This document shows positions 1 through 64,000 of a stretch of DNA of 64,000 nucleotides, piece after piece. Under the pieces are notes generated by a model. That model made no database searches and was not told the DNA's origin. It saw only the letters and a program-made list of their open reading frames with translations. The stretch lies in the sequence record AP017925.1; one strand, given 5' to 3'. The number at the start of each line of letters is the position of its first letter. Position 1 is the first letter of the stretch. Both the position numbers and the translations under genes were made by a program.

Positions 1-592
1 GAGTCGCGTGACTGTACTCGATGGTGATGCTGAGCACTTTCTTGCCACCGAGCACGAAAGCCACTTCCACGCCCACTTGAGTCGGCTTCAGCCTGATATG
101 CTTCGGCATCAAGGCATCGGTAGGTTTGACGGTTGCCGCCACTGCTTCGAAAGCAGCTATGGCCATACTACTGAAGCGAGGATTGGCCGAGAGTACATCC
201 TTGGCTTTATCCCAGCTGACGGATTTACCGAGGGAAGAGAGATCGCTCTTGGACGGAGCAACCTTCTCTACAATCACATCAGACAACACTGCCAAGCCAT
301 CCTTACGCACGAACAGCTTGAGCGTTTCCATTACTTCCGCTTTCTCTTTGGAATGCAGCGTAACGATCAGGATATGGCCGTGATTCGGATCGGCTTGCAG
401 GGCAGCGGTGAGATATACCTTGCTGCTGCTGTTGCCTTGTGACCAGACGAGATTGTGCTTCTCCCACATTGCGCGAAGAACAAGAGAGTTATCGAACTCG
501 TTGTCGAAACCTTCCTGAATTGCAGCGTGCATGAAATCCATCACACCGCCATCATAACGCTTACCGTCAAATGCTTTCAGTCGTTGGCTCAT
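1..592 (-). CDS. hypothetical protein, runs off the left end of the window
   Basis: Translated by hand from ATG at 592 (MSQRLKAFDGKRYDGG...). The frame stays open to position 2 with no stop. An AG-rich RBS (GGGAAAG) lies upstream. Absent from the ORF track because it has no stop. Confidence 0.7.
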   Translation of the reverse strand, partial: MSQRLKAFDGKRYDGGVMDFMHAAIQEGFDNEFDNSLVLRAMWEKHNLVWSQGNSSSKVYLTAALQADPNHGHILIVTLHSKEKAEVMETLKLFVRKDGLAVLSDVIVEKVAPSKSDLSSLGKSVSWDKAKDVLSANPRFSSMAIAAFEAVAATVKPTDALMPKHIRLKPTQVGVEVAFVLGGKKVLSITIEYSHAT

Positions 593-612
593 AGCTTTCC
601 CACTAAACTTCG

Positions 613-1248
613 TTAACCCCAAGGATGCCAGCTGTCATCCCGTTTCTTTTTCTCTTCAGAGACAAGCGCTCTGAGTTCTTCGTATTTCCATGGAAGGCCG
701 AAGTCGACATCCGGCTGGCGCTTCATAGCGTCCCAAGATTTTTCTTCCTCAGCACTGACTGCATGGTGATAAGGGTGTCGCGAATCGGTAACGTAACCGT
801 GATCAGTATCAAACACGAAGCCTTCGCCTTCGTGGAACGCATCATTCGAGAAGTAGATGACGGCTTCCCTGCTACCATCTTCGAAAATGCTGCGCAGAAG
901 AATGTCGCCTTCTTCCAGCACAAGATTCTCACGAATGCCGTTGAGCAACATGATAAAGAGCTTCTCACTCGGACGACTGGTGCTGGCGCGGCTTTCATAC
1001 AGCCAGAAATCACCTTTGTCTTCTTTGACGCGCCAGCGCCAAGTATCGAAGTAAGATGAGCAGCTCACTAGCATGGAGTGGATTGTACTGACTGCTTTGT
1101 TCAGATCCTCTTGCGCTTGGTTTCTCGGCGGCGGCGGATCAGTCAGCTCTTCCTTGATCCAGTAGAGATAGTCGAGAAAATCCAGCAAGTGCTGCGGTGC
1201 CGTCTTCTTGACTCGCAACTGGGTAGCGATTCCGGTATAGTCAGCCAT
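613..1248 (-). CDS. hypothetical protein (~211 aa)
   Basis: Track ORF 613..1356. Start moved to MADYTG (1248) because a promoter motif (1288..1314) and the RBS AAGGAAA lie just upstream of it. Confidence 0.7.
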   Translation of the reverse strand: MADYTGIATQLRVKKTAPQHLLDFLDYLYWIKEELTDPPPPRNQAQEDLNKAVSTIHSMLVSCSSYFDTWRWRVKEDKGDFWLYESRASTSRPSEKLFIMLLNGIRENLVLEEGDILLRSIFEDGSREAVIYFSNDAFHEGEGFVFDTDHGYVTDSRHPYHHAVSAEEEKSWDAMKRQPDVDFGLPWKYEELRALVSEEKKKRDDSWHPWG

Positions 1249-1287
1249 GATGTTTCCTTTAAGCAGTTCAGTGGTGTTTACAGCGTG

Positions 1288-1314
1288 GTAATATGTTCCC
1301 AGAGAAATCTTGAG
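1288..1314 (-). promoter_or_regulatory. putative phage early promoter (AAATT-N8-ACATATTAC type)
   Basis: Minus strand CTCAAGATTTC-TCTGGGA-ACATATTAC, same spacing as five other copies. TATTAC is the known phiKZ early-promoter core. Confidence 0.65.
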
Positions 1315-1360
1315 ATGGATTTCAATGGCATAAAGCGGAGAGCAAATGCCCTCCACCTTA

Positions 1361-1711
1361 TTACTGCTTTAGCTTGCGTTTCCAGCCGATACTCAGGACG
1401 TAACGCACGCCTTCTTCGACTTTTGTTACCGAGTGAGTTACCAGATCCGGACGGAAGTAGTTGATGCCTCTCCAACGAAAGAGGGACTTCTCACAAACCA
1501 ACTCTCCGCCTTTCTTCGGCGCCTTTAACTCGATGTTCAAACGGAAGTGACCGTAACCCTCGATTACGGGATCGACATGGGGAGGAATGGAACTCCCTAC
1601 GCCATATCTGATCAGATGGCAGTCCATGTTCAGAAGCTGGCTATTGAGCATCGTAAAGATGCGATAGCCTGTTCCCTGTCTGCCATCTTGCCAATGCCAC
1701 AGCTTTCTCAT
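1361..1711 (-). CDS. 2OG-Fe(II) oxygenase superfamily protein (minimal)
   Basis: IPPHVD (HxD), GGEL, distal H in VTHSVTKV, and R in GVRYVLSIGW: the typical facial triad plus 2OG-binding Arg. Confidence 0.75.
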   Translation of the reverse strand: MRKLWHWQDGRQGTGYRIFTMLNSQLLNMDCHLIRYGVGSSIPPHVDPVIEGYGHFRLNIELKAPKKGGELVCEKSLFRWRGINYFRPDLVTHSVTKVEEGVRYVLSIGWKRKLKQ

Positions 1712-1758
1712 GGTTATTCTCCTGTACTACAGAATCCCCATTAGAAGTAGAAAATGGA

Positions 1759-2394
1759 TCAGCCCTTGGACACCATCGTCAGTGTGATTGCACGACCATC
1801 CGGCAGAAACACGCTTTCACCGAACGTCGGGAACTTGGTTTCCGAGTTCAGGTTGAAGTCTTTGATATCCCGCACCATATACGCCATCACGATCTCGTTC
1901 GTGATATGGAACATACGATCACGCACGTCAGCATAAGGCACGCTGACGATAGTATCACCAAAGTCCTTTACCGTACCTTTGTGGAACGAGAACGACATCA
2001 TGCTGTTCGGCGTGTAGCTGTAGGTCTCACCTACTTCCAGTGCCTTGATCGCTTCGTCGTGGTTCCGGTCTTTAGGCGAGAACCCGCGATAAAGCGTTTC
2101 ACGTACCGGAGGCGGTTGAATGGCTTCGAACACACGCTTGGCTTCGCGCAGTTTCGGCAACAGCGAGTAGTCAGTGACGGTGATCCAGCGTTCCACAGCT
2201 TCGAGGAGTTCTTTGTGCTGAATCAGTTCTCGGACGATGCGTTCGTCCACGTCTTCCTTCTGGAAAGTGACTTGGGGATGGGACCACACCCGGTCTTCTA
2301 ATTTGTCCCACAGTTGTTTGGTCCAGTCGTACACTTCTTCTTGCTCCAGGCCAAGCCCGGGTTGCCCGTCGAGGGACAGAACTTTCAAGCCCAT
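1759..2394 (-). CDS. putative ADP-ribosyltransferase (R-S-E type)
   Basis: TLYRG ... MSFS ... FGESVFLP matches the order and spacing of the ART R-S-E catalytic motifs. Confidence 0.55.
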   Translation of the reverse strand: MGLKVLSLDGQPGLGLEQEEVYDWTKQLWDKLEDRVWSHPQVTFQKEDVDERIVRELIQHKELLEAVERWITVTDYSLLPKLREAKRVFEAIQPPPVRETLYRGFSPKDRNHDEAIKALEVGETYSYTPNSMMSFSFHKGTVKDFGDTIVSVPYADVRDRMFHITNEIVMAYMVRDIKDFNLNSETKFPTFGESVFLPDGRAITLTMVSKG

Positions 2395-2440
2395 GATGAA
2401 TACCTGTTGGTTAGATGATGGCTATAAAATAGTTCACAGC

Positions 2441-2478
2441 GGCATAAAAAGCGGGAGAGGGCACTCACGCCCTCTCCC
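2441..2478 (-). terminator. intrinsic terminator with TTTATGCC tail
   Basis: GGGAGAGGGC/GCCCTCTCCC stem followed on the minus strand by TTTTTATGCC. Confidence 0.8.
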
Positions 2479-2479
2479 T

Positions 2480-3240
2480 TAGTCCATTGTTTCCCCAAGA
2501 CGCTCCACCAAACGTCAAGAGAATTCAACCGCAAACCAAACATCAGCCGAACGAATACCACGCTTCTATAGTGAGTGTGGGGAGAGGATACGGGCCCATC
2601 TACCTATCTTACCTCTCCCCACTACCTCGCAGGCCACCATCAAGCCTTTTGAGTAAAGTGGTAACAACCCACTCACTACCGACACTGTTACCCGCCTCAG
2701 GACGTAACCTGTGCATTGGGTCAGCTCCCAACTCAATGTCGGAACTACGCTCGTTCTAACGTAGCTTTGCTTTTTACCGCTTACCGAGATAGCGGTGTTT
2801 ACCTCGCCTCATTTGCTCGGGTCTTTGAGGTTTCGCAATTCCATATCCTTTTTTGATAGGCTGGAGGTCTGCAAGAGGTAGAGTTTCATGCCCCGGCTTC
2901 AGCTGATGCACTTTTCCCTACTCGCTCCGCACCCACAGGCTATCCCTCTAAACTAAACACCGACTGTCGCATGGCTGCTACAGCTCCGTATCGCTTGACT
3001 TTAATTGTCGACTCTAAACCACTACTACCTATCAGATCTTTGCGAGGTATGTCGGTCTTACATTCTTGCGATGGGCTTAAGCTACTCTGGTGGAGAAACC
3101 TAATCAGCAAGCTGCCGGTGTAGAAACGATCTAGAGCCGCCTGTCACTCCGAGTGACGGACAGTGTCAATTTAAAAGGATAGTCCACGAGCAATCTGAAC
3201 AAAAACATTCAGAAATGGCTAATGGGACATAACATAGGGA
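2480..3240 (-). ncRNA. candidate large structured ncRNA (~750 nt; GOLLD/ROOL-class candidate)
   Basis: No credible ORF over ~800 bp, bounded by terminators at both ends. Many stems: GTGGGGAGAGG/CCTCTCCCCAC, GGTAAC/GTTACC, ACCGCT/AGCGGT, CTACG/CGTAG, GTCACT/AGTGAC, CTGAA/TTCAG, and GACGTTT/GAGCGTC with G-U pairs on the minus strand. Family identity not verified. Confidence 0.55.
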
Positions 3241-3281
3241 AATATGATAAGGTAACTAGGTATTTACCTACTTATGCAAAC

Positions 3282-3309
3282 AAAAAAATAAAGCGGCCGA
3301 AGCCGCTTC
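3282..3309 (-). terminator. intrinsic terminator
   Basis: AAGCGGC-cgaa-GCCGCTT (cUUCGg loop on minus strand) followed by TTTATTTTTTT. Confidence 0.8.
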
Positions 3310-3311
3310 AC

Positions 3312-3437
3312 TCACCAAGACCAGTGAGCAAGTCCAGCGAGGATCAGTAAGACCACCAACAACTTGATCTTAGTCTTCTGGACCTGTACGTAGAAGTCTT
3401 TGTCCTCTACGAGGCGATCGAACACGGAACGACTCAT
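3312..3437 (-). CDS. small membrane protein (41 aa)
   Basis: Hand translation MSRSVFDRLVEDKDFYVQVQKTKIKLLVVLLILAGLAHWSW*. ATGA overlap with the upstream gene. Below the track length cut-off. Confidence 0.65.
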   Translation of the reverse strand: MSRSVFDRLVEDKDFYVQVQKTKIKLLVVLLILAGLAHWSW

Positions 3438-3625
3438 CGACGTAGCTCCTGTGCTGCTACACGTGCTTCCAGATTCGAATCCTGCAACTCTTCAACCTGC
3501 TTGAGCAGGGCAGCCATCCGGAAACCAGCATCGCGACACTCAGCGCAGTCACTGGACTGCAGATGTTCAACGAGTTGTTCGTCAGTGAACTCTCCATCGA
3601 GTTCTTTCTGATGACAGATAGTCAT
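3434..3625 (-). CDS. small Cys/His-containing hypothetical protein (63 aa)
   Basis: Track ORF 3434..3712. Start moved to MTICHQ at the ATGA overlap (3622-3625). Contains C-H...H...CxxC. Confidence 0.6.
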   Translation of the reverse strand: MTICHQKELDGEFTDEQLVEHLQSSDCAECRDAGFRMAALLKQVEELQDSNLEARVAAQELRR

Positions 3626-3852
3626 TGCCCCTCCGGCCAGACAACAGCGTCCGCACGGCCAGTGAACACAGCCCACGCGGCACGGAAGCGAGCCTTGATG
3701 CCGCAAGCGCATTGCGGTCGAGCAGGAACCCAGCGCCCGTTGATCTGGGCTTGAGTGGTATTGATAGTCTCGCAGAGACTACGCAGTCCCCACATGGTAG
3801 GTTCGTGTTTGAATTCCGGCTTCAGTTTCTTGAACCATTGCAGCAACTTCAT
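3622..3852 (-). CDS. hypothetical protein (76 aa)
   Basis: ATGA-coupled on both sides. Confidence 0.7.
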   Translation of the reverse strand: MKLLQWFKKLKPEFKHEPTMWGLRSLCETINTTQAQINGRWVPARPQCACGIKARFRAAWAVFTGRADAVVWPEGQ

Positions 3853-4301
3853 TGTTTCTCTCCTGCGTTTGCCAGTATGGCGGCTGACTTGTTAAATACT
3901 TCTTTGATAACATCCGCGAGCGCCTTCAGGCCGTCGGGAGTATCGACGTGGTAGCTGCCGCAGGCGAAGCCTTTGAACCACTCGCGCGGGCTCGGGCAAC
4001 CACAGTGACCTGCAACGCGCACAACGCGACCGTGGGTAGCGTGCAAAGCTTCTGCGGTATCGACGTCGAGTCCGGGACCTTCAACCATCCAGTAATACCA
4101 GCCGCGAGTGAATTTCCAGCCATGCAGTACGCCCAGTACCGATGTCTTCACTTCACCGGATTGGCGGCGAAGCATATCAGCCAGCCATTCGGGTGGTTGA
4201 CCAGCATCTTCTTGCAGCGTCGGAATACCGGCTGCTTTGAGTTCGGCACGTAGAATATCATCGGTGTCTGCGTGATCACCGGCTCTGTTGGGGAAACCCA
4301 T
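3849..4301 (-). CDS. hypothetical protein (150 aa)
   Basis: RBS GGGAGTAG. Protein-like composition, with WYYW and HCGCP motifs. Confidence 0.75.
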   Translation of the reverse strand: MGFPNRAGDHADTDDILRAELKAAGIPTLQEDAGQPPEWLADMLRRQSGEVKTSVLGVLHGWKFTRGWYYWMVEGPGLDVDTAEALHATHGRVVRVAGHCGCPSPREWFKGFACGSYHVDTPDGLKALADVIKEVFNKSAAILANAGEKQ

Positions 4302-4339
4302 TTCTACTCCCTAAAGTAAGTTAACGGCATAAAAGGAAT

Positions 4340-4592
4340 GCAGGGGGTGGCGAAACCAAGGCTAACCCGTCCCTGATCCCGCCACCCTTCTCCCACACCG
4401 CCCTCACCGCGTGCTCGCGGCCAGAGGACTACATTGGGAAGGCTGCGTCGACAGACGCTCCGGCGGCTAGCGGGCCGCACCATGGCGTCAGCTGTCTTCC
4501 CTGCGTGGGGAGCTTTGCGGCCCGCGATCTCGCGAGGCGCGCTCCCCATCGTTCAGCGCGGGCGAGTCTCTCAATCCCGCCCGCGCCTGAAC
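4340..4592 (-). ncRNA. candidate GC-rich structured ncRNA (~250 nt) at the 3' end of the tRNA array
   Basis: Stems GTTCAG-CGCGGGCG/CGCCCGCG-CTGAAC, GGGGAGC/GCTCCCC, GGGAAG/CTTCCC, a 17-bp GGGTGGCGGGATCAGGG/CCTTGGTTTCGCCACCC hairpin with G-U pairs on the minus strand, and a possible long-range GCAGG/CCTGC pairing. Visibly more GC-rich than flanking DNA. Confidence 0.6.
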
Positions 4593-4610
4593 ACTTCACT
4601 ACAACAATAC

Positions 4611-4718
4611 TGATCCCTCGGGTTAGGATTCGAACCTACGACCTGCGTCTGGTATGGTAGGCCGGCCGCTGAGGACCCGCCTTGGTGACGCCGCTCTGCC
4701 GGACTGAGCTACCGAGAG
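4611..4718 (-). tRNA. tRNA-like RNA with a 37-nt insert in place of the anticodon loop (identity undetermined; ends UCA, not CCA)
   Basis: Acceptor CTCTCGG/CCGAGGG, TA, D-arm GCTC-AGTCCGGCA-GAGC, anticodon stem GCGTC/GACGC enclosing 37 nt (4650..4686), variable region AGGTC, T-arm GTAGG-TTCGAAT-CCTA(A)C. Confidence 0.7.
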
Positions 4719-4733
4719 TATGCTACGGAAAAC

Positions 4734-4809
4734 TGGCTCCAAGGGCTGGGTTCGAACCAGCGACCAACGGCTTAACAGGCCGCTGCTCTACCGACTGAGC
4801 TACCTCGGA
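4734..4809 (-). tRNA. trnN: tRNA-Asn (anticodon GTT)
   Basis: 76-nt canonical cloverleaf: TCCGAGG/CCTTGGA, D-arm GCTC/GAGC, anticodon loop CT-GTT-AA, T-loop TTCGAAC, encoded CCA. Confidence 0.97.
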
Positions 4810-4822
4810 ATACTACTAAACT

Positions 4823-4933
4823 TGGTGCAAAAGGTACGATTCGAACGTACGAAGTCTTTTCCCATCCTTAGATGAGTCACCTTGTGATGATACGGTTGTA
4901 TCTCACTGCCTTAAACCACTCAGCCACTTTCGC
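4823..4933 (-). tRNA. class II (Leu/Tyr/Ser-like) tRNA-like RNA with a 25-nt insert in place of the anticodon loop
   Basis: Acceptor GCGAAAG/CTTTTGC, discriminator A, CCA. Class II-style D-arm TGGCTGAGTGGTTTAAGGCA, T-arm GTACG-TTCGAAT-CGTAC. Stem GTGAG/CTCAT encloses 25 nt (4877..4901) and is followed by a long variable arm. Total 111 nt. Confidence 0.7.
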
Positions 4934-4949
4934 TTGGAAACTACACTCC

Positions 4950-5200
4950 TAGAGCCAGAAGCAAGGCAGCTAACGGCGTCTCCATGACGGTTCTGCTGCC
5001 GCTGCCGAGCTAGTGGCCTAAGGGCTATAGTCTCGCTGCTAACAAATCCATAACTTGAGAGTTGCGCTGATGAACGCTTCTCCCCTACACTTTAACGAGG
5101 ATCATCACTCCTCGCAACTAGAGGCCTTTCGGCGGTAATCCTAACGCTGCCATCCCGGTCAGGGGATGGCCAGCAAACTCGAAGAAAACTAGAGCAGCTA
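4950..5200 (-). ncRNA. candidate structured RNA or leader upstream of the tRNA array
   Basis: Stems GCTG-GCCATCCC/GGGATGGC-AGC, GCC-GAAA-GGC (GNRA loop), GAGGA/TCCTC, and GGCAGC/GCTGCC enclosing CGTC/GACG. No credible ORF. Confidence 0.35.
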
Positions 5201-5288
5201 CTCCAGAGAGTCCTCAAGTGATAGGATACAGATACAGTGTGAGTCTCTGCATGAAATAAAGACAACGTGTATTTTTTTACTCTACTTC

Positions 5289-6164
5289 TTAGTTTGCGCC
5301 AACGAGCCAATTAGCCAAACGCTTGATACCCGCGAGCAACTTGCCGAAGATACCTTGCGGTTTGGACGTAGTAGCAGCGCTAACGGCTTCAGGTTGAATT
5401 GCTGGCTCTGCAACCACTGCTTTCTCTTCAGAGGCAGGAACTTCCGGCTCCTGTTCTACAGGATCGCGAAGTACGATCCCGTCACCGAAGGCCGGGTACG
5501 GTGCTGCGTCGTAGTCTTCCTGATCCATCAGAAGCTCGTTAGTCCACTGGTACGTGGCGTGGAAGCCGCTGAGGATATCGAGCCACCAAACGCTACCAGT
5601 CGGAGACGGCGTGATGGCGATCTTGTGCTCAGTGCCTTCTTCGTCAGTGACGATCAGGCAAGGCATGGCCAGCCACTTGTACTGCTCCTTGATTGTGCGG
5701 CTCTTGAATGCAAACTCCACACGGATGTCGTGCGGCTTCAGGAAGGTGTTTTCGAACTGCTTGTTTACCTTAAGCGAGCGGAACACCGATTCGTATTCTT
5801 GCTTCGCCAGCGCCTCCTTGTTCTTCACGCAGGAGATGCCGAGGTTGCACACAGCATCGCAGAACACGAACCAGCGGTTGAAGCGCTCGGCGAATTCCTT
5901 TGGCGCGAGTTTTTCCTTCTTGATGGCGGACAGTTGGTCGGCCACGATGTGCGGCAAAGCAGCCACGAACTCGTCGCGGTCGAAGTAGTAACCGTCGGCT
6001 TGTGCACGCTCTTCATCGATGTTCTTCTGGACTTCTTCCAGCGTACCGAGGATGCGGTTGTAATTCGGATCGATGTGCTCGATCGCTGCAATTTCTTCAT
6101 TCACCGCAGCCACGCCTGCTGCAATGTCGTCTTGTACTTCCTTCGGGATATTGGAATCACTCAT
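5289..6164 (-). CDS. hypothetical protein (~291 aa)
   Basis: Start moved to MSDSNIP (6164) because the longer track ORF runs through a terminator. Codon usage matches other phage genes. Confidence 0.8.
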   Translation of the reverse strand: MSDSNIPKEVQDDIAAGVAAVNEEIAAIEHIDPNYNRILGTLEEVQKNIDEERAQADGYYFDRDEFVAALPHIVADQLSAIKKEKLAPKEFAERFNRWFVFCDAVCNLGISCVKNKEALAKQEYESVFRSLKVNKQFENTFLKPHDIRVEFAFKSRTIKEQYKWLAMPCLIVTDEEGTEHKIAITPSPTGSVWWLDILSGFHATYQWTNELLMDQEDYDAAPYPAFGDGIVLRDPVEQEPEVPASEEKAVVAEPAIQPEAVSAATTSKPQGIFGKLLAGIKRLANWLVGAN

Positions 6165-6239
6165 GATGGGTCTCTGGGTTAGGGTGCAGTGAGAAGTTGC
6201 ACCAAGATGATAAGGGCTACTGGTTAAAACTAGATTGAC

Positions 6240-6270
6240 GGCATAAAGGGGAGGCAAAACGCCTCCCCTC
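6240..6270 (-). terminator. intrinsic terminator with TTTATGCC tail
   Basis: AGGGGAGGC/GCCTCCCCT stem next to GGCATAAA on the plus strand. Confidence 0.8.
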
Positions 6271-6304
6271 TGGGTTAGTTATTCGCTTTCCCGTAAAACC
6301 TACT

Positions 6305-6655
6305 TCACGATACCGTGTCTTCAATCACGATATCGAAACTTGGTGCTCGAACCAACGCACACGCTCGAACATTCGGCGTCACGTGGTGAGTAACCAGCTC
6401 TAGTCCAGTCTGATGACAGAAAGTGATCAGCTGACTCAGTTTGACAGCTTTAGTTGCCGGTTCGATGAAGGTTTCCCTCATTTCGCCCAGCAGCTGACTT
6501 TTCTTCCGATTAAATTGAACGGATTGATGCCCATCCTTCGTTCGACTACGCGAGAGGACCAGCCTGTTTCCGTCCATTGCTACTGTTGCAGATTCACTGA
6601 CGAGAATGTCGACTTCATCAATCAGGTCAATGCAACGTTTAAAGGCAACGTCCAT
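6305..6655 (-). CDS. hypothetical protein (116 aa)
   Basis: RBS GGAG, lies between two terminators. Confidence 0.7.
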   Translation of the reverse strand: MDVAFKRCIDLIDEVDILVSESATVAMDGNRLVLSRSRTKDGHQSVQFNRKKSQLLGEMRETFIEPATKAVKLSQLITFCHQTGLELVTHHVTPNVRACALVRAPSFDIVIEDTVS

Positions 6656-6746
6656 TGTTTTTAACTCCTATGCAGTTGGTCTCTACTGCATAAGATAACT
6701 AGCCGGCACAAAAGACGGGGAATTTCCCCGTCTCTTATGTTGCTGT

Positions 6747-7349
6747 TTAAACGATCGGGTTCTGGGTGCCGATTTGCTTGTCGTACTTGCCGCCACGGTC
6801 TTTGTAGCTGACTTTGCACTCGGCATCAGTACGATTGAAGATCAGCTGTGCGATGCCTTGGTCGATGTAGACCTTGGCGTGCGCCGCCGTGCTATTGACA
6901 ATCTCGACCACGAGCTGACCTTCCCAGGTCGGTTCCAGCGGAGTCACCAGCGGGAAGATACCGACACGAGCGTAAGTGCTCTTGCCCAGACACGTCACCA
7001 GGATATCGCGCGGCACTTTGAAATACTCGGGAGTGTGGCCCAGCAGCATGCTGCCCGGCGGAATCACCACGTATTCCAGACCGTCTTCGTCCACACACAG
7101 TTTCGGCTCGGTGTAAACGTCAGCATGCAGGTTACGCGGATCGGCGAGCACGCCGTTCAGGTTGGTGAACAGCTTCAGCTCTTTCTTCGTAAGGCGAATG
7201 TCATAGCCGTAGGACGACACGCCATACGACAAGATCTTCTGGAGACCCTTGTCAGTTTCCATGGTCTTGACAGACTCGTTCACGAAGGGGGTGATCATCC
7301 CTTCTTTTTCACAACGTTCAATAATCTGCCAGTCTGCGAGAATGCTCAT
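6747..7349 (-). CDS. dcd: dCTP deaminase
   Basis: SYGVSSYGYDIRL, GKSTYARVG, PLEPTWEGQLVVEI, GIAQLIF and SYKDRGGKY motifs. Confidence 0.95.
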   Translation of the reverse strand: MSILADWQIIERCEKEGMITPFVNESVKTMETDKGLQKILSYGVSSYGYDIRLTKKELKLFTNLNGVLADPRNLHADVYTEPKLCVDEDGLEYVVIPPGSMLLGHTPEYFKVPRDILVTCLGKSTYARVGIFPLVTPLEPTWEGQLVVEIVNSTAAHAKVYIDQGIAQLIFNRTDAECKVSYKDRGGKYDKQIGTQNPIV

Positions 7350-7392
7350 GATGAATTTCTTTTCCCTGATGGTTGATGGTTAAGATTGTTGC

Positions 7393-7620
7393 TTAGGCGA
7401 TTTTTCTGCTCCAAACTACACGATAGAACTCGTAGTGATAACGAGTGCCATCACCGCGCTCGACGTAGAAACCACGATCGTCACGAAAGCCAACCAATCG
7501 CGTCGTGTAATCCGTCACCTTGAACATCCAGACACTGCGTCTCATTTGAATGTTCACTGCTGCGATTGGAGGAATGCGGTGAGCGGCTTTGGTCAGTCTT
7601 CGACGATGCATGCGTAACAT
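7393..7620 (-). CDS. hypothetical protein (~75 aa)
   Basis: Start moved to MLRMHRR (RBS GAGGT) because a promoter motif sits inside the longer track ORF. Confidence 0.6.
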   Translation of the reverse strand: MLRMHRRRLTKAAHRIPPIAAVNIQMRRSVWMFKVTDYTTRLVGFRDDRGFYVERGDGTRYHYEFYRVVWSRKIA

Positions 7621-7684
7621 GTGGCTTACCTCTAAAGCAAAAGAAGGATCTTTAACGAAAATCGAACGCTCGATATCTACGTAG

Positions 7685-7711
7685 GTAATATGTCGCCAAA
7701 GAATTCTAGAG
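7685..7711 (-). promoter_or_regulatory. putative phage early promoter
   Basis: CTCTAGAATTC-TTTGGCG-ACATATTAC on the minus strand. Confidence 0.65.
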
Positions 7712-7756
7712 TTGATTTCTATACATGCGATGAAATGCACCGGTATTTTTCTTAGC

Positions 7757-7792
7757 GACATAAGGCCAGGGATTTCTCCCTGGCCGCTATGC
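7757..7792. terminator. symmetric terminator (CATAA...TATG flanks)
   Basis: GACATAA-GGCCAGGG-atttct-CCCTGGCC-GCTATGC. Confidence 0.75.
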
Positions 7793-7794
7793 TG

Positions 7795-9597
7795 TTACGT
7801 CAACTTCGTGATCGCGCCGTTGGTTTCCAGCCGATAGGTTCCGCCCACCGTACTGGTCACCACACGAGGCGAGCCAAAGAAGTCATGCGGCTTTAGTCCG
7901 ACGATCTCTTGGATCGATCCGGACTTGTACGCATAGACTTTGCTGGTTTGCGCGTCGATGAGTACCGTCCCGGGATTAGCAGCCGCTGCAGCTACTGCTG
8001 TTGCACAAGCAGTGCTAGTTGCATAGATAGCCGCAGTCAAACTATCCGACGTCTGGAGCTTGCCCTGCATCAGATTCTCGAAGTAAGCCACCTGCATCGA
8101 TACTGACTTCAATTGCTGCTGAGCCGATGGCGCTACATAACCTTTCATGGTGTTGAAAACCATGGTCAGGCCATTTCGCAGAGGCAAATCACCGATCATG
8201 TCGCGATAGCTCTTATACTTCGAGGAAAGACTGACGTGACCGGACTCCGCATCGAACTCAGGTCGAACAATGGTCAACGACTTAGTATAACTGAACGGAA
8301 TCGCGATTGCCTGTTGGACCGTATCATTCTTCCGCATCGGAGTGCGGTTCGCAGCGCCTGCATACCAGTAGGTGTACGATTGTCCGCCGGAATAGTAAAC
8401 CTCACCAATCCGTTTTCCATTCAGCAGGATCTCGCCCCACACCGTCCCAAGATTCGAACCATCCAGACTCATGGAGAGATCAACTTTCCCACCCCAGTCA
8501 GCCCAAGCCTTCCCACCATTAGTCTCTAGCAAACCGGAGGATGGGTTGGTCGACTTCGCAAAGACGAATTCCGTACCTTGGATGTTGTACACGAACTTGT
8601 CTGAGTACATCGAGCCATCGCTCGTCAAAGCCAGCACATTGATCGTGTTCAGGCCGTTAGCAGAGACATTTTGCGAAGGAACTGAACCAGGAGCGTAAGT
8701 AGTAGCTGACGGCGCAACTACGCGAGACTCCGAAGCACCTGCTGCTACGTAATCCGTATCAGCCATCCCTGCGTACAGTGGGTGATCACCATAAGTCGTC
8801 CGCAGGAAGCCCACCTGCACTGGTGTACGGTCGTAATTACCAGTGAAATACGTACCGAACTTCGAAACGATTGCATTAGCTGTTTTGAAGAAGGCGGGAT
8901 CAGCCGTACTAATGTCAGCGATCGTATTGAGGTTATAACCGTGGTCAGTGATCACCACCACGCCATTACCATTTTGACGATATGTCGCAACGTCAGTACA
9001 GGCTTGCGCTGTGATCTTCGAAACAGTTGACCAGCTCGAACTGATGAACACTACGCAAGCATATTGCTCCATTTCGGATAGCGTAGGGTTAAGCGTTCCA
9101 CCATAATCATTGCTATCTTTAATAGTTGGTGTGAAACCCGCCACTGAGCAAATCGCATTGATCGTGTTGTAGAAGCCAGAAGAACCTGTGCTCTTGATGG
9201 GATAGTTACCAGTAACAATGTCGTCACCGAGAAACAGTACCTTCTTGTTACCCGCTGCAACTTTAGTGGGATTGGCTACCCAGTTCAGTGCGTTGTACAA
9301 ATACTTCCCAGCCGGAGTCAGTGCGGAGAAGCTTGCGGGACTAGCGGGATTGGCACTGTTGTAGAATTTCGGGAACCCGCCGTCATACACTACGCGACCG
9401 TTACCGTCTTCCGTCACTGCGATAAACGGATTAGGTGGTGTCAGCGTGTCATACGCGATGTATTTGGAAATGCTGGGAGGAGCGCCGTTCAGCGTAATTG
9501 CTACTTGCGTAACGTCTGCTCGAAAAGTAAATGAAACGTTCTGGGCGCTACCATACGCCCCCGGGGTAATGCTAGGAGTAGTCGCTGGCAACGTCAT
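7795..9597 (-). CDS. putative virion structural protein (600 aa)
   Basis: Ser/Thr/Gly/Ala-rich, beta-rich composition, with a central alpha/beta segment (KKVLFLGD...YACVVFIS...NGNGVVVITDHG). Located next to the fibre genes. Confidence 0.6.
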   Translation of the reverse strand: MTLPATTPSITPGAYGSAQNVSFTFRADVTQVAITLNGAPPSISKYIAYDTLTPPNPFIAVTEDGNGRVVYDGGFPKFYNSANPASPASFSALTPAGKYLYNALNWVANPTKVAAGNKKVLFLGDDIVTGNYPIKSTGSSGFYNTINAICSVAGFTPTIKDSNDYGGTLNPTLSEMEQYACVVFISSSWSTVSKITAQACTDVATYRQNGNGVVVITDHGYNLNTIADISTADPAFFKTANAIVSKFGTYFTGNYDRTPVQVGFLRTTYGDHPLYAGMADTDYVAAGASESRVVAPSATTYAPGSVPSQNVSANGLNTINVLALTSDGSMYSDKFVYNIQGTEFVFAKSTNPSSGLLETNGGKAWADWGGKVDLSMSLDGSNLGTVWGEILLNGKRIGEVYYSGGQSYTYWYAGAANRTPMRKNDTVQQAIAIPFSYTKSLTIVRPEFDAESGHVSLSSKYKSYRDMIGDLPLRNGLTMVFNTMKGYVAPSAQQQLKSVSMQVAYFENLMQGKLQTSDSLTAAIYATSTACATAVAAAAANPGTVLIDAQTSKVYAYKSGSIQEIVGLKPHDFFGSPRVVTSTVGGTYRLETNGAITKLT

Positions 9598-9607
9598 TGC
9601 TTACTCC

Positions 9608-9964
9608 TTATACTTCAGCCAACACCGCGAAGACGCGGATAATGAACGACAACGTGCTGGCGTGTTGGTTGACGACGCGCACTTGGCCGGTTTCTTTGTA
9701 GCCGATAGCGGCAACACCAAGGGCCGAAACGTAAAAGCCATTGGTTGGAGAGGCAGCATCGTTATCCAGTACGAATACTTGGATTTCGGTGCGAGTTAAA
9801 TCGTATTTGGATGCATCAGCGCCAAGTGCGGCCGCCATATCGTAATCCCAAGTTTGATTTGTATTCAGATCAACGTGGGCAACAGTTTGATAAGCGTGAC
9901 GACCATACAGAGTGCCTTTCGTTACGAGAATCGCACCGTTCAGGTTCGGGAAAGGAGTGGCCAT
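9608..9964 (-). CDS. putative small virion structural protein (118 aa)
   Basis: RBS AAGGAG at the junction to the 600-aa gene, co-oriented with it. Confidence 0.6.
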   Translation of the reverse strand: MATPFPNLNGAILVTKGTLYGRHAYQTVAHVDLNTNQTWDYDMAAALGADASKYDLTRTEIQVFVLDNDAASPTNGFYVSALGVAAIGYKETGQVRVVNQHASTLSFIIRVFAVLAEV

Positions 9965-10035
9965 ATCTTTTTTCTTCCAACAAGAGGGAACAACAGCCTG
10001 CTTTATTGCAGGCTATACTCATAGTAATCGAGGCA

Positions 10036-10070
10036 GCATAAAGCCCGGGTTTCCCCGGGCCCATATGCCG
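10036..10070. terminator. symmetric terminator closing the U32/permease operon
   Basis: GCATAAA-GCCCGGG-tttc-CCCGGGC-CCATATGCC. Confidence 0.8.
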
Positions 10071-10082
10071 TTGAAGTTAGGA

Positions 10083-11123
10083 TTACATGGCTTGGAAGAG
10101 GCCCACGAACACCATCAGTCCTGCGAGCCCGCCAACGTAACGATAGAAGTCAGCGGGACGGGTCTTGAAGTAACTGGCCGAGATAGCACCGCACTTGTGA
10201 ACCGGGGACAACAGATAACCGGCGTATTCTGCCATCAGGATGATCGGGAAATACTGGATACCGAATAGCAACGTCATTGCCACACAGATACCAGCGTACT
10301 TACCGCTCGAACCCAGCGCAAACGATGCTGCGAAGCCGCCAGCAACAGCCACACCGATCAGGCCAGGAGTCAGTGTGCCCATGTGTGCGATTTTGAAGAA
10401 GTTCTGGATGGCATCCGAGTTCATCTTCAGGTAGTTCGACAACACGATCACCCCAGCAACCAACAGCAAGGTATCCCACTTGATGAAGGAGAGCAGTTCT
10501 TCAGCTCGCACTCGGTTAGTGATAACGTAGAACAATGCCACCACTGGGAAGATGAAATACGGTTCGCAGAAGATGCTTGCCGCCAGACCAGCCAAGAATG
10601 GCACGATTTGCAGCACTTCCAAAGCCGAATACGACTTGCGCACCGTTGACAGCTCGATGTCATCTTCCTGCACGTAGTTGAACACCACGAACACGAGGTA
10701 AGCCACGTAGGCGAGCAGCGGCCAAACGGTGTAGGCCAACAGTTGCGAGTACGTAAGGCTCAAACCAGCCATCATGATCAGCACGGACTTCTCCAGCGGC
10801 GACCACAAGTAGTAGTGATGTGTTGCCACGAAATCGAGCACACCCATCTTGCCACGCGAAGCATGCGCCGAGCAACAACTGTCACGCGGTGTCTTGACGA
10901 GCGAGTCGAGGATCGGCGCTGAGACACTGACACGCCCTTCCACCGGCAGCACACCGGAGATCAGGGAGATGCCGAGCAGTGCGAGTCGTTTCGACCGCAC
11001 TTTGTCAACAAACGCGACAAAGGCCGGGATGAACAACCCTCGCGTCTTGAAGATGCCTCCGATGATAAAGGCGCTCAGCAGCACGAGCAGGGCCTCCTGG
11101 CCCGAGAAGAGAAGTTTAAGCAT
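10083..11123 (-). CDS. multi-pass membrane permease, ion-transporter (IT) superfamily / DUF401-like
   Basis: About 9-10 hydrophobic segments. GVLPVEGRVSVSAPIL and HHYYLWSPLEK motifs. Start moved to MLKLLF (8-nt overlap with the upstream stop). Confidence 0.7.
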   Translation of the reverse strand: MLKLLFSGQEALLVLLSAFIIGGIFKTRGLFIPAFVAFVDKVRSKRLALLGISLISGVLPVEGRVSVSAPILDSLVKTPRDSCCSAHASRGKMGVLDFVATHHYYLWSPLEKSVLIMMAGLSLTYSQLLAYTVWPLLAYVAYLVFVVFNYVQEDDIELSTVRKSYSALEVLQIVPFLAGLAASIFCEPYFIFPVVALFYVITNRVRAEELLSFIKWDTLLLVAGVIVLSNYLKMNSDAIQNFFKIAHMGTLTPGLIGVAVAGGFAASFALGSSGKYAGICVAMTLLFGIQYFPIILMAEYAGYLLSPVHKCGAISASYFKTRPADFYRYVGGLAGLMVFVGLFQAM

Positions 11124-12156
11124 GTTGTTGATTTTCCTTGATTTTAGCGACCGTGTCTTCACACACAGTGCACTTCCAGCAATTGAACCGACAGGTTCGG
11201 ATGGTTTTCAACCAGATCTTGCGATCCAGCTCCGGCAGCACTGACAAGGCTTGACGGTAAGGATCATCGATCATTTCCCGTCGCACGAACTGCCGAACGA
11301 TTTTCAGCGTCTGGTAGAACGTGTGCTTACTCTCTCGCCCATGCATCTTGAAGACATCGACGTAGTTCGAGAGATTATCGAGCGTGCTATAGAAAGAGGG
11401 GATACTGGCAGCTTTCAGCGCCCAGAGAATGGAGTTCTCGTCCTTGATCTTGCAGGGCGAGATATCAAACATCTCCGAAGCGAAATAGGCCTTGTCTTTC
11501 TCAGCACGACGAAGGTTGTAAGTGTAATGGTCCTGATGTACCGGACAGTTCCCTTCACACATTTCGTTATACAGCAACGAGATGTAGAGCTTTCTTCCCA
11601 GCTTCCTTTCCATCGCTAATTTAGCAGCGTGGACTTCTTTCAGCGTGCGCTCGTCACGCATCAGAGTCCGGTCGAGGTTGATATAATCGAACCCATCTTG
11701 GAAAAGCACTGCAACTTCCGAAGCTGTCTGTACACGGTTGAGAATCGTGTTCTTGACAAACAGTTCCGGAAACTCCTGCTTCAGTCCAAACCGCAACCAT
11801 GCCGTATTCGGAATGGTGACGATTCGGATACCTTCGTCATAAAGCGGACGAAAGTGCTTCACGAACGTTTGATAGTTCGCAAAGCTGGGTGAAACGGTGA
11901 TGTTGTTGAAAGTAGGAGAGGCATGCAGTCCAAAGCGGTCAGCAACGATCATCGCATTACGCGTAACTGTTGCGACTTCTTCAGGGACAATCACACCGCC
12001 CATGGCATCGTTTTGGAACGGGGGTAGCCGGCAGGTGAAGTACAAGTCCGAGATAACGTCCTTGCACTCCTCCAGAAACGGATACACATCCCGCTCGATC
12101 TCCTCTGGACTCAAACCGGGCCACAGAGGGATCGAGAACTGGATGTCTTTCAGCAT
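11116..12156 (-). CDS. U32-family-like Cys-rich TIM-barrel protein (putative Fe-S enzyme)
   Basis: DYINLDRTLMRD, LLYNEMCEGNCPVHQDHY, SPC, FKMHGRE (cf. U32 KIEGR) and a C-terminal CRFNCWKCTVC. Confidence 0.65.
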   Translation of the reverse strand: MLKDIQFSIPLWPGLSPEEIERDVYPFLEECKDVISDLYFTCRLPPFQNDAMGGVIVPEEVATVTRNAMIVADRFGLHASPTFNNITVSPSFANYQTFVKHFRPLYDEGIRIVTIPNTAWLRFGLKQEFPELFVKNTILNRVQTASEVAVLFQDGFDYINLDRTLMRDERTLKEVHAAKLAMERKLGRKLYISLLYNEMCEGNCPVHQDHYTYNLRRAEKDKAYFASEMFDISPCKIKDENSILWALKAASIPSFYSTLDNLSNYVDVFKMHGRESKHTFYQTLKIVRQFVRREMIDDPYRQALSVLPELDRKIWLKTIRTCRFNCWKCTVCEDTVAKIKENQQHA

Positions 12157-12804
12157 TTAGCGATCCTGTAAGGCCAGTTGCTGATCGCGAACATCGCGCA
12201 GAGCATTCTGCGTGACGATAGCTTGACCTTGCGCCAGCGACAGAATGCTCTGCTGCTGTTCCAGCGGCAGGTTCAGGATAGCTTCCAGAGTGCCTTTGTT
12301 GATGGTGCCGAAGTTGATCAGGTCAGAATGCACGCCACGCGCCAACTTGTGCGTCCAGAAGTGCGCTTCGTTGACTGCGTGGAAGTTCGGATCTTGCAGC
12401 TCCTTGAGCAGCTTTTCTTTGCCGCCGAAATGCTCATCGGCAAGCTTGATCAACTGATCATTGAAGAACTGGACTTCAGCGTTCTGCTGACTCAAGATGG
12501 ACTGCTTGCGATTCAGCTCGAACTCGTACCGGCGGATCTGTACATCTTGCAGCTGGCTTTCGAGTTTGTTGAACGAGCCTACTTTTTCTTTCGCTTGCTC
12601 GGCCTGCTGTTTCTTGATCTGCAACTCCTCGATATCGAAACCGATCGAGGTGATGTTTTCAAGACGTGCGCGCGTCTCGACGATAATCTGCCGCAGCTTG
12701 CGATACGGCGTGATCTGATCCTTGATCACGAAATTATCCATCTGGAATACCGACATGCCATTCGACATATGCGGTTCGAGACTGAGGTAAAGGCTGATGT
12801 CCAT
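12157..12804 (-). CDS. coiled-coil protein (215 aa)
   Basis: Heptad-rich Q/E/K/L core between FVIKDQITPYRKLRQ and FWTHKLAR. Abuts the U32 gene with zero gap. Confidence 0.75.
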   Translation of the reverse strand: MDISLYLSLEPHMSNGMSVFQMDNFVIKDQITPYRKLRQIIVETRARLENITSIGFDIEELQIKKQQAEQAKEKVGSFNKLESQLQDVQIRRYEFELNRKQSILSQQNAEVQFFNDQLIKLADEHFGGKEKLLKELQDPNFHAVNEAHFWTHKLARGVHSDLINFGTINKGTLEAILNLPLEQQQSILSLAQGQAIVTQNALRDVRDQQLALQDR

Positions 12805-12818
12805 CTTGGTTACCAGGG

Positions 12819-13295
12819 TTAGAGGTTATAGTGGAGATTCTTGCGGATGTAGGTACGTGCGTCCTCGGCAGTCGTCAGTGCATTCACGGCATCGACGTAC
12901 GTTTGCACGATGTCGTCAGCAATGTCATACATCCGTTTCTTGTCAGGAATCCAGACGTTGAGCATCAGCCATTTCATGTAATCGAGCTGGATGGTCAACT
13001 GGTCTTCGCTATAAATAATAGCCCGCCTGTTTTTATTATCCACCTCAGTGCCAAACGCTACTTCCCCGTTGAAAGGGTCATACCAAAGCTTACGCCCTTG
13101 CGGGTGCTGGTAGAAGATGTGTTTGGCGTACTGCTCGTCCGGATAGTCGACAACGAACTCCGCATTCGGGGTAGTCGGACACACGACGATGAACAGGCGG
13201 TTTTCCAGTGCGCCGCCGCCTACGATTTCAAAACCATCCGGTTGCTGACTGTGATCAAACGTACCGGACTGATTCTTAACAATGAAGAATGCCAT
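12819..13295 (-). CDS. hypothetical protein (158 aa)
   Basis: Abuts the Kelch-like gene with zero gap. Confidence 0.75.
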   Translation of the reverse strand: MAFFIVKNQSGTFDHSQQPDGFEIVGGGALENRLFIVVCPTTPNAEFVVDYPDEQYAKHIFYQHPQGRKLWYDPFNGEVAFGTEVDNKNRRAIIYSEDQLTIQLDYMKWLMLNVWIPDKKRMYDIADDIVQTYVDAVNALTTAEDARTYIRKNLHYNL

Positions 13296-14222
13296 TTAGA
13301 ACCCCTGCATCATCTGGCCAGATGACTGGGCAAGCACCAGATCCGGCAAAGTGGCGATAGCTTCGGTGGCAAGCGAGATGCGCTGGCACAGACCGTGCTG
13401 CGTATTGCCGTAACGACCCGTGGTGTCGGAGTAACCAGCCATCATAAAGCCATAACTGCTGTTCGCCAGAGCATGACTCTCACCGAAGTTGTACGAGTAG
13501 GATGAAGCTACTGTGAAGGCTTGAATCGTTGAACCGCTGACATCAAGACGGACGTTGCGACCAAGCATACCAACGAAGTAGCCGCGAGTGTTATTCACGC
13601 TCATGCCGCACGGAATCTGGATATTGCTGTCCAATGCTGATGGGCCACCAATGCCGGACGCTACCGCCTTCGTCGTGAAGTTGAGCGTAGTAACGGATTG
13701 GTTAGCCGGCGTCAGGAAGAAACCAGCCGAGCCCGTACCGATAGCTTGTCGAGTGCTACCGTAAGGTGCACTGGAAAGCAAACCTTGGCTTGTCGGCGTA
13801 TCGGTCGTCAAATCAACCTTATACCAGTCACCATCGATACTAGCTTGGATCGACGGATTGACTGTAGCCAAAATCCAAGCCTGCGAATAGACGTTCAAGT
13901 CGGACACTGACACACTCGGATCGCGCGCAGTAGTGAACGATGCAGATGCGCTGGCGGTGATGTAGTTGAACTTGTTGTATGCTGTCGTATCACTGATCGA
14001 GAAGTAACCATTGTACGCCCCAGAAATACCAGGGCGGTAATTACGCTGGTAACCAGTGTCATACACGAGCTGCCCTACTTGCGTAGTCGTGTTGAACAGC
14101 TGCACTTTGGAGTGCACAGTAGAGTCTTTGTAGCCACCTTGCAGGTAGCCAATCGAGCGTTGTACCGGTCCCAAGTTCCCCGGGACCGTACGATTTCTCG
14201 TGAGTGCTTTTAAGAGACCCAT
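13296..14222 (-). CDS. Kelch-like beta-propeller protein (~308 aa)
   Basis: Repeats of the type GYLQGGY...VQLFN, GYFVG and GFMMAGY...QRIS. Start moved to MGLLKAL (RBS GAGGG). Confidence 0.6.
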   Translation of the reverse strand: MGLLKALTRNRTVPGNLGPVQRSIGYLQGGYKDSTVHSKVQLFNTTTQVGQLVYDTGYQRNYRPGISGAYNGYFSISDTTAYNKFNYITASASASFTTARDPSVSVSDLNVYSQAWILATVNPSIQASIDGDWYKVDLTTDTPTSQGLLSSAPYGSTRQAIGTGSAGFFLTPANQSVTTLNFTTKAVASGIGGPSALDSNIQIPCGMSVNNTRGYFVGMLGRNVRLDVSGSTIQAFTVASSYSYNFGESHALANSSYGFMMAGYSDTTGRYGNTQHGLCQRISLATEAIATLPDLVLAQSSGQMMQGF

Positions 14223-14233
14223 GTTTCCCTCAA

Positions 14234-14746
14234 TTAGGCAGTATTGGCCAGGATAGCGATCGTCAGATCGGTAAGCGTGGCATCTTGCGTAGATGGCAGG
14301 CACTTCATGGCAAATTGGTCGCCCGGGTTGAGTAACAGGTCAGTTGCCAGAGTAAACGTGCCGTTGGTCGCATTCGCAGCAAAGTTCAGCGTACCAACCT
14401 GTACACCGTTCTTCATAATCGCAATGTCGAACGAAGCAGAGGCTGCAATACTACAGAAAGCAAAGCTACCCGGACAGCCAGCCAGAATCTTGACTGTGCG
14501 AACAGAAATCGCACGCATCAAGATTTCCTGTACGAGCGGCTTGCCGTTGATGAAGTTGTGAAAGTCATAGGTAGACGGACCAGCAGGTCCTTGAATACCC
14601 TGGGAGCCCGTCGCTCCGGTAGCACCCTGCACACCTTGCGGGCCCGCAGGCCCGGCAGGCCCTTGGGGTCCCGCAGGAATAGCGGCTACCTTGCCATCGA
14701 CATAGCCTTGCGATGCGAGCGCTTTGCCATTAACAGGAAAAGTCAT
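14234..14746 (-). CDS. short collagen-repeat structural protein (170 aa)
   Basis: About 11 GXY triplets (GPQGPAGPAGPQGVQGATGATGSQGIQGPAGP) followed by a beta-rich C-terminal domain. Confidence 0.75.
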   Translation of the reverse strand: MTFPVNGKALASQGYVDGKVAAIPAGPQGPAGPAGPQGVQGATGATGSQGIQGPAGPSTYDFHNFINGKPLVQEILMRAISVRTVKILAGCPGSFAFCSIAASASFDIAIMKNGVQVGTLNFAANATNGTFTLATDLLLNPGDQFAMKCLPSTQDATLTDLTIAILANTA

Positions 14747-14827
14747 TTTTATTCCGCCACGAATATGAGTTAAAAGATACTCGACCCCTTATAAGGGTCG
14801 TAAGCTCATAGTAATCTCAGTCGCAAC

Positions 14828-14860
14828 GGCATAAACGGCGGTGGGGGAAACCCACCGCCT
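14828..14860 (-). terminator. intrinsic terminator with TTTATGCC tail
   Basis: GGCATAAA-C-GGCGGTGGG-ggaaa-CCCACCGCC. Confidence 0.8.
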
Positions 14861-14894
14861 TGGGTGCTCCTTAGCCCCTAAGTGCAGCCAGTGT

Positions 14895-15512
14895 TTAAGC
14901 CAGCCACGGTAAAGCAGCAGTGTCTAGGAAATTCATGCTCTTGGCGAAGAAACTAGCGCTGACGAACATGAGAAATCCGTGATACTGTTGAACGAACTTC
15001 GAACTACTTTGTACTAACCCCCTGAAGCCATCACGAACGATGGCCATGCTGCCAAAATTGCTGTCACTGCCACCAGTTAACACATTCTCACTCTCGTGGA
15101 ACACCGGCTCAATGTACGTCTGCCAATAATCCACCGCATTGCCTTCATGCGGCTTGAAAGTGCTTCCATCCCATACAAGCAAGAACGCTTGCCCGCGAAC
15201 CAGAGCTTGATCCGGATCACGCAACAATACTACACGCTCTTTACCTGCAGCGACCAAATAGCGGCTTTCCAGGATACTGTTGCCATCCAATCCGATGCGT
15301 TCACGACAGATATACTGCATCGGTTGACGGCGGTATCGCTGAGGATAGTGCGCACTATCCTCATGTTGACTTGTTAGAAAGTCAAATGGAAGTACCTCAG
15401 TTTGTCGACATAAACGATTGCGCACATTCCGATACAGCATTTGATACGACTGGAACTTCAAACGTTCCTGCATCGGAATTTCACTGCACGCGTCTTCGCA
15501 CATATCTAGCAC
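14895..15512 (-). CDS. hypothetical protein, start uncertain (may begin at 15320)
   Basis: The C-terminal 140 aa look protein-like. The N-terminal part crosses a perfect 24-bp palindrome. Confidence 0.45.
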   Translation of the reverse strand: MLDMCEDACSEIPMQERLKFQSYQMLYRNVRNRLCRQTEVLPFDFLTSQHEDSAHYPQRYRRQPMQYICRERIGLDGNSILESRYLVAAGKERVVLLRDPDQALVRGQAFLLVWDGSTFKPHEGNAVDYWQTYIEPVFHESENVLTGGSDSNFGSMAIVRDGFRGLVQSSSKFVQQYHGFLMFVSASFFAKSMNFLDTAALPWLA

Positions 15513-15819
15513 TTTACCTTTCTTTGAGGTTGTTGGATAGAAAGGATTTATCGAGTTTGGCCTTCTCCTCGCGTTGGCTTTTATTCGCTCTCTGATTCTT
15601 TTTTCTTTATGGCCAGTATTATTGTTGTCAGGAAAAACCCTTCCACCAAGATAGACCTATTGGTAAAAATTACATTTTACTCATCAGACATAGGGAGTGG
15701 CAATTAAGCCACTCCCTGATAACTTAAAAACAGATGCACTCTACGTCCCAGTACCCGCAGTTGGGGCAAGTGAGATCATACGAGCTTACCTTAACTTTTC
15801 GGTATTTCATACCCACCTC

Positions 15820-16167
15820 CTAGCGAGCAATGACAATGCCCTTGACCCGTGTCTTCTTGAGCGGTTTAGCGTATTGCAGTCGCTTAGCTTCAGAGCGCTT
15901 GTGGCGCTCCTTGCGACTCTGCTGCAAGCTCGCTTCCTTAGCCAGCGAGTTCTGCCAACCAGCACGTGACAAGAGTCGCTTGTGCTCTGCAAAGCTCAGA
16001 TCTCGTACAAGGTACTCCAGATTGTGGAGATACGTACCGGGGAACTGTTCCAGCTGATGCATCGAGAGCAGATTAGTTTGTGCAGACCTTCTCAGGCCCT
16101 CGATCAAGGCTCTAGACATAGCCGAACTAGCACCAGAACCACCTATCACTACGACTCTTCGTTCCAT
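15820..16167 (-). CDS. hypothetical basic protein (115 aa)
   Basis: RBS AAGGAAG, K/R-rich C-terminus. Confidence 0.6.
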   Translation of the reverse strand: MERRVVVIGGSGASSAMSRALIEGLRRSAQTNLLSMHQLEQFPGTYLHNLEYLVRDLSFAEHKRLLSRAGWQNSLAKEASLQQSRKERHKRSEAKRLQYAKPLKKTRVKGIVIAR

Positions 16168-16178
16168 TATTCTTCCTT

Positions 16179-16367
16179 CTACTCTTTGGGATGGAAATGC
16201 AGAATAGCCAGCAACTCTTGGCGAGTGTAGTTACCGTTCAGATTCACGTAAGGTACGGAATTACAACGGTCTCCCCAAAACAACTCGGTTAGGTTCAATC
16301 CACTTTTAGTACCCGTACCGCCAAGGATTTTATCAGCTTGTTCATCTGTCATCAGTGACATGATCAC
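16179..16367 (-). CDS. hypothetical protein (62 aa)
   Basis: RBS AAGGAG. Confidence 0.6.
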   Translation of the reverse strand: MIMSLMTDEQADKILGGTGTKSGLNLTELFWGDRCNSVPYVNLNGNYTRQELLAILHFHPKE

Positions 16368-16639
16368 TCCTTTAGTGTCTTCCTTATAATGCTCTATAAC
16401 AGGTTTATTCTCTACTTATAGTCAGAGCTTCGCTAGGTTAGCTAGAGGAGCGCTATGACGCTCCTAGGTACTCTAGAAGGGAAGATAAAGGATGGTCGTG
16501 CCATAGCACGACAAATGTTTACTAGCAAAACGACCCCATTGGGCATCACTCGGTGTCTCTACAACCCGAAGGTCGTAGGGACGCGTCTCAGAGCAGTAGC
16601 AAGCTGCTCCATGGGATAAGGAAGGGGTGTAAAAAAGCA

Positions 16640-16667
16640 GCATAAAGAGAGGGCCGAAGCCCTCTCC
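16640..16667 (-). terminator. intrinsic terminator with TTTATGC tail
   Basis: GCATAAA-GAGAGGGC-cgaa-GCCCTCTC. Confidence 0.8.
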
Positions 16668-16673
16668 TCATTT

Positions 16674-16997
16674 TTAACGCCAGTGGAAACCACCACCGCT
16701 ACCAGTCTTCGGAGGCGGAGGAGTAACACCAGTTGGGTTGACGATGACGTGAACAGACGCACGCGTCATGGCGGGGGTAGCAGGACTCAGTTGTGTTGCT
16801 TTGTTGACGTGAGTCTTACCGGTTGCCTTGAGCGAGTAAATGTTCGACTTGACCTTGGCCGCGTAAAACACGACTCCATGTTTGACAGTTGCAGCAGGAC
16901 TGGGGTACGTCGAGCTGATGCTCCCGTACTGGCCGCCCCAACGGACAGGAGGACCAAGCCCAGTCATGCAACTGACCTTAGCGATCACTCCTGCCAT
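16674..16997 (-). CDS. small fibre-associated protein with C-terminal GGFHWR (copy 3)
   Basis: Ends ...TGSGGGFHWR*. Abuts the upstream 561-aa gene. Confidence 0.7.
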   Translation of the reverse strand: MAGVIAKVSCMTGLGPPVRWGGQYGSISSTYPSPAATVKHGVVFYAAKVKSNIYSLKATGKTHVNKATQLSPATPAMTRASVHVIVNPTGVTPPPPKTGSGGGFHWR

Positions 16998-18683
16998 TTA
17001 GGTCGATGCCTCCACAACAACGTCGCCGATGCCATTGATACTGATCGGAACGAGCGTATCGCCAGTCGTGCTGGTCGTTACCGAAGTGGTCGTTGCGCCA
17101 CCCGCGAAGGTAGCGTTACCACTGGTGATGGCCAGATTCAGGTTCTGAGCGATGCGCACGCCGGACGAGTTCCAGATGTTCACGTGAGCGTTCGTATTGA
17201 TCGCAGCACCACTAAAGGTGTAGATCGAATTGTCGAACGTCACAGATACACTGTTCGGCAGGTTTTCCGGGTTGATGTAATACAGCACTGCACCATTACC
17301 AGACTGGTTACCGCTACTGCCTTCGATCATCCAGATCCGTTCTTGCGAGTCAACGCCAATCGCAATGAACTGACCAGCATACTCGCTCACCTTTTGGAAG
17401 AGCGTGGCATCATTGAACTTGTAGATCGCGATACGGTCAGCCTGACGCACCACCAGACGATCGTGCGCGTCAGACGTGAACATGGTGTGGTAAGCACGAG
17501 CATTATCAGCAATGCTGAATTTCTGAACGAATTTCAGCGTGCTCTTGCTGGTGATTTCGAACAGAACGCCGACGTGGGAAGCCTGGGCTTCCAGGGTACT
17601 GGCTGGCGCTTCCGTGATCGTCACAAGCAGATAAACCTTGCCTGTAGTCGAAGTACGATCGATGATGGATGCGCGGATCTTGCGTGCGCTCGGCTGAGCG
17701 CGACTCAGTGCTGGGAATGCGGACACGCCACCATTGCCAGTCCAGTCGTAAGTGCAGGCCGCCAGCGTAGCGGTCGGCGTGGTCGGTATGGTATCGACAG
17801 TAATGGTCGACACCGAAATATTGTCAGAACCAGCAGTCGACTCAGCTACGAAGAAATAACCGCGCGCCGAAGTCTCGTTGATGATGTGCGACGGAACCGC
17901 ACCGCAGTGGTCAACGCTCGCAGCGCCGGTGATAGCAGCACTCAGAGTCGTCAGCGTTTTTGCTTGACGGTTAATCACGGCAACAGTAGCGGCGTCAGTA
18001 GCTGTTTGCCACTGTTTGTTACTGTAAAGAACAGCGAAGCTGCCCAGAATACCAGTGATTGTCCGACCGTGGGACTGCCCGGAGAACGAACCCATCAGTG
18101 GAGAGTTTGCTGTATTGAAGTCAGCAGCTGCATTCGTAACTTGGCTCGAACCAAAACCCATCGCTTGCAGGATGTTGATGTAAGAGCCGGAGACTGCTGG
18201 CAGCCAAGATGAGATCGCGTTGTACTGATCCAGGGAGCCAGTCCAGCTAGCATAAGAAGCCAGCGCATCCATGGTAGCGCGATCGCGCTTGAACATGCCG
18301 TTACGCGCACCCAACCCGCCACCACCAGCCACCACAACGAAATTCTCGCCGGGTTGCGGCGGGACGTAATTGGGAGTGCCGTTGGCCAGCAGGCCAGCAT
18401 TCATGTAATCGGAGCAACCGCCGCCAGCATCGCTAGCCGCAGCTATAAACATGGCGTTCGGTGTAGCCGAATAGATGACGCGAGGAAGCGCCATGTACCA
18501 GCCTGGACCACCGTCAGGAGTAGTGCCAGAATAAGGTAATGGCGCGCTCGGACCTTGGCGATAGTTGTCGCCAAGCGGAGCCAGCGTGGTGGGGTTATAC
18601 GGGGAACCGTCGATATAGAGAGTGCCGTCAATGTCGACGACGTTCATCCCCAAACCACGACGCAGGGTTTTGAACTTAATCAT
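16998..18683 (-). CDS. putative tail fibre / receptor-binding protein, paralogue C (561 aa)
   Basis: N-terminus MIKFKTLRRGLGMNVVDIDGTLYIDGSPY and an Ig-like C-terminus shared with 19005..20702. S/T/A/G-rich. Confidence 0.65.
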   Translation of the reverse strand: MIKFKTLRRGLGMNVVDIDGTLYIDGSPYNPTTLAPLGDNYRQGPSAPLPYSGTTPDGGPGWYMALPRVIYSATPNAMFIAAASDAGGGCSDYMNAGLLANGTPNYVPPQPGENFVVVAGGGGLGARNGMFKRDRATMDALASYASWTGSLDQYNAISSWLPAVSGSYINILQAMGFGSSQVTNAAADFNTANSPLMGSFSGQSHGRTITGILGSFAVLYSNKQWQTATDAATVAVINRQAKTLTTLSAAITGAASVDHCGAVPSHIINETSARGYFFVAESTAGSDNISVSTITVDTIPTTPTATLAACTYDWTGNGGVSAFPALSRAQPSARKIRASIIDRTSTTGKVYLLVTITEAPASTLEAQASHVGVLFEITSKSTLKFVQKFSIADNARAYHTMFTSDAHDRLVVRQADRIAIYKFNDATLFQKVSEYAGQFIAIGVDSQERIWMIEGSSGNQSGNGAVLYYINPENLPNSVSVTFDNSIYTFSGAAINTNAHVNIWNSSGVRIAQNLNLAITSGNATFAGGATTTSVTTSTTGDTLVPISINGIGDVVVEAST

Positions 18684-18700
18684 GAAGCATCCTTAAAAGG

Positions 18701-19003
18701 TTATCTCCAATGGAAGCCACCGGCTTTTCCAGTTGGGTAGATGGGGTTAGCGGGTCCGGAAACGTTGGTGGTGGAAATCGCTTTTGCTACGGCGCGCTTT
18801 TGGTTGACCGGTGACGTCAGAGAAACCTTATAGCAGTGAGCACTCGCCTTAGCACGAATTCTGTCATTCAGCGATTTCGAGTCCATTACTTTTGCCGATG
18901 CTAGAACGTAAGCAGTCGGTTGGCGAGAACGAGCTGTCGTTCTCGCCTTCAAAGCAGGACCTTTACCATCCAACACGAGAGTGTGAAGGATGATGCCTGG
19001 CAT
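18701..19003 (-). CDS. small fibre-associated protein with C-terminal GGFHWR (copy 2)
   Basis: Start moved to MPGIILH (1 nt after the upstream stop). Ends ...TGKAGGFHWR*. Confidence 0.7.
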   Translation of the reverse strand: MPGIILHTLVLDGKGPALKARTTARSRQPTAYVLASAKVMDSKSLNDRIRAKASAHCYKVSLTSPVNQKRAVAKAISTTNVSGPANPIYPTGKAGGFHWR

Positions 19004-19004
19004 A

Positions 19005-20702
19005 TTAAGTCGTAGCCTCGATAACCACGTCACCAATGCCGATGATGTTCACCGGAACTTGCAGCGTAGCTGTAGTCAATGTGGTTACGGTCGTTTGCGT
19101 CGTACCATCTTGGAACTTCGCATTGCCACTCGTGATCGTGATCGTCACGTTGCCGGCTTTGCGTACACCAGCGGCCGTGCGGAGATCCACGTTCAGGTTC
19201 GCAGCTACCGGAGTGCCTGCGAATTGATACGTACCGCTATCGAATGAAACCGACAGGCTATTTGGAATACTTTCCGGATTCACGTAGTAGAGCGACGGAC
19301 CTTGTGCAGACAGGTTACCGGCCGTTACATCAATCATCCAGATGCGTTCGGTGCTATCCACACCCACGCCGCCCCAAACACCGCTGTACTCAGCCAATTT
19401 GGCGAAGTAAGTACCGTCGGTAAACTTATAGACAGCGATACGGTCAACTTGCTTCACGATCAGACGATCGTGGGTATCGCTGGTCCACAACGTACCGTTA
19501 GCGCGCGCGTTGTCAGCCAAACTGATTGACTGTACGAACTTCAGACTGGTGGGTGTGGTGATCTCGAACAGCAGACCCTTCATAGCTGCTTGAGCTTCGA
19601 AGGATGACGAAGTCGGTTCAGTCACCATTACGAAGAGATAGCGTTTACCTGCTGTAGCTGTGCGGTCAATGATGGATGCGCGGATCTTGCGCGCGCTGGA
19701 CGTGTTGCGACTCAGCGCGGTAAAGGCAGTCACACCGCCATTGTTGGTCCAATCAATGGTTGCCACTTGATTGGAGGCAGTCGGAGTACCAGTACAATCC
19801 ACCGACACTACGTTAATAGCGACGTTATCGCCACCGGCAATCGACTCCGGCGCGTAGAAATAACCCGTGCTGGCGCCAGTATAGGTCATTTCCGAAGCAA
19901 CGCTGCCGGCGCGATCCTGCGACGCCGCGCCAGTAACTGCTGTGCTTACCGCAGTAGCTACTCTGGTTTGGCGATTTACTACGTGCAAAGTATTCGCGGC
20001 AGTGGCCGGAGAAGCATTGGCTAGCGAACTGAAGAATACTGCGTAACTACCAAGAATACCTACACACTGACGGATCTTGAAGTCATTACCGATGGAAGTA
20101 CCGAAATACACTGATGGGGCGGTTGTGAAGTCAGCCGGTATGTTTTCGACGATATTCGAATAAGCATCTGCGCGTTGCGCCCACATCAGGTAGCTACCGC
20201 TGACGTTGGGTAGCCACATGGACATATGCATGTACCAGCCCGATTGGTTGGCGTAAGAACCACTACCTACACCAGGCATGGCAGCGAGCGCATCCATCGT
20301 AGCGCGATCGCGCTTGAACATGCCGCCGGTATAGCCCAAGCCAGCACCGCCCGCCACGACGAGGAAGTTTTCACCGGACTGCAGCGGCACATATCCAGCA
20401 GTACCATTAGCAGTCAAACCAGCGTTCATGTAGTCGCTGTTATTAGCGCCACAATCAGAAGTCATATTGGCGACTACACCGTTAGCAGGACACCAGATGG
20501 TGGCGCGCTGTAGTGCCATGAACGGTGGGAATGCCCAATCCGTACCAAGAGCGTCGAGCTGTCTGGCCGGGCCTTGTTTGTAGTTGTCGCCAAGCGGAGC
20601 GAGTGTTTGAAGGTTGTAAGGAGAGCCATCGATGTACAGAATGCCATCGATTTCTACAACGTTCATGCCGAGCCCTCGGCGGCAATTCTTGAACTTGATC
20701 AT
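19005..20702 (-). CDS. putative tail fibre / receptor-binding protein, paralogue B (565 aa)
   Basis: Long identical blocks shared with paralogue C (GMFKRDRATMDALA, SARKIRASIIDRT, QERIWMI/TERIWMI). Confidence 0.65.
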   Translation of the reverse strand: MIKFKNCRRGLGMNVVEIDGILYIDGSPYNLQTLAPLGDNYKQGPARQLDALGTDWAFPPFMALQRATIWCPANGVVANMTSDCGANNSDYMNAGLTANGTAGYVPLQSGENFLVVAGGAGLGYTGGMFKRDRATMDALAAMPGVGSGSYANQSGWYMHMSMWLPNVSGSYLMWAQRADAYSNIVENIPADFTTAPSVYFGTSIGNDFKIRQCVGILGSYAVFFSSLANASPATAANTLHVVNRQTRVATAVSTAVTGAASQDRAGSVASEMTYTGASTGYFYAPESIAGGDNVAINVVSVDCTGTPTASNQVATIDWTNNGGVTAFTALSRNTSSARKIRASIIDRTATAGKRYLFVMVTEPTSSSFEAQAAMKGLLFEITTPTSLKFVQSISLADNARANGTLWTSDTHDRLIVKQVDRIAVYKFTDGTYFAKLAEYSGVWGGVGVDSTERIWMIDVTAGNLSAQGPSLYYVNPESIPNSLSVSFDSGTYQFAGTPVAANLNVDLRTAAGVRKAGNVTITITSGNAKFQDGTTQTTVTTLTTATLQVPVNIIGIGDVVIEATT

Positions 20703-20726
20703 GCCTTTACCCTTTACGAGTGAAAC

Positions 20727-20757
20727 AGGCCACGCTATAAAGCGTGGCCTTTATGCC
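20727..20757 (+). terminator. hairpin with plus-oriented TTTATGCC tail
   Basis: AGGCCACGCT-ataa-AGCGTGGCCT-TTATGCC between two minus-strand genes. Confidence 0.6.
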
Positions 20758-20764
20758 GCTACTC

Positions 20765-21181
20765 TTACGGCTGTTCTTGTTCAGTCACCGGAGCAGACAA
20801 GATGGCGGTCACGCGATCTTCAGTCAGCAGATTTTGGGTCACGTAGAACTCCATTCCAGCCTTGACATCCGGATCTTCCAGATCAATGAACTTAGCCAGC
20901 ATCAGTCGATCATAGATCGCACGCACAGTCGGAACCGTCTGGGCAGCAGCCAGAATGCCGGCGTGCTCAGCCAGAGTGAAGCGACGTACCAGCGCCAGCG
21001 TAGTGATCTTGCGCGACAGAGTGCCTTGCATATTCTTGATCTCCGAAGTAGCCCAGGCTTCCGCAGTTGCTGCGTCAGCCCATGGTTGTTGAGTGTTGGG
21101 GTCAAACGGCTGCACCACGGTGTCAACACCATTGCATTGGATGGTCAGCACGCCATTGACGTAAGTAAACGTGTAATTCAT
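20765..21181 (-). CDS. putative fibre assembly/chaperone-like protein (138 aa)
   Basis: QPFDPNTQQPWADAATAEAWA and RKITTLALVRRFT...FIDLEDP, embedded in the fibre cluster. Confidence 0.5.
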   Translation of the reverse strand: MNYTFTYVNGVLTIQCNGVDTVVQPFDPNTQQPWADAATAEAWATSEIKNMQGTLSRKITTLALVRRFTLAEHAGILAAAQTVPTVRAIYDRLMLAKFIDLEDPDVKAGMEFYVTQNLLTEDRVTAILSAPVTEQEQP

Positions 21182-21235
21182 TTTCCTATCCTTTTACTGG
21201 ATGAAAGGGGAACCCGAAAGCTCCCCTTGTATCGA

Positions 21236-21517
21236 TTACCGCCAGTGGAACCCACCGCCTTTGCCGCCGCCATTCGACATTTTGACAAAATTGCAGCGAG
21301 AAGCAATCGTTGCAGCCACAGGCACAATCCCAGGCGCAACCAGTTTAACACTGGCCTTGACGCGTTGAGTCAAGAGCGGTTTCCCGCTCACGACTTTTGC
21401 TTTCACGCGCTTAAATGCCAGTTGGTTGACGGTGGCCTGGCCATGCACGCTAACCACTTGGTTCTTTACAGTCCCAGGGTCAAACGTGACGCGAGACGTT
21501 ACCGTTGCTCTGGTCAT
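21236..21517 (-). CDS. small fibre-associated protein with C-terminal GGFHWR (copy 1)
   Basis: ATGA overlap with the 552-aa gene. Ends ...GGGKGGGFHWR*. Confidence 0.7.
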   Translation of the reverse strand: MTRATVTSRVTFDPGTVKNQVVSVHGQATVNQLAFKRVKAKVVSGKPLLTQRVKASVKLVAPGIVPVAATIASRCNFVKMSNGGGKGGGFHWR

Positions 21518-23172
21518 GATGTAGCCGCATCGATCGAAATATCACCAGGAGCGGTGATAGTGAATGGAACCAGCGTCGGGCCAGTAGCAGACGTGGTGAA
21601 CGTCGTCTGAGACAGCGTCACGTTCGTCGACGGCGTCAGCGTCACGTTTGCAGCAACATAGTTACCATTCGCATCCGTTACGGAGACCGTCAGTGTACCG
21701 CTAGCCGGCGCGCCGCTGTACGAGTAGCTGCCGCTATCAAACGACAGGTTGATCGTGTTAGCGGTGCCAGTCGGGTTGATGTACCACAGCTCCCATTCAC
21801 ACATCGTTGCGGGCGTAGCCGAAATCGGGTTGATGTACCAGAAGCGACCAGCGGAGTCAAAGCCATGCGACCAAGCACCGTAATACTGAGTAGCGCTGAC
21901 ACGACCCAGTGTAACAGTGTTGGTCTTATTCAGGACACCACCAGTACCGACCGACCAGAACTCGTAGCGGTCATCGTAGGCAACCACAAAGTTCATGCCA
22001 TTGTCGTCTGCCGTGGTCATCGAGCGCGGGCTCGGTGCCAAGTTATACGTGCCCACGTAAGTGGCTGTATTTTTGTCGGTCAGCTTGTACACGTACATTT
22101 TCTGCAATGCCGTCGTCGGAGTGGCAGCACTGTTTTCGAAGCCGATCACCAGTAGATATTTGTTACCATCCGTGTGGTTGATCAGTTGTACACGCATCAC
22201 ACCGACTTGCGTCAGTGTCATTGGGTTTTGATCCAAGGTCACCAAGTTATTGGTGATCGCTGGTGTTGCGTCCAGGCTACTCATAGCTACGCGATGGATT
22301 TCCATCGCAGTAGCGGAGCGCCAGATCACGTAGGAACTTTTCTCGTTAGAGAGAGTATCCCAAGCAAAGGACGGAGCAGATTGCGCATAACCCATGCCGG
22401 TGCTAATGGTAGAGGCTCCCGCCGGTGCACCCAGCGAGGTCGAGTAGGCAATTGCTGCCAGCGTTGCTTTAGCAACGGCTCGAACCTCCATTGTAGCCTG
22501 AATCGCGCTGGCGCCAACATACGTGTCGACAAAATACCAACGATTGGTGTCTTCGCCGACACGATGCGCGGCGAACATGGGTCCCAGAGCCCTAGAGCCA
22601 AACAAAAGCGTTGTTTGGCCAGCAGTGGTAGTGCCAACAGGAAAGCTTTCAACGCTCGCAGACAGATACGAGTTGCTGTAGTGCCGAGTCATAGCAAGCC
22701 GGCCAGCATTCACCGATGGTAACCAAACAGCTTCATGGTTCCACAGAGAAGTCGTATAGGTACTCGCACTAGCCGGATTACTGACGTTGCCGGTATTCGG
22801 GTCCCAGTCGTAAACCATAGCCAAACCAGCGTCGGAGAAGTTCCGGATATTGCCATTCGGCAACGTCTGATGGCAAATCTCCACGCCGTTCCAGCGACCG
22901 CAAAGCACCATATCGAAATCGCTTGCGATCTGGCCCGGCGAACCTCCAGCAACGTTTGGTGTCATTGGCTGATAACCGCGCATCATTCGAATAGTCCATG
23001 CGTTGTTATACGCCACCGGTGACATGCTCGATGTCATCGGAGCCGCAGGAGCGCCGATGACTTCACTCAGGTCACTTACCCGGTACACTTTGTTATCGAT
23101 GTGCAGGTTATTACCCAACTGAACAGCGAGGCGGTTGGGGAACATGCCCCGATAAGTCTTAAGTTTAGGCAT
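21514..23172 (-). CDS. putative tail fibre / receptor-binding protein, paralogue A (552 aa, divergent)
   Basis: Similar N-terminus (LHIDNKVY vs LYIDGSPY) and C-terminus (WYINP...INLSFDSGSYSYSGAP...GDISIDAA). TAATG-coupled to the collagen fibre gene. Confidence 0.65.
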   Translation of the reverse strand: MPKLKTYRGMFPNRLAVQLGNNLHIDNKVYRVSDLSEVIGAPAAPMTSSMSPVAYNNAWTIRMMRGYQPMTPNVAGGSPGQIASDFDMVLCGRWNGVEICHQTLPNGNIRNFSDAGLAMVYDWDPNTGNVSNPASASTYTTSLWNHEAVWLPSVNAGRLAMTRHYSNSYLSASVESFPVGTTTAGQTTLLFGSRALGPMFAAHRVGEDTNRWYFVDTYVGASAIQATMEVRAVAKATLAAIAYSTSLGAPAGASTISTGMGYAQSAPSFAWDTLSNEKSSYVIWRSATAMEIHRVAMSSLDATPAITNNLVTLDQNPMTLTQVGVMRVQLINHTDGNKYLLVIGFENSAATPTTALQKMYVYKLTDKNTATYVGTYNLAPSPRSMTTADDNGMNFVVAYDDRYEFWSVGTGGVLNKTNTVTLGRVSATQYYGAWSHGFDSAGRFWYINPISATPATMCEWELWYINPTGTANTINLSFDSGSYSYSGAPASGTLTVSVTDANGNYVAANVTLTPSTNVTLSQTTFTTSATGPTLVPFTITAPGDISIDAATS

Positions 23173-26100
23173 TAGTTGTACTCCAAAGTAATCAACATGT
23201 CGGAACCGCTGCTACCCACTACTTGGAGGGAAACATTGCTTCCGGCAGGGAGACTGTTAGTTTCAGCCACATACATGTTGGTTTGACCGGCTGCCAGTGT
23301 GAGCGAGATATTATCGCTCGTACCGTCGGCATGATGGACAACGGCATTCACCACGAGGTCAGTGGTAGCTACCGTACCCAGCTGCAGCCGGATACCAGCC
23401 AAGGCATGGGCATCTGCAGGCGGATACCAATTCATCGGAATCGAAGTGGTCTGAGTGATCGGACCATCGAAGGCAGCGGTCTTCTGACGGGTGAGCGTCA
23501 GCGCAGACCAAGCACCATTCTGACGAACGTAAACACCGTTGTCCTTCGGTGCCTCCAGAACATCTACCGGAATCCAGTTACCATCCTTGCGAGCGTAGAG
23601 CACGTCGTCAAAGTTGGCATCGTAGACGTTACCACCACCAAGGTAACCCAACGCGCTCCAGGCCACCGTAGAGGTTTTCTGGAAGAACTGCAGCGATGCC
23701 GAGTTGAGGAAGTAATCCCCTACAGTGCCGTCGGCAGCCGATGGGTTGCGGGACAGTACGATCCAGCGAGTGCCCGGATCACCCTTGACACCTTGTACGC
23801 CCTGAATACCCTGAGCGCCTTGAATACCTTGAATACCCTGCAAGCCACGCACACCCTGCGGGCCTTGGATCGGACCAACATCGATGAATGCTGTACCTGT
23901 CCATGCCCAACCATGCAGAGTGTCCTGAGCAATGTACATATCGCCAGGATTGGTGGAGGTAGCAGGCAGGTTAGCACTGGTATTAACCGTACCCAAGATT
24001 TTTACACCAGGACCCATCGGACCTTGGTCACCTTGCGGACCCTGAGCACCAGCTGCGCCAGGATCGCCTTGTGGTCCCTGAGCACCAGTATCGCCCTTTA
24101 CGCCCTGCAGGCCTTGGATACCTTGGTCACCCTTGTCACCCTTCCACTGCCCGGCATCAAGCCAGCTGACACCGTTCCACACGAAGAGATGATCGCCTAC
24201 GCGATAAGCATCGCCGATGTTGTTGGTGCCGCTGACAGGCAGGGAATTTTGGTCAGGCAGAATACCAAGCACCTTGATGCTGTTACCGGTATCGCCCTTA
24301 TCACCTTTGTCACCTTTATCGCCCTTCAGGCCCTGGATACCCTGAATACCTTGGATACCTTGTAGACCTTGTGCACCAGTGTCGCCTTTATCGCCTTTGA
24401 CACCCTGTAAACCCTGAGGACCTACCGGACCTTGAATGACACCCATGTCCGTGTACTGTGTACCATCCCAGCCCCAGAAGTGGCCGCCAATCAAATAACC
24501 CTCACCCAGCGTACCGGTAGCCGGCAGTTGCGAGGTATCTGTGAGTGTGCCAACGATACTGATGCCGGGACCCATCGGACCCTGCACACCCTGCGGACCC
24601 TGGATACCTTGGTCCCCTTGAATACCCTGGATACCCTGATCGCCTTTGTCACCTTTAATACCCTGGATACCTTGAATACCCTGGATACCTTGGTCCCCTT
24701 GAGCACCACGGAACGGACCAGCGTTCGTCCAATCAGTGCCGAGGAAGATATAAAGGTCGGTGCCTACAATGTAAGCGTCTTCCTGCGCGGGATTGGCAGG
24801 TAGTGACGGAACGTCCGCCACGACACCTTTGATCGCCAAACCACGCCCCATCGGACCCTGAGGACCGATATCGCCCTTAGCACCGACCAGCGAATTCAGC
24901 CAAGAATTCAGGTCACCTACGTAGCCATTTTCAACAGCCACTTGGTAAGCCGTAAGGCCAGCCGTGCCTTGCAGCGAAGCGATCCACTGGTCAATAGTAC
25001 CAGTGAAACCACCAGCGACGGCAATATCAAAGGCAGAAGCACCGGTGGTGCCGGTATCGCCTTTCAAGCCCTGCAGACCCTGCAGACCTTGAGGTCCAGT
25101 ATCACCTTTCGGACCTTGTACCAAACCGCAATCAACGAAGGCGGTGCCGGTCCACGCCCAGCCGTGCAGTGTATCGAGGGCGATATACATATCGCCCGGA
25201 TCAGTGGAGGTTGCCGGGAGATCCGTGCTGCTCGGAACCGTGCCAAGAATCTTGACGCCCGGACCCATATCGCCCTTGTCGCCTTTCAGGCCTTGGGGAC
25301 CAACGGGACCAATCGGTCCAATCAGAGTAGCAAGCCAGTCGGTCTGCGAGCCGGTAAAGCCATTGGCGACTGCCACATCAAAAGCAGACTTACCAACCAG
25401 CGAAGCCAACCACGCAGTCTGACCGCCTACGAAACCATTCGCTTGCGCAATCTGGTACGAAGACTTACCTTGCAGCGAAGCGATCCACTGCGACAACGTC
25501 ATCGATTGCGGGATCAGGCCAGCATCCTTGGCCAGTTGGTAAGCAGACTTACCTGCCGGACCCACCTGACCCACCGGAACCCAGTTCGTAGCGTCCCACA
25601 CCCACATCACCGAGTCGATGATATACGCGTCGCCCGGAGAGTTGTTCTGCGCCGGAAGATCGCTGGTGGATTGGAACGAACCCTGAACTTTCAGGCCGAT
25701 ACCATCTGCGCCATGCAGAGAAGCCAGCCAATCGGCTTCCGTACCGCCAAAACCAGCCAATTGTGCCAGTTCATAGGCACTCTTGCCTTCGGGACCTTGC
25801 AGGTTGCCGAGATTCACCCACTGACCGCCCGTCACAGCCCAGAATTGCGGCCCGATCAGATAGCAATCGCCTTCTTGCGACGTAGTAACGTCAGGCAATT
25901 GAGATTGATCGGCCACAGCACCAAGCAAACGAGCACCGTTACCGATCGGACCTTGTGCTCCGGTGTCGCCTTTGTCACCTTTCGGGCCTTTGAGCGACGC
26001 CGACCACTCAGCTTCAGTACCCGTAAAGCCACCGGCAACAGCGATATCGTAAGCCGATGGGCCAGTATCGCCTTTGACACCTTGGATACCCTGATCACCC

Positions 26101-26444
26101 GGGATACCTTGGATACCTTGGTCACCTTTATCGCCCTTGTCGCCCTTCAGGCTGGCGACCCAGTCTGCTTCAGTACCGACAAAGCCGAGAGCGACAGCAG
26201 CGTCGTAAGCGCTCTTGCCATCCAAAGAAGCCAGCCATTCAGCTTCGGTGCCTACGTAGCCGGCTTCAACAGCGACCTGATAGGCGCTCTTACCAGCTAC
26301 GAACAGTTGATCCAGAGTGAACTTGACGTTCTTACCATCCTGGACTGCCTCCACCACTTCTGCACCAGTGATCGGTGCAGCAGGCGGCAGGTCGGTAATC
26401 CGATAATACAAGGAGGGATCGAGAGAATTGGGATCGCTCATCAT
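23172..26444 (-). CDS. collagen-like tail fibre protein (1090 aa)
   Basis: Many GXY runs, GKSAY(Q/E/D)xA...G(F/Y)xG...WLASL repeats, and about 6 globular G-x-LP-GD-Y-W modules. Confidence 0.85.
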   Translation of the reverse strand: MMSDPNSLDPSLYYRITDLPPAAPITGAEVVEAVQDGKNVKFTLDQLFVAGKSAYQVAVEAGYVGTEAEWLASLDGKSAYDAAVALGFVGTEADWVASLKGDKGDKGDQGIQGIPGDQGIQGVKGDTGPSAYDIAVAGGFTGTEAEWSASLKGPKGDKGDTGAQGPIGNGARLLGAVADQSQLPDVTTSQEGDCYLIGPQFWAVTGGQWVNLGNLQGPEGKSAYELAQLAGFGGTEADWLASLHGADGIGLKVQGSFQSTSDLPAQNNSPGDAYIIDSVMWVWDATNWVPVGQVGPAGKSAYQLAKDAGLIPQSMTLSQWIASLQGKSSYQIAQANGFVGGQTAWLASLVGKSAFDVAVANGFTGSQTDWLATLIGPIGPVGPQGLKGDKGDMGPGVKILGTVPSSTDLPATSTDPGDMYIALDTLHGWAWTGTAFVDCGLVQGPKGDTGPQGLQGLQGLKGDTGTTGASAFDIAVAGGFTGTIDQWIASLQGTAGLTAYQVAVENGYVGDLNSWLNSLVGAKGDIGPQGPMGRGLAIKGVVADVPSLPANPAQEDAYIVGTDLYIFLGTDWTNAGPFRGAQGDQGIQGIQGIQGIKGDKGDQGIQGIQGDQGIQGPQGVQGPMGPGISIVGTLTDTSQLPATGTLGEGYLIGGHFWGWDGTQYTDMGVIQGPVGPQGLQGVKGDKGDTGAQGLQGIQGIQGIQGLKGDKGDKGDKGDTGNSIKVLGILPDQNSLPVSGTNNIGDAYRVGDHLFVWNGVSWLDAGQWKGDKGDQGIQGLQGVKGDTGAQGPQGDPGAAGAQGPQGDQGPMGPGVKILGTVNTSANLPATSTNPGDMYIAQDTLHGWAWTGTAFIDVGPIQGPQGVRGLQGIQGIQGAQGIQGVQGVKGDPGTRWIVLSRNPSAADGTVGDYFLNSASLQFFQKTSTVAWSALGYLGGGNVYDANFDDVLYARKDGNWIPVDVLEAPKDNGVYVRQNGAWSALTLTRQKTAAFDGPITQTTSIPMNWYPPADAHALAGIRLQLGTVATTDLVVNAVVHHADGTSDNISLTLAAGQTNMYVAETNSLPAGSNVSLQVVGSSGSDMLITLEYN
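23770..26300 (-). repeat. coding repeats: collagen GXY (9-bp periodic GGATACCTT-type), GKSAY repeats and globular modules
   Basis: Visible as repeated ccctggataccttg / tcgcctttgtcacc at DNA level. All in frame within the fibre gene. Confidence 0.85.
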
Positions 26445-26454
26445 TTATCCTTTA

Positions 26455-27003
26455 TTAAGAAATTGTGTTTTCGAGCACGCGAATGCGGAGATTCTGATCC
26501 GTCGGAATCTGACCATTTTCTCCACGTGCAGCCGGTAAAGGAGCATTCGGAGTGTAGGGGAAGAAGTAATCCCCCGGTAGCCATGCAAGCGACGTATCGG
26601 TAATCGTTACGGTAATGCCGTTGATCGGCAGAGTGTCGAGCGGAGTGTCTTCTACCTCGGAGGTCACCAGATCCAGGCCGAGGCCGGCGTTGATCTGGGG
26701 CAGGATAGCGTGCACGGTTGTTGGGAAGGTGATGGGATCAAACGGAACCAACTCCCCCGGGGGAAGACGTTTCAATGCATCGAAGCTCAGTCGCTTGTAA
26801 TTGATGGCCAACGGTTCATCCTGGCGCGTCGTCGTGTATGCTTCGGCCTGCACCGTGGTAGAACCTTCAACGGGTGCAGAACCGAGTTCCGGCGCACCAA
26901 AATTGAAATTCACGGCGCTGGGAAGAACCGGCTGTTGCGCACTACGGATCAACTGTGACAGTCGCGCCTGGCTCGTGCCAGCATAGGGCTTGATACGAGA
27001 CAT
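26455..27003 (-). CDS. putative virion structural protein (~182 aa)
   Basis: Start moved to MSRIKPY. Contains INYKRLSF and ends with a motif (RGENGQIPTDQNLRIRVLE) typical of fibre-adjacent proteins. Confidence 0.55.
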   Translation of the reverse strand: MSRIKPYAGTSQARLSQLIRSAQQPVLPSAVNFNFGAPELGSAPVEGSTTVQAEAYTTTRQDEPLAINYKRLSFDALKRLPPGELVPFDPITFPTTVHAILPQINAGLGLDLVTSEVEDTPLDTLPINGITVTITDTSLAWLPGDYFFPYTPNAPLPAARGENGQIPTDQNLRIRVLENTIS

Positions 27004-27107
27004 TATTCGACCTTGTCTAACTGGTTGAAGAAATAAGCGTAGCACGAGATACGTAAATACCTCGCGCCCATAAAATTGGGAAGCTAAAAAAATACAGGAG
27101 AAACGAC

Positions 27108-27143
27108 GGCATAAAGGCCCGGGGAAAACCCGGGCCTGTTATG
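27108..27143. terminator. symmetric terminator after nrdB
   Basis: GGCATAAA-GGCCCGGG-gaaaa-CCCGGGCC-TGTTATG. Confidence 0.8.
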
Positions 27144-27158
27144 TTGCTGCGTTATTGC

Positions 27159-28361
27159 TTAGAAGCCGAGGTCGATATCCCCACCGATGACTTCTTTCGA
27201 CACGTTCTCAGTGGAGACCGTGTTGATAAGGTACTGGTTGTTGTCCTGTTCTTGCGGAGACGACTGTTTCTCGTTGATGTCGATCCAGTCGCGCATGTAG
27301 TTAAGCGGCAGTTGTTGCGGCATTTGCACGCCCAGTTCCATTTCCACTTCAGCCAGCACACCGAAAGTCACACAAACGTGGCGACCGTTGAACAACGACC
27401 AGTCCTTCAGCTTTTGCGGAGTCACACCCGGCAGTTCATCGCCATCGCTGTGCAAATAGTCAACCCAGGACATTTCATTACGCAGCAGTTCGATCAACGC
27501 GCGAATGATGATCGGACGAACAGCCTGGAATGCAGCGCGACCCCATTCGGTAGCCAACAGGTTACGAAGAACTTCTTCGCCATACGGCACATGGTTGTTG
27601 TACTCGTCGCGTGCGATCAACTGGATAGCCGAGCCAATCGGTTCGAACAGGCCCAGTTCGCAGATACCGAAGGTCACCGCGAAGGAGGCCATGAACTGGA
27701 TACGTTCCAGCATGTACACTGCCGCCACCAACAGCACCACGGCTTGTTCCATTTCCTTGGTGCGCTTGCGGGTGAGTTGCCATTCGAGGCAGGCGGCAGA
27801 AGCTTTCGCGAAGATTTCGCCGACCACCGCCATGCGGCCATGCGCTTCCCGCACCGACAGAATCTCGTTCAGTATTGCCGACGGATCTTCGAACGAACCA
27901 CGCACGATCTCGGAGTAGGTCAGGGCATGCAGGTTTTCGTTATCTGCGATACGGACATAGCCGCAACGGATTTCGGTGGCGGTACAGAACGGCACCATCA
28001 CTTCCGCCAGACCACGAGCAGCAACCGAGTCACCCTCCCACTGCCATGCCAGCGTGCGGATCATCATCCGGTAGATCGATGGCGAGCAGGTCTTGAATTC
28101 CGGCATGCAACGCGAGTAATCAAACTCGTTATGCTTCCAGTCCATCGACTTCAGTTCTTCATAGAGACGGAAGATGTCCGGATACGGACGATGGATGGTA
28201 TCGAGCAGGCCGCCGGGTTGGCCCAAGAACAGCTCGGGCTTTTCGTAGTCGGTCTTGTGAAGGTTGAAGATCGCCGGGTTCAGTGTTTCCCCGCGCTGAG
28301 CCAGCGAGAGGTTAATGTAGTCGACGGTTTCAAAGTTATGCGCTTGTACGAGTTCAGTCAT
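27159..28361 (-). CDS. nrdB: ribonucleotide reductase class Ia beta subunit
   Basis: Di-iron ligands in WEGDS, NENLHALTY (E-x2-H-x3-Y radical Tyr), LERIQFMASF and ARDEYNNH. Confidence 0.93.
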   Translation of the reverse strand: MTELVQAHNFETVDYINLSLAQRGETLNPAIFNLHKTDYEKPELFLGQPGGLLDTIHRPYPDIFRLYEELKSMDWKHNEFDYSRCMPEFKTCSPSIYRMMIRTLAWQWEGDSVAARGLAEVMVPFCTATEIRCGYVRIADNENLHALTYSEIVRGSFEDPSAILNEILSVREAHGRMAVVGEIFAKASAACLEWQLTRKRTKEMEQAVVLLVAAVYMLERIQFMASFAVTFGICELGLFEPIGSAIQLIARDEYNNHVPYGEEVLRNLLATEWGRAAFQAVRPIIIRALIELLRNEMSWVDYLHSDGDELPGVTPQKLKDWSLFNGRHVCVTFGVLAEVEMELGVQMPQQLPLNYMRDWIDINEKQSSPQEQDNNQYLINTVSTENVSKEVIGGDIDLGF

Positions 28362-28445
28362 TTTTGTTCACTAACGAGAGATGGAAAGAGGGGTGGATTC
28401 ATTCAATACCAATGCCCGGTATTTTCTCATCTAAAGGAATTGGGA

Positions 28446-28478
28446 GCATAAACAGAGAGGAGGAAACCTCCTCTCTGC
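28446..28478 (-). terminator. intrinsic terminator between nrdA and nrdB
   Basis: GCATAAA-CAGAGAGGAGG-aaa-CCTCCTCTCTG. Confidence 0.75.
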
Positions 28479-28498
28479 CTACACTTCTGTCTTACTGC

Positions 28499-31159
28499 TT
28501 ACAGCTTGCAGGCGCCACCGCCACAAGCGTCTTCCTGCTCAGACTCGACGTACTCGACAGACGGCATCGTGTACAGCTTGATCCAGCTTTCACTGTTCCA
28601 AACGTACCAGGACTCACCGATCAAGTAGCTGTCACCGAAACGATCGCTTCCCTTCGGCAACATGCCTTCCTCTTTCACAGTGCCGCAGCAATGTACCAGG
28701 AACGTATCACCGAACAGTTCACGAGCTTTCACGAAGATCTCGTATGCTTCATCGCCCTCAGTACGGACGTAACCGCCGCTCTCATCCGTGCCGATAGCGG
28801 TCGGAATATTGAGAGCCGCAGTTTGCAGTCGACTGATCACCGCTTTAGTCTCGGTGTTCGCTTCGGCTTCCGTTGCAACGGCAGCTTCTGCTGCACCAGG
28901 AATGCTGGCCACCAGCGACACGGTCGCTTCCATCGACTTGACCTTCGGACGGAGTGAGTTGGTGTAATAACGACTCTTCATGCCCGATGCGATCATGTAA
29001 AGGAAACGTTCCACCACTTCCTTTTCCGTCACGGTCGTTTCGCCGGGAGCGAACTTCCGGTACTCGTCAGCCGAAATACCTTGGTCAGTCCATTTCTGGC
29101 CGAGCGCGTAGAGGTCGATCAGATCCTTGTAGTGCAGATCCCAGACGGACTGGTAGGCGTCACCCAGCAGGTCACCATCCACAGCGGCCCAACGCAGGAT
29201 GTTGTTTTCCCCGTCAGTCTTGGTGATCACCACCGAACGGATCGGATAGATCGAGTTGGTGGAGCCAAGAGCCTTCGACGACGATTCACCCGGCATCATG
29301 GCCGACAACACGCTGTGAGCGATACCACCGTTCGCGATCAGCTCTTGCGACAGAGCATCCCAGTCATAGACGTTCTCGAACTTGCCGATCTTGTCCACAT
29401 TACGGTTGTAAGTCTGCAGCGGAGTCCAACCTTCCGGCCACTTGGTCTTGTGAATCCACGGAGCCAGACCACGTTCCTTCGAGATCTTGATCGAAGCCTT
29501 GATCAGGAAGTACATGTGACGTTCGAAGATGCGGTGGATCTCAGCCTTGCCTTCCAGCGTATCGTAGCGCAGACCCTTACGAGCCATCCAGGTAGCCAGA
29601 CCCATGATGCCCACGCCGGCATTCATGCGCTTGTGCGCGGTGAACTTGAGGTGCGGGAACGGGTACTCGCCGTTGAGGATCGTGTAGTCGATCATCTTCA
29701 GCGCGTAGTAGCAGGCGTCGAGGTACTCGTCGTCATCTTCACCGATGTTCTCGATCGGAATCGCAGCCAGGTTACACATCGCGATTTCGCCGCGACCGTG
29801 ATCTTCCTCGGTGTACAGATCGCGCATGTCGAAGTACGGTGCCTGGATTTCAGCGATTTCCTGGCACAGGTTCATCGAGTGGATGCGGTGATCCGGCGAG
29901 ATCTTGAACGGCGTATGACGGTTGATCTCGTGGATGTTCTGCACGTAGGCCGTGCCGGTATCGAACGCTTCAGCGTACGAGTGCAGCACCAGCTTACGCG
30001 CATTTACGTACTTCTTCGGGAACAGCGGGTTGTCTTCGTACTGCTTGTACAGTTCGACGAAACGCTTGATGTCCGGCGAGAAGAATGCATCGAACAGATC
30101 CGGTGCCGAAAACTCCGTGAAGGTGAAGATGTCTTCGCCTTTCTGGACTTTGGCAGCGAACCACGGGTTTACCAGCATCGAGAAGTGCAGGTCACGCAGC
30201 TGCTTGTCTTCCGGCTGCATCGGGTTGCGATACTGCACGATGTCGATCGCTTCCGGGTCGAAACCACTGAAGCTGGTCGTACCAGCGCCAGCGCGGGCCG
30301 CTTGCTTGTTCGCGATGGTCGCTGCCGCGTTGGCCTTCAGGTAGCGATACTTACCACCGTGCATCACACGACCGCCAGCAATCGGATCACCCACGGTACG
30401 AGTCGAGATGAACGAGCCCAGACCAGCCGAGTTCACGGTCATCATGTACGCAATGTGGTCACCGATGGCCAGCGAGTTGGCATCGTCAGCCGCCGTGAAG
30501 ATGCAGCACGATGCCCAGCCGTTGTGCGGCGTGCCCAGGTACAGGTAGTTCGGAGTCGGCGCCGACAGCTTCTTGCCGGAGAACTTGTCGTAGAACTTGC
30601 GCAACACCTGCATACGGACGGATGGGTCTTCATTTTCCGCCAGCGTCATTGCCATGCGCATATACAGGTGCTGCGGCGTCTCGAAGACCTCGCCAGTCAC
30701 GTGGTTGCGGATCGCGTACTTGTCACGGATCTGCTTGAGTGCAAATTCCGGATAGAAGAAATCCTTGTTGTGATCGATGAGGGATTCGATCTCGGCGTAT
30801 TCCTCTTTGGAATACTGGAGCGGACGCATCAGCGTCAGCCCTTCCAGCTTTTTGTGCTGGTCAAACACCGACGGCGGGTTAATACTGCCGTAAATGTCCT
30901 TGCGATACACAGTCGCAAACAGGCGCCCGGCCATCAGGTAGGCCGGCCAGGTCCGAATTGCCAACAGTTCTTCGATCAGGACGAGCATCAGCTCGCGAGT
31001 GGTGGCCTTTTCAGGCAGTTTTGCAACAGCAGCGAGAGCAGCTTGAGACCAGTCCACACGACCTTGGAGGTGATTGGCGGCCCATTCTCCCCAGCCATTG
31101 AGTTTTGCAGGGATCAGGGGCTCTTCGGAGCCATTCCGTTTGATGAGAGTTTGCAACAT
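28499..31159 (-). CDS. nrdA: ribonucleotide reductase class Ia alpha subunit with a C-terminal insertion
   Basis: ATP-cone-like start (LIKRNG), LSAPTP, WASCC, MNLCQEI (N-C-E), MCNLAA, AMMPGESSS, SRYY and terminal CGGGACKL. Confidence 0.95.
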   Translation of the reverse strand: MLQTLIKRNGSEEPLIPAKLNGWGEWAANHLQGRVDWSQAALAAVAKLPEKATTRELMLVLIEELLAIRTWPAYLMAGRLFATVYRKDIYGSINPPSVFDQHKKLEGLTLMRPLQYSKEEYAEIESLIDHNKDFFYPEFALKQIRDKYAIRNHVTGEVFETPQHLYMRMAMTLAENEDPSVRMQVLRKFYDKFSGKKLSAPTPNYLYLGTPHNGWASCCIFTAADDANSLAIGDHIAYMMTVNSAGLGSFISTRTVGDPIAGGRVMHGGKYRYLKANAAATIANKQAARAGAGTTSFSGFDPEAIDIVQYRNPMQPEDKQLRDLHFSMLVNPWFAAKVQKGEDIFTFTEFSAPDLFDAFFSPDIKRFVELYKQYEDNPLFPKKYVNARKLVLHSYAEAFDTGTAYVQNIHEINRHTPFKISPDHRIHSMNLCQEIAEIQAPYFDMRDLYTEEDHGRGEIAMCNLAAIPIENIGEDDDEYLDACYYALKMIDYTILNGEYPFPHLKFTAHKRMNAGVGIMGLATWMARKGLRYDTLEGKAEIHRIFERHMYFLIKASIKISKERGLAPWIHKTKWPEGWTPLQTYNRNVDKIGKFENVYDWDALSQELIANGGIAHSVLSAMMPGESSSKALGSTNSIYPIRSVVITKTDGENNILRWAAVDGDLLGDAYQSVWDLHYKDLIDLYALGQKWTDQGISADEYRKFAPGETTVTEKEVVERFLYMIASGMKSRYYTNSLRPKVKSMEATVSLVASIPGAAEAAVATEAEANTETKAVISRLQTAALNIPTAIGTDESGGYVRTEGDEAYEIFVKARELFGDTFLVHCCGTVKEEGMLPKGSDRFGDSYLIGESWYVWNSESWIKLYTMPSVEYVESEQEDACGGGACKL

Positions 31160-31405
31160 GTTTGTTGGTCTTTAGAGAGAAAGTTGGCAAAAGTAGCTAC
31201 GTAGAACGGAATGATGGTTCATTCAACATAGCATCCGATGGACGTGTTAAAAATTCACGAGCGAAATACAGTCCCCGTCCGACACGAGCATGCTATTTGG
31301 GGTAGCGCTCGTGTCTTTGAGAGTGGCTGTAACACCTCCTCTCTAGGGCAGGCATAACATTGGAGTAACCCTCTAAGCCTCTCGAAACCAAAAAATAAAT
31401 AGCGA

Positions 31406-31441
31406 GCATAAACTCCCGTAGACCACGAGGGTCTACGGGAG
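31406..31441 (-). terminator. intrinsic terminator
   Basis: GCATAAA-CTCCCGTAGACC-acga-GGGTCTACGGGAG. Confidence 0.8.
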
Positions 31442-31448
31442 CGATGCA

Positions 31449-31904
31449 TCAGGAGAGTGCGATAACGGACTCAGGAACCACTGCGTCGGCTGACAATTCC
31501 AGCACCAGAGGTTCGAATTGCAGCGATTCCGAGCGCTTGGCCTTGTGCTTTTCGATGACTTGGCCCGGAATGATCTTCATCACAGACGGAATCACCGAAA
31601 TAGTCCGCTTCTCAGCGTCAACTCGGTAGTTGTACATGACGTAATGGATGTCATCCCACGACAAAGCCGTTGTATCGCAAGTGGCTGCCTCGGGAATCTC
31701 ACCGGTGAGTTCGATATTGCAGATGTCACCATAGAGAGCGCCAGCCGTAGCAGCAGCGTGCACTGCCTGTTGCTCGGTGACACCGCAACACTGTTGCAAT
31801 ACAGCTGCAGTGTTCTTGCACCATTCCAGCAACTGTTGGAGACGCGGTTCATTACGCTTCATCACTTCAGCAGCCAGTTGTTCCAGAAAAGTCACTTCAT
31901 TCAT
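31449..31904 (-). CDS. hypothetical protein (151 aa)
   Basis: ATGA-coupled to the upstream gene. Confidence 0.7.
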   Translation of the reverse strand: MNEVTFLEQLAAEVMKRNEPRLQQLLEWCKNTAAVLQQCCGVTEQQAVHAAATAGALYGDICNIELTGEIPEAATCDTTALSWDDIHYVMYNYRVDAEKRTISVIPSVMKIIPGQVIEKHKAKRSESLQFEPLVLELSADAVVPESVIALS

Positions 31905-32482
31905 CTAAATTTCCCCGATTGACAGTCTTCACTCTCCAGATAGTAGAATATCTGGGATGGATTCATCATTCTAAAATACACGTTACCAAAATCATCGATG
32001 TGGTCGAGCCGATAGATGCAGCCATAGTCTTGGATAGCTGGAGCACCAGTGCGCGACAGAACTCCGATTATCGAATTCAAGAAAGTCTGCAGTGCGGTAG
32101 TTAGCATCGCCATCGAGTCTTGCAGCGCTGTTTCTGCTGTCACGGCACAGCCGAGATTACGGATGAGTCCCACACGAGCCTCTTCAATGATCGCTTCGTT
32201 AAGGAACTCATCCGTAATGGCCACCACACTATCCCAGTCGCAGTAGTAGAAGCAGGCGAGATCAATCGCCTCTTCAATCTCGACTTCGAACTGCTGAGGC
32301 ATCGACGTGAGGAACGTGTCCATTTCTCCGAGCATGTTGATCGAGAACAGCTGTGGATAAGACAGTTGTATCAGCGGCCAGCGTAGCTCGTACTCGTCGT
32401 CACTATAGACAGGTATCTCAGACAGGAGAAGATTGTCGACACCCTGCATGAAGTAACGATCGTCTCCGATAGGTACGTTCAT
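31901..32482 (-). CDS. acidic hypothetical protein (~193 aa)
   Basis: Start at the TAATG overlap (MNVPIG). Confidence 0.7.
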   Translation of the reverse strand: MNVPIGDDRYFMQGVDNLLLSEIPVYSDDEYELRWPLIQLSYPQLFSINMLGEMDTFLTSMPQQFEVEIEEAIDLACFYYCDWDSVVAITDEFLNEAIIEEARVGLIRNLGCAVTAETALQDSMAMLTTALQTFLNSIIGVLSRTGAPAIQDYGCIYRLDHIDDFGNVYFRMMNPSQIFYYLESEDCQSGKFR

Positions 32483-33132
32483 TATTCCCCCACGTATGCA
32501 ATCACGAACTCCTCCCAAGTCCGCAATCTCAATACCAGCAAACCTTTCTCGAATTTCTCAGCCGTGTAGACCGATTCCGTCTCGACGAGTGGGAAGCGCG
32601 CATTGACCAGATAGTTCTGGACCATTGTTGCGACTTCGTACATAGTGCCAACAGCATCGTTGAAAGGCTCGCCCATTAAGCAGGCAGCTTCATCTTCCGC
32701 ACCGAGCCTCGCTTGGATTTCAGATGAGATCTCTTCCTCGAAAGAATTCCACAGCACGTCGCCAATGTTAGAGTCTTCACCGAGGAAATCGCAAGCCACG
32801 TCTGCAACCGTCTTGACGTCGATCACGCTGTAGCCCGGATTATCGCCGACACGCAGGAACTGTAGAATGTCGTGCATGTCGATGAATACGTAGAGTGAGA
32901 GTCCCTCCGTATATTGCAGGTAGTCTTCTTTCCCATCGAAGGAATCGAATGGCCGACGAACCAGACTGGCGTATTCTCCGGGAGTGATGGGCTTCCGGAA
33001 GAACTTGTCATTGGAGCCGTACAACTCGATCCCCCGCTCTTTGTTTTCCGGCGAATCCGGATCAAAGTCGCCTATATTCCTCATAACTGGTTCTATCGCC
33101 TCCTCGAAATCCCATTCGTTGTTGAGCCGCAT
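32482..33132 (-). CDS. acidic hypothetical protein (216 aa)
   Basis: Coupled operon member. Confidence 0.75.
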   Translation of the reverse strand: MRLNNEWDFEEAIEPVMRNIGDFDPDSPENKERGIELYGSNDKFFRKPITPGEYASLVRRPFDSFDGKEDYLQYTEGLSLYVFIDMHDILQFLRVGDNPGYSVIDVKTVADVACDFLGEDSNIGDVLWNSFEEEISSEIQARLGAEDEAACLMGEPFNDAVGTMYEVATMVQNYLVNARFPLVETESVYTAEKFEKGLLVLRLRTWEEFVIAYVGE

Positions 33133-33140
33133 TCTTGCCG

Positions 33141-33587
33141 CTAAAGCCTCTTTAATACGTATTCGACCAACTGCATGTTGTCAAGTTTTTCGAATACCAT
33201 CAGTTTTTGGTTAGTTCTTGCGATTTTGTAAGGGAACAAATTCCGGAAATCATTCGTTACCCTCGCCAGTAGTTCATCGTACTTGGCCAAGAAGGCCGCA
33301 TCCAGCACTTCGTCAACCATAGCGGACATACCGGCGCTATGAGACGTCACTATCTGGCGCCGACGCCAGTCGTTTGCATTGGTGAGCTGCAAAGCATCTT
33401 GCAGATCGATGATTCGTTCTGACCAGATATCAGCAGGCACCATTACATACGCTTGCTGCATTACCTTGTGATTCTGCGTGACGAGATGCTTCGGATACGG
33501 TTTGACGGTATCGAAGTAATACTTCATCGTCACGTGATCCGTCAGCCCTAGTCCCAGCTGTCGAATCTCATTAGAGAGCTGATTCAT
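33141..33587 (-). CDS. hypothetical protein (~148 aa)
   Basis: Start moved to MNQLSN (RBS GAGGAT). Confidence 0.65.
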   Translation of the reverse strand: MNQLSNEIRQLGLGLTDHVTMKYYFDTVKPYPKHLVTQNHKVMQQAYVMVPADIWSERIIDLQDALQLTNANDWRRRQIVTSHSAGMSAMVDEVLDAAFLAKYDELLARVTNDFRNLFPYKIARTNQKLMVFEKLDNMQLVEYVLKRL

Positions 33588-33759
33588 AGTTCTGATCCTC
33601 GTAAGAAAGTCATCTATCAAATTCGTGCTCAGGGTAAAAAGCGCCGCGGCAGCATAAGAGCCAGCCCGAGAGCTGGCCAAATGAAAAAGACCTCGGGAGA
33701 GCGGGGCTTCAACCCTCCCGAGGCAAACTTCCTCCTATCTCGACAGGAAGAGGAAGACT

Positions 33760-35721
33760 TTAAGGCTCTCCAGTAATGAAGAGGCTGAGGAACACGCGGT
33801 AATCTATAATTTCGATACCGAGCAAGTTGGCTTTGCGGGCATTGCTGCCAGGGCGTTCACCGACCACAACGTAATCGGTTTTAGCACTGACACTACCGGA
33901 CACGAGACCACCAGCTGCCAATACCTTGTTTTCCATGGTATCCCGCGATTCCGGGAACTTACCAGTGAAGACAAAAGTCTTGCCAGCCACACCTTCGATG
34001 GTTTGGATCTCTCCCATTTCAGGAATATGCAGTCGTGCATGGAGATCCATTGCATCCTGCTTCTTCTGCGGGTTCGAGAAGTAGGCAGCGATGTTAGCGG
34101 CCGTACTTGGTCCGACATCTGGTACTTTCAATTCGAGCACCTTGTCTGGCGTGTCGAGTTCGAAGAGTGCCTGGTGCTTAAGAATCCGCTGAGCGAGCTT
34201 TCGCGCAGTTGACTTCCCAACCTCTAGGATGCCCAAGGACATGATGAAGCGATCCATAGTGGTGTCTCGCGAATTCCAGATGGCTCGGTGCAGCTTGGCA
34301 GCCGAATACTCGGTATAACCCTCCAGTTTGGCGATTTCTGCGACTTCTAGCTTATAGAGGTCAGCTGCACATTTCACGATCCCGGCTTTGAGCATGAGAT
34401 CGATCGTCTGCTCAGCCAAACCATCTACGTCCAGTACATCACGCGACACGGCATACGCAATGCTAGCCACTGCCTGTGCTTCGCAGTGCGGGTTCTCGCA
34501 GTAGTAAGCTGCACCGCGCTTCACGATCGGAGTCTGGCAACACGGGCAGTTGGTCGGGAACACTACGGGCCGGGCATCCGGCACAGCCTTGATGAGTTTG
34601 CCAAAGTGAGGAATTACGTCACCCGAGCGATACACCTCGTAGCTATTACCAATCGCGATCTGACGCTCGCGCATGCGGTCTTCGTTGTGCAGTGATACCG
34701 ATGTTACCACCACCCCCATAAGCGGCGTCGCTGTGATCTTCGCAACCGGCGCAATTTCACCAGTACGACCCACCTGGAACACCACATCAACAACCGTACA
34801 TTCACCTTTCGTCGGCGGGAACTTATAGGCGAAGGCCCAACGCGGAGAATGAGACGTTTCACCCAACTCAGCCTGCTTGGCGGTATCATTAATCTTGAAG
34901 ACCATTCCGTCAATGTCAAACGGAATGTCTCCTCGCTCACGGATTTCCGTAATCGAGTCGAATACCTCCTGAATAGAGATGGGCGAAAGGAGGAAACAGC
35001 TAAGCATCGAGAACCCAAGATTCTTGAGCGTTTCGAGCTTGTCGGTGTACGCATTGAAGACAAAGTCAGCTCCTTCGATATCGTAAGGAACAAACGAGAT
35101 GCCGTGCGTAAAGTTGTTGGGCTGGTCGCGGTTGAGCATACCAGCTACCGCATTGCGGCAGTTGGCGTACTTATCCGGACCTGTGTTCATGAACTCCAGC
35201 CAGGCCTTCTTGATCAGCGCTTCCCCACGAACTTCCACCATACCCTTGGCGTCAATTCTATCACGCACAAACTGCGCGGCGTGTTTGGTTACGTCCTCGC
35301 CGTACTCGCCGTCGCCACGTGTCAGTGCACGGGAGAAGATGCCATCGATGTACAGCAGAGATAGCGCCATGCCGTCGTACTTGAATTCGCCGACGACCTT
35401 TACTTCTGGATCGAACTTCGTTGACCAAAGGTTGATCCAACTTTGCAGCTCGTCCTCGTCGAGCGCATTCTCCAGAGAGAGCATCGGGAATTCGTGACGC
35501 AGATGCTCGTTCTTGTTGCTGGCCTTGATAGCACCCACCTTGAACGTCGGAGAGAGTTCCAGCGTTTTGTCCGGATGCTTGGTTTCCCACGCGATCAGTT
35601 CCTTGCGAAGCTTATCGTATTCGTGGTCGGGAATGAGTTCAGTGCCGTCGATGTGGTAAGCACGATGGTATTCCGCCATCTTGCTCGCGAGACTGACGTA
35701 AGACAAGTAATCGTTTATCAT
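33760..35721 (-). CDS. ligA: NAD-dependent DNA ligase
   Basis: YDKL, HEFPMLSLEN, KYDG, TRGDG, EVRGE, RNAVAG, DGMVFK, AYKF, QVGRTG, Zn finger CPCC...C-x4-C, HhH region and BRCT (GKTFVFTG). Confidence 0.97.
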   Translation of the reverse strand: MINDYLSYVSLASKMAEYHRAYHIDGTELIPDHEYDKLRKELIAWETKHPDKTLELSPTFKVGAIKASNKNEHLRHEFPMLSLENALDEDELQSWINLWSTKFDPEVKVVGEFKYDGMALSLLYIDGIFSRALTRGDGEYGEDVTKHAAQFVRDRIDAKGMVEVRGEALIKKAWLEFMNTGPDKYANCRNAVAGMLNRDQPNNFTHGISFVPYDIEGADFVFNAYTDKLETLKNLGFSMLSCFLLSPISIQEVFDSITEIRERGDIPFDIDGMVFKINDTAKQAELGETSHSPRWAFAYKFPPTKGECTVVDVVFQVGRTGEIAPVAKITATPLMGVVVTSVSLHNEDRMRERQIAIGNSYEVYRSGDVIPHFGKLIKAVPDARPVVFPTNCPCCQTPIVKRGAAYYCENPHCEAQAVASIAYAVSRDVLDVDGLAEQTIDLMLKAGIVKCAADLYKLEVAEIAKLEGYTEYSAAKLHRAIWNSRDTTMDRFIMSLGILEVGKSTARKLAQRILKHQALFELDTPDKVLELKVPDVGPSTAANIAAYFSNPQKKQDAMDLHARLHIPEMGEIQTIEGVAGKTFVFTGKFPESRDTMENKVLAAGGLVSGSVSAKTDYVVVGERPGSNARKANLLGIEIIDYRVFLSLFITGEP

Positions 35722-36425
35722 GGTTTTATAGGCTCGTCAAATATGAAATGTGTCTCTGGAAAAGCATTCTCGCTGTCAGGATGTTCGTCGGTCAGAACGA
35801 ATCCATGAGCCGGGATAGCGTAATCCTTTTCCTCTCTAATCATCGTTTTTATCCATTCTTCAGCGAACTCGTCATTTACGAGCATCAGATCGTACGTTGG
35901 TGTGAGTTTTTCATCAACGAAGTCATAGGCACGATCATGGTTTACATATTTGCCATCAACGTACAATCGATTAATGCGGCAAGCGATCGGATGACCGTCA
36001 ACCGTAGTCTCTTTGGCACGTAGTGCTTTGCGGATGAGCTTTGGCACCTCTTGCGCTTTAAAACTAGGATTGAGTACCCTAGGGTCGTATTTCACCGACA
36101 GCAGCGCATGAAGCGTTATATCGCCTTTATGCGATGACTCCTCAGGGAACAATAGCAACGCGACTTCATCGTTGATCCGCTCACCCTCGACTCCGGAGCC
36201 TTTCAGAATCAGTGATTGAAATTTACCATCTTTGTAATTGACGCTGGCCTCTAGGCCGTAGTTGTCGTAAGAAAGTCGGAACTCGCGCGACGGATGCGTC
36301 GCAAGGCACTCCATTACTTTCGCCGTAATATTTTTTCGTGCTATCCGTACACTGCGATGTTTCGGGAATTCCACGGGATGCATTACAATCGATCTTGTCG
36401 AAGGCGTCTTCTTGGGTTTATCCAT
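35718..36425 (-). CDS. degenerate NAD-ligase adenylation-domain paralogue (~235 aa)
   Basis: [33 protein letters not shown] aligns with LigA [33 protein letters not shown], and [10 protein letters not shown] with IPFDIDGMVF. ATGA overlap with ligA. Confidence 0.6.
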   Translation of the reverse strand: [235 protein letters not shown]

Positions 36426-36471
36426 GGTCTCATCTTTCCTCTGTACATATTTTAACCGTCGTAGTAAAAAC

Positions 36472-36512
36472 GGCATAAAACCCACTAAGAAGCCGAAGCC
36501 TCCTAGTGGGTT
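36472..36512 (-). terminator. intrinsic terminator with TTTTATGCC tail
   Basis: GGCATAAAA-CCCACTA...TAGTGGG. Lies inside the N-terminal extension of the track ORF, supporting the later start. Confidence 0.7.
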
Positions 36513-36517
36513 TGTGT

Positions 36518-36793
36518 TTAATGCAGGTGTTTGGTCGGTTCGAAAGGAGTCCACGCAAAAACCTGTCCCGGCGTGAAGACGCTCACAATTTCGTCATCGG
36601 TATCGATGAACACTGGTTCAACCGTGCACGACTCGCCATCGAGGTCGAACGAAATGGTGCCAACGACGGCGCGCAGTTCCTCACCATCACGTAACTGGAT
36701 AATGACGACTTGCCCCTGTTCCGGCCAGTAAGCAGCGGGATGAGGCTCTAGTGATGTTGCATTTTTCCACAACTGGATCATTAACTCAGACAC
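36518..36793 (-). CDS. hypothetical protein (91 aa)
   Basis: RBS AGGAGG. Confidence 0.7.
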   Translation of the reverse strand: MSELMIQLWKNATSLEPHPAAYWPEQGQVVIIQLRDGEELRAVVGTISFDLDGESCTVEPVFIDTDDEIVSVFTPGQVFAWTPFEPTKHLH

Positions 36794-36845
36794 ACTGCAC
36801 CTCCTATCAAGAAGCTCTATAGGATTTAGCAGAGCTTGTTACGTG

Positions 36846-37364
36846 TTACTGAACTGCTGTTTCTTTCGCATCAACGGACTTCTCGTCTTTCTGTTCGGTA
36901 ATACTGTTTTGATTGTTGCGATCTGCATACGAAACATGTGCAGGCAACGCCGCCGGGAGTTTCGGGCGAGAAGCAGCCAAGCTTTGCGGTACAACTGCAT
37001 GATACGGATCATCGCCAGAATACAACTTCGGCTTGGTAGTGGGAGGCATGCGTTGAATTTTCACCGAACGCAAAGGTGCTTCGGTATGGGATGCGGAGGC
37101 AGTACCGAAACGCGGAATATTTACAGTACGGGCTGGCGGTTCAATGTGTGTCGTAGGAGCAGAACCGAAGCGTTGGATGTTTACCTGGCGTGCTGGTGCT
37201 TCGACGTGTGAACTGGATGCAGAGCCAAAGCGCTGGATGCTTACAGCGCGAGCGGGTGCCTCGATATGCGGCGCCGGCACTTGAGACGGAGCAATGATAC
37301 TGACTTTGCCGGCTTGGACTTGACTGGCTGCAAACAGAAGGAAACCTGCGAGGAACATTTTCAT
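36846..37364 (-). CDS. secreted protein with four 20-aa tandem repeats (172 aa)
   Basis: Signal peptide MKMFLAGFLLFAASQVQA followed by HxEAPARxVxIQRFGxAxxx x4. Confidence 0.75.
   Translation of the reverse strand: MKMFLAGFLLFAASQVQAGKVSIIAPSQVPAPHIEAPARAVSIQRFGSASSSHVEAPARQVNIQRFGSAPTTHIEPPARTVNIPRFGTASASHTEAPLRSVKIQRMPPTTKPKLYSGDDPYHAVVPQSLAASRPKLPAALPAHVSYADRNNQNSITEQKDEKSVDAKETAVQ
37040..37268 (-). repeat. imperfect 60-bp coding tandem repeat (~4 copies)
   Basis: HIEAPARAVSIQRFGSASSS / HVEAPARQVNIQRFGSAPTT / HIEPPARTVNIPRFGTASAS / HTEAPLRSVKIQRM. Confidence 0.85.
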
Positions 37365-37390
37365 GATTCTGCCTTTCTTTCTAATAAGGG

Positions 37391-37427
37391 AATAAAGCCC
37401 GGGGATTTCTCCCCGGGCGTTTATGCC
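37391..37427. terminator. symmetric terminator
   Basis: AATAAA-GCCCGGGGA-tttc-TCCCCGGGC-GTTTATGCC. Confidence 0.8.
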
Positions 37428-37433
37428 GCTAGA

Positions 37434-39263
37434 TTAGCGGACGCTGGTGATCGTGATGCGTTCGAAGGTGCCGTTCTTCAGCTTGGCCAGCAGAACCGTG
37501 CCAACACGACAGAAGATACCACCAACACCCTTACCACCGGCAGACACATCCATTGGCATCTTCTTCGACAACTCGGTCAGAGCACGGGAGTGACCGAAGT
37601 GCTCGCTGCGAATCATCGTACCCAAGATGCAGCTGCCATACTGGCTCAGCGCGTTGTAGAAGTTGGGAGCGAAGCCTTCGATGTGAAGGATGTAGCCGCT
37701 GTCCTCTTGTTCAGGACGAGCAACACGGACCACGGCTGCAACATCGATCGATGCCGGCGGAGTAACAATCGAAGTTTCACCAGCCCACTCAGCGATCACG
37801 CTGTAGTGGTACGGTTGAGGAGTCGTCAACAGCAGAGAGGTATCGTGGATACCGTCAACGAAGTTCAGCAGCTGAGCGTGATCACCTTCTTCAGCGGCAG
37901 CGGTAACGAATACCGGCAACATGGAAGTCGATTCATGGGTAATTTCCAGCGACTGATATTCCGACAGACCGCGGATGAACTCGATGAGCGACATGGTCTT
38001 GCGTACTTCGACGTCACCGAGGATCTCATCCATCTTTGCGTTGGCCTTCAGATCCGGGTTCTTCTGCTGCTTCAGTTCACCGAAAGCAGCGTCGAGAGCG
38101 GAACCAACCGGGCCGGCTTCAACTTGCTCTGCAGCAGCCCCTTTCCAGACGACTTGCTTGGCTTCGTCGAGCGGCAACAGGCGACGCGACAGCGAGCCAC
38201 GCAGGTTGTTCTCGGTCAGGAACTTGAACGTTTGTTCGAGCGAAGCTTCGGAGGCTTCGGCCGTCTTCTGTTTGTAGTTCTCGCCGGCAGTGGCTTGCTT
38301 CAACAGGGCCTTAACACGGGTCAGGGCGGCGGCCATGTCGTCGCTGTCTTTCAGCTCAATGGTAACGTCGAGCACGATGCCCAGCAGCGAACCGTTGATG
38401 TGTCGCATCCAGGAGTTGTCGTTCACTTGCAGCAGCGACCACAGGTACAACGGGCCATTGCGCGACTCGGTCTGCACGCGACGCACGCTGCGGATCAGTT
38501 CGACCAGCGCGTCACCGCGACCCAGCGCAGTGTGGTCTTGATCGCCGATGTTGGCTTTGACGTACACGAGTACCTTGGCCAGCAGGTCGACATTCAGCCC
38601 GTGCCAGATGATCTGCTGGAACAGGCGATCCACGTACTGGAAGTCAGCGAACGAAGTACGCTTGCGGTTGTACTCACGCACCAGGTTAACGTCTTCGACG
38701 CCGTAGAAGTGCTGGAAGCCGCCAACAACGCGCTCGGTCAGCAGCTTTTCCGACAGACGTGCCAGCGGCATGTAACCAGGCCGGCTACGCTCGCCGTTGG
38801 ACAGTTCTTCCATGACCTTGGCGATGATCTCATCGGAGTCAGCGATGCTACGAGCTGCTTCGAGAACCGGATAAGACAGCTGACCGTTTTCGTCCATGGC
38901 GGCGATGCCAGCCATTTCAGCCCAAACGCTGCGACAGTAGTCGCAGTTGAAGTGTTGATGCATGCTGGCCGGCAGGGCATTACGCCAATGGAAGAAGTTC
39001 AGCGGACCGTAGCTGGCGAGGTATTCACCCGGACGAGTGCCGTAGGTGGCCTTCTCTTGCACCAGAACTTTGCCGCTTTGCAGAGCTGCGGTAATGTGCG
39101 CGCCGATGGCGCGGCGGAAAGCGTCGTAGGAGCGATCAGCTACGTCTTGATCCGGATGGATGTCGTCGCGACCACCTTCCTTACTTGCTACCGCAGCATC
39201 GACAGCCTCAACGATTTTGGGGGTATTGCTTTGTTCATCCATTACGCTTACTTCGATGTTCAT
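37434..39263 (-). CDS. large hypothetical protein (609 aa) with HFNCDYC motif
   Basis: Strong phage-type codon bias. No family recognised. Confidence 0.8.
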   Translation of the reverse strand: MNIEVSVMDEQSNTPKIVEAVDAAVASKEGGRDDIHPDQDVADRSYDAFRRAIGAHITAALQSGKVLVQEKATYGTRPGEYLASYGPLNFFHWRNALPASMHQHFNCDYCRSVWAEMAGIAAMDENGQLSYPVLEAARSIADSDEIIAKVMEELSNGERSRPGYMPLARLSEKLLTERVVGGFQHFYGVEDVNLVREYNRKRTSFADFQYVDRLFQQIIWHGLNVDLLAKVLVYVKANIGDQDHTALGRGDALVELIRSVRRVQTESRNGPLYLWSLLQVNDNSWMRHINGSLLGIVLDVTIELKDSDDMAAALTRVKALLKQATAGENYKQKTAEASEASLEQTFKFLTENNLRGSLSRRLLPLDEAKQVVWKGAAAEQVEAGPVGSALDAAFGELKQQKNPDLKANAKMDEILGDVEVRKTMSLIEFIRGLSEYQSLEITHESTSMLPVFVTAAAEEGDHAQLLNFVDGIHDTSLLLTTPQPYHYSVIAEWAGETSIVTPPASIDVAAVVRVARPEQEDSGYILHIEGFAPNFYNALSQYGSCILGTMIRSEHFGHSRALTELSKKMPMDVSAGGKGVGGIFCRVGTVLLAKLKNGTFERITITSVR

Positions 39264-39432
39264 GTTTCAACTCTTTCAGATGGTTGTCTCAACTACGATG
39301 GGATTGGCGCTACATATTCTTCAAGCGCCAGGTTAAAAAAGCCACAGCGTCATAAAAGCCCCCGCAACCACATGGCTGCGGAGGCCCTGTTTCTACAGTT
39401 GTGAGAGAGAACTAGGGTGAAGCCAAGGTGAT

Positions 39433-40092
39433 TCAGTAAGTGTTGCGGGCAACGAGCATAGCTGTTGCGACCGGAGGCTCTTTGGCGGCGGCGAAAGTGG
39501 CAGCACTTGCTGAAACAGGATAGTATCCCTTAGGATTTTCGAAACGAGAGGCTACGGTAATGGGAAGCTCATTCTCGAATCGGTACTGAATTTCGGCCTT
39601 CCGGGCCTCGTTGTGACCAGCTTTAAGCTTGGCGTAATAGTTTTTGGCGTTACTGGAGTAACACCGTTGAAGGGCGCGTTTCAAATTGCCGCGGTTGCTA
39701 TCGATACAATCGGAGAGAATCTGAGTTCCCACTTCGATATTCGTTTCGATGTTTGTCGGACTTCGTCCTCGCAGTTTATCACGGTGGAAGCGTGGGACGA
39801 CTTGCATGAGGCCCTGTGCCCCATAGCTACTTCGAGCAGTGGTTCGGAACCGACTTTCGGTTTTGATAAGGGAAATGATCAGAAGCGGGTCCAGCCCTTG
39901 TTTTTTGGCATTGGAGAAAACCGCGTTCACAATACGAACAGCTTCAGCCTTGTGGACTTTGTTGTTCGACTGATCCATAACGACGTTCACCATCGCAGCT
40001 TTGGAGTGAACGATTTCATCGGCGAATGCAGGAAGTGCAATCGTCATCAGCATTGCGATCGCCACAATCGCTCGCTTGATTAGTGCAGTCAT
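39433..40092 (-). CDS. lytic transglycosylase (SLT domain) with signal peptide
   Basis: LIKTESRF (catalytic Glu), GAQGLMQV, NIEVGTQIL. Start moved to MTALIKR. Confidence 0.9.
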   Translation of the reverse strand: MTALIKRAIVAIAMLMTIALPAFADEIVHSKAAMVNVVMDQSNNKVHKAEAVRIVNAVFSNAKKQGLDPLLIISLIKTESRFRTTARSSYGAQGLMQVVPRFHRDKLRGRSPTNIETNIEVGTQILSDCIDSNRGNLKRALQRCYSSNAKNYYAKLKAGHNEARKAEIQYRFENELPITVASRFENPKGYYPVSASAATFAAAKEPPVATAMLVARNTY

Positions 40093-40252
40093 GAGTAACC
40101 TCCATGAGATAGTTGAACCACACACCACTGGTTAGAGTAGTGAGTGATTGAAATAGCCTGATTTCTCTAGGCTATGGCGCGCGCATAGGATATAGGTCAA
40201 GAAAAGGATAAGCGGGCCAGCCGAAGCCAGCCCGCTCCCTTAAGAGTGTGGA

Positions 40253-40636
40253 TTACTTAGAACGCCAGCCGTGATGCACTGCCTCGGAATAGTAACCGCT
40301 CGACGTCCCTAACCAGCGAACATCGACGTAACCCTTCAGAGTTGCGAACTTGTAGAACGTCCAGGTAGACGACTCACCCCATCTCGTATCCTCTTCACTC
40401 TCATGTTCAATCTCTTCAGCCATCAGCAGGGGTGAACCCACTAAGTCTTGAAGATCGCCCACGATAGATTCGATGTTTACGGATTCGCAGCAGTCTTGGT
40501 AATGACAAAACACATACTTCCGCCCATCTTGCAGCGTAAATACGAGTTCATCTTCACCATCTACCTCGATGTGTTCAACATTCACCATCACCTGACCCAG
40601 CAAATCATCCAGCACATTCACGTTAATAGCATTCAT
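40253..40636 (-). CDS. hypothetical protein (127 aa)
   Basis: HYQDCCESV, STWTFYKFAT and GYYSE motifs. RBS GGAG. Confidence 0.75.
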   Translation of the reverse strand: MNAINVNVLDDLLGQVMVNVEHIEVDGEDELVFTLQDGRKYVFCHYQDCCESVNIESIVGDLQDLVGSPLLMAEEIEHESEEDTRWGESSTWTFYKFATLKGYVDVRWLGTSSGYYSEAVHHGWRSK

Positions 40637-40762
40637 TTGTATTCTCCGATTTTGGAAAGCGATCCGCTTCTCGGAAAAACACTAAGTCTGCTATTGGGTC
40701 AGGCTCACTCTTTACTTCAACTGTGATTAATGCGTTACATCTGCATAACTAATGCCATAACG

Positions 40763-40789
40763 GTAATATATTGCCAGCGAATTTTACAG
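40763..40789 (-). promoter_or_regulatory. putative phage early promoter
   Basis: CTGTAAAATTC-GCTGGCA-ATATATTAC on the minus strand. Confidence 0.65.
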
Positions 40790-40845
40790 ACCAAAAATAA
40801 AATGACGACATAAAGGCAGGGCTTTCGCCCTGCCGCTGTGCCGGA

Positions 40846-41856
40846 TTAAATCCAGCGCCGTTCAAACAGTGCCTGGATCATCTCCAGACCCTCGCTTAAG
40901 GGCATGATGAAGCTTGCTGCACACTTATGCCCACCGCCGCCGAAGCGCTCTGCTACTTGCTTAGCGAAGCCCTTCTCTTCGTCGGTAGAGCGTACGTTGA
41001 ATACCACGACATTGCGCTTCACTCGGAAACCGATCGAAACATCCACTTCGAACTTCTTGCAGATGAAACCACCCAGTTGGGAATGAATGATGCCCAAGCC
41101 ATTGTGAACAGCATAGCGCGCGATCTTCACCTTTGTCTTTGGTGGAGTCCACGATCCCTCCGCTACAGGCTGACTCGGGACGTCATCGGGAGGCAGTCCT
41201 ACTTGCTCTTTGGTAACGTTGCAAGGATTGTCCACCCACTCCACGAAATCACCGAAGCCCATATTGCTGCCAACGCTAGTGATGCTGTGCATCACGCTCT
41301 CGTTGTACTGCTCGATGGTCTTGCCGGTCTTGATAGCGTGTTCCATCGCTTCCGGAACAGTGCAGAGCAGATCCCACTTCGCCCAGTTCTGACGAACACG
41401 ATCGAAATGCAACCAGGACTCGAAAGCACCAGTGTCAGGGTACTTCCATGCCCACATGTCGAAGTCATCAACCAGCAAGCAAGCCAGCGGCGCCGAACTA
41501 TCGGGGAAGAAGTATTCCCATGCCAACAGAGCACCAGACTTGGTCTTATCGAAGAAGGCGTACGGCGCGGCCTTCAATTGCTCTTCAGCAGTAGCGTGGT
41601 GATCGAGTACCTTCAGCAGGCCGACTTTCTCGTAGACCTTGTCGAGAGTCTGACGATCGTACGAGAAGTCCAGAATGTAGACCTGGTCTTCTTTGGTGAA
41701 GGAATCGATGTCGTACGGAAAGGGTTGCTTGTATTGAACTTCCCGGAACTGGATGGTGCTAACATCGATCCCGATGTTATCCTTGAAATGGCGCCAAGCA
41801 GCGTACGCGGCGAATCTGCCATCCGAATCCGCGTGATGTAAAACGTAAATGGTCAT
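40846..41856 (-). CDS. DHH/DHHA1 phosphoesterase
   Basis: HHADSDG, LDFS, LDHH, DDFDMW and GGGGHKCAASF. Start moved to MTIYVLH because a terminator occupies 41910..41940. Confidence 0.9.
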   Translation of the reverse strand: MTIYVLHHADSDGRFAAYAAWRHFKDNIGIDVSTIQFREVQYKQPFPYDIDSFTKEDQVYILDFSYDRQTLDKVYEKVGLLKVLDHHATAEEQLKAAPYAFFDKTKSGALLAWEYFFPDSSAPLACLLVDDFDMWAWKYPDTGAFESWLHFDRVRQNWAKWDLLCTVPEAMEHAIKTGKTIEQYNESVMHSITSVGSNMGFGDFVEWVDNPCNVTKEQVGLPPDDVPSQPVAEGSWTPPKTKVKIARYAVHNGLGIIHSQLGGFICKKFEVDVSIGFRVKRNVVVFNVRSTDEEKGFAKQVAERFGGGGHKCAASFIMPLSEGLEMIQALFERRWI

Positions 41857-41945
41857 GGTAGGGTCTTTTCGAAAGGGATGCCATACAAAACCCAACTCGT
41901 GTAATAAACGGCATAAAGCGAGTGGGTTTCCCCACTCGCCCACAC

Positions 41946-44201
41946 TTACCAGCTAAGCTTCGTTGGTGCTGCGATGATAACCGTCTCCGATTCTGCCCCT
42001 ACCGACAGCGATACGCTGCGATGAGTTCTAACGTGAGGACCGCCGTGTACCCATTCCGCGCCATCGGAGAAGTAATGGAACGGATCGAGGCTTTCTTCAC
42101 CAGATACCAGGGATGGCTCACTCCGCGATGCGCTCACTGAGTGCTGAGTCAGCTCACTGAGTTCATTATCGATAAAACCAAAGAACTCATGACCGTCAAC
42201 CAGCTCCTCCAGACCCACTGACGAACCAGCCGTACCCAGCATCGCTTCGACTTGAGACTTGGACCATGCCATGATGTCCAGAGAACGAGTGGAGATGTTA
42301 GGCTCCTTGCCCGTATCCAGATACACGTCCCAGATTTGCACGACTTCAGTCTGACCCAGACGATCCACACGCGAGCAAGCCTGTTCGTATTCGTGATCCC
42401 GGAACGGAGCATTCAGGAACACGACAGAGTTGGCCATGATCAGCGGTACTGCAGTGGACAGAGACTGCAGCGTAGCGATCAGCGGATTGCTGCGCTTGTC
42501 CTTATCGAACTGCGAAACAATCTGCGGAAGTTCACCGTTTGTCTGTCCGTAGACTTTCAGCGGGAAACCACCCTCGTCACGAATGATCTCTGCGCAGCGA
42601 TCGACCACTTCGACGTAACTCGTGAATACCACCGTCTTCTTGATGGAGTTCTCGATGATGTCAACCAGTGTAGTGTCGAACTTCTCACCCGTCTGCATAT
42701 CGGTGACTTTGTACGAGTCCCAGGCAGATAGCATGTCCACGTTACACTGTGTCCGCTTCTTGCCGAGGATACGACCCAAAGCCTCGCCTTGCACTTTGAG
42801 CTTCACGTACTTGTAAACCGAACGAGAGTCTTTGAACGACTCTTTCAGTTCCTTCGGTAGAGCCGGGAGGATAAATTTCTTCTCATAGGCGTTACAGAAG
42901 ATCGGTTCGGTCTTGTGCACCATCGGATCGTACGAGGTATGCAGCAGCTTCGCAGTGCGTACGTATTCATCGAAGGCCTTGACTTCCGCAGAGGTCTTCA
43001 GGGTACGTTCGTAGAAGCGCAGACCAGCTTGGTAGTTCTCGATGTACGTCTTCATGTTCGCCCGGTAGTAATCCAGACGTTCCTTGACGAACTTCGTCAT
43101 TTCCTTGCTGATGTTCGCCAGCGTGTAGTCGTCGCCATTCTTCAGCGTGACATCCACTCGGTACTTCTCCACCGTGTTGCCAACGATCTGCTGTTTGTCG
43201 ATCTTGAAGGTCATGTACCCCAAGCGGTGAGCAAGGATGTCCAGACCACGAGCCGAGGAGAGGCCGAAGATGGCGCGGAAGCGCTCTTCTGCTTCCTGAT
43301 CGAAGAACGGGTCGATCGAACGCAGGATCGGAATCACTTCCGAACCCATGGCCTTGATCGGAGTACCGGACGTCCAGAGAACGTCTTGGCAGTCAACGAT
43401 CTTGCAGAGCTGCAAGAACAGCTCGGTACGCATCGACTTCAGTTCGTTCAGGTTGTGCGACTCATCCAGAACGATGTTGATCTTCTTGCCTTTGAAGGCC
43501 GGATCTTTGAAGAACTCGACCATTCGGTCAAGTTGCTCGTAGTGAGCTACGTAGTAGCGGTAGCCTTTCTTCAGCTCGTCACCCGAAGTCGAGTACCAGT
43601 ACGGCTGCTTCTCTTTGAAGATCCACGACAGAGTGTCGTGCCAAACGCGCTCCACCGCATTCTTCGGCACGATACAGATCGTGATATCCGTTTCCAGACA
43701 TTCCGAGACAGCAATAGCTGCGATCGTCTTACCCGAACCCGGAGCCGCACCAAGGATGGCACCTTTCAACTGCCAGCGAGATACTGACTCGTTGTAATAC
43801 GCCAAGAACTGATTCTGATGCGGAAGCATGTCCTTGGTCAGGCGATTCAGGGCTTTGAGATTCAGGCGCGGGGTGAACGTCTCGGCAAAGGCCGTCTTCA
43901 TCCAGGTGTTGGTTTGCAGCTGGTCAATTACTTCTTGCAATGCGTTACGATTCACACGAGCGCGACGCTCACCCATCAGGCGCTTACAGACGTAGTAGAA
44001 GTCAGGAGCGAAGAAGGGATGGAAGTCCAGCTGGCGGCTTTTAACCTTACGGAATAGGTTGCCGGAGATCTTGCTCGTCTTCCAGAGCTTATCGATCTCG
44101 TAAAGGAAAGGTGGCATTTTCATGCCAAGGACGCGGATGGTTCTCAGATCAATCTGATTGACCTCCGTGCCCGTAAAAAATGACAGAGCTGATTCGAACA
44201 T
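41946..44201 (-). CDS. SF2 helicase (SNF2-like)
   Basis: GAAPGSGKT (motif I), LDESHN (II), SGTP (III), QACSRVDRLGQ (VI). Start MFESAL assumed. Confidence 0.88.
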   Translation of the reverse strand: MFESALSFFTGTEVNQIDLRTIRVLGMKMPPFLYEIDKLWKTSKISGNLFRKVKSRQLDFHPFFAPDFYYVCKRLMGERRARVNRNALQEVIDQLQTNTWMKTAFAETFTPRLNLKALNRLTKDMLPHQNQFLAYYNESVSRWQLKGAILGAAPGSGKTIAAIAVSECLETDITICIVPKNAVERVWHDTLSWIFKEKQPYWYSTSGDELKKGYRYYVAHYEQLDRMVEFFKDPAFKGKKINIVLDESHNLNELKSMRTELFLQLCKIVDCQDVLWTSGTPIKAMGSEVIPILRSIDPFFDQEAEERFRAIFGLSSARGLDILAHRLGYMTFKIDKQQIVGNTVEKYRVDVTLKNGDDYTLANISKEMTKFVKERLDYYRANMKTYIENYQAGLRFYERTLKTSAEVKAFDEYVRTAKLLHTSYDPMVHKTEPIFCNAYEKKFILPALPKELKESFKDSRSVYKYVKLKVQGEALGRILGKKRTQCNVDMLSAWDSYKVTDMQTGEKFDTTLVDIIENSIKKTVVFTSYVEVVDRCAEIIRDEGGFPLKVYGQTNGELPQIVSQFDKDKRSNPLIATLQSLSTAVPLIMANSVVFLNAPFRDHEYEQACSRVDRLGQTEVVQIWDVYLDTGKEPNISTRSLDIMAWSKSQVEAMLGTAGSSVGLEELVDGHEFFGFIDNELSELTQHSVSASRSEPSLVSGEESLDPFHYFSDGAEWVHGGPHVRTHRSVSLSVGAESETVIIAAPTKLSW

Positions 44202-44278
44202 GATCTTTGGCTTCTGGGGAAAAATAGGGCTCAAAAGATTGGTCGTATCAGCCGTGTGAAAACAAAAAATAAAGAGTA

Positions 44279-44310
44279 GACATAAAAGGGAGAGGCCGAA
44301 GCCCCTCCCT
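44279..44310 (-). terminator. intrinsic terminator
   Basis: GACATAAAA-GGGAGAGGC-cgaa-GCCCCTCCC. Confidence 0.75.
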
Positions 44311-44329
44311 CTGAATTCAACTGCCTTTC

Positions 44330-44869
44330 TTATTCAGCAGGGAAGACTGCCTGTACCAACTTGGTGAAGGAAGTCAATGGCATGCTTTCATCTTCAATAG
44401 CCGCAAGCATGCCATGAATTACCGTCTCACGCATGCCGGGGCCATAGTAGATGCTCACGAACTTGCGGATGCGTGCTTCCACTTCATCGGGAGAGATGCA
44501 ACAGCGCTCTACCAGTTCCTTGAATGTCACGAAGTAGACATTGGACATCGGTTCATCTGCGCGGCCACAGGCAGCCGCGATCGTTTTGTGCATGGCCAGA
44601 GACGCAGTAGCCATAGCTGTAGCTATAACGTCATCGTGCACCTGCATCTGTTCAGCCACGTCTTCTACCGATTGCTTCATTTCGAAAGGAACGATCGGCA
44701 GAATAGGTGCACCAGGCGGAGTGTCGAGTTCGCGCTGCATTTGCGCCATGTCGTTACGCAGCTTGATAATGCGTTCACGCAACTCACCGCAGTACATTGA
44801 ATCGTAAAGCGGATTTTCGAGATAACGGTCGACACCATCAACAGCTTCGAATAGTACATCAGAAATCAT
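44330..44869 (-). CDS. paralogue family X member (179 aa; extra N-terminal domain)
   Basis: C-terminal VYFVTFKELVERCCISPDE...FTKLVQAVFPAE. Confidence 0.75.
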   Translation of the reverse strand: MISDVLFEAVDGVDRYLENPLYDSMYCGELRERIIKLRNDMAQMQRELDTPPGAPILPIVPFEMKQSVEDVAEQMQVHDDVIATAMATASLAMHKTIAAACGRADEPMSNVYFVTFKELVERCCISPDEVEARIRKFVSIYYGPGMRETVIHGMLAAIEDESMPLTSFTKLVQAVFPAE

Positions 44870-44886
44870 AACACTCTCCTAATCTC

Positions 44887-45321
44887 CTAAAATGTAGGAG
44901 GATACTTGCCAGAATCGATATCCGCTTGTGTCACGACTTTATCCACCGGTAATCCAGATGAGCCAATTCGTCTCTCTTCAGGAAAGACTGCAGCTATCAG
45001 TTTAACGAAGGTAGGCAGCCCCATGTTTCGATCAATAGATGCCTTCAAGAGGTTGTTGACCAGCATCGGGGCGCTGGAAGCCGAGTATTGGGTATTTGCG
45101 AATTTGCGGACACGCCGTTCCAATTCTTCGGACGTAATCTCGCATTTCATCAGCAACTCATTGAACGCCACGAAGTAAACCGTAGTCAGTTCCGCATCGT
45201 GAAATTTTTTACGATATTGTTCCACGTCCTGTCCGCGCACTCGCGCACGCATAAGCGTTTGTTGCATGTGGTCAGAGACAGCTTGCATAGCGATGCTTAT
45301 GATGTCCTGTTCGTTTGCCAT
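44887..45321 (-). CDS. paralogue family X member (144 aa)
   Basis: VYFVAFNELLMKCEITSEE...FVKLIAAVFPEE. Confidence 0.75.
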   Translation of the reverse strand: MANEQDIISIAMQAVSDHMQQTLMRARVRGQDVEQYRKKFHDAELTTVYFVAFNELLMKCEITSEELERRVRKFANTQYSASSAPMLVNNLLKASIDRNMGLPTFVKLIAAVFPEERRIGSSGLPVDKVVTQADIDSGKYPPTF

Positions 45322-45357
45322 GGTACTTCCTTTCCTTTACAGTGGTGTGGTGCAGCC

Positions 45358-45738
45358 TTATTCATCCCAGTTAGGGCAGAGTTCTGCAGTCCAATCCCAG
45401 CAGCGCGCCATCACTTCACCGACACGCAAGAGACCCTCTCGGTCGCAGGAATGCATGTAGTTGTTCTGGAGTTCGTCCAGTATCCAGTCAGAACAACCAT
45501 CCCACTTTACGCTACCGTGTAGGAAGACTTCCGCATCTTCCAGTTTTTCGACAGGAGACGGAGAAGATGAAGCGTCCTTTTCATGCCAAAGCGGTGCGTC
45601 GTCTGGTCCGATGCCTTCGATATGGTAGACTGTGTATTCCACCCGGTATTCAGCCGGGACCGCTACCACGGTGAAGTTAAGATCCAGAAAATGTTTGATG
45701 TGCTTAACCGGTGCTTCCTGCTTAGTAGGCTGTGACAT
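45358..45738 (-). CDS. hypothetical protein (126 aa)
   Basis: GSVKWDGCSDW motif, RBS AAGGA. Confidence 0.7.
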   Translation of the reverse strand: MSQPTKQEAPVKHIKHFLDLNFTVVAVPAEYRVEYTVYHIEGIGPDDAPLWHEKDASSSPSPVEKLEDAEVFLHGSVKWDGCSDWILDELQNNYMHSCDREGLLRVGEVMARCWDWTAELCPNWDE

Positions 45739-45745
45739 TACTACA

Positions 45746-46096
45746 CTATCCTTTCTTCAGTATTTGCTGTGCTTGCTTTGTGCAGAATTGACGGAACTGC
45801 TGCTGCAGCGTTTCGCTAGTATAACGCCAGCCCCATGGGTATGCGCTGCACTTTTCCTTGGTCACATCAGTGCCTTCGTAAAGTTCACTCTCGAAAGCTA
45901 AGGCGCTTTCCGCCATGGATTTTTCCAATGGTGTTTTGGATTCATCCAGCATGGCTGTAAGCTGACCGATGGAGAGCGCTGCTTTGATGCAATCGCGGAT
46001 GCCTTGTTGTTCGCGCGGAAGCAGGCACGAGTAATCGCCTTGCCGAAGATACTTAGCGATCAACTCGTCAGTGATCTGATTAGGAGTCTTACTCAT
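45746..46096 (-). CDS. hypothetical protein (116 aa)
   Basis: ATGA-coupled. Confidence 0.7.
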   Translation of the reverse strand: MSKTPNQITDELIAKYLRQGDYSCLLPREQQGIRDCIKAALSIGQLTAMLDESKTPLEKSMAESALAFESELYEGTDVTKEKCSAYPWGWRYTSETLQQQFRQFCTKQAQQILKKG

Positions 46097-46329
46097 CGTT
46101 TCTTCTTTCTATTCATGAGGTGCTGGATGCAGAAACCGCCGAGAAACGTCACCGCCGGAGCTATCGGCCACAGAAGAACGGCTAATACAGCAGTAATGCC
46201 GGCTATCCATTTGTAATCTGTAGCACTGTAAAGCGTTAGAGAGATGGTGACCGACCCGACTCTGAATACGTAGATGAGAAGCCAACCTACAAAAGACCAA
46301 AGTAGGAAGGCGATCAGGTAGTCGCCCAT
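46093..46329 (-). CDS. small membrane protein (78 aa)
   Basis: Two hydrophobic segments and a basic C-terminus. Confidence 0.65.
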   Translation of the reverse strand: MGDYLIAFLLWSFVGWLLIYVFRVGSVTISLTLYSATDYKWIAGITAVLAVLLWPIAPAVTFLGGFCIQHLMNRKKKR

Positions 46330-46332
46330 ACC

Positions 46333-46653
46333 TTAGCCTTTAGCTGGAAAGACTGCAGCGATCAGCTTGGAGAAAGTGGACACCGACATATTCTTGTCGT
46401 CAGCCGCTTTCAGAAGGTTGCTGGTTACAGCTTGCTGGGAGCGCTTGGGATAATGCGTATCAGCAAACTCGCGAATACGTTGTTCCTTTTCTTCAGGAGT
46501 GATCTCGCACTTCTCCAGAAGCTCTTTGAACGTGATGTAGTAAATCGATGTAAGCACCGTACCGGCGCCGTGACGGGCAGCCATTACAGTTTGGTGCATG
46601 TGCTTAGCGGCAGTTTCCATAACAACACCAGCTACGTCTTGATGATTCGTCAT
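46333..46653 (-). CDS. paralogue family X member (~106 aa)
   Basis: IYYITFKELLEKCEITPEE...FSKLIAAVFPAKG. Confidence 0.75.
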   Translation of the reverse strand: MTNHQDVAGVVMETAAKHMHQTVMAARHGAGTVLTSIYYITFKELLEKCEITPEEKEQRIREFADTHYPKRSQQAVTSNLLKAADDKNMSVSTFSKLIAAVFPAKG

Positions 46654-46733
46654 TTGAATTTCTTTCACAATGGTTTACGGCATAAAGAGAGGTAGGATTC
46701 CCCGCCTCTTCTCTGGATCACTATTCCACATTA

Positions 46734-46760
46734 GTAATATGTCTCTCAGTAATTTTTAGA
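46734..46760 (-). promoter_or_regulatory. putative phage early promoter
   Basis: TCTAAAAATTA-CTGAGAG-ACATATTAC on the minus strand. Confidence 0.6.
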
Positions 46761-46836
46761 TCCAGAATCATGTGTACTAGGGTAACCTAGTCGTTTCACA
46801 CCTTCCACCCACTAACAAAAGGTGACAGAAATGGGG

Positions 46837-47280
46837 ATGAAAATTGCCTTTTGGAAAGGCACTGATCCTGGCTTCGGCGGGGTCTTGGACCGTTCTATCC
46901 GCTGGTGGACGAACGGCTCGTATTCGCATTGCGAACTTATCTTCTCCGACGGCTGGACGGGCTCTTGCTCGTGGTCGGAGGGCGGCGTTGTTCTTCTCCA
47001 GCGTAGTGCTAGCTACTATGATCCCAAGAACTGGGACATCGTAGAAATCGAAGGCGACGAAGCAGCAGCCCGTGCTTGGTTTAAGAAGAACCGTGGTACA
47101 CCGTATGACTTACTCGGTGACTTCGGTTTTGTTTGGCGTCCGATTCGTGGTGAGGATGGCGCATACTTCTGCTCAGAAGCTATTGCACTGTCGCTCGGCT
47201 GGCCGAATGCTTGGCGCTACGATCCGAACACCCAGGCAGATGTACTTCGTATTCCGAAGTATCGGCCTGCAGCAGTTTAA
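46837..47280 (+). CDS. permuted papain-like (YiiX/NlpC-P60-type) amidase/hydrolase
   Basis: YSHCELIF (His before Cys), YDLLG, YFCSE. One of the few real plus-strand genes, followed by a plus-oriented terminator. Confidence 0.75.
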   Translation: MKIAFWKGTDPGFGGVLDRSIRWWTNGSYSHCELIFSDGWTGSCSWSEGGVVLLQRSASYYDPKNWDIVEIEGDEAAARAWFKKNRGTPYDLLGDFGFVWRPIRGEDGAYFCSEAIALSLGWPNAWRYDPNTQADVLRIPKYRPAAV

Positions 47281-47306
47281 ACTGCAAAAAAAAAACGCAT
47301 AGTGCG

Positions 47307-47343
47307 AGAGAGTACGCCCGTACGGGCGTACTCTCTTTATGCC
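47307..47343. terminator. bidirectional terminator, perfect 30-bp palindrome
   Basis: AGAGAGTACGCCCGT|ACGGGCGTACTCTCT then TTATGCC, between convergent genes. Confidence 0.8.
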
Positions 47344-47344
47344 A

Positions 47345-47785
47345 TTACTTTCCAGATTCGAATATTAGACCAGAGATATTCATAACCGGATGGACGTCAG
47401 AACCTTCCGATGGAATGCCAGTGCTAAATAAGCCGGTGAAGATGACGGAGTGCCCTTCTTCTAGCACACGTTTCAACACCAACCCCATCGGAGTCCCGAG
47501 TACCTCGAAATGCACCGTGATTTTGGTAACCACATCGCTGTCGCCTGTAATTGCATATTCTGTTACCCGCGCCGCGGCGTCTTCGATCTTCAGGCCAGTT
47601 CTCCAGCCCGTCAGCGGATCAACAACAATGTAACCGAGCACTTGGCCGGAGTACACTCTTCCAGAGAAGAAATAGGCATCAGCGATGGCTTTATCCAAAC
47701 GCAGCTTTCTACCGCTATAAAGCACGTTGCTGTCGTAGATATCGGCACTGTAAATGCCTTCTTTTACCTTTGAAACTTGTCCCAT
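47345..47785 (-). CDS. hypothetical protein (146 aa)
   Basis: RBS AGGA, beta-rich composition. Confidence 0.7.
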   Translation of the reverse strand: MGQVSKVKEGIYSADIYDSNVLYSGRKLRLDKAIADAYFFSGRVYSGQVLGYIVVDPLTGWRTGLKIEDAAARVTEYAITGDSDVVTKITVHFEVLGTPMGLVLKRVLEEGHSVIFTGLFSTGIPSEGSDVHPVMNISGLIFESGK

Positions 47786-47861
47786 GTCAATTCCTAAAAA
47801 GAAAATATGTCTGGAAGAGAGAGGGAGTGCCTGCAGGCACTCCCTCTATTAGCGCTACCGG

Positions 47862-48338
47862 TTATTCCTTGAACTGGAAGATCACCAGTGCACCATCTTG
47901 GTAAACGTACAGAGCAATTGCTTGGTTGAACGGATTGGAATCAGCGCCGAAGCGAACGTCGTTACCAGTCCGTACCTCCAGGACACCAACGATGTGCTTC
48001 AGTGCCTCGTGGTACTTGAAGTCAAGACCGGAATGCTCCAGAGCTTCTTGCAGGCTGTTTTTGCCTTCGAAGGTCGGAGTATCGGACTTGAGCATTTCGA
48101 TGGCTTGGTCAACCAGCACACAACTGCCGTCTTCTGCGCGCAGTTGAATCGCACGCAGGTGGTAGCTCACGTTTTCGTGGTCAGCTACCACGAAGTGAGT
48201 AGGGCGCACCCTCATGGTGCGGCTCGGACCTTCCGAGAATTCGTATTCGCTTTTAGCTGGCGAATTGTAGCGAGTCACGACGCGAGCTTCAGCACCGAGG
48301 ATGGCTTGCAGTTCATTGATGACGTATACGTATTCCAT
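47862..48338 (-). CDS. hypothetical protein (158 aa)
   Basis: RBS AAGGAAAG. Confidence 0.75.
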   Translation of the reverse strand: MEYVYVINELQAILGAEARVVTRYNSPAKSEYEFSEGPSRTMRVRPTHFVVADHENVSYHLRAIQLRAEDGSCVLVDQAIEMLKSDTPTFEGKNSLQEALEHSGLDFKYHEALKHIVGVLEVRTGNDVRFGADSNPFNQAIALYVYQDGALVIFQFKE

Positions 48339-48381
48339 GATCTTTCCTTTTTAGAGTTTGGTGCGGTGGTAAAACGAGTGC

Positions 48382-48918
48382 TTAGTTCGAACCGAAGACT
48401 TTGCTGTGCTTGACGAAGAACGTACGGAAGGCAGTGCCATCGTCCAGCCCGTGCAGTTGCTCGCGGCTTACTTCTTTATCCGTGTCGACGTAAGTTACGG
48501 AAACGAAGTCATCTTCTTCAGTGGCTGCAGCGATGTTGAGGAAACGCCCGCCGAGGTCTTCATCCGGGCACTTCATGGTCGAGTAAGCGATGCGCTTGAC
48601 TTCAGGATAGGCTTCGATGAAAGCCTTGCCCCAATCGGTATCCAGAATACCAAAGTGATCGGTTTCACTTACCGATACTTCCAGCAACTTGGCGGCGCTA
48701 AACGAGTCTTTCGCCATGGTGGACATGGCGGTCAGGAAATACTCCACGAAAGCATCGCTACCGTTTTCGCCGTGGAAAGTCGTAACTGCAAATCCGAGCT
48801 TGTTGTTGTCGGAGAAGTAGTGCAGTGACTCGATACCATCGGCATCAGCGGGGAAGTGCTTACCCACTTTCAGGGATTGGGATTCCAGGTAGGCATTAAG
48901 AGCTTGGGAGGTTTGCAT
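48382..48918 (-). CDS. hypothetical protein (178 aa)
   Basis: RBS AAGGAAA. Confidence 0.75.
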   Translation of the reverse strand: MQTSQALNAYLESQSLKVGKHFPADADGIESLHYFSDNNKLGFAVTTFHGENGSDAFVEYFLTAMSTMAKDSFSAAKLLEVSVSETDHFGILDTDWGKAFIEAYPEVKRIAYSTMKCPDEDLGGRFLNIAAATEEDDFVSVTYVDTDKEVSREQLHGLDDGTAFRTFFVKHSKVFGSN

Positions 48919-49033
48919 GGAACATTTCCTTATCTAAAATTAGAATATTGAGTGCCTTTGCTTGGCATTACTCAAGTTAACTATATGTGGTTGAAACTTT
49001 TTCCATTTCAACCGAAGACAAAAAGAGAAAACA

Positions 49034-49070
49034 GCATAGAAGCGGAGAGGGGAATCCCCTCTCCTTATGC
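49034..49070. terminator. symmetric terminator
   Basis: GCATAGAAGC-GGAGAGGGG-aat-CCCCTCTCC-TTATGC. Confidence 0.75.
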
Positions 49071-49586
49071 TTAGTCGGCTCTGAAACGAGAGTGATAGAA
49101 GATCTTGTCGTAGCCTTTTTCTTTAGCATGCGCGACCCAGTCAGCAACCAGCAGGATATGCGGATCGAACATGCCATCCACCTGACCGTGCTCAACAATC
49201 CCTACAGCTTCAGAGATCGTTTTGCAGTCTTTCATCAAGTAGGTGAAAGCTTCGCCAGTGTCACGCGAGGCATGCAACAGCGAGAACTTCTTGCTGACCA
49301 CTGGTATCATGGAGATCGTGTTCTCTTCGCTATCGATCACCATCGTGAACACCTCGCCATCATTGCTGACATGTACAGCGTGAGCATGACAGGCGTCCTT
49401 CGGCAGTTCGTCCTTCATGCCGCGACGAATCCAGCGAATGAACTGGTAGGCTGACGCAGTGCTTGGGATGAACAGGCCGTATTCGGTGCCGAACATCTCG
49501 TACGGCTCGACATACGTAGTGCAAGGCTGGCTGCCTTCTTTTTGCGGGATAGCAACGGACTCACGGTTGTAGAGGATGTTGTACAT
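49071..49586 (-). CDS. hypothetical protein (~171 aa)
   Basis: Start at the TAATG overlap (MYNILYN). Confidence 0.7.
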   Translation of the reverse strand: MYNILYNRESVAIPQKEGSQPCTTYVEPYEMFGTEYGLFIPSTASAYQFIRWIRRGMKDELPKDACHAHAVHVSNDGEVFTMVIDSEENTISMIPVVSKKFSLLHASRDTGEAFTYLMKDCKTISEAVGIVEHGQVDGMFDPHILLVADWVAHAKEKGYDKIFYHSRFRAD

Positions 49587-50479
49587 TACTTGGCCTTCTC
49601 TTTCGGTTCTTCGTAGCCGGTGATTTCCACAGCAGCCTTCCACGCCTTGGTACGTTTCGCTTCAGGAGTAGAAAAGCCAAACATCGGATTGCGAGAGAAG
49701 GATACTTTGCCATCCTTCATCTTACCCATCGACAGGAACGCAGCAATCATCTCAGTGATCGATTTACGCACCATGTTGGCTTCTACTTCCGTACAAGCCC
49801 CATCCTTCAGCTCTTTCTTGATTTGTGCTTGAGCAAATATGTGCATCGCGTCCAAGAAAGTTTCATCACACACCGGCGGAAAGTCGTCCGTCAAATCATC
49901 CTTCACGGTGAACGTGTCGATTGTCGTGCCTGTAGGGCACCCGCTCAAACGTAGGGCGTAGTAGATTTCTTCGGTCGGTACACCGTGATCAAGCAAGATG
50001 GCTGCCATCTTCTTACCAGATCCCACGATCAGCGCTTCTTGATTGCTGTACTTGCTCCAGCCCTTGCCATCACCAACGAAGGTGTTTTCGTGTGTCATCA
50101 CAAGCAAACCAGAGCCATCTGCGTCCATATCTTTGGAAAGCCGATGCCCGATTAGATCGCGGATGCGACGGCACGTAAGACGAAACCTTGCGAAGGCACG
50201 AATGTCTTTGATTGTCTTGAACATGCGGTGCTTGGTGAAGCGGTCTTCCGTGAAGAAGTTCAGTGCGCAGATCACTGAAAGCTTTTGCTCGAAAGTCGTT
50301 TTAGCGTTTGCACCTACTTCATGCGGAGAGAACTCGAAGCCCGTCGTCCCATACAGACAGTAGGGTGTCTTGGTAATCTTGGGTTCGTCACGCAGTCCAA
50401 TCATGCCAACTTTAAAGTAGTTGACAACCTTACGGCGGTCTGCTACGAGCACGCCTTCCCTAGCGATAATTGTTGTCAC
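49586..50479 (-). CDS. Ntn-hydrolase / HslV-proteasome-beta-like protein
   Basis: Starts M-TTIIA...LVADRR (N-terminal Thr nucleophile pattern) and has IVGSG. Confidence 0.6.
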   Translation of the reverse strand: MTTIIAREGVLVADRRKVVNYFKVGMIGLRDEPKITKTPYCLYGTTGFEFSPHEVGANAKTTFEQKLSVICALNFFTEDRFTKHRMFKTIKDIRAFARFRLTCRRIRDLIGHRLSKDMDADGSGLLVMTHENTFVGDGKGWSKYSNQEALIVGSGKKMAAILLDHGVPTEEIYYALRLSGCPTGTTIDTFTVKDDLTDDFPPVCDETFLDAMHIFAQAQIKKELKDGACTEVEANMVRKSITEMIAAFLSMGKMKDGKVSFSRNPMFGFSTPEAKRTKAWKAAVEITGYEEPKEKAK

Positions 50480-50572
50480 GGGCCAGATTCCTTATTTTTG
50501 TACAAAAGACAAATGCGGCATAGCGACCCAGTGAAGCCGAAGCTTCACTGGGCGTGTCAGGTCAGGATGCGA

Positions 50573-50917
50573 TTAACGCAGCGGGCGCGACGGAGCGTCG
50601 AAGCGATCCGACGGGGATTGCTTGGCGCTGGTCTTGGTCGTCTTGCCTGCTGCGGCAGTGGCTTCCGGCAGTGCAGAACGGAACACCTGGTTGATCACGT
50701 AGGACACTTCGGCTTCTTCTTCGGCCGGGCTGGCGCCGCGCGCTTCTTCGACGGTCACGTCGTAGATGCCGGCAGGCTGGCGCACTTCATCGGTCTGGTC
50801 AAAGCTCAGTTGGGTGTTCTTGTCGGAGAAGGTCACCTTGACTTCGGTGTGGGTGGCGATGATGGTCTGGCCGATACCGAAGACAGCTACGAGCTTTTGA
50901 GCGATGCTGGAAGACAT
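50573..50917 (-). CDS. hypothetical protein (114 aa)
   Basis: High-GC3 codon usage, downstream of a promoter motif. Confidence 0.7.
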   Translation of the reverse strand: MSSSIAQKLVAVFGIGQTIIATHTEVKVTFSDKNTQLSFDQTDEVRQPAGIYDVTVEEARGASPAEEEAEVSYVINQVFRSALPEATAAAGKTTKTSAKQSPSDRFDAPSRPLR

Positions 50918-50982
50918 GTGATACCTTTCTACTGGTTGTTTGTGGAGAGAAACGGGATGCTATTGCAGCTATCCTCAAGATG

Positions 50983-51009
50983 GTGATATGTTGTTAAAAG
51001 TTATTTAGA
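50983..51009 (-). promoter_or_regulatory. putative phage early promoter (degenerate)
   Basis: TCTAAATAACT-TTTAACA-ACATATCAC on the minus strand. Confidence 0.45.
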
Positions 51010-51058
51010 TTAAGGCGACATAAAACGAGGAGAGGCGAACCTCTCCTCGCTATGCTGG

Positions 51059-51949
51059 TCAGAACTTAACGGTGTCCGGGGAAAAACGACGCATGCTGTT
51101 CAACATCTCTTGTTGTGCGGCGCGCGCGGAATCCGTCATCCTGATAACATCCGCTTTAGTAAACGAACCATCCCATTCGACCGGGGCCAAGCCAGCAACG
51201 ACGCGGAGAGTGTTGAGGTTGACCAGCGGGCCAAGATCACCTTCATCCTCGTCGGTAACGTGGAAGAACTCGTGCAGCGATCCGCCAATGTCCATCTCGC
51301 CGAAAGGATGCGTCCAGTGATGGCCGTTCTCCCTACACCACTCGATCTCGCTGAAGTCCTTGGTCTCCGCAACCATCGGGATGATCTTGAAACCAGGGAT
51401 ATAGACTGCACTGCCGTCCAGCATTGACAGGATGGAGAAGGCCAGTCCCGACAATGCATCAACTCGGTCATGACCAGGCTGGTTCGCCCAGTAATGACAA
51501 AGGTGCTTCACATGCGAAAGAACCACAGTGCGGATGGCATCTTTCGTATATGGCTTCGGCTTGAACTGCGGCTCTTCCAGCTTTTCATCCATGAGCGTGC
51601 TGAGCATCTCAACGATAAACGACATCGCTTTCTCGTTGAGTTCCATCACCTCATCGAATTGCTGTATTGGTGTCTCGCTCTTGAGCTTCTCCAGCGTAAT
51701 GGAAATTCCATCACACTGGTATTCGCCCTTGTCGAACTTGTCTGCCGTTTGGATGAGAAGTTCCTCTCGCTTTTCGGATCTCCAATCGAGCTTATCCAAA
51801 GCTTCGCTGAACCGATCGATCAGCAGCATGCGTGCGTGCGCGATGGTGATATGCATGCCGTCGTTGCTAGCCATATAGTGCGCTATGCCAACTTCGAAAC
51901 CATTCACCTCGACCGTGCCCGCTATTTTCAGAAGTGGCATTAGTGACAT
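51059..51949 (-). CDS. hypothetical protein (296 aa)
   Basis: Flanked by terminators at 51017..51055 and 51981..52023. Confidence 0.75.
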   Translation of the reverse strand: MSLMPLLKIAGTVEVNGFEVGIAHYMASNDGMHITIAHARMLLIDRFSEALDKLDWRSEKREELLIQTADKFDKGEYQCDGISITLEKLKSETPIQQFDEVMELNEKAMSFIVEMLSTLMDEKLEEPQFKPKPYTKDAIRTVVLSHVKHLCHYWANQPGHDRVDALSGLAFSILSMLDGSAVYIPGFKIIPMVAETKDFSEIEWCRENGHHWTHPFGEMDIGGSLHEFFHVTDEDEGDLGPLVNLNTLRVVAGLAPVEWDGSFTKADVIRMTDSARAAQQEMLNSMRRFSPDTVKF

Positions 51950-51980
51950 TTCGTTATTCTCTCTGAGTAATGTAGATCCA

Positions 51981-52023
51981 ACATAAAAAGAAGCGGGGTA
52001 AAAAACCCCGCTCCCATTATGCC
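51981..52023. terminator. symmetric terminator
   Basis: ACATAAAAAGAA-GCGGGGT-aaaaa-ACCCCGC-TCCCATTATGCC. Confidence 0.75.
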
Positions 52024-52038
52024 GTACTTACTCGACGT

Positions 52039-52362
52039 TTAGTCTTCCAGCGGATCGCGATCGTCCGGCTCGGATTCGTCGTCCGGGTCCGGGAACTCAT
52101 CTTCGCCCGGTTGATCGGCGCCAGCCAAAGCTGGCTCGTTATCGAACAGGCTGACGTCGATCGATACTTCGTACTGGAAGAGGCTGGGGTTGAGATTGTG
52201 CATGGCTTCCACAACTTCTTCTTCCTGGTCGTTGTGGGTCGGGCAAGCGACGTTGGTCACGTCGTCAAAGCCATGGGCATTGAGGTTTGCGGTGATCAGA
52301 CGGGAAACGAGTTCGCCATCACTCTGATCGTCGGCCATTACTTCTACGGAGATGCGAGGCAT
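52039..52362 (-). CDS. acidic hypothetical protein (107 aa)
   Basis: D/E-rich C-terminus, RBS GAGGA. Confidence 0.7.
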   Translation of the reverse strand: MPRISVEVMADDQSDGELVSRLITANLNAHGFDDVTNVACPTHNDQEEEVVEAMHNLNPSLFQYEVSIDVSLFDNEPALAGADQPGEDEFPDPDDESEPDDRDPLED

Positions 52363-52444
52363 GTTGAGTTCCTCTAAGTGGTTAGTAAGACAGGGTTAGA
52401 TCGCCTACTTCATGGAGCGGCGTAATTGAAAACTAGGTCTATGC

Positions 52445-52969
52445 CTAGCGACTAGGGAAGAAACGAACCATCTCCATCACCACGGATGGATGGGTATCGT
52501 CCCCACCGAAGAGTTCGGTGCGTTCTTCGATCTCGTAGAACGGCCAGTCCGGCGCCATGACACACGTTTCGTCGAGAGGAGTCCTCACACCAATACGTGA
52601 CACATAGGCAAGGTCTGTGTGCGCTTCAGCTGCCTTAAACAGCTCTTTGCCACCGATTACGAAGGTCGAGCGCAAGCGGCTCTTATCTACGCAGTCAGCC
52701 AACGCTGCTTCCAGCGTCGGGAAGACCAATGCACCCGGTGCTTCGTAATCCGGGTTTCTGCTGATCACGTAGTTATTGCGATTCGGCAGCGGTTTCTTGG
52801 GTAGTGACTCCCAAGTCTTACGACCCATGATCACATTGCCGCCTTCAGTCAGGGACTTGAAGAACTTGAAGTCGTGCGGACTGTGCCATGGGATGGTGTT
52901 GTTCTTGCCAATGATGCCGTTCTCGTCTTGAGCGAAAACAAGGGCAAGTGGCGGTACGGTTATTGACAT
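52445..52969 (-). CDS. folA: dihydrofolate reductase
   Basis: GIIGKNNTIPW, DFKFFK, VIMGRKTWESL, PLPNRNN, FVIGG. Start moved to MSITVPP. Confidence 0.95.
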   Translation of the reverse strand: MSITVPPLALVFAQDENGIIGKNNTIPWHSPHDFKFFKSLTEGGNVIMGRKTWESLPKKPLPNRNNYVISRNPDYEAPGALVFPTLEAALADCVDKSRLRSTFVIGGKELFKAAEAHTDLAYVSRIGVRTPLDETCVMAPDWPFYEIEERTELFGGDDTHPSVVMEMVRFFPSR

Positions 52970-53011
52970 GTTGCTCCTTTCTTCCAATAGTTTACTGTTC
53001 GGTGTTAAAAA

Positions 53012-53641
53012 TTAGCGAGCATCTTCAACATCTGCATCGGCACATACGACGTTATCATTTTCTAATAACATCCGAGCCGCTTGTGATCCCCTGCTTGCAT
53101 GGAGCTTCAACATGCGTTCACGCAGTTCATTACGTCTTTGCTCCGGCAGTTCCTTCTTCCGTATAATGACTTTGTTCCCCAAGCACCACTGCTGAGTAGC
53201 TCTAAAGTAACCATAGTCAACCATCACTACCCTGCCATCCGGACGAATACCGATATTGCTCGGCTTCAGGTCAGTGAGAAAATCAAGGTTCTTATAACGA
53301 TTCTCGATGATCTCTGCGCAGCGTAAGTATTCCGGATCAGAGCACCGCTCGTACTCTTTCTCCAGATGCTCTAGCGTATCAACACGCTCCATCACTACGC
53401 ACAAACCGAAACGATCCGCCCAGTAGATCTGCGCTAAGTGATTGGTGCTGCGATATTCGTCATACCACAGATCAGGGTCTTGGACGGTACTATCAGCACA
53501 CCACCAAGAGCGTTCGTGTAGGTTTTCCATCACGCCCAGTATGAAGCTCAACCAAGAGGTAAACTTCGGGATCTTGATCACTCGCTTCTTAAAGACGAAT
53601 ACGAAACGGCGACTGCCGGACTTGATCTGAAACCATGCCAT
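53012..53641 (-). CDS. protein-kinase-like fold protein (209 aa)
   Basis: SGSRRFVF...VIKIP (Gly loop and beta3 Lys), ENLHE (alphaC Glu), VVMERV, TDLKPSNIG (catalytic loop), VDYG (DFG-like). Confidence 0.7.
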   Translation of the reverse strand: MAWFQIKSGSRRFVFVFKKRVIKIPKFTSWLSFILGVMENLHERSWWCADSTVQDPDLWYDEYRSTNHLAQIYWADRFGLCVVMERVDTLEHLEKEYERCSDPEYLRCAEIIENRYKNLDFLTDLKPSNIGIRPDGRVVMVDYGYFRATQQWCLGNKVIIRKKELPEQRRNELRERMLKLHASRGSQAARMLLENDNVVCADADVEDAR

Positions 53642-54348
53642 TAAGCGGTTCTTCCTGTAGTGTCGAGAATGAAATTGCGAATGGCTTGCAGGTTCAGCTG
53701 GGTTACGCGTGACGTAAACTCGTTGTGCTTGACATTCGCAAACTGATTCGTACGGATCACCTGGGCCGTAGTCTCGAAGGGGTTGGTTTTGTTGCTGAAC
53801 AGAGTGCGCAGCGCAATGCGCATGGTATCTCGTTCATGCTTGTTCTGCTTCGCTGGAGAGCCGAGCCAACGGAGCATACTCTCGTTAGCCTTCTTGATTA
53901 CCACATCCTTAGGCGTATCGCCGGGCGCGCACACGAAGCGCGTGACCTTGTTGAATGGCGAGTAGACTTGGAAGAGGACGTGTATTTGCTCCGCCGCATC
54001 ACCACGCATCGTTGCCACGCGTTTCTTGCCTTGGAGAGCCATCCACTGTTCAACAGTGGGGCGACCATGGATCGGCAGAACGAAGAACTGGAACTCGGTG
54101 TTGTGCTCCAGCATTTGGTGCACTGTCAGCGCCACCTTATCCCATTTCGGCCCGAATCGGGTACGCAGCGTGCTGTAGTAGGCCAACGGATTCTTAGCCC
54201 ACGTAGCGTAATACTGACCGGTGGAGGGATGGTAAACCATGATCCCCTTCCAGAAAGGGATATCGCCCTTTTGGGTTGTAGGGGTCACTTCGCGCAACAA
54301 CACGCGGATATCGTCGGTAATGACCAGTTTCGAATGAGAGATTTTCAT
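53641..54348 (-). CDS. hypothetical protein (235 aa), faint GIY-YIG-like N-terminus
   Basis: KGIMVYHPSTGQYYAT loosely resembles GIY-x-YIG. TAATG-coupled to the kinase-like gene. Confidence 0.6.
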   Translation of the reverse strand: MKISHSKLVITDDIRVLLREVTPTTQKGDIPFWKGIMVYHPSTGQYYATWAKNPLAYYSTLRTRFGPKWDKVALTVHQMLEHNTEFQFFVLPIHGRPTVEQWMALQGKKRVATMRGDAAEQIHVLFQVYSPFNKVTRFVCAPGDTPKDVVIKKANESMLRWLGSPAKQNKHERDTMRIALRTLFSNKTNPFETTAQVIRTNQFANVKHNEFTSRVTQLNLQAIRNFILDTTGRTA

Positions 54349-54407
54349 AGCCGGTTTCGTAGTTACGGCATAGCCGGAGGGACAAGCCCTCCGACCATTT
54401 GCCTGGT

Positions 54408-55790
54408 TTAGAACGGCGGTTCTTCGAGGATGCGCTTCATGGAAGACTTCAGCACCGCAGCGATATCAAGCCCCAGCGAGTCGTACACCGAGACCATAAA
54501 GCGAGCAGTTTTGACCTTGTTGTTCAGGTCATTATCCAGCATCGTCTGAAAATCAAACAATGCGGTGAAGAAGGCCTCGAACGTACCATGCCCACGCGAG
54601 ATCGCGATAAACGCTTTACGTAGGTACTTGGATGGATTGAGAAGACGACTGTTGATAGCCGTCACGTTCAGCGTCACATTGTGTTCAGCCAGTAACACTG
54701 TTTCTACCGAACCCTGTACTTTAGCCGGCAGTGCTGCGTTGAGCGCACGGATCAATTGCAGGATGAGGTAGTAGTTCTTCGGCCGAATAGTTCGCGCAAC
54801 TTGTGCATATTCCACACGCACCGGGTAGTCGCCGAACTTACTGAGCGGGATTTCCGTCAGTTCGTAGACAGACTTGGTGTCGAAGTCCTTGTTGACCTTG
54901 TCGTAACCCTTCAGCGACACACGAGCATGATCGCGCGCGTCCATGTACATCAGCACGAGATCGCGCAGCAGATCTTGCGATTCCGGACTGACTTGACTGA
55001 ACTGGTCCGTCGACACAAACACGCCATAGTTGGTGGCGAGGTCGCTGCCGAGTACCGCATTGACGAAGTTGAACAGCAGCTCTTCCCGCGCCAATGTTTC
55101 CATATTGCGAACTTCGACGTCCACCCGGCGCAGCAGTCTCTCGATAGTGTCTTTATCGATCACACCGTGATAGCCGCGGTGTTTGCTGAACACGTTTTCA
55201 TTACCGACGAATCGGTAATGCCCTTCCCGCACCAGCGCACGGTAGGCGTTGTTTGCCTCCAGTGGCTTCTTCGGATGGAAGAGCATGACGATCTTGTTCT
55301 TCTCGGCATTGAGGTTCATCGTCAGATCGACGTTTTCCGTCTCACTGTAGTTCTTGATGGCCTCGGCCACCGAATCCGTCACGGCCGGTACAAACTCGTC
55401 CGGGTCGATAGAGGCTTCGATGTCTTCACCGCGCATCTCTGCCACCCACATCTTACCGATCGCTTTGGAGAACTTCTCGATGTCTTCCGGTGTCAAGTTC
55501 TCCTCATCTCCTTCCAGAACTTTCCCCATGCTTACGAGGTCTGCGGTCGTGAACTTATCCGGAGTTGGCTGACTATTATCAGCTTTCGGATTTTCGGCGG
55601 GCTTGTCTTTTCCGAGCATCCAGCCGAAAGCATTAGACAACCTCTCAACATCCTCAGGAGAAATGCTTTCGGGGTTATCCAGATTGATTGTTCGGGAGAT
55701 GCCGTTTTCCATTAAAACGGCGACGTTCTCCGGAGGAGGAGATTCCCCGGCATTAGTTTCGCCGGTAGAAGGTTTCTGTCTCTTTGTCAC
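54408..55790 (-). CDS. hypothetical protein (460 aa)
   Basis: Long ORF with an acidic low-complexity N-terminus. Confidence 0.8.
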   Translation of the reverse strand: MTKRQKPSTGETNAGESPPPENVAVLMENGISRTINLDNPESISPEDVERLSNAFGWMLGKDKPAENPKADNSQPTPDKFTTADLVSMGKVLEGDEENLTPEDIEKFSKAIGKMWVAEMRGEDIEASIDPDEFVPAVTDSVAEAIKNYSETENVDLTMNLNAEKNKIVMLFHPKKPLEANNAYRALVREGHYRFVGNENVFSKHRGYHGVIDKDTIERLLRRVDVEVRNMETLAREELLFNFVNAVLGSDLATNYGVFVSTDQFSQVSPESQDLLRDLVLMYMDARDHARVSLKGYDKVNKDFDTKSVYELTEIPLSKFGDYPVRVEYAQVARTIRPKNYYLILQLIRALNAALPAKVQGSVETVLLAEHNVTLNVTAINSRLLNPSKYLRKAFIAISRGHGTFEAFFTALFDFQTMLDNDLNNKVKTARFMVSVYDSLGLDIAAVLKSSMKRILEEPPF

Positions 55791-55844
55791 GATGTGCTCT
55801 CCTTTAATAAGGCCGGTGGTTAGCCGGCCTTTGTTGCGACAACC

Positions 55845-56927
55845 TTAAAAGGGAAGACCTTCGTCGCTGATACGCTGACTGGATTCTCTCACCAGCGTTT
55901 CGAACGGCATGTCGATGCGAGCCAAGTAGCCGAAGTAGCAATCCAGCTCGTAGGTGATTGCGATGAAGTGTTCCTTCAGTGCTTCGGACAACTCGACGAT
56001 CTGGTCCAGCAATTCCGACAACGGCTTCCGGTTCTGGATGAAGTCGGAAGTGATGTCCCGCAGGCGCGCCGATTTCGCCTGCAGCCTGGCGATCGTCTGG
56101 TGCGTGGTATTGGGGTAGCGCATGGCCGGAATGTGGTCCTGGATCACCGTGGTCGGAATCACGCGGTTGAAGAAGGAGGCCAAGTCACGAATACGATGGA
56201 GCAATACACGTGGCTGAGTTTCGCGGAACTTGGGTTGCAGCTCGTCGAGGATTGGCATCAGCAGACTTTCCTGCGTGTAGCGGTAGTCCCACTGTTTCCA
56301 GGTGGTAAGCGCTTCTCGCATCCGAGGGATGAAGTTGATGGTCATCTCCAGCAACTGCATCTCTTCATCCGTGAGAATGCCATTCACCACAGCAGGTCGA
56401 GCCGGATGCCTGAGGCCGACGTGATTCGATGTCCAGGCTTCCTGTACACCAAAGCTACCGGTCGGCAGCAACGCGGTATTCACGATGTACTCGCGATCGC
56501 CGTCGGCCAGCAAGTCTTCGAGGTCGTACTTGCGTTCCAGGTTCTTCAGCTTCTTGATGGCCTCACGCACCTTTTGCATCTGCATCCACCAGTCGGTGTT
56601 GCCGGTATACGGGATCGTGAAGATGCGAGCAATCTCGTTGTCCACCAGCGCCTTACTGAAGAACTGGCTGTTTTTCTGAGTCTCTTCCGAGAGATTGAGG
56701 ACCGGGGAGAAAGACAGCGGTTCGCGCGCCTTGTTGTAGCTCTTCTGATCACCCCAGATATCGGAAGCGAGCTTGTTGGATTTCTCCGTCAAGGTTTTGG
56801 AGTATTCCGTGTCCCAGGGCGCGGTGTCGCTGTACGGCGCGAACGGAATGATCGGTGCTTGATCGGGCGCCGCTACGGCTACCGGCTTTTCCTGCTGTAC
56901 TGCAGGTTTTTCATTCTTCGGTTTCAT
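55845..56927 (-). CDS. hypothetical helical protein (360 aa)
   Basis: Long ORF with high-GC3 codon usage. Confidence 0.8.
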   Translation of the reverse strand: MKPKNEKPAVQQEKPVAVAAPDQAPIIPFAPYSDTAPWDTEYSKTLTEKSNKLASDIWGDQKSYNKAREPLSFSPVLNLSEETQKNSQFFSKALVDNEIARIFTIPYTGNTDWWMQMQKVREAIKKLKNLERKYDLEDLLADGDREYIVNTALLPTGSFGVQEAWTSNHVGLRHPARPAVVNGILTDEEMQLLEMTINFIPRMREALTTWKQWDYRYTQESLLMPILDELQPKFRETQPRVLLHRIRDLASFFNRVIPTTVIQDHIPAMRYPNTTHQTIARLQAKSARLRDITSDFIQNRKPLSELLDQIVELSEALKEHFIAITYELDCYFGYLARIDMPFETLVRESSQRISDEGLPF

Positions 56928-56992
56928 TGGCTTCTCTTTCGAAGGAGCGAGGGGTTAAAGAGGATATCTACAATTAACTCGCTACGGGTAAA

Positions 56993-57526
56993 TTAGGACT
57001 CTACTGCAGCGCATTCGATGCCGGCGAGTTCGAATACCGACTTGGGATCGTATCCGTCGCAGTAGATCATTTCGAAAGCCGTCTCAACATCGATCATTCG
57101 CATGTCTTTGTTGGGTAGGCCTTCTTTACGTACCAGCATGTGCCAAATTGCAGCACTCCAGGGACGTCTTGCCGACAAGATATCCGTCATGAACTCTGAC
57201 GCCATCTTGTTGAACTTTTGGTCTTTCGAATGATGGAAGTTATACGACGCAGTTTCGGCATTCGTGTCATCCACGAGAAAGCGAGCGATCTCGTAGATTT
57301 CTGCCAAGTCCTCTTTGGAGCCAGAGAACACCATATCGTCCACCGCACCGAAGCAGCCGCTTTTGGTACGTACTTCATCTTCAGACACAAACACCATCTT
57401 GCTACCGTAGTAGACTTCAGCACGCACGAAATACTTGAGCGCTGCTTGCGGTGTCATTTGACGATCCTCGCAGACCATAACACCCCGCGCATCGTCGAAC
57501 GTGCGAGTGTAATAATGCTTGATCAT
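56993..57526 (-). CDS. hypothetical protein (~177 aa)
   Basis: Start moved to MIKHYY (RBS AAGGAAG) downstream of the promoter at 57568..57594. Confidence 0.7.
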   Translation of the reverse strand: MIKHYYTRTFDDARGVMVCEDRQMTPQAALKYFVRAEVYYGSKMVFVSEDEVRTKSGCFGAVDDMVFSGSKEDLAEIYEIARFLVDDTNAETASYNFHHSKDQKFNKMASEFMTDILSARRPWSAAIWHMLVRKEGLPNKDMRMIDVETAFEMIYCDGYDPKSVFELAGIECAAVES

Positions 57527-57567
57527 TCTTCTTCCTTTCGTTGTCACTACCAGATGTATTCCCAGTA

Positions 57568-57594
57568 GTAATATGTTGCCAGCGAATTTTTGAG
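57568..57594 (-). promoter_or_regulatory. putative phage early promoter
   Basis: CTCAAAAATTC-GCTGGCA-ACATATTAC on the minus strand, nearly identical to the copy at 40763. Confidence 0.7.
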
Positions 57595-57609
57595 AAAAAG
57601 AAACCACCA

Positions 57610-57653
57610 ACATAAAAGCGAGGAGACCCGAAGGTCTCCTCGCTCGTTATGCC
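57610..57653. terminator. symmetric terminator after the permease gene
   Basis: ACATAAAA-GCGAGGAGACC-cgaa-GGTCTCCTCGC-TCGTTATGCC. Confidence 0.85.
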
Positions 57654-58384
57654 GTGCGTTGTTTCTCAATGACTGTCGCTGTCACGTACAAGACGAAGGA
57701 TAACAACAGGAGGTATGTGGAGAGTGCCATGGCGTTGTCGAACTCAAACAAGTGAAACCGCTCAAAGATTTCAGTCGTCATGACTTTAGGCCAATACGCA
57801 AACACCACGATCACTCCAAACATCGATAGACCAAACGACGTACAGGTCACGAAAATCCGCACCAAACCCCTCAGATTGCTCCGAATGTAGATTTGGACTG
57901 CAACTGTACGTCGCGATGCTCCGAGCGCGTAGGCGGCCTCTAGAATGTCTCTATTGGTGCCTCTGAATACTTGAGCCACCAACACAATGCAGTAAGGAGT
58001 CAGGCAGTACAGCTGCGCCACCAATAGCCCTAACCACGTATTGACGAAGATGTCGCCAAACAGCATTCCAAAGATGCCGCTCTTGCCGTAGAGCATTAAC
58101 AAAGCCACGCCAAGCACGATGTCCGGTACTGCGAGCAACAGCCCACTGACCAAAGACATCACCGTCCCAGCGCGACTTGGTACAGCCATCGCGAATGCAA
58201 CAGGAAACGCCAGCACGAGCGCTCCTAGAGAAGCTAGAGCGCTTAGGAGTAGCGATGTACCGAGTGCAGGCAGACACTCGACAAGCACCGCTACATTGAA
58301 CGAGAACTGACTCAGTACGTACAGAACAGGCGCCATCAGCCACAGACAAATGACGCCGTTCGTGACTGATAGTGCGCGACCCAT
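57647..58384 (-). CDS. ABC transporter permease, ModB/CysT-like
   Basis: About 5-6 TM segments, VPDIVLGVALL, and the EAA loop ILEAAYALGAS. Confidence 0.8.
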   Translation of the reverse strand: MGRALSVTNGVICLWLMAPVLYVLSQFSFNVAVLVECLPALGTSLLLSALASLGALVLAFPVAFAMAVPSRAGTVMSLVSGLLLAVPDIVLGVALLMLYGKSGIFGMLFGDIFVNTWLGLLVAQLYCLTPYCIVLVAQVFRGTNRDILEAAYALGASRRTVAVQIYIRSNLRGLVRIFVTCTSFGLSMFGVIVVFAYWPKVMTTEIFERFHLFEFDNAMALSTYLLLLSFVLYVTATVIEKQRTA

Positions 58385-59172
58385 TACTGGATCAGACCCA
58401 GGCTCTTGAAGGACTGGATGTTCTTCGGATCAGCCAGGAACTTCACGAAGGCAGCCGTTTCCGGACGGTTGTTCATGATGCCCACACCGAACGAGGACAC
58501 GTGACCCGGCACCTTTTCACCGTTCTTCAGCGTGTACGACACTTGACTGTAGTCATAGTTCGGATTATCCAGACCGTACGGCGCCGGCAGTTCGAAGAAC
58601 TTCTGCTTCGAGCCGACCGCGAACGACTTGTAGGTGAAGATCACGTCGAGGTTGCCGGCCTTCATCAGGTTGAACAGATCCGTGGTCTCGTTACGGTCGT
58701 ACTTCGACACCGCCTGGAACTTGGTGCCGTGTGCTTGGTTGTACAGACCGAAGATGAAGTGTGCGTAGTAGCCCAGCGGGTCAGCATTCGGGTTCGAGAA
58801 ACCGTAGTTCAGCTTGGACAGCTTTTGCATCCAGTTGTCCTTGGTGAAACCCGGGTCCTTGAGGTAGACCAGCACGATCGGATCGATGGCGATCTGTTGG
58901 GCACGCACGTCTTTGAAGCGCGAGAGAAGCCAGGTGTCTTCGGTGAAGAACAGATCCGGCTTGTAGCCTTGCTTGAGGTAGTTCGCCAGGCCGGTCACGG
59001 ACTCGGTTTCGCGCAGCTTGGTGGTGTGACCGGTAGCCTTGTCGAAGGCCGGAGCCAGTTGTTTCACCAACGGGAACGGGCTGTCTTCGGAGTACACCGA
59101 CAGGTTGCTGGCGAAGACCGCGAACGAGATGAATGCCGTGGCAATGGCGGCAAAGAAGTGCTTGAGTTTCAT
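58384..59172 (-). CDS. oxyanion (molybdate/tungstate/sulfate) binding protein, ModA/WtpA-like
   Basis: Signal peptide, PDLFFTED, FSNPNADPLGY, GNLDVIFTYKSFA, and the C-terminal AAFVKFL. TAATG-coupled to the permease. Confidence 0.75.
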   Translation of the reverse strand: MKLKHFFAAIATAFISFAVFASNLSVYSEDSPFPLVKQLAPAFDKATGHTTKLRETESVTGLANYLKQGYKPDLFFTEDTWLLSRFKDVRAQQIAIDPIVLVYLKDPGFTKDNWMQKLSKLNYGFSNPNADPLGYYAHFIFGLYNQAHGTKFQAVSKYDRNETTDLFNLMKAGNLDVIFTYKSFAVGSKQKFFELPAPYGLDNPNYDYSQVSYTLKNGEKVPGHVSSFGVGIMNNRPETAAFVKFLADPKNIQSFKSLGLIQ

Positions 59173-59201
59173 GTTGATCTCAGGTTTGGAGGGGATTTAA
59201 A

Positions 59202-59225
59202 GCGAAACGGCCGAAACCGTTTCGC
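59202..59225 (-). terminator. hairpin between the TAXI and ModA-like genes
   Basis: GCGAAACGG-ccgaaa-CCGTTTCGC followed by TTTAAA on the minus strand. Confidence 0.6.
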
Positions 59226-59243
59226 CCCTTTGGTTGCTCTTGA

Positions 59244-60164
59244 TTACAGGTCGTACCACGGCCAGCCGCCATGGTTGTTCGCATCCACTTCTTGCCACTT
59301 CGGATGCGTGCCGGTCTTGTCCTGGATGTCACCCAGCTTGGCGTTGAAGCAAGCGCGCATGGACTTCAGCTTGTCTTGCATGCCAGCCGAACGATACACA
59401 CGGGACACGAGCAGCGCTTGGGTAGCCACCGATTGCACGCCTGCGGCGTTCAGGTTGGCGTAGGACAGCTTGGCCGGGAAGTACAGCTTCGAAGCTGCCA
59501 GCTTGCTCACGAGGTCAGCGGGAATCGGCAGGATCTTGAACGAAGCCGGCAGAGTCTTCACCATCGGGTGCGGTGCGCCGCCAACGACCAGGATCGCATC
59601 CAGTTCACCCGACAGCAGTTTGGCTTTCAGCTGGTCATTGTTTGCCACCGGCAGCACTTTGAAGCCTAGACCGGAGTTGGCAGCCACGACGGAAGCGGAA
59701 GCGATCGAACCACCCACGGCGCCGACGTTGCGACCGCGCAGGTCCGACAGTGTCTTGAACTGAACGTCCTTGGCACCCAGGGAAGTACCGAAGTAGCCAC
59801 CTTCTTTCTTCACATCAGCACGTGCGATGAAGTGCAGCTCTTCGGGATGCAGAGCTAGCAGGGTCTTGATATTCGCGACCTTGGAGGCATCGGTACGGCG
59901 CTCGAATTCGAGCATGTCGGCCTGGACGATGGCTGCGTTGACTTGGTTGCCGATCAGCAGGTTCTTGTTGTCGATACCGCCGGTGGTGGTCTGTTCTTGC
60001 CAGTTGCCGTTGCCGCAGACGGCGGCCAGCTCGTTGAACATGATGCTGTAGGTCGAGCCGCCCTTGCGGTCGCCGGTAGCGACGATGATCTTTTCTTGCG
60101 CGAATGCTTGCGCGGTAAACGCGAACGCCAGCAGCGCTGCGATCGAGGCGATGAACTTCTTCAT
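59244..60164 (-). CDS. TAXI-family TRAP solute receptor-like periplasmic protein (~306 aa)
   Basis: Signal peptide MKKFIAS...AFA, IIVATG...GSTY, TTGGIDN, AIVQAD, LHPEELHFIAR, LSDLRGRNV. Confidence 0.75.
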   Translation of the reverse strand: MKKFIASIAALLAFAFTAQAFAQEKIIVATGDRKGGSTYSIMFNELAAVCGNGNWQEQTTTGGIDNKNLLIGNQVNAAIVQADMLEFERRTDASKVANIKTLLALHPEELHFIARADVKKEGGYFGTSLGAKDVQFKTLSDLRGRNVGAVGGSIASASVVAANSGLGFKVLPVANNDQLKAKLLSGELDAILVVGGAPHPMVKTLPASFKILPIPADLVSKLAASKLYFPAKLSYANLNAAGVQSVATQALLVSRVYRSAGMQDKLKSMRACFNAKLGDIQDKTGTHPKWQEVDANNHGGWPWYDL

Positions 60165-60198
60165 TTCAGTTTCTTCCTTGCTTCTTGGTTGAGAGAGA

Positions 60199-60342
60199 TT
60201 ACAGCTTGTAACCGGAGTCTTGAGCAGCAGGCTCGGCGGCTGCAGGAGCAGCTTCAACCGGGGCTTGCGACTGGTTCGTGGCGAAGTACAGACCGCCGAG
60301 GATGGCGAGCATCAGTACGCCGCCGATGATACTGGCTTTCAT
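60199..60342 (-). CDS. small single-TM protein (47 aa)
   Basis: Hand translation MKASIIGGVLMLAILGGLYFATNQSQAPVEAAPAAAEPAAQDSGYKL*. ATGA overlap with the upstream gene. Confidence 0.7.
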   Translation of the reverse strand: MKASIIGGVLMLAILGGLYFATNQSQAPVEAAPAAAEPAAQDSGYKL

Positions 60343-61094
60343 GCGATCACCTTGACGTTTTCGATGGGTTTCAGAATGTTGCCCAGGATCACGCCGCCTT
60401 CAGCCGTATAGTTGATGGCGCGCACTTCTTGACCCTTGATCTGGTCACGGACGTAGTTGTCGTCGGCGAGAGCCATGCGCAGCTGAGCGATGGCTTTGGC
60501 GTTGGTGTTGTCGACTTCGTCGAACGCAACCTCTTCCTTGAACTTCGACATGAAGTCCTCGCCAGCATTCATAGCCGCACCGGTCTCGACCGCGGCCAGC
60601 GACATCTCGTACAGATCCTTGGCTTTCACGACGTTGCGCTTGAACACTTCCAGCGACGTCTTGGCATCCTTGAACTGGTCAACGCGGTAAGCCAGCAACC
60701 GCTCGAAGTCGCTAAGCTGATCCTGATAGGTTCTGGCTTCTTCCGGATAATCCTGCACCAGCTTGGCAACCTTTTTGCGGAACTTCTCCAGACTGGTTGC
60801 CTGGCCTTCGAGCTTTACCCGAGCCGTTTCCAGCTCTTGCGTACGCTCTTGTTGACGCGTGTAAAGCGTTTCGATCGGATTGGCCTGTACGACAGCGGTG
60901 ACGGCTTTGAACTTCATGTTCGTGAGCCAGGTGGTAACGGCCGGTTGCAGAGCCAGTACAGCACCACCGACAACGGCAGCAATAGCGAGGCCGACGATGC
61001 CCTTGATGATCAGGAAGATTGCAGGCGCCACAGCGAGTGCTACCCCTCCCACGATCCCAAGCTGCAGGAGCCGCTTGTATTTTTGTTTGTCCAT
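60339..61094 (-). CDS. membrane-anchored coiled-coil protein, PspA/IM30-like (~251 aa)
   Basis: Two N-terminal TM segments then NPIETL and a long helical coiled coil. Start moved to MDKQKY. Confidence 0.6.
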   Translation of the reverse strand: MDKQKYKRLLQLGIVGGVALAVAPAIFLIIKGIVGLAIAAVVGGAVLALQPAVTTWLTNMKFKAVTAVVQANPIETLYTRQQERTQELETARVKLEGQATSLEKFRKKVAKLVQDYPEEARTYQDQLSDFERLLAYRVDQFKDAKTSLEVFKRNVVKAKDLYEMSLAAVETGAAMNAGEDFMSKFKEEVAFDEVDNTNAKAIAQLRMALADDNYVRDQIKGQEVRAINYTAEGGVILGNILKPIENVKVIA

Positions 61095-61247
61095 GATGTT
61101 CTTCGGGTTAAGTTGATCGAGAGCTAACATTTGCTCAAATCATCCCATGGCTCTGTTATTTTCTACCAACTTGAGATGACAAAAAAAGAGAGAGGCAGGC
61201 CCCTGCCTGGGCCAAGTTCCCCCGAGCCTCTCTCCAAAAAGTAATCG

Positions 61248-61730
61248 TTACGTGATCAAGGCCGGTTCTGTCTCGATCTTGGCGAAGTAATGCTTCTTGC
61301 CGTCACGCACACTGAACAGCCTTCCTTGGAAGTCAGCTTCCATCAACGCATCGTTGATGGCTTCGAACTCGCGCAGGTCTACTCGTACCATATTCAGGCG
61401 CTTCTGATAACGCTCGGCGGCTGCTTTCGTGGTGAAGAAGCCAGCACCGCGCCCTTTGTTGCTAAAGGGCGGAATGCTTATCCCGTAATAGTTGGCCGGG
61501 ACGATGTGGCGCATGCGAGTGATACAAAGGTGGCTGGAAAGGAAAGCCATACGGTGAGAGTTTTGGTCCTTATGGAACCAAGGCTTCTCTGTCCAAGGCT
61601 TCTCAGTGAAGAAGACTTTAATGGGTACTAACGTATGAAGCTTACCGTCATAGGTGAGAGTTTGTACCCACCAGCCGGTTTTGCCATTACGGATATCCTT
61701 GTACTTCAACTGACCAGCTTTGGTAGCCAT
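61248..61730 (-). CDS. hypothetical protein (160 aa)
   Basis: RBS AAGGAAAAG. Confidence 0.7.
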   Translation of the reverse strand: MATKAGQLKYKDIRNGKTGWWVQTLTYDGKLHTLVPIKVFFTEKPWTEKPWFHKDQNSHRMAFLSSHLCITRMRHIVPANYYGISIPPFSNKGRGAGFFTTKAAAERYQKRLNMVRVDLREFEAINDALMEADFQGRLFSVRDGKKHYFAKIETEPALIT

Positions 61731-61741
61731 GTCTTTTCCTT

Positions 61742-62098
61742 TTAGATCTTGTTGGCGGCAGCCAGCTCAAGCATGATTTTGACGCTAGGCATGCTTAGGG
61801 CTTCTTCCACTGATGTGTCAGGCCCAATCACACCAGCTTTACGAAGGTGCTCCATCAGTGGCTCGTAGTCGATCTCTTCCCACTTTTTGGGTGTCACGAC
61901 AACTTTTACTTTGGAAGTGAAAGCAATGCGCTCATTGCACTGCTCGCAATATACCTTACGCTCGTGACTGCAGAGCACTTTCAGGATATCGTCGGGAGCG
62001 GTTTCCAGCGTATAGTTCGCATAGTTACCGTTACCGATTTGTTCACTGGTAGTTTTGCTGCAGCACGGGCAGGTAAAAACTACGGTGTCATAGGACAC
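61742..62098 (-). CDS. Zn-ribbon protein (118 aa)
   Basis: CPCC...CEQC. Confidence 0.7.
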   Translation of the reverse strand: MSYDTVVFTCPCCSKTTSEQIGNGNYANYTLETAPDDILKVLCSHERKVYCEQCNERIAFTSKVKVVVTPKKWEEIDYEPLMEHLRKAGVIGPDTSVEEALSMPSVKIMLELAAANKI

Positions 62099-62109
62099 GT
62101 TATTCCTTT

Positions 62110-62466
62110 CTAATCTTCGCGATGATAATCAGCAAGCGATTTACGACACTTGCTGCAGAGATAGTACACAGGACCAGCCATTCCTTCGTCGGGATCACGA
62201 GTCGGCAGACACTGCTCACCCACAGGGCCGCAGTGATCGCAATCCGTATCGGTCGGATTATCCTTCTGATCCGCCACATGCTTCTCGTGCTTGTCCAAGC
62301 ACTCCTGACACATGTCAATGAGTTCGGCTCCCCAACTGTCCGTCTCACCTTGTATCCGAGCAACGGCTGGACGATCGGAATGGTCGTCGCAAGTCATACC
62401 CGCAGGCACGGGGTGACGGTGTCCGGGAAGAGTGCTAATCGGTCCAGTAACATCAGCCATTATCAT
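62110..62466 (-). CDS. Cys-rich putative Zn-binding protein (~118 aa)
   Basis: CDDH, CQEC, CDHC and CSKC. Confidence 0.75.
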   Translation of the reverse strand: MIMADVTGPISTLPGHRHPVPAGMTCDDHSDRPAVARIQGETDSWGAELIDMCQECLDKHEKHVADQKDNPTDTDCDHCGPVGEQCLPTRDPDEGMAGPVYYLCSKCRKSLADYHRED

Positions 62467-62698
62467 CTACTCCTAAGAGTTTGAAATCGGTATTAATAAG
62501 GAATCGCTCCTTATCAACTTGTTCAGTTCTGCTCTTGGCCCTAACAACAACCAGCTCGCGAACCGGATAGATGCCTGGGAACGTAGGACTGAGGAGTTCA
62601 ATTGGAGGATGCTTAGGCATAACCGCCGGAATCACTACGTTGACGTGCGGGCCATTATCACGCGTCCATTGCCTCAACTCGTCCCAAAGCTTTTTCAT
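62453..62698 (-). CDS. hypothetical protein (~81 aa)
   Basis: Start moved to MKKLWDEL. Confidence 0.55.
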   Translation of the reverse strand: MKKLWDELRQWTRDNGPHVNVVIPAVMPKHPPIELLSPTFPGIYPVRELVVVRAKSRTEQVDKERFLINTDFKLLGVDDNG

Positions 62699-62762
62699 AT
62701 CAGACACAATGCTCTCCTTTAAACACAATTCTATGCAGTACAACTTTAAGACAGGAGTCTTT

Positions 62763-63017
62763 ATGAATCTCGAACTCGAACTGATCGATGGCTGGAAAAA
62801 GTTCTATGCCATGTACTCGATCTGGTTTTTCGCCATCCTTGGCCTGCTGCCGGACCTGTTCAACCTCGCCATCCAGAATGGTGTGATCACCAGCGCCAGC
62901 GCACCCGAACTGCTCACCCGCGCGATCAACGTCATCGCTTTCGTGGGCGCTGCTTCCCGTCTGGTGAAGCAGAAGGTTCTTGCGAGCGAACCGGCTGCGC
63001 AGAACCCTGCCAGCTAA
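62763..63017 (+). CDS. putative holin (84 aa)
   Basis: RBS AGGAG. MNLELELIDGWKKFYAMYSIW followed by two TM segments ending RLVKQ. Plus-oriented terminator at 63035..63063. Confidence 0.75.
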   Translation: MNLELELIDGWKKFYAMYSIWFFAILGLLPDLFNLAIQNGVITSASAPELLTRAINVIAFVGAASRLVKQKVLASEPAAQNPAS

Positions 63018-63034
63018 AGCTGTTTAGAGCTTGG

Positions 63035-63063
63035 AGCGCTGGGGAAACCCGGCGCTTTATGCT
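63035..63063 (+). terminator. terminator with TTTATGC tail after the holin
   Basis: AGCGCTGGG-gaaa-CCCGGCGCT-TTATGC. Confidence 0.75.
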
Positions 63064-63512
63064 GTCGAATGCAATTCCTTCGTAGAGAAGGACAGCGGCA
63101 TCAGCATAATCAGAGAGACGGGGTCAGATAAAGGCTGAACTGCATGAACGTCCGGAAGCTTCATCGCGCTAGGTTCGATACGACGAAGTATCAGGTCACT
63201 GACAGCAGGCGGCTTAGGTGGACCTTCAAGCTCAACGAACTTAACGACAACCGTTTCGCGCGGGATGCGCAGGTCGTCCAAGATCTCAGCAAGCGGCTTA
63301 GACATGCTCAGCACGCAGGTGACGATATTGTTCAGCGTCTCCGCCGTATAGGTATCAGAGTGCCAAGCAAGATGAGCCTCCAACTCACTCCGCGACATGC
63401 GTTGTGCAATCTCCAGCCGTTCCTTCAACGAGAGGACTTTTGTTATCGGTTGGGTATAGCCTGGGTAACGCTGGCCGCCTGGAATCCAGCTAAATTCTTT
63501 AAACATTTGCAT
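63057..63512 (-). CDS. hypothetical protein (151 aa)
   Basis: RBS GAGGG. Confidence 0.6.
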   Translation of the reverse strand: MQMFKEFSWIPGGQRYPGYTQPITKVLSLKERLEIAQRMSRSELEAHLAWHSDTYTAETLNNIVTCVLSMSKPLAEILDDLRIPRETVVVKFVELEGPPKPPAVSDLILRRIEPSAMKLPDVHAVQPLSDPVSLIMLMPLSFSTKELHSTA

Positions 63513-63518
63513 CGCCCT

Positions 63519-63803
63519 CTAGTCTTTATAAGGAGTCTCTTCACGGAACCATAAGTTACCAGATCGTAGTAGAATTACTCGAAAGAAGAGAGAATCTGGA
63601 GTAGAGCCATCACGACGCCGAGGCTGACGCAACATCCAACCAGTACCATTTGGTCGTTTGAGAACTTCTACTGCGTTAAACTCCTTGCATTCGCGCAGAC
63701 CATGTTTGAGTTCGAGCAGTTCGACATCATCGGCCGGAACCATCATTTTCCTAGGGATGTATGCATCAAACACGAACTCTTTCTTCATGGTTAATTCAGC
63801 CAT
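63519..63803 (-). CDS. hypothetical protein (~94 aa)
   Basis: Track ORF 63519..63815, start uncertain. Confidence 0.55.
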   Translation of the reverse strand: MAELTMKKEFVFDAYIPRKMMVPADDVELLELKHGLRECKEFNAVEVLKRPNGTGWMLRQPRRRDGSTPDSLFFRVILLRSGNLWFREETPYKD

Positions 63804-63906
63804 ATTTCTCACCATTTTTTACCCATTGAAAGCATGATTTTGAGGAGCGCCAATCGTATGGAGCCCTCGCTCCTAAACAACTTTTTCCATGTGGAGTAGT
63901 AAACAA

Positions 63907-64000
63907 ATGGACGCAAATACGCCTCAAGACGCACAGCCGGTAGCCGACACTGCGCCGGTGGTTGATACCACCGTAGCCGTCGATACCAGCGCCGCCGCTC
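63907..64000 (+). CDS. N-terminus of a gene running off the right end
   Basis: RBS GGAG, MDANTPQDAQPVADTAPVVDTTVAVDTSAAA..., with no stop before the window end. Confidence 0.55.
   Translation, partial: MDANTPQDAQPVADTAPVVDTTVAVDTSAAA

What the first reader, a model, noticed from the sequence alone, without database searches (positions are those of the whole stretch)
16674..23172. Three tandem (large fibre-like + small GGFHWR-tailed) gene pairs
Seen: three ~555-aa paralogues with conserved N- and C-termini, each directly followed (ATGA overlap or 0-1 nt gap) by a 93-107-aa protein. The small proteins are otherwise hard to align but all end in G-x-x-G-G-F-H-W-R-stop. An invariant C-terminal hexapeptide on divergent bodies suggests a docking, sorting or processing signal. 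Inference: interchangeable receptor-binding cassettes in which the GGFHWR tail plugs into a shared site (the partner propeller, the collagen fibre, or a baseplate socket).
Basis: partly seen in the sequence, partly recalled or inferred. Interest (0 to 1): 0.65.

Follow-up and report, generated by a model that had tools for sequence, protein, structure and literature searches.

The report
Phage fibre-tip genes with tail-tagged partners
A giant phage of the plant pathogen Ralstonia carries three copies of a two-gene unit, a propeller-shaped probable host-binding protein and a small partner whose last four residues form a conserved tag; the same pairing occurs in very different phages, so it looks like an undescribed docking system.

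Summary
The window is Ralstonia jumbo phage RP31/RP12. On the minus strand, three paralogous 552-565-aa genes are each followed by a 93-107-aa gene, with an ATGA overlap or a 0-1 nt gap. All three small genes end in GGFHWR-stop. The tail codons differ at synonymous sites, so selection acts on the peptide.

New findings:
- **Large proteins:** they model as a beta-propeller plus a C-terminal Ig-like domain. They belong to an uncharacterised family of 296 representative clusters, with no Pfam, NCBIfam or PDB relative.
- **Conserved module:** the pair sits in the order fibre with a shared C-terminal domain, then propeller protein, then small partner, then often an ORF147-like protein. Copy number is 1 to 3 among relatives.
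- **The tail:** the hexapeptide is RP12-specific. In 19 distinct partners, F at -4 and W at -2 are present in 19 of 19. This includes four distant lineages ending in FYWG whose bodies are unrelated.

Best reading: these are alternative fibre-tip cassettes. The fast-evolving partner probably docks inside the module, most likely on its propeller protein, through a tethered F-x-W-x C-terminal peptide. The docking itself is inferred, not shown. I rate it a new variant of the known fibre-plus-partner theme, of moderate interest.

The parts
23172..26444 (-). ORF150, a collagen-like tail fibre (1090 aa). Its last ~100 aa form a domain shared by the proteins upstream of large homologues in other phages. 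Its stop overlaps the start of large3 by 1 nt.
   Evidence: G-X-Y repeats are visible. Collagen-like adhesin profiles match below their cut-offs. It was detected in RP31 virions by MS (PMC5468394 Table S3).
21514..23172 (-). large3 (552 aa, RP31 ORF149): beta-propeller plus C-terminal Ig-like domain, a probable fibre-tip or receptor-binding protein. It is the orthologue of the single copy found in related phages.
   Evidence: AF2 model with pLDDT 69 and pTM 0.71, all-beta. Foldseek hits are propellers. Orthologues are 43-46% identical. Weak Big_1 match at residues 492-551.
21236..21517 (-). small3 (93 aa, pI 12): partner of large3, with an ATGA overlap. It is a shortened orthologue of the 176-183-aa partners of related phages. 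The tail GGFHWR is encoded at 21239-21256.
   Evidence: AF2 gives pLDDT 45.6, so no confident autonomous fold.
20765..21181 (-). ORF147 (138 aa), the conserved fourth gene of the module. Its N-terminal ~60-aa domain recurs as a 58-86-aa gene after the pair in distant phages.
   Evidence: Syntenic homologues are 55-74% identical. Short versions occur in L024, L027, L029 and BpSp gp251. No Pfam or NCBIfam hit.
19005..20702 (-). large2 (565 aa, ORF146), a paralogue of large1 (55% identical).
   Evidence: PHROG 20698.
18701..19003 (-). small2 (100 aa from its ATG, pI 10.9): partner of large2, 1 nt gap, not annotated in GenBank. Tail encoded at 18704-18721. Its stop lies 17 nt before the start of large1.
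16998..18683 (-). large1 (561 aa, ORF145).
   Evidence: A 73%-identical orthologue with its own small partner occurs in metagenomic contigs L005 and L006.
16674..16997 (-). small1 (107 aa, pI 10.5, no Asp or Glu): partner of large1, 0 nt gap. Tail encoded at 16677-16694.
   Evidence: Its orthologue P0002 is 62% identical and ends in GGFHWS. dN/dS is 0.26.
16642..16671 (-). Terminator-like hairpin (13 pairs followed by a T run) directly after small1. It probably ends the transcription unit.
   Evidence: The sequence is visible.

Best explanation
The region holds three copies of a conserved phage host-recognition module. Each copy encodes an acidic ~555-aa protein, made of a beta-propeller with a C-terminal Ig-like domain, that most likely forms the distal receptor-binding tip of a tail fibre. 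Each also encodes a translationally coupled, fast-evolving small partner.

The partner has no confident fold of its own. I propose it is a stoichiometric cognate subunit, acting as a clamp or adaptor, that attaches inside the module and most probably to its own propeller protein. Attachment would be through the extreme C-terminal peptide F-x-W-x with its free carboxylate, presented on a Gly/Pro-rich tether. An N-terminal strand-like segment and the variable body would lie along the partner.

RP31/RP12 has amplified the pair to three copies. The conserved N-termini of the large proteins would let them use the same attachment point, probably the conserved C-terminal domain of the collagen-like fibre ORF150. 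That would give the virion alternative tips.

Shown: gene structure, coupling, paralogy, purifying selection, fold class, synteny, distribution of the tail, and presence of the fibre in virions.

Inferred: the physical docking and its site, the receptor-binding role, whether the partner stays in the virion, and sharing of one attachment point.
For: **The genes are real and coupled.**
- The junctions are ATGA, TAAATG and TAATATG in RP31, and ATGA or GTGA in relatives.
- dN/dS is 0.25-0.26 for the small genes and 0.15-0.23 for the large ones.
- The tail is identical in peptide but differs in codons.

**The tail is a family feature.**
- Among 19 distinct partners, F at -4 and W at -2 occur in 19 of 19.
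- Position -3 carries six different residues (H, R, G, S, A, Y), and so does position -1 (R, G, H, S, N, T).
- Four distant lineages (L022, L024, L026, L027) end in FYWG. Their bodies are unrelated and their pI ranges from 4.1 to 8.9.
- Chance gives about 5.6e-4 per gene.

**The motif is always exactly one residue from the C-terminus and follows a Gly/Pro-rich stretch**. This is typical of a tethered terminal docking peptide.

**The partner alone gives no confident fold.** The model has pLDDT 45.6, with the last 17 residues as coil.

**The only neighbours conserved across all contexts** are the propeller protein and the upstream fibre's C-terminal domain.

**The large protein looks like a fibre tip.**
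- It models as a propeller plus an Ig-like domain.
- Its gene is coupled to a virion fibre gene.
- In L022 it sits between a gpJ-type tail gene and the lysis genes.

**The cassettes behave as modules.** Copy number is 1, 2 or 3 among relatives. The N-terminal 40 columns of large1 and large2 are 84% identical, against 55% overall.
Against: - No interaction was tested.
- RP31 virion MS found ORF150 but none of ORF144-149. That survey excised gel bands and found only 32 proteins, so the absence is weak evidence.
- Three distant lineages (L029, L031 and Bacillus phage BpSp) have a different downstream partner without the tail. The tail is therefore not obligatory for the propeller family.
- No residue of the large protein was found to be specific to tail-bearing lineages (low power).
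- The low-confidence model of the small protein may only reflect a shallow alignment.
- The identical tails of all three RP12 partners, including small3 whose orthologues carry other tails, would also fit a single shared socket elsewhere.
Confidence: 0.5

Rival explanations
1. The small proteins are non-structural assembly chaperones in the manner of tail-fibre assembly proteins. The tail holds the chaperone on the nascent propeller protein during folding or oligomerisation, and the chaperone is absent from the finished virion.
For: The gene order, with a small gene directly after the fibre-tip gene, is the classical chaperone position. The small proteins were not detected in virions. Each cassette keeps its own partner, as cognate chaperones do.
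Against: There is no similarity to any chaperone profile. The partner has a low-complexity, extremely basic body with no confident fold, unlike known folded chaperones. The virion MS also missed the large proteins, so it cannot discriminate. The module has a second small conserved protein, ORF147-like, that could equally be the chaperone.
Confidence: 0.25
2. The tail plugs into one shared socket outside the pair, on the collagen fibre or the baseplate. The small protein would then be the adaptor that mounts each propeller protein on the virion.
For: All three RP12 tails are identical over nine positions of the pattern G-x-x-G-G-F-H-W-R. small3's orthologues in other phages have different tails, as expected if the three compete for one site. 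The fibre's C-terminal domain is conserved across the module.
Against: The motif is kept in phages with unrelated tails, which rules out a lineage-specific baseplate site. In the L005 phage the two partners carry different tails, HFGWR and GFHWS. The conserved N-termini of the large proteins are a more usual mounting element.
Confidence: 0.15
3. The small protein is the actual adhesin. It would be tethered to the propeller scaffold by its tail, and its hypervariable, charge-biased body would contact the host surface.
For: The body evolves faster than the large protein: 32-62% identity against 51-73% in the same pairs. Charge varies by lineage, with pI 10.5-12 in all Ralstonia-phage partners and 4.1-8.9 elsewhere.
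Against: dN/dS of about 0.25 shows no sign of overall diversifying selection. No fold is predicted. Propeller plus Ig-like proteins are themselves typical carbohydrate binders.
Confidence: 0.07
4. The tail is a processing or sorting signal, for cleavage or export, and not a docking peptide.
For: Its position at the very C-terminus is strictly conserved.
Against: There is no signal peptide or membrane segment, no associated protease or transporter gene in the conserved module, and no match to any known sorting-signal family.
Confidence: 0.03

Closest known systems
Tail fibre plus downstream assembly or adhesin partner pairs (lambda Stf/Tfa, Mu S/U, P2 H/G, T4 gp37/gp38). From established knowledge.
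   Same: A host-recognition protein gene is followed directly by a small cognate partner gene. Pairs are exchanged and multiplied as cassettes. The partner binds the distal part of the fibre.
   Different: There is no sequence or profile similarity. The large protein is a propeller plus an Ig-like domain, not a trimeric beta-helical fibre. The partner has no confident fold, and its conserved element is a four-residue C-terminal peptide rather than a conserved domain.
Beta-propeller receptor-binding proteins and glycosidases of phages: Staphylococcus phage phi11 Gp45 platform (PMC4901313, listed) and endosialidase-type six-bladed propellers.
   Same: A propeller domain lies at the host-facing end of a tail appendage. 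The best PDB fold matches are sialidase or pseudaminidase propellers that also carry an Ig-like domain.
   Different: TM-scores are only 0.30-0.38. There are no Asp-box motifs and no sialidase or BNR profile hit. No partner with a terminal tag is known for those proteins.
Propeller domains that read a motif fixed to the free C-terminus, such as the COPI alpha/beta-prime WD40 domains binding dilysine ends. From established knowledge; this is an analogy of mechanism only.
   Same: A short motif sits at a fixed distance from the C-terminus on otherwise unrelated proteins, and a propeller protein is the constant partner.
   Different: It is a eukaryotic trafficking system with no homology. Contact between tail and propeller is not shown here.
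Phages with several alternative receptor-binding proteins encoded in tandem, such as the multi-tailspike phages CBA120 and PhiK64-1 (from established knowledge). Also jumbo phage PaBG, which has three structural relatives of the large protein.
   Same: Tandem paralogous host-recognition genes have conserved attachment ends and divergent binding parts. Copy number differs between close relatives.
   Different: Here every copy brings its own small tagged partner. How the three tips are mounted is unknown.

Membership tests
Tail-fibre assembly chaperones (Tfa / Caudo_TAP type) | Significant match of the small protein to the family profile | tested here: not met
   No Pfam or NCBIfam family at E<=0.1 for any of the three small proteins. 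The only PHROG hits are unannotated families, apart from one weak match (E 0.0036) to another unannotated PHROG. No PDB sequence relative.
Tail-fibre assembly chaperones (Tfa / Caudo_TAP type) | Gene lies immediately downstream of the fibre or receptor-binding gene | tested here: met
   Overlap or 0-1 nt gap in all three pairs and in relatives.
Tail-fibre assembly chaperones (Tfa / Caudo_TAP type) | Binds the fibre tip and is needed for its folding | not testable with these tools
   No multimer prediction or biochemical data are available.
Sialidase / BNR six-bladed propellers | Repeated Asp-box motifs and a profile match | tested here: not met
   No strict Asp-box in any of seven large proteins. 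No Pfam hit.
Sialidase / BNR six-bladed propellers | Fold similarity of the propeller | tested here: inconclusive
   The top PDB hits are 3h6j, 2bzd and 2w38, but with TM 0.30-0.35, and generic WD40 propellers score alike. The model pLDDT is 69.
Bacterial Ig-like domain group 1 (Big_1) | Profile score at or above Pfam's gathering score | tested here: not met
   Only large3 matches, at 21.1 bits against a cut-off of 34.9. The model shows a seven-strand beta-sandwich at residues 473-551.
Uncharacterised propeller-protein family delimited here (PHROGs 20698, 38139, 22549) | Profile match over the last blades and the C-terminal domain, plus the shared N-terminal segment | tested here: met
   296 representative clusters at E<=1e-3 and 60 at E<=1e-10. 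Residues D439, R443 and W445 (large3 numbering) are invariant in 15 of 15 sampled members. N-termini are compared.
Uncharacterised propeller-protein family delimited here | Downstream partner ending in F-x-W-x | tested here: met
   3 of 3 in the window. All Ralstonia-phage relatives have it, as do 4 of 7 distant lineages with a complete partner gene.
Collagen-like phage tail fibre (ORF150) | G-X-Y repeat tracts and presence in the virion | tested here: met
   Repeats are visible. Collagen-like adhesin profiles match at E down to 4e-48 but below their cut-offs. Five unique peptides were found in RP31 virions.
Terminal-peptide docking on a propeller (mechanistic analogy) | Motif at a fixed distance from the free C-terminus on unrelated bodies | tested here: met
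   19 of 19 partners carry F at -4 and W at -2.
Terminal-peptide docking on a propeller (mechanistic analogy) | Physical contact between the tail and the propeller protein | not testable with these tools
   Only single-chain prediction is offered.

The most novel reading that the evidence does not exclude
F-x-W-x at the free C-terminus is a portable docking code. It couples small, rapidly diverging and otherwise unrelated proteins to a widespread, undescribed family of propeller-type fibre-tip proteins in many unrelated phages. In RP31/RP12 the three identical tails would make the partners interchangeable among three tips, giving combinatorial host-recognition heads on one collagen-like fibre.
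Probability: 0.3. Interest if true: 0.7.

Novelty: new variant of a known kind. Interest (0 to 1): 0.55.

Why it matters
Host recognition is the least predictable part of phage genomes. Here a whole family of probable fibre-tip proteins (296 representative clusters) has no annotation, no domain model and no solved structure.

A four-residue terminal tag marks the cognate partner gene, which gives a simple sequence handle. It can be used to find these modules, to annotate short genes that are currently missed (small2 is absent from GenBank), and to choose complexes for structural study.

It also shows how a jumbo phage of an important plant pathogen may have come to carry several alternative tips by cassette amplification.

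Tried and rejected
- **DNA-level repeat or recombination site as the cause of the shared tail:** rejected, because the three tails differ at synonymous sites and the flanks do not align.
- **Exact GGFHWR-stop elsewhere:** IMG/VR gave only RP12 itself plus short chance segments. All were out-of-context or off-frame, and none lay near a large-family gene.
- **Related loci by back-translated patterns:** IMG/VR returned only the phage itself. JGI metagenomes, a second subgroup in IMG/VR and GTDB genomes returned nothing. One alignment was too diverse to use. Relatives came from the protein searches and exact-sequence contig look-ups instead.
- **Pfam, PHROGs, NCBIfam and PDB sequence searches:** these gave no informative family.
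- **Natural large-small fusions:** none of 148 family representatives ends in an aromatic-x-W-x tail.
- **Residues of the large protein specific to tail-bearing lineages:** nothing convincing was found. R65 is only a weak candidate.
- **Structure of small3:** the model has low confidence, so it was not sent to fold search.
- **Programmed frameshift joining large and small:** not supported, because the small frames extend at most 15 codons upstream of their starts.
- **Literature:** nothing was found on the motif or the family.


Full report
**Identity of the window.** The region is 100% identical to Ralstonia phage RP31 (AP017925) and nearly identical to RP12. These are phiKZ-related jumbo phages of Ralstonia solanacearum (PMC5468394). 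Window coordinate equals the RP31 coordinate minus 124000. All genes discussed lie on the minus strand.

**Observation.** The gene order is as follows:
- ORF150, a collagen-like fibre, at 23172-26444
- large3 at 21514-23172
- small3 at 21236-21517
- ORF147 at 20765-21181
- large2 at 19005-20702
- small2 at 18701-19003
- large1 at 16998-18683
- small1 at 16674-16997
- a terminator-like hairpin at 16642-16671

The large-small junctions are ATGA for pair 3, TAATATG for pair 2 and TAAATG for pair 1. large1 and large2 are 55% identical, and large3 is about 26% identical to large1. The N-terminal 40 columns of large1 and large2 are 84% identical.

The small proteins are 26-32% identical to small1. 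All three end in G-x-x-G-G-F-H-W-R. The tail codons differ at synonymous positions, including three different Arg codons, so the peptide itself is under selection. F-x-W-x ends are expected in 0.24 of the window's 421 long stop-to-stop segments. Three are seen, and they are exactly these genes. GenBank lacks small2, and RP31 annotates small3 from an internal start.

**The small proteins.**
- They are extremely basic, with pI 10.5-12 and no Glu.
- They match no Pfam, NCBIfam or PDB sequence.
- A model of small3 built on 13 sequences has pLDDT 45.6, with long strands and a coil tail. No autonomous fold can be claimed.
- They are real genes. The orthologue of small1 in metagenomic contigs (P0002, 62% identical, ending in GGFHWS) gives dN/dS 0.26, and long-type orthologues give 0.25. 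The large genes give 0.15-0.23.
- In every pair compared, the small protein has diverged more than its large neighbour: 32-62% identity against 51-73%.

**The large proteins.**
- A model of large3 (pLDDT 69, pTM 0.71) is all-beta, with a six- or seven-bladed propeller and a seven-strand sandwich at residues 473-551.
- PDB fold matches are propellers. The top ones are sialidase or pseudaminidase propellers that also carry an Ig-like domain, but TM-scores are only 0.30-0.38. There are no Asp-boxes.
- In the viral structure library the nearest models are the RP12 paralogues, uncultured phage proteins, a 644-aa protein, and three proteins of jumbo phage PaBG.
- A profile search found 296 representative clusters at E<=1e-3. 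None of those tested has a Pfam domain, and there is no PDB sequence relative.
- Among cultured phages only RP12/RP31, FLC1-1B/FLC4-3B and, distantly, two Bacillus jumbo phages carry a member.

**A conserved module.** The same order recurs in FLC4-3B and in contigs L003, L004 and L008. The Logan contigs of P0008 and P0010, for which only gene calls were available, show it too. The order is a long fibre gene, a ~560-aa large gene, an overlapping 176-183-aa small gene, and a 137-138-aa ORF147 homologue.

L005 and L006 add a second pair of the large1 type. Copy number is therefore 1, 2 or 3 among relatives.

In distant phages the large homologue is again preceded by a protein whose last ~100 residues resemble the C-terminus of ORF150. 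It is followed by a coupled small gene, and often by a 58-86-aa gene resembling the N-terminus of ORF147. In L022 the unit lies between a gpJ-type tail gene and the lysis genes, which is the usual place for side fibres.

**The tail across the family.** I collected nineteen distinct partners: three in the window, P0002, FLC gp158, the L005 long type, P0011-P0019, and the partners in L022, L024, L026 and L027.
- F at -4 is present in 19 of 19, and W at -2 in 19 of 19.
- Position -3 is H in 4, R in 5, G in 3, S in 2, A in 1 and Y in 4.
- Position -1 is R in 10, G in 4, H in 2, and S, N and T in 1 each.
- The four distant partners end in FYWG. Their bodies are unrelated and their pI ranges from 4.1 to 8.9, so basicity is a trait of the Ralstonia-phage clade only.
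- A Gly/Pro-rich stretch precedes the tail in nearly all of them.
- Three distant lineages (L029, L031 and BpSp gp252) have other partners without the tail, two of them with an Ig-like repeat pattern. One partner, in L023, is cut off by the contig end.
- The exact RP12 hexapeptide was found nowhere else in a meaningful context.

**Interpretation.** A motif fixed one residue from the free C-terminus, on a flexible tether, on unrelated bodies, always next to the same protein family, is best explained as a docking peptide. Its receptor lies inside the module. That receptor is most likely the propeller protein, and possibly the fibre's C-terminal domain.

A lineage-specific baseplate socket does not fit the distribution. 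The role of the large proteins as fibre tips rests on four points: coupling to a fibre gene detected in virions, the L022 context, the fold class, and cassette behaviour.

The published virion MS did not detect ORF144-149. It was a band-excision survey that identified 32 proteins, so this absence is weak evidence.

Three questions stay open:
- whether the partner stays in the particle or acts only during assembly
- whether the identical RP12 tails reflect one shared site
- whether the small protein contributes to host contact

**Comparison with known systems.** The arrangement works like the classical fibre-plus-partner cassettes (lambda Stf/Tfa, Mu S/U, T4 gp37/gp38; established knowledge). 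It fails the tested membership criteria of those families. The propeller is not a demonstrable sialidase. Reading of a terminal motif by a propeller has precedents in eukaryotic trafficking, as an analogy only. I therefore file it as a new variant of a known kind.

Noticed in passing
window 18701-19003 (-) and 21236-21517 (-): small2 is not annotated in the RP31 or RP12 GenBank records. small3 is annotated in RP31 from an internal start (73 aa), although the RP12 table lists 93 aa.
   Followed up: yes
window 14234-14746 (-) and 13296-14174 (-): ORF140 is a 170-aa collagen-like protein detected in virions. Its C-terminal ~100 aa loosely resemble the ORF150 C-terminal domain type. It is followed by ORF139 (292 aa in GenBank). 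This may be a second, short fibre module.
   Followed up: partly
window 20765-21181 (-); L024 5751-5963; L027 7358-7546; L029 7536-7721; L030 4902-5159: The N-terminal ~60 residues of ORF147 recur as a separate small acidic gene after the large-small pair in very distant phages, including Bacillus phage BpSp gp251. Function is unknown and there is no family hit.
   Followed up: partly
L029 6849-7520; L030 4345-4902; L023 2178-2582: Some distant members of the propeller family are followed by a different partner, with an Ig-like repeat pattern near its end and no F-x-W-x tail. This suggests at least two partner types for one family.
   Followed up: partly
L002 (FLC4-3B) 13756-18398 compared with window 16674-20702: Downstream of the ORF147 homologue, FLC4-3B carries a 182-aa gene and a second 1356-aa collagen-like fibre. 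RP31 carries cassettes 2 and 1 at that position, and a 182-aa gene (ORF151) upstream of ORF150. This indicates a rearrangement of the fibre region between the two phage groups.
   Followed up: no
window 23172-26444 (-): ORF150 is built of about ten repeats. Each is a G-X-Y collagen tract followed by a short globular segment with a recurring aromatic-rich pattern.
   Followed up: no
window ~21200-21235 (-): A GC-rich hairpin follows the small3 stop. The terminator scan did not call it, because its T run is too weak. It may still separate the ORF150-large3-small3 unit from the downstream genes.
   Followed up: no
window 16683-18212 (+), 24942-26603 (+), 23223-24365 (+): Long antisense open frames (380-553 codons) lie opposite the large and fibre genes. 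They have low-complexity translations and are best read as by-products of codon bias, not as genes.
   Followed up: no
window ~4734-4809 (-): A tRNA-Asn (GTT) is annotated in the RP31 record, upstream of the fibre region.
   Followed up: no

Follow-up and report, generated by a model that had tools for sequence, protein, structure and literature searches.

Why does the NrdA of a jumbo phage carry, just ahead of its terminal redox cysteines, a long insert with a module that resembles part of the collagen-like tail fibre encoded next door? The C-terminal tail of the class Ia RNR alpha subunit is expected to shuttle reducing equivalents, and it is usually treated as a short, featureless arm. We analysed a 64,000-nucleotide stretch (hereafter the window) of record AP017925.1, from Ralstonia phage RP12 (Chimalliviridae), a jumbo phage with a 280-kb genome, in which an 886-aa NrdA is encoded at 28499-31159 on the minus strand. 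A sequence-only reading of this DNA had proposed that the tail captured the repeat module of the fibre by local recombination. Its coordinates and quoted residues proved right, with 28574-28759 on the minus strand encoding NrdA aa 801-862, as did its placing of the fibre 2 kb away (the fibre gene starts 2055 bp from the NrdA stop); between SRYY (aa 729-732) and the Cys pair CGGGAC (aa 879-884) we counted 146 residues, close to the 140 or so it had given.

A complete enzyme with a long, segmented tail

Judged by its sequence, RP12 NrdA is an intact, working-looking class Ia-type RNR alpha subunit. PF02867 (265.7 bits, E 1e-78) and PF00317 (58.9 bits, E 5e-16) both matched over their cut-offs, phrog_84 matched with E 1.5e-219, and the body aligned end to end with residues 7-735 of E. 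coli R1 (E 1.8e-105), an alignment in which the active-site Cys, NxCxE (N-L-C-x-E) and YY positions of R1 are kept. PF03477, the ATP-cone, gave no match to RP12 NrdA at E<=1, though the N-terminus aligns with that of R1; this domain is common among class Ia NrdAs but not universal, so its absence does not bar RP12 NrdA from the class. The adjacent nrdB, whose orthologues in relatives match PF00268, encodes its partner. NrdA and NrdB are laid out as follows:

28976..31159, minus strand: NrdA catalytic body, aa 1-728, class Ia-type RNR alpha (Pfam, E. coli R1 alignment)
28895..28975, minus strand: proximal tail, aa 729-755, with the YY pair, a basic stretch and 'SLV' (clade-conserved in alignments)
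28811..28894, minus strand: Ala/Glu-rich linker, aa 756-783, predicted long helix (AF2, alignments)
28751..28810, minus strand: spacer predicted to be disordered, aa 784-803 (AF2 pLDDT <50 at fragment residues 56-70)
28712..28750, minus strand: amphipathic helix before the module, aa 804-816 (AF2 helix, alignment)
28565..28702, minus strand: single fibre-type B module, aa 820-865, predicted four-stranded beta-meander (profiles, PHROG, AF2, Foldseek)
28502..28564, minus strand: distal acidic, predicted flexible arm with the CX4C redox pair, aa 866-886 (alignment, AF2)
27159..28361, minus strand: NrdB, the RNR beta subunit, 400-aa ORF (class Ia beta annotation in RP12 and RP31)

RP12 NrdA shares with E. 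coli R1 the YY pair, the terminal CX4C (here C-x4-C-K-L) and an adjacent nrdB. Unlike R1, it has about 150 residues past the last aligned position (26 in R1), with predicted helices and a predicted folded beta-module; measured past the YY pair, its tail is about 124 aa longer than that of R1 or PhiPA3. The phiKZ-like PhiPA3 gp378 and the Viktualia NrdA come from the same virus family, with a nrdA-nrdB pair and a body about 75% identical in nucleotides over a conserved stretch, but at 762-764 aa they have short tails, as does E. coli NrdA, and the insert is absent.

The segments of the tail differed in how well they are conserved. Its start, the proximal segment, was 53-78% identical in amino acids among module-bearing relatives and was also found in module-less ones. 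The linker helix (AF2 fragment residues 28-55, pLDDT 63-77) was variable, with large indels between relatives, and the spacer aligned poorly. The amphipathic helix appeared in both AF2 models (pLDDT 67-84) and was common to all six module-bearing NrdAs, with its F/A/FG positions kept. An acidic run and Cys pair terminate nearly all NrdAs of the clade, module-bearing or not; this distal arm was 75-95% identical among relatives and had the lowest dN within the tail, and its last 20 aa were modelled at a pLDDT of about 52. Its sequence and low pLDDT mark the CX4C arm as a predicted flexible, redox-active arm.

A fibre-type B module in the tail

The neighbouring fibre is built from two kinds of module, a helical A module of about 25 aa and a B module of about 44 aa, and in RP12 it holds nine A and seven B modules between GXY runs. 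The gene directly upstream of it is syntenic in relatives, where its orthologues match PF25613. The relevant features are:

26455..27045, minus strand: DUF7941-like virion-protein gene (phrog_20090 E 1e-87, virion structural PHROGs)
23172..26444, minus strand: collagen-like tail fibre (RP12 ORF153), 1090 aa (PF01391 E 4e-34, phrog_3904 E 9e-301)
25800-25931, 25563-25694, 25119-25256 and 24711-24839, minus strand: fibre B cores (module profiles)
24435-24563, 24144-24278 and 23868-24005, minus strand: the remaining fibre B cores (module profiles)

The B module is recognized by a Gly in strand 1, Leu-Pro, Gly-Asp, a Tyr and paired aromatics, and occurs in 2-15 copies per fibre protein between collagen triple-helix segments, probably as part of a trimer. 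At E<=1e-3 the family comprised 3481 clusters, with GXY runs in 148 of the top 150, and Pfam scans of RP12 NrdA, the fibre and ten module-rich proteins found no family that spans the module. A six-frame profile scan of the 280-kb RP12 genome found the fibre to be the sole B-module gene besides nrdA. Two further phage matches were set aside: a tblastn match in Rhizobium phage RHph_I1_6 fell where there is neither annotation nor an ORF and was spurious, and one in Sinorhizobium phage Phosso was an ordinary collagen-like protein.

The sequence-only reading had itself proposed scoring the NrdA tail with an HMM of the fibre modules, and the result was significant. A profile of the seven RP12 fibre modules, run against 806 six-frame segments of the window, had NrdA aa 825-861 as its sole match outside the fibre (23.0 bits, E 2.8e-6), and the best of 20000 shuffled tails reached 10.8 bits. 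A foreign-only profile, made from 654 modules of unrelated proteins, scored the NrdA module at 28.9 bits (E 3.9e-8 in the window, E 1.7e-7 in the 3476 six-frame segments of the whole genome); three PHROG tail-fibre-type profiles matched the tail with E 2e-3 to 6e-3, and the other five NrdA copies scored 20-45 bits with the family profile. When the RP12 NrdA copy was aligned with the seven fibre copies (8 rows), G, L, P and Y were invariant; in a 12-row alignment L-P was invariant and G and G-D nearly so, and the L-P, G-D and aromatic positions were retained in six of six NrdA copies.

Structure prediction, also suggested by that reading, pointed the same way. Two AF2 models placed strands at aa 823-828, 843-847, 850-854 and 859-864, a folded beta-meander with pLDDT 84-93 between low-scoring flanks, from shallow input alignments (9 and 12 rows, of which 7 were fibre modules). 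Searching BFVD with the module model in Foldseek gave listed top matches that were mostly phage fibres or collagen-repeat proteins (probability 1.00, E from 7.5e-4 at best to 1e-2, high rmsd), including the RP12 fibre at rank 9 among those listed. Among the sequences of solved structures, the module profile matched none below E 0.1, the weak matches being gelsolin-like and NEQ068, and Foldseek found none below E 1 in the PDB, where the top matches, hemopexin and propeller blades, are generic four-stranded meanders.

On this evidence, with similarity far beyond chance, the NrdA tail contains a true homologue of the fibre B module, alike in its length of about 44 aa and signature positions and possibly in its predicted beta-meander. 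Collagen-like fibres (RP12 ORF153, phrog_3904 and many others) are virion proteins in which several copies of the module lie between GXY triple-helix segments, whereas NrdA, an enzyme, has one copy, placed after a helix and free of GXY runs; such a lone copy is best described as a homologous domain in a new context and not as a fibre.

The resemblance thus held for B, at aa ~820-865, but not for the A part, in which the reading had paired EGDEAYEI of NrdA with EGKSAYEL of the fibre. Neither an RP12-based A profile nor one of 364 modules matched RP12 NrdA, and with a profile of 61 direct A-B units the B part alone aligned, on all six NrdA tails, so the proposed capture of a combined A and B unit was not borne out. 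The helix ahead of the module was considered as an A-module homologue and rejected, all three profiles being negative.

Distribution, constraint and age

Among the best 120 of 410 NrdA relatives, the B module was present in at least six related NrdAs. A word-indexed search with the tail found one relative and missed P0153, P0155 and P0157, which were recovered by searching with the body; the carrier count is therefore a lower bound. RP12, RP31 (100% identical to RP12 across the region), FLC1-1B, FLC4-3B and at least four independent metagenome contigs have the same NrdA architecture, which excludes the assembly chimera that the sequence-only reading had raised as a possible refutation. Within the same 120 relatives, many NrdAs have tails of 80-200 aa that are free of the module and unrelated in content, and PHROG scans of four such tails found no match. 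Two module-less NrdAs, P0163 and P0159, are sisters of carriers in the tree, which was built by neighbour-joining only. In sister NrdAs the module-less tails match those of carriers in length. As to whether the insert is conserved, the module is, within these best 120 of 410 relatives, restricted to a small chimallivirus clade, and it is a conserved yet dispensable add-on there, since the two sisters do without it.

Between relatives the module was 34-67% identical, compared with 19-43% for the adjacent linker. Its dN was 0.34-0.75, that of the linker 0.54-1.3 and that of the body 0.11-0.18; dS between carriers was at least 0.7, and its saturation makes dN/dS values rough. Inteins (PF14528/PF14890) occurred in several NrdA relatives and were listed for none of the six carriers. 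The earlier remark that the insert has no intein or homing-endonuclease features agrees with our Pfam scan, which had no Hint, LAGLIDADG, HNH or GIY-YIG match at E<=1. A crude CxxC motif scan of RP12 for a phage thioredoxin or glutaredoxin gave nothing convincing.

At the DNA level the NrdA tail and the fibre showed no similarity, sharing chance words of at most 14 nt. GC3 was 0.72 for the NrdA copy, 0.75 in the NrdA body and 0.55 in the fibre. With the fibre profile the NrdA copy scored 21-23 bits, compared with 38-76 bits for the fibre copies in leave-one-out scoring; pairwise identity between the NrdA copy and the RP12 fibre copies was 21-28% in the module alignment, and the best module of the phage's own fibre ranked only 28th of 667 in similarity to the NrdA copy. 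Because DNA similarity is absent, codon composition is NrdA-like and own-fibre modules are no closer than foreign ones, these comparisons indicate that the insertion is old and that the NrdA copy was not recently copied from the adjacent fibre gene. A fibre origin is well supported by the sequences, and fibre to NrdA appears the only sensible direction, because thousands of fibre clusters bear the module and six NrdAs do. An ancestor of the neighbouring fibre is a plausible, if unprovable, donor, given that no other gene of the genome apart from nrdA carries the B module and that nrdAB-fibre synteny is conserved in relatives.

Possible roles of the module

We favour, with a probability of roughly 0.6, the explanation that an old insertion of a fibre-type domain lengthened the NrdA redox arm and that the module serves as an accessory contact or self-association knob, not a catalytic one. 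The source of the module would have been a fibre gene, perhaps an ancestor of today's neighbour, and its new site a part of the tail in which NrdAs of this clade probably tolerate insertions. There, the amphipathic helix and four-stranded beta-meander are predicted to fold into a knob of some 60 aa, borne on a long tether and followed by the CX4C arm. Kept as a protein-protein contact or self-association device, the knob would position, cluster or partner NrdA without hindering the movement of the terminal Cys pair into the active site, with no part of its own in the catalytic chemistry. The patchy distribution of the module fits a neutral passenger equally well, and since fibre modules probably sit in a trimer, the lone NrdA copy may behave differently.

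Such a passenger, a module that merely lengthens the tether in a permissive, fast-evolving spacer and is conserved just enough for solubility, is possible but less likely: close relatives have tails of 80-200 aa with unrelated content, the sisters of carriers lack the module, and its dN is 3-5 times that of the body. It fits poorly with the family signature positions kept in six lineages, with a module clearly better conserved than the linker, and with a preceding helix that accompanies it in six of six. The more literal form of local recombination, in which a current A and B repeat was recently copied into nrdA, we consider improbable. In its favour, the only other B-module gene of the genome lies 2 kb away, and each of the six module-bearing NrdAs adjoins a fibre that carries 6-7 B modules (three in the one case where the contig is cut), whereas of four NrdAs without the module two lack such a fibre within 10 kb; this co-occurrence is not significant at that sample size. 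Against it, nucleotide similarity is absent, the fibre copies resemble one another far more than the NrdA copy resembles them, the foreign-only profile outscores the own-fibre one and the own fibre ranks low, the A part is undetectable, and the insert is older than the divergence of lineages whose dS is at least 0.7. What stands of the recombination proposal is the homologous fibre module, not a recent event.

It had also been suggested that the module could tether RNR to the virion; it would then co-assemble with fibre B modules, and the enzyme would travel on or in the particle. Homology with the fibre module and the proximity of the two genes would suit this, yet when SDS-PAGE bands of RP31 virions were analysed by LC-MS/MS, the fibre (RP31 ORF150) was among the 32 proteins identified and, at the limited depth of a band-based method, neither NrdA (RP31 ORF153) nor NrdB was (PMC5468394 Table S3); we regard a virion tether as very improbable. 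Chance resemblance or an assembly artefact is close to negligible: the module is short and its pairwise identity with fibre copies low, but profile E-values run from 1e-6 to 1e-8 with shuffle controls, PHROG and structure-based matches are independent of these, and the architecture recurs in independent isolates and metagenomes.

A bolder and unlikely version of the contact explanation is that the lone B module keeps homotypic trimer contacts. NrdA dimers would then be knit into higher-order assemblies, or docked to a phage structure, either one that bears B modules or another, for instance the phage nucleus at its periphery, and the hypervariable NrdA tails of the clade would act as interchangeable 'address labels' swapped between co-infecting relatives. 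If so, dNTP synthesis would be spatially organised in a nucleus-forming phage.

Two known systems offer partial parallels. According to PMC6187632, the Facklamia ignava NrdB has glutaredoxin and ATP-cone add-ons fused to an RNR subunit, likewise a foreign domain near the electron-delivery route; there a known redox protein sits on beta and its function was demonstrated, whereas in RP12 a structural-protein module with no redox motif sits on the alpha tail. Phage nrdA repeatedly gains foreign sequence, as in the inteins and the split NrdA of Aeh1, reassembled by element-derived interaction domains, described in PMC3045599. Unlike that traffic, the RP12 insert keeps the reading frame, stays in the protein instead of being excised, has its place outside the catalytic body and carries no intein or endonuclease domains.

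Whatever the module does, the NrdA tail is a hotspot where sequence is inserted and replaced, distinct from the familiar intein traffic in nrdA, and the B module is defined here as a widespread, uncurated family of thousands of clusters for which we found no Pfam model or solved structure. In this clade of nucleus-forming jumbo phages, the redox arm of RNR has become a long, fast-evolving tether, in some members with a predicted folded module probably borrowed from a fibre. Should the module mediate contacts, it would be an uncommon example of a domain from a structural protein being recruited to position or cluster an enzyme of core metabolism, and would provide a handle on chimallivirus nucleotide supply around the phage nucleus.

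Genomic setting and the NrdA enzyme body

At the nucleotide level the window matches Ralstonia phage RP12 with 100% identity, and the 6 kb compared with phage RP31 match that phage with 100% identity as well. As the type of the genus Ripduovirus in the family Chimalliviridae, RP12 is a phiKZ-related, nucleus-forming jumbo phage. Its ribonucleotide reductase (RNR) genes lie in the following minus-strand region:

33760-35721, minus: NAD-dependent ligase
between the ligase and nrdA, minus: several small ORFs
28499-31159, minus: nrdA, 886 aa
27159-28361, minus: nrdB
26455-27045, minus: DUF7941-like virion-protein gene
23172-26444, minus: collagen-like tail fibre, 1090 aa
21514-23172, minus: 552-aa ORF, full-length match to phrog_38139 (function unknown)

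The start of the 552-aa ORF shares one base with the fibre stop, and an orthologue follows the fibre of the related phage FLC1-1B; the ORF may encode a distal or assembly protein associated with the fibre. A second collagen-like ORF (170 aa, 14234-14746, minus) has about 33 residues in a GXY run and neither of the fibre's A and B modules, and a single tRNA-Asn (GTT) gene lies at 4734-4809 (minus).

RP12 NrdA, the RNR alpha subunit, is a class Ia-type NrdA on every feature tested: E. coli R1 residues 7-735 align with it (E 1.8e-105), and the catalytic positions are conserved. The alignment ends at NrdA aa 736, leaving 150 residues versus 26 in R1. The YY pair occupies aa 731-732, and the two terminal cysteines are aa 879 and 884. 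The NrdAs of PhiPA3 (762 aa) and Viktualia (764 aa), in contrast, have short tails.

A fibre-type B module in the tail

The adjacent fibre carries nine helical A modules (about 25 aa) and seven beta B modules (about 44 aa) between GXY runs. A profile built from the seven B modules found one match outside the fibre among 806 six-frame window segments, NrdA aa 825-861 (23.0 bits, E 2.8e-6), while the best of 20000 shuffled tails scored at most 10.8 bits. A profile from 654 modules of unrelated proteins only scored NrdA higher (28.9 bits) and, across 3476 segments of the complete 280-kb RP12 genome, matched only the fibre and NrdA (E 1.7e-7). Independent tail matches came from the PHROG profiles phrog_13666, phrog_27485 and phrog_3904 (tail fibre). 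These profile comparisons place the insert in the fibre B-module family. The sequence-only reading had placed an A plus B repeat module, captured from this fibre, at 28574-28759; the coordinates and residues it quoted are correct (NrdA aa 801-862), and the profile HMM it proposed recovers the B module, but none of three profiles supported the claimed A module in NrdA. The insert does not qualify as an intein or a fibre, and it corresponds to no known accessory domain of RNR.

Two mutually consistent AlphaFold models of the tail, from shallow alignments of 9 and 12 rows, predict a long tether carrying a folded knob, beyond which comes a short free arm.

Predicted anatomy of the RP12 NrdA tail (AlphaFold)
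aa 756-783: long Ala/Glu-rich helix, pLDDT 63-77
aa 784-798: disordered stretch, pLDDT <50
aa 804-816: helix
aa 823-828, 843-847, 850-854, 859-864: four strands, pLDDT 84-93
last 20 residues, with the Cys pair: low confidence

Searched against 1.84 billion representatives, the B profile matched 3481 clusters at E<=1e-3. The top 150 hold 2-15 module copies apiece, and collagen-type GXY runs occur in 148 of the 150. No Pfam family spans the module, and no solved structure matched it by sequence or by fold. The B module thus occurs commonly in collagen-like phage fibres and is uncurated. When the tail model was compared with predicted viral structures, phage tail fibres and 'collagen triple helix repeat' proteins made up most of the matches listed (E 7.5e-4 to 1e-2), among which the RP12 fibre ranked ninth.

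Distribution and origin of the module

We searched for relatives with the C-terminal part of the NrdA body and surveyed the best 120 of 410 matches. Tails in the jumbo-phage NrdA clade extend 80-200 aa past the YY pair, versus 33-50 aa in more distant phage and bacterial homologues; their start is conserved, as is the acidic stretch that precedes the Cys pair, and the middle is hypervariable. Among these 120, the B module (20-45 bits) was found in the NrdAs of RP12/RP31, FLC1-1B/FLC4-3B, P0002, P0153, P0155 and P0157. The insert, whose conservation in related phages the sequence-only reading had left to be checked, is therefore shared by at least six carriers but missing from many equally long tails (P0154, P0156, P0159-P0165, P0180, P0183, P0190 and others).

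In a neighbour-joining body tree, five carriers group together with the module-less P0163 as sister, P0157 falls apart from them beside the module-less P0159, and carrier monophyly was recovered in 0 of 200 bootstraps. RP12 and P0157 share 63% of module residues and 76% of body residues; for RP12 and P0153 the values are 34% and 82%. Module and body histories disagree, reflecting either an ancestral module lost several times or a putative movement of tail cassettes between related phages, which the conserved tail flanks would permit. The discordance (28565-28702 versus the modules at loci L010, L009 and L013) may alternatively stem from lineage-specific acceleration. dN rises from the body (0.11-0.18) through the module (0.34-0.75) to the linker (0.54-1.3), with dS saturated.

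Other tails of the family vary in their own ways. The module-less P0164 NrdA has a weak A-module-like stretch at aa 758-778 (L014:12272-12334; 9.8 bits, E 0.0045 among 120 NrdAs), the only non-fibre A match in its 22.7-kb locus, where the adjoining fibre has nine A and seven B modules; this may be a second, independent capture of a fibre module. An identical 'VRLGRR' stretch recurs in six otherwise unrelated tails (P0154, P0157, P0159, P0161, P0162, P0165), and an 'LDLLG'-containing stretch in three tails plus a one-residue variant in a fourth (P0160, P0167, P0183, P0190); both may be short linear binding motifs. Other close NrdAs (P0158, P0166, P0175, P0177, P0181, P0192 and others) reach 1030-1180 aa with the intein/endonuclease domains PF14528 and PF14890, so this gene family combines tail remodelling with intein traffic. 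In the metagenomic relative encoding P0157, nrdB is called as two consecutive ORFs of 164 and 226 aa with one break, both matching PF00268 (L010:11850-13056).

Module numbers favour fibres, and on that basis the direction is fibre to NrdA. Capture by local recombination, as the sequence-only reading proposed, is contradicted by the data as a recent event: the NrdA tail has no nucleotide similarity to the fibre gene, the NrdA copy scores 21-23 bits against the fibre B profile versus 38-76 for fibre copies, and GC3 is 0.72 in the module, 0.75 in the NrdA body and 0.55 in the fibre. Together with an insert common to lineages separated by dS of at least 0.7, these show that the transfer is not recent. 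The adjacent fibre or its ancestor is a plausible donor: it is the only other B-module carrier in the RP12 genome, the order nrdA-nrdB-DUF7941-fibre is conserved, and six of six carriers adjoin a B-module fibre. However, so do two of four module-less relatives (P0164 and P0160, not P0156 or P0154), leaving the association suggestive, though not significant, and among 667 modules ranked by likeness to the NrdA copy the best RP12 fibre module is 28th (the best FLC fibre module is 131st). In the P0156 phage, the fibre slot after nrdAB holds a protein of 528 aa that matches C1q weakly and has no B modules (L011:14410-15996), with a GP38-like adhesin gene farther along; the fibre locus beside nrdAB is therefore itself modular.

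Possible roles of the tail knob

The literature searched yielded no account of a structural-protein module residing in the tail of an RNR alpha subunit. The module is dispensable to the enzyme, because sister NrdAs lack it, and the main rival to a functional role is that it is a neutral passenger. Tethering of RNR to the virion, another proposal of the sequence-only reading, is disfavoured: the 32 proteins that band-based LC-MS/MS identified in RP31 virions include the fibre (ORF150), and NrdA (ORF153) is not among them (PMC5468394 Table S3). We prefer to see the B module as a putative accessory contact or self-association knob that would leave the Cys arm free, since it is more conserved than the linker, always occurs with the upstream helix and is native to an oligomeric fibre. 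Import signals are surface patches. As the chimallivirus import protein PicA is present in RP12 (bioRxiv 10.1101/2024.03.21.585822), a localisation role for the B module is also conceivable.

Follow-up and report, generated by a model that had tools for sequence, protein, structure and literature searches.

Introduction

To our knowledge, the phage genes known for nutrient uptake encode, for the most part, either a lone binding protein, as with PstS of cyanophages, or a whole system. The cyanophage protein feeds into the Pst system of the host (bioRxiv 10.1101/2021.07.20.453049), and huge phages have been described with complete ABC systems that comprise a binding protein, an ATPase and a permease (bioRxiv 10.64898/2026.10.24.761521). 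Cellular importers can share ATPases that are encoded elsewhere, as is the case for MsmK (PMC4519317) and FhuC (PMC10147376). The binding protein WtpA coordinates tungsten or molybdenum through carboxylates (PMC10221389), and the permease subunit PotC contacts spermidine through M104 and S106 (PMC11414716). Phages need polyamines and encode polyamine enzymes (PMC9992855), and large putrescine secretion by the host has been reported (PMC12802222).

Here we analyse two adjacent genes, ORF192 and ORF191, within a window of 64,000 nucleotides, by which we mean the whole stretch of DNA that was analysed. The window belongs to RP12, a jumbo phage of the plant pathogen Ralstonia with a complete genome of 279,845 bp. 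Both genes were listed as "ABC transporter subunits" in the 2017 genome paper (PMC5468394), and the presence of the pair is therefore not new. What is new is that the pair is a phage-restricted cassette, that it misses the curated family cut-offs, that its binding cleft is acidic and that its channel motifs have been swapped.

Results

A binding protein and a permease closed by a terminator

The pair and the signals around it lie as follows:

58384-59172, minus strand: ORF192, secreted periplasmic solute-binding protein, 262 aa
59110..59172, minus strand: signal peptide of ORF192, residues 1-21, cleavage after VFA before S22, as read from the translation
57647-58384, minus strand: ORF191, ABC type I importer permease, 245 aa, ~6 TM helices
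57616..57645, minus strand: intrinsic terminator with a 13-bp stem (8 G-C pairs), a TTCG loop and a T-rich tail
59202..59225, no strand assigned: 9-bp palindromic hairpin in the ORF193-ORF192 interval, its minus strand bearing a weak T tract

The stop codon of ORF192 and the start codon of ORF191 overlap in a shared TAATG, and the terminator (57645-57616) directly 3' of the ORF191 stop closes the pair. The hairpin at 59202..59225 is possibly a partial terminator or a processing site. An earlier note on this DNA had described a signal-peptide binding protein that is TAATG-coupled to an EAA-motif permease and followed by a terminator, and the ORFs, Pfam matches, EAA loop and hairpin bear out each part of that description. 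The note had also taken the pair to be phage-encoded, which proved correct: the ORF191/192 region shows 100% identity to that of RP31, an independent isolate, the flanks of the pair are phage genes syntenic with phage FLC1-1B, and the GC content of the two genes is phage-like (0.52-0.56 versus 0.534 for the phage genome). Host contamination was rejected on these grounds.

Among the parts of an ABC importer, RP12 encodes the secreted binding protein and the membrane subunit with its EAA loop, and it does not encode the ATP-binding subunit dimer. A search of the whole 279,845-bp genome for the ABC ATPase domain (PF00005) gave one sub-threshold match, which is a thymidylate kinase; tblastn of a WtpC ATPase against the phage genome returned nothing below E 0.6; and no ORF in the genome has Walker A and LSGGQ together. 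The earlier note had seen no ATPase in the window and had left room for one elsewhere in the genome. The domain search, tblastn and motif scan extend its observation to the complete genome and, because no ATPase was found there, remove that room.

Relationship to the molybdate/tungstate transporter lineage

ORF192 matched Pfam SBP_bac_11 (E 3e-19), and its best PDB sequence matches were 3cij/2onk_E (E 6.5e-15), which represent Archaeoglobus fulgidus ModA/WtpA. The AF2 model of ORF192 (pLDDT 94.9) matched 3cij_A in Foldseek with an E value of 2.5e-19 and a TM score of 0.74, the Foldseek top ten were all archaeal ModA/WtpA (TM 0.72-0.76), and the predicted structure has the two-lobe class III binding-protein fold of the PDB 3CIJ / 3CG1 type. 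The protein begins with a Sec-type N-terminus (n-region MKLKH, then a hydrophobic core, with no lipobox Cys), and the four full-length clade members that were aligned share a hydrophobic N-terminal segment. A search of the ESM Atlas for look-alikes returned generic SBP_bac_11 clusters only. Scores against the curated NCBIfam models were far lower than the cut-offs, both for WtpA (62.6 bits versus 242.75 and 63.4 versus 355 for TIGR03730 / NF003196) and for ModA (17.8 versus 288).

ORF191 matched Pfam BPD_transp_1 (E 1.4e-8) and is the sole such gene in the phage genome. Its best PDB sequence match was 2onk_C (7e-18), A. fulgidus ModB, and its AF2 model (pLDDT 88.5) matched the same chain in Foldseek with a TM score of 0.86, with PotC as the third-best fold match. 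ORF191 likewise scored below the curated cut-offs of WtpB (76 versus 340, NF040839), ModB (59.7 versus 182.6, TIGR02141), CysT (47.6 versus 246, TIGR02139) and PotC (31.1 bits versus 326, NF007047). The single permease gene in the genome points to a homodimeric membrane part, and ORF191 would be expected to act as a homodimer like ModB.

At the superfamily level, sequence comparison places ORF191 and ORF192 in the ModA/WtpA-ModB/WtpB (Mo/W) lineage, and by the same comparison ORF192 is a member of a phage-specific clade derived from the WtpA/ModA class. The ModA/WtpA-like label of the earlier note is thus borne out for the superfamily, on the best PDB sequence and fold matches. Its more specific proposal of a Mo/W/sulfate-type pair is not supported, as all curated cut-offs are missed and the anion loops and two permease motifs are replaced.

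A phage-restricted cassette under purifying selection

The pair is a phage-restricted, monophyletic cassette under purifying selection. It recurs in five other contexts, namely three phage or phage-like contigs and two short fragments, and an ATPase adjoining the pair was found in none of the five. Gene overlaps of 1 or 4 nt are also seen in L004 (an 86-kb phage-like contig), L014 (28 kb, from IMG/VR), L011, whose pair adjoins a T4-type prohead protease (Peptidase_S77), and L007; L041 keeps the gene order, but its call is broken and the two genes do not overlap. The clade member L005 carries a binding protein but no permease. The pair is absent from the related phages FLC1-1B and FLC4-3B, and the cassette is therefore dispensable.

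Among 1.84 billion representative proteins searched, 4 clusters scored at least 189 bits, and the next score was ~94 bits. The phage clade is monophyletic (SH-aLRT 99), and the branch leading to it is the longest internal one of the tree (1.06 versus a median of 0.13). Between RP12 and L004, with ~70% amino-acid identity, the permease has a lower dN/dS (0.14) than the binding protein (0.24). Both the ATPase-less architecture and the EAA loop are kept across contigs ranging from 20% to 56% GC. The nearest cellular relative, P0025, lies in a full A-B-C operon adjoining a Mo-cofactor gene.

An acidic ligand cleft in ORF192

Five segments of ORF192 were compared with cellular WtpA-like proteins:

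59080..59088, minus strand: E29-D30-S31, first ligand loop; A-G-S in cellular WtpA-like proteins
58999..59004, minus strand: E57-S58, second ligand loop; cellular counterpart G-S
58936..58941, minus strand: E78-D79, third loop; cellular counterpart A/S-D
58765..58794, minus strand: N127-P-N-A-D131-P-L-G-Y135-Y136, WtpA-type NPNxDPxGY motif with the Asp kept
58678..58689, minus strand: E162-T-T-D165, N-terminus of a C-lobe helix; cellular K at 162

Within the cleft, whose lining residues were assigned from loop positions in the secondary structure, E29, D30, E57, E78 and E162 stand in place of A, G, G, A/S and K, and K/R70 and R136 are also gone, which amounts to five carboxylates gained and three conserved basic residues lost in the phage clade. 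E29 and D30 are each present in 7/7 phage-clade proteins, versus A in 70/77 and G in 61/77 cellular relatives; position 78 is E in 8/8 phage-clade proteins versus A (59/77) or S (17/77); and position 136, an R in 69/77 cellular relatives, is Y throughout the phage clade (8/8). The small neutral anion loops H-A-G-S-L and G-S are replaced by S-E-D-S and E-S, with both serines retained. The net charge of the cleft loops is -6 to -8 in the phage clade versus a median of -1 in 146 cellular relatives, and the substituted positions are neutral or basic in 128 of those 146. The whole mature phage-clade proteins are mostly basic, with a pI of 8.8-9.3 in six of seven and 7.1 in the other, the median for comparison being 6.0.

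Several positions of the oxyanion site are aligned with known ligand residues: S31, S58 and Y181 of ORF192 align to Ser12, Ser39 and Tyr170 of Escherichia coli ModA. D131 is invariant in the phage clade (8/8; D in 68/77 cellular relatives) and, judged by conservation of the motif, is probably the counterpart of the P. furiosus WtpA ligand Asp160 (PMC10221389). Two columns are candidates for the second carboxylate ligand, Glu218 in P. furiosus WtpA, one at position 163, which is E/S in cellular proteins and T in the phage clade, and the other at position 165, which is D/E in both. Some of the new acidic residues may take part in inter-lobe salt bridges, for example D30-R160, at positions equivalent to A11 and R153 of the E. 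coli protein (PDB 3axf title).

Replaced channel motifs in ORF191

Two motifs locate the functional parts of the permease:

57920..57940, minus strand: EAA...G coupling-loop motif E149-A150-A151...G155, docking site for the ATPase subunit
58121..58126, minus strand: P87-D88 in TM3, an Asp common to the polyamine permeases PotC and PotI

Every phage-clade permease keeps the EAA loop, that of the 20%-GC relative L007 among them. In the phage clade, the anion motif LP(T/P/H) has become VPD, and the TM5 motif R..GE(F/Y)G has become TSFGLSMFG. In a small sample of three polyamine-type and 17 anion-type permeases, the residue after the TM3 proline is Asp in E. coli PotC and PotI, as in ORF191, and Glu in a Marinovum PotC-like permease, and it is T, P, H or S in 17/17 anion-type permeases. 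The TM5 motif, which was compared in all anion-type permeases but that of Pantoea, is kept in 16 of the 17 and is absent from PotC and PotI too. The spermidine-contacting residues M104 and S106 of PotC align 4 and 2 residues, respectively, before D88 of ORF191. Permease matches labelled 'Acinetobacter phage MD-2021a' were rejected as phage examples, as their neighbours are bacterial chromosomal genes (pobA, pcaR, afuA-cysA-fbpB).

An envelope module next to the pair

Three further genes precede the pair on the same strand:

59244..60164, minus strand: ORF193, secreted TAXI-TRAP-like orphan binding protein, 306 aa from the annotated start
60199..61130, minus strand: ORF194 (47 aa, one TM helix) and ORF195 (263 aa, TM helices and a coiled coil)

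ORF193 matched NMT1_3 (2.5e-7) and, under the cut-off, TRAP_TAXI (9e-15); it is found in several jumbo phages and has no membrane partner in the phage. ORF193-ORF195 form an envelope module that is conserved in phage Motura. There, genes for homospermidine synthase and glutathionylspermidine synthase come immediately after the ORF195-194-193-like module, while in RP12 the place after the module is taken by the ORF192-ORF191 pair; the Motura adjacency is a single case and concerns the ORF193 homologue, not the pair itself.

The earlier note had speculated on links to a 'U32 operon' and to the supply of Mo enzymes, and both ideas lost their footing. Peptidase_U32 (PF01136) has no match anywhere in the phage genome, the phage 'MoaA' (ORF79) is a radical-SAM protein of generic type that lacks the C-terminal domain of MoaA (Mob_synth_C), and no Mo/W-dependent enzyme or Mo-cofactor gene was found in the phage.

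Discussion

The explanation that we prefer, and to which we give about an even chance, is that ORF192 and ORF191 form the ATPase-less half of an ABC importer, which uses a host ATPase to take up a cationic solute, with a polyamine as the first guess. We infer the following assembly in the infected cell. The binding protein would reach the periplasm by means of its signal peptide, the permease would insert in the inner membrane, presumably as a ModB-like homodimer, and its EAA coupling loop would dock a host ABC ATPase, with host ATP hydrolysis powering transport. Docking on a host ATPase is proposed because the phage has no nucleotide-binding subunit, and borrowing one appears to be the most economical mechanism. 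The cassette would descend from the WtpA/WtpB-ModA/ModB lineage, with a cleft that turned strongly acidic and a channel that lost its anion motifs, and because of these two changes the substrate is more likely to be cationic than to be molybdate, tungstate or sulfate. A polyamine (putrescine, spermidine) would be the first candidate and a hard metal cation the second. A bolder form of this proposal, in which a Mo/W importer evolved into a virus-specific half-transporter that imports a cation, most plausibly a polyamine, as a chimera with a host ATPase, is one that we put forward tentatively and consider rather doubtful.

Some of the same evidence can be read as a true molybdate/tungstate (or sulfate) pair that borrows host ModC/CysA to raise uptake or that sequesters these anions. 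By sequence and by fold, WtpA/ModA and ModB/WtpB are indeed the nearest relatives, the closest cellular relative sits beside Mo-cofactor genes, and the oxyanion-site residues Ser31, Ser58, Tyr181 and Asp131 are retained; as WtpA-type sites tolerate and use carboxylates (PMC10221389), the ligand may still be an oxo-metal. However, the scores of 63 bits against WtpA cut-offs of 243-355 and of 76 against 340 for WtpB, the five extra carboxylates and three missing conserved basic residues of the cleft, and a channel that gained an Asp and lost the Arg/Glu motif of 16/17 anion permeases all speak for another substrate, as does a phage in which no Mo/W enzyme or Mo-cofactor gene was found and whose ORF79 has no Mob_synth_C domain. 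We regard this reading as unlikely, though as a rival still to be reckoned with. If the pair does bind Mo or W, it would be an unusual virus-borne trace-metal gene set, and the absence of an obvious Mo/W enzyme would then need explaining.

Two further readings dispense with import. The proteins could act in the envelope as a decoy or inhibitor that titrates a host ATPase, docks on a host permease or sequesters a periplasmic signal, and could in this way switch off one of the host's uptake systems or keep superinfecting phages out. This would suit the position of the pair in a run of five envelope-directed genes from ORF195 to ORF191, the presence there of a second orphan binding protein (ORF193) without a phage membrane partner, and the clade member L005, which has a binding protein and no permease. 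Against it stand the co-inheritance and translational coupling in 4/5 other contexts (with the same order in L041). Purifying selection also acts on the ligand-site residues and the EAA loop, as would be expected of a transporter that works, whereas a mere blocker would need no conserved and remodelled ligand pocket. We consider an envelope role of this kind quite improbable. The missing ATPase and the absence of the cassette from FLC1-1B and FLC4-3B would also fit a cellular operon that was captured, lost its ATPase gene and persists as a decaying or passenger fragment with no function of its own. Such decay is very hard to reconcile with two intact frames, dN/dS of 0.14-0.24, a phage-like GC content (0.52-0.56 versus 0.534) and an ATPase-less architecture that is the same across contigs of 20%-56% GC, and we give it hardly any weight.

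If the half-importer reading is true, viruses would have a new way to rewire host transport, through a conserved cassette of catcher and channel that draws on a motor of the host, and no virus-encoded ABC membrane channel would have been shown to hijack such a motor before the proposed chimera. A scaffold for anions that turned to cation binding would also be a clear case from nature, and one that protein engineers could take as an example. With a polyamine or a metal cation as substrate, import would join the polyamine-synthesis genes already known from phages. In the polyamine case, RP12 would be able to recapture putrescine exported by Ralstonia; the cassette lies in the genomic slot that polyamine-synthesis genes hold in Motura.

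Comparison with known transport systems

The A. fulgidus ModA/WtpA-ModB2C2 system (PDB 2ONK, 3CIJ) and Pyrococcus furiosus WtpABC are the best sequence and fold match for both proteins. As in these archaeal WtpABC/ModABC systems, the RP12 binding protein precedes the permease, there is one permease gene, and the Asp of the NPNxDPxGY motif is kept. Unlike them, RP12 has no WtpC/ModC ATPase, and identity is ~24-26%. ORF192 is ~30-80 residues shorter than archaeal WtpA, and its E-D-S and E-S loops replace the A-G-S and G-S anion loops, with loss of basic residues; in ORF191, the His/Thr/Pro in TM3 is replaced by an Asp and the TM5 Arg/Glu motif is gone. With E. coli ModABC, the pair shares the ligand positions Ser12, Ser39 and Tyr170 and the stop/start overlap of modA and modB, but in E. 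coli modC follows directly after modB, whereas in RP12 the permease is followed by a terminator.

The polyamine transporters offer a likeness that is functional only, as ORF192 belongs to SBP_bac_11 (WtpA-like) and is not PotD-like. The PotD cleft contains the carboxylates E36, D168, E171 and D257 together with aromatics, and the ORF192 cleft is also rich in carboxylates and aromatics; like PotC and PotI, ORF191 has the TM3 Pro-Asp and no anion-type Arg/Glu motif. A Pot system comprises two unlike permeases and an ATPase of its own, whereas RP12 has one permease and no ATPase. Operons without an ATPase gene, as in RP12, are found in the systems served by MsmK in streptococci and MsiK in Streptomyces and in the Isd system served by FhuC in Staphylococcus aureus, but there all parts belong to one genome, whereas the ATPase for RP12 would come from the host organism.

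Among viral systems, the huge-phage set is similar in that genes for envelope and transport proteins are common in large phages, in some cases close to those for membrane-stress proteins; the RP12 cassette differs from the complete huge-phage ABC systems in that it consistently has no ATPase. Like cyanophage PstS, ORF192 is a phage binding protein that must work with parts of a host transporter. Cyanophages supply the binding protein alone, which is close to host PstS, whereas the RP12 clade has no close cellular counterpart and RP12 adds the channel, so that the host would give only the ATPase.

A binding protein-permease pair in a genome lacking an ABC ATPase

The window corresponds to bases 127255-191254 of a complete virus genome of 279,845 bp, matched by blastn to Ralstonia phage RP12 (AP017924 / NC_041911), a jumbo phage related to phiKZ that infects Ralstonia solanacearum. 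It contains two genes overlapping at TAATG:

58384-59172, minus strand: ORF192, 262 aa, binding protein, Pfam SBP_bac_11 (3e-19)
57647-58384, minus strand: ORF191, 245 aa, permease, Pfam BPD_transp_1 (1.4e-8)

ORF192 has a typical Sec signal peptide with cleavage after VFA21, the EAA coupling loop of ORF191 is E149...G155, and a 13-bp G+C-rich hairpin followed by a T-rich tail lies 3' of the permease stop. ORFs, Pfam matches and hairpin confirm the architecture described in the earlier note, a signal-peptide binding protein TAATG-coupled to an EAA permease and closed by a terminator. That note had also seen no ATPase in the window and proposed a whole-genome search, which we ran and which found no cognate ATPase: PF00005 gave a single, sub-threshold match across the genome, to thymidylate kinase; a genuine WtpC used as tblastn query had no match in the phage genome; and no ORF in it combined Walker A with LSGGQ. 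The absence of an ABC ATPase thus extends from the window to the whole genome, which has only one permease gene.

Host contamination was ruled out because RP31, an independent isolate, carries the pair region at 100% identity, synteny is kept and the GC content is like that of the phage genome. The presence of ORF191 and ORF192 in RP12 was published in 2017, with both labelled ABC transporter subunits (PMC5468394), and is hence not new, and huge phages often encode transporters, complete ABC systems included (2026 preprint, bioRxiv 10.64898/2026.10.24.761521). ORF191 (57647-58384, minus strand) covers only positions 253-519 of the 528 positions of phrog_1577, a phage family of unknown function. 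That family must then also contain proteins of roughly double the length of ORF191, which could be two permeases fused into one or binding protein-permease fusions.

Family placement and distribution

The top-ranked NCBIfam models were WtpA for ORF192 (63 bits versus cut-offs of 243-355) and WtpB for ORF191 (76 bits versus 340). The closest PDB sequences were Archaeoglobus fulgidus ModA/WtpA (6.5e-15) and ModB (7e-18), and the same proteins were the closest structures to the AlphaFold models (pLDDT 94.9 and 88.5), with TM scores of 0.74-0.76 for ORF192 and 0.86 for ORF191. These ranks and matches place the descent of the pair in the WtpAB/ModAB branch of type I importers. The earlier label of ModA/WtpA-like holds for the nearest sequences and folds, but the scores are far under the curated cut-offs and, the pair is a member of no curated equivalog.

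Among 50,697 phage records, the binding protein was found only in RP12 and RP31. In two related phages, FLC1-1B and FLC4-3B, ORF189, 190, 193, 194, 195 and 196 are retained in order around the site, where two small unrelated genes replace the pair, which is therefore an accessory cassette. When a clade profile was compared with 1.84 billion representative proteins, only four clusters scored at least 189 bits; the next scores, about 94 bits, mark the start of ordinary cellular WtpA-like proteins. Maximum-likelihood analysis recovered the eight clade members as monophyletic (SH-aLRT 99), and no internal branch of the tree is longer than theirs (1.06 substitutions per site versus a median of 0.13). 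The nearest cellular relative, P0025, is part of an ordinary binding protein-permease-ATPase operon adjoining a Mo-cofactor gene.

Other clade members come from an 86-kb contig (L004) carrying SLT, NAD-dependent ligase, DnaJ and further genes weakly similar to RP12, a 28-kb IMG/VR contig (L014) with no PF00005 match along its whole length, a contig with the gene of a T4-type prohead protease directly beside the pair (L011), and two short low-GC contigs (L007, L041). In four of these five (L004, L014, L011, L007) the two genes, binding protein first, overlap by 1 or 4 nt; L041 has a broken permease call that starts ~220 nt downstream. An ATPase adjoins the pair in none of the five. On a 29%-GC contig (L005, 1885-2697) the binding protein stands alone with no permease downstream, so some phages may use it by itself.

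The 'Acinetobacter phage MD-2021a' records (328-379 kb) of the phage collection are probably misfiled bacterial DNA; their genes at locus L009 (CAKLQH020000001.1, 193522-203965) are those of an ordinary bacterial chromosome (pcaR, pobA, afuA-cysA-fbpB, soxA, iscS, phnX).

Acidic cleft and altered channel

We compared the cleft of the eight clade members with 77 cellular relatives for alignment columns and 146 for signature and charge. S31, S58 and Y181 of ORF192, which align to the E. coli ModA ligands Ser12, Ser39 and Tyr170, are kept, as is D131 of the NPNxDP motif, taken to correspond to the Asp that coordinates metal in WtpA (PMC10221389). Across all or almost all of the clade, by contrast with the cellular proteins, A-G-S has become E-D-S, G-S has become E-S and A/S-D has become E-D in the loops, K162 is replaced by E and R136 by Y, and K/R70, conserved in those proteins, is missing. 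Of the five new carboxylates, complete clade members carry four or five and 128 of the 146 relatives none. The five lie at strand ends or helix starts of the predicted model, the location of the cleft in this class III binding-protein-type fold. The net charge of the cleft loops is -6 to -8 in the clade (median of relatives -1), while the mature proteins are mostly basic (pI 8.8-9.3 in six of seven and 7.1 in one; median of relatives 6.0). An acidic cleft in a basic protein speaks for a specific shift to a positively charged or hydrogen-bond-donor-rich ligand, although WtpA too coordinates W through carboxylates (PMC10221389) and inter-lobe salt bridges could account for some of the new acids.

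The cellular protein P0037 (locus L010, 4519-5391, MAG GCA_016211085.1) has three of the five 'phage' carboxylates and the Tyr-Tyr pair. An orphan with no adjoining permease or ATPase, it has a UPF0182 membrane protein as neighbour and a true MoaA close by. A single cellular row, unnamed in the tree output, groups with the phage clade (SH-aLRT 99); P0037 is probably that row, and its long branch makes the placement unsure.

In TM3 of the permease, the phage clade has Pro-Asp where WtpB has Pro-His, CysT/CysU Pro-Thr, ModB Pro-Pro and CysW Ser-Pro. The E. coli polyamine permeases PotC and PotI share Pro-Asp, and a Marinovum PotC-like protein has Pro-Glu there. The spermidine-contacting residues M104 and S106 of PotC (PMC11414716) fall 4 and 2 residues ahead of the phage Asp in the alignment, so this stretch probably lines the pathway. 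The motif R..GE(F/Y)G, present in 16 of 17 anion-type permeases (a Pantoea permease was left out for this motif), is absent from the phage clade, PotC and PotI. In this small sample, the channel changes point the same way as those of the cleft.

Neighbouring genes and candidate ligands

The pair belongs to a row of five same-strand genes for envelope proteins, ORF195 to ORF191, of which the upstream three are:

within 59244-61130, minus strand: ORF195, TM helices and coiled coil
within 59244-61130, minus strand: ORF194, 47 aa, one TM helix
59244-60164, minus strand: ORF193, secreted TAXI-like binding protein

Homologues of ORF193 occur in phiRSL1, Achromobacter phage Motura, the FLC phages and several Vibrio jumbo phages, and its cellular relatives have at most 35% identity. 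ORF195-194-193 form a module (window 59244-61130, minus strand; loci L039, 6025-7858, and L040, 4761-7855). Motura has the three homologues in the same order, with homospermidine and glutathionylspermidine synthase immediately after them; in phiRSL1 the three proteins are encoded less closely together, and homospermidine synthase lies 6.8 kb from the ORF193 homologue. These two species were the only ones with homospermidine synthase in the phage collection, and none was found in RP12. Phages need polyamines and encode polyamine enzymes (PMC9992855), and the host secretes large amounts of putrescine (PMC12802222). A polyamine is the most attractive single candidate ligand for the retuned pocket on circumstantial evidence, the neighbourhood part of which concerns the gene of ORF193, beside the pair, and not the pair.

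ORF193 is 85% identical between RP12 (59244-60164, minus strand) and FLC1-1B (L003, 5125-5973), compared with 33-73% for its neighbours, indicating unusually strong constraint or a recent single-gene exchange. Between ORF193 and ORF192, a perfect 9-bp palindromic hairpin (59202-59225) has only TTTAAAT after it on the minus (coding) strand; leaky termination or processing at this site may set the ratio of ORF193 to ORF192/191 transcripts.

Proposed function

We hold with about even confidence that the pair is a working half-transporter, in which the phage would supply the binding protein as catcher and a homodimeric channel, the ATPase would come from the host, and the substrate would probably have shifted to a cation. 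A true Mo/W or sulfate importer or sequestrator is an unlikely but serious alternative. The earlier note was right that the pair is real and lacks an ATPase, but nothing ties it to Mo or Fe-S enzyme supply: Peptidase_U32 has no match in the whole phage genome, leaving the suggested U32 operon link without a basis, and Pfam does not support the genome paper's label of ORF79 as 'MoaA' (molybdenum cofactor biosynthesis protein A), because the MoaA C-terminal domain (Mob_synth_C) is missing. ORF79 is one of three generic radical-SAM proteins beside a DUF3050 protein. Its cluster (L012, 24043-29998; RP12 84042-89997, outside the window; radical-SAM ORF76, 77 and 79, unknown ORF78, DUF3050 ORF80) resembles a pathway for modifying small molecules or peptides.

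A role as inhibitor, decoy or in exclusion seems rather improbable, and a functionless remnant very improbable, as dN/dS between RP12 and L004 (0.24 for the binding protein, 0.14 for the permease) indicates purifying selection on both genes. Confirmation of a chimeric transporter or an anion-to-cation conversion would be of high interest. A half-transporter completed by the host would have precedents for its parts in cyanophage PstS, which uses host PstCAB (bioRxiv 10.1101/2021.07.20.453049), and in importers that share ATPases (PMC4519317, PMC10147376).
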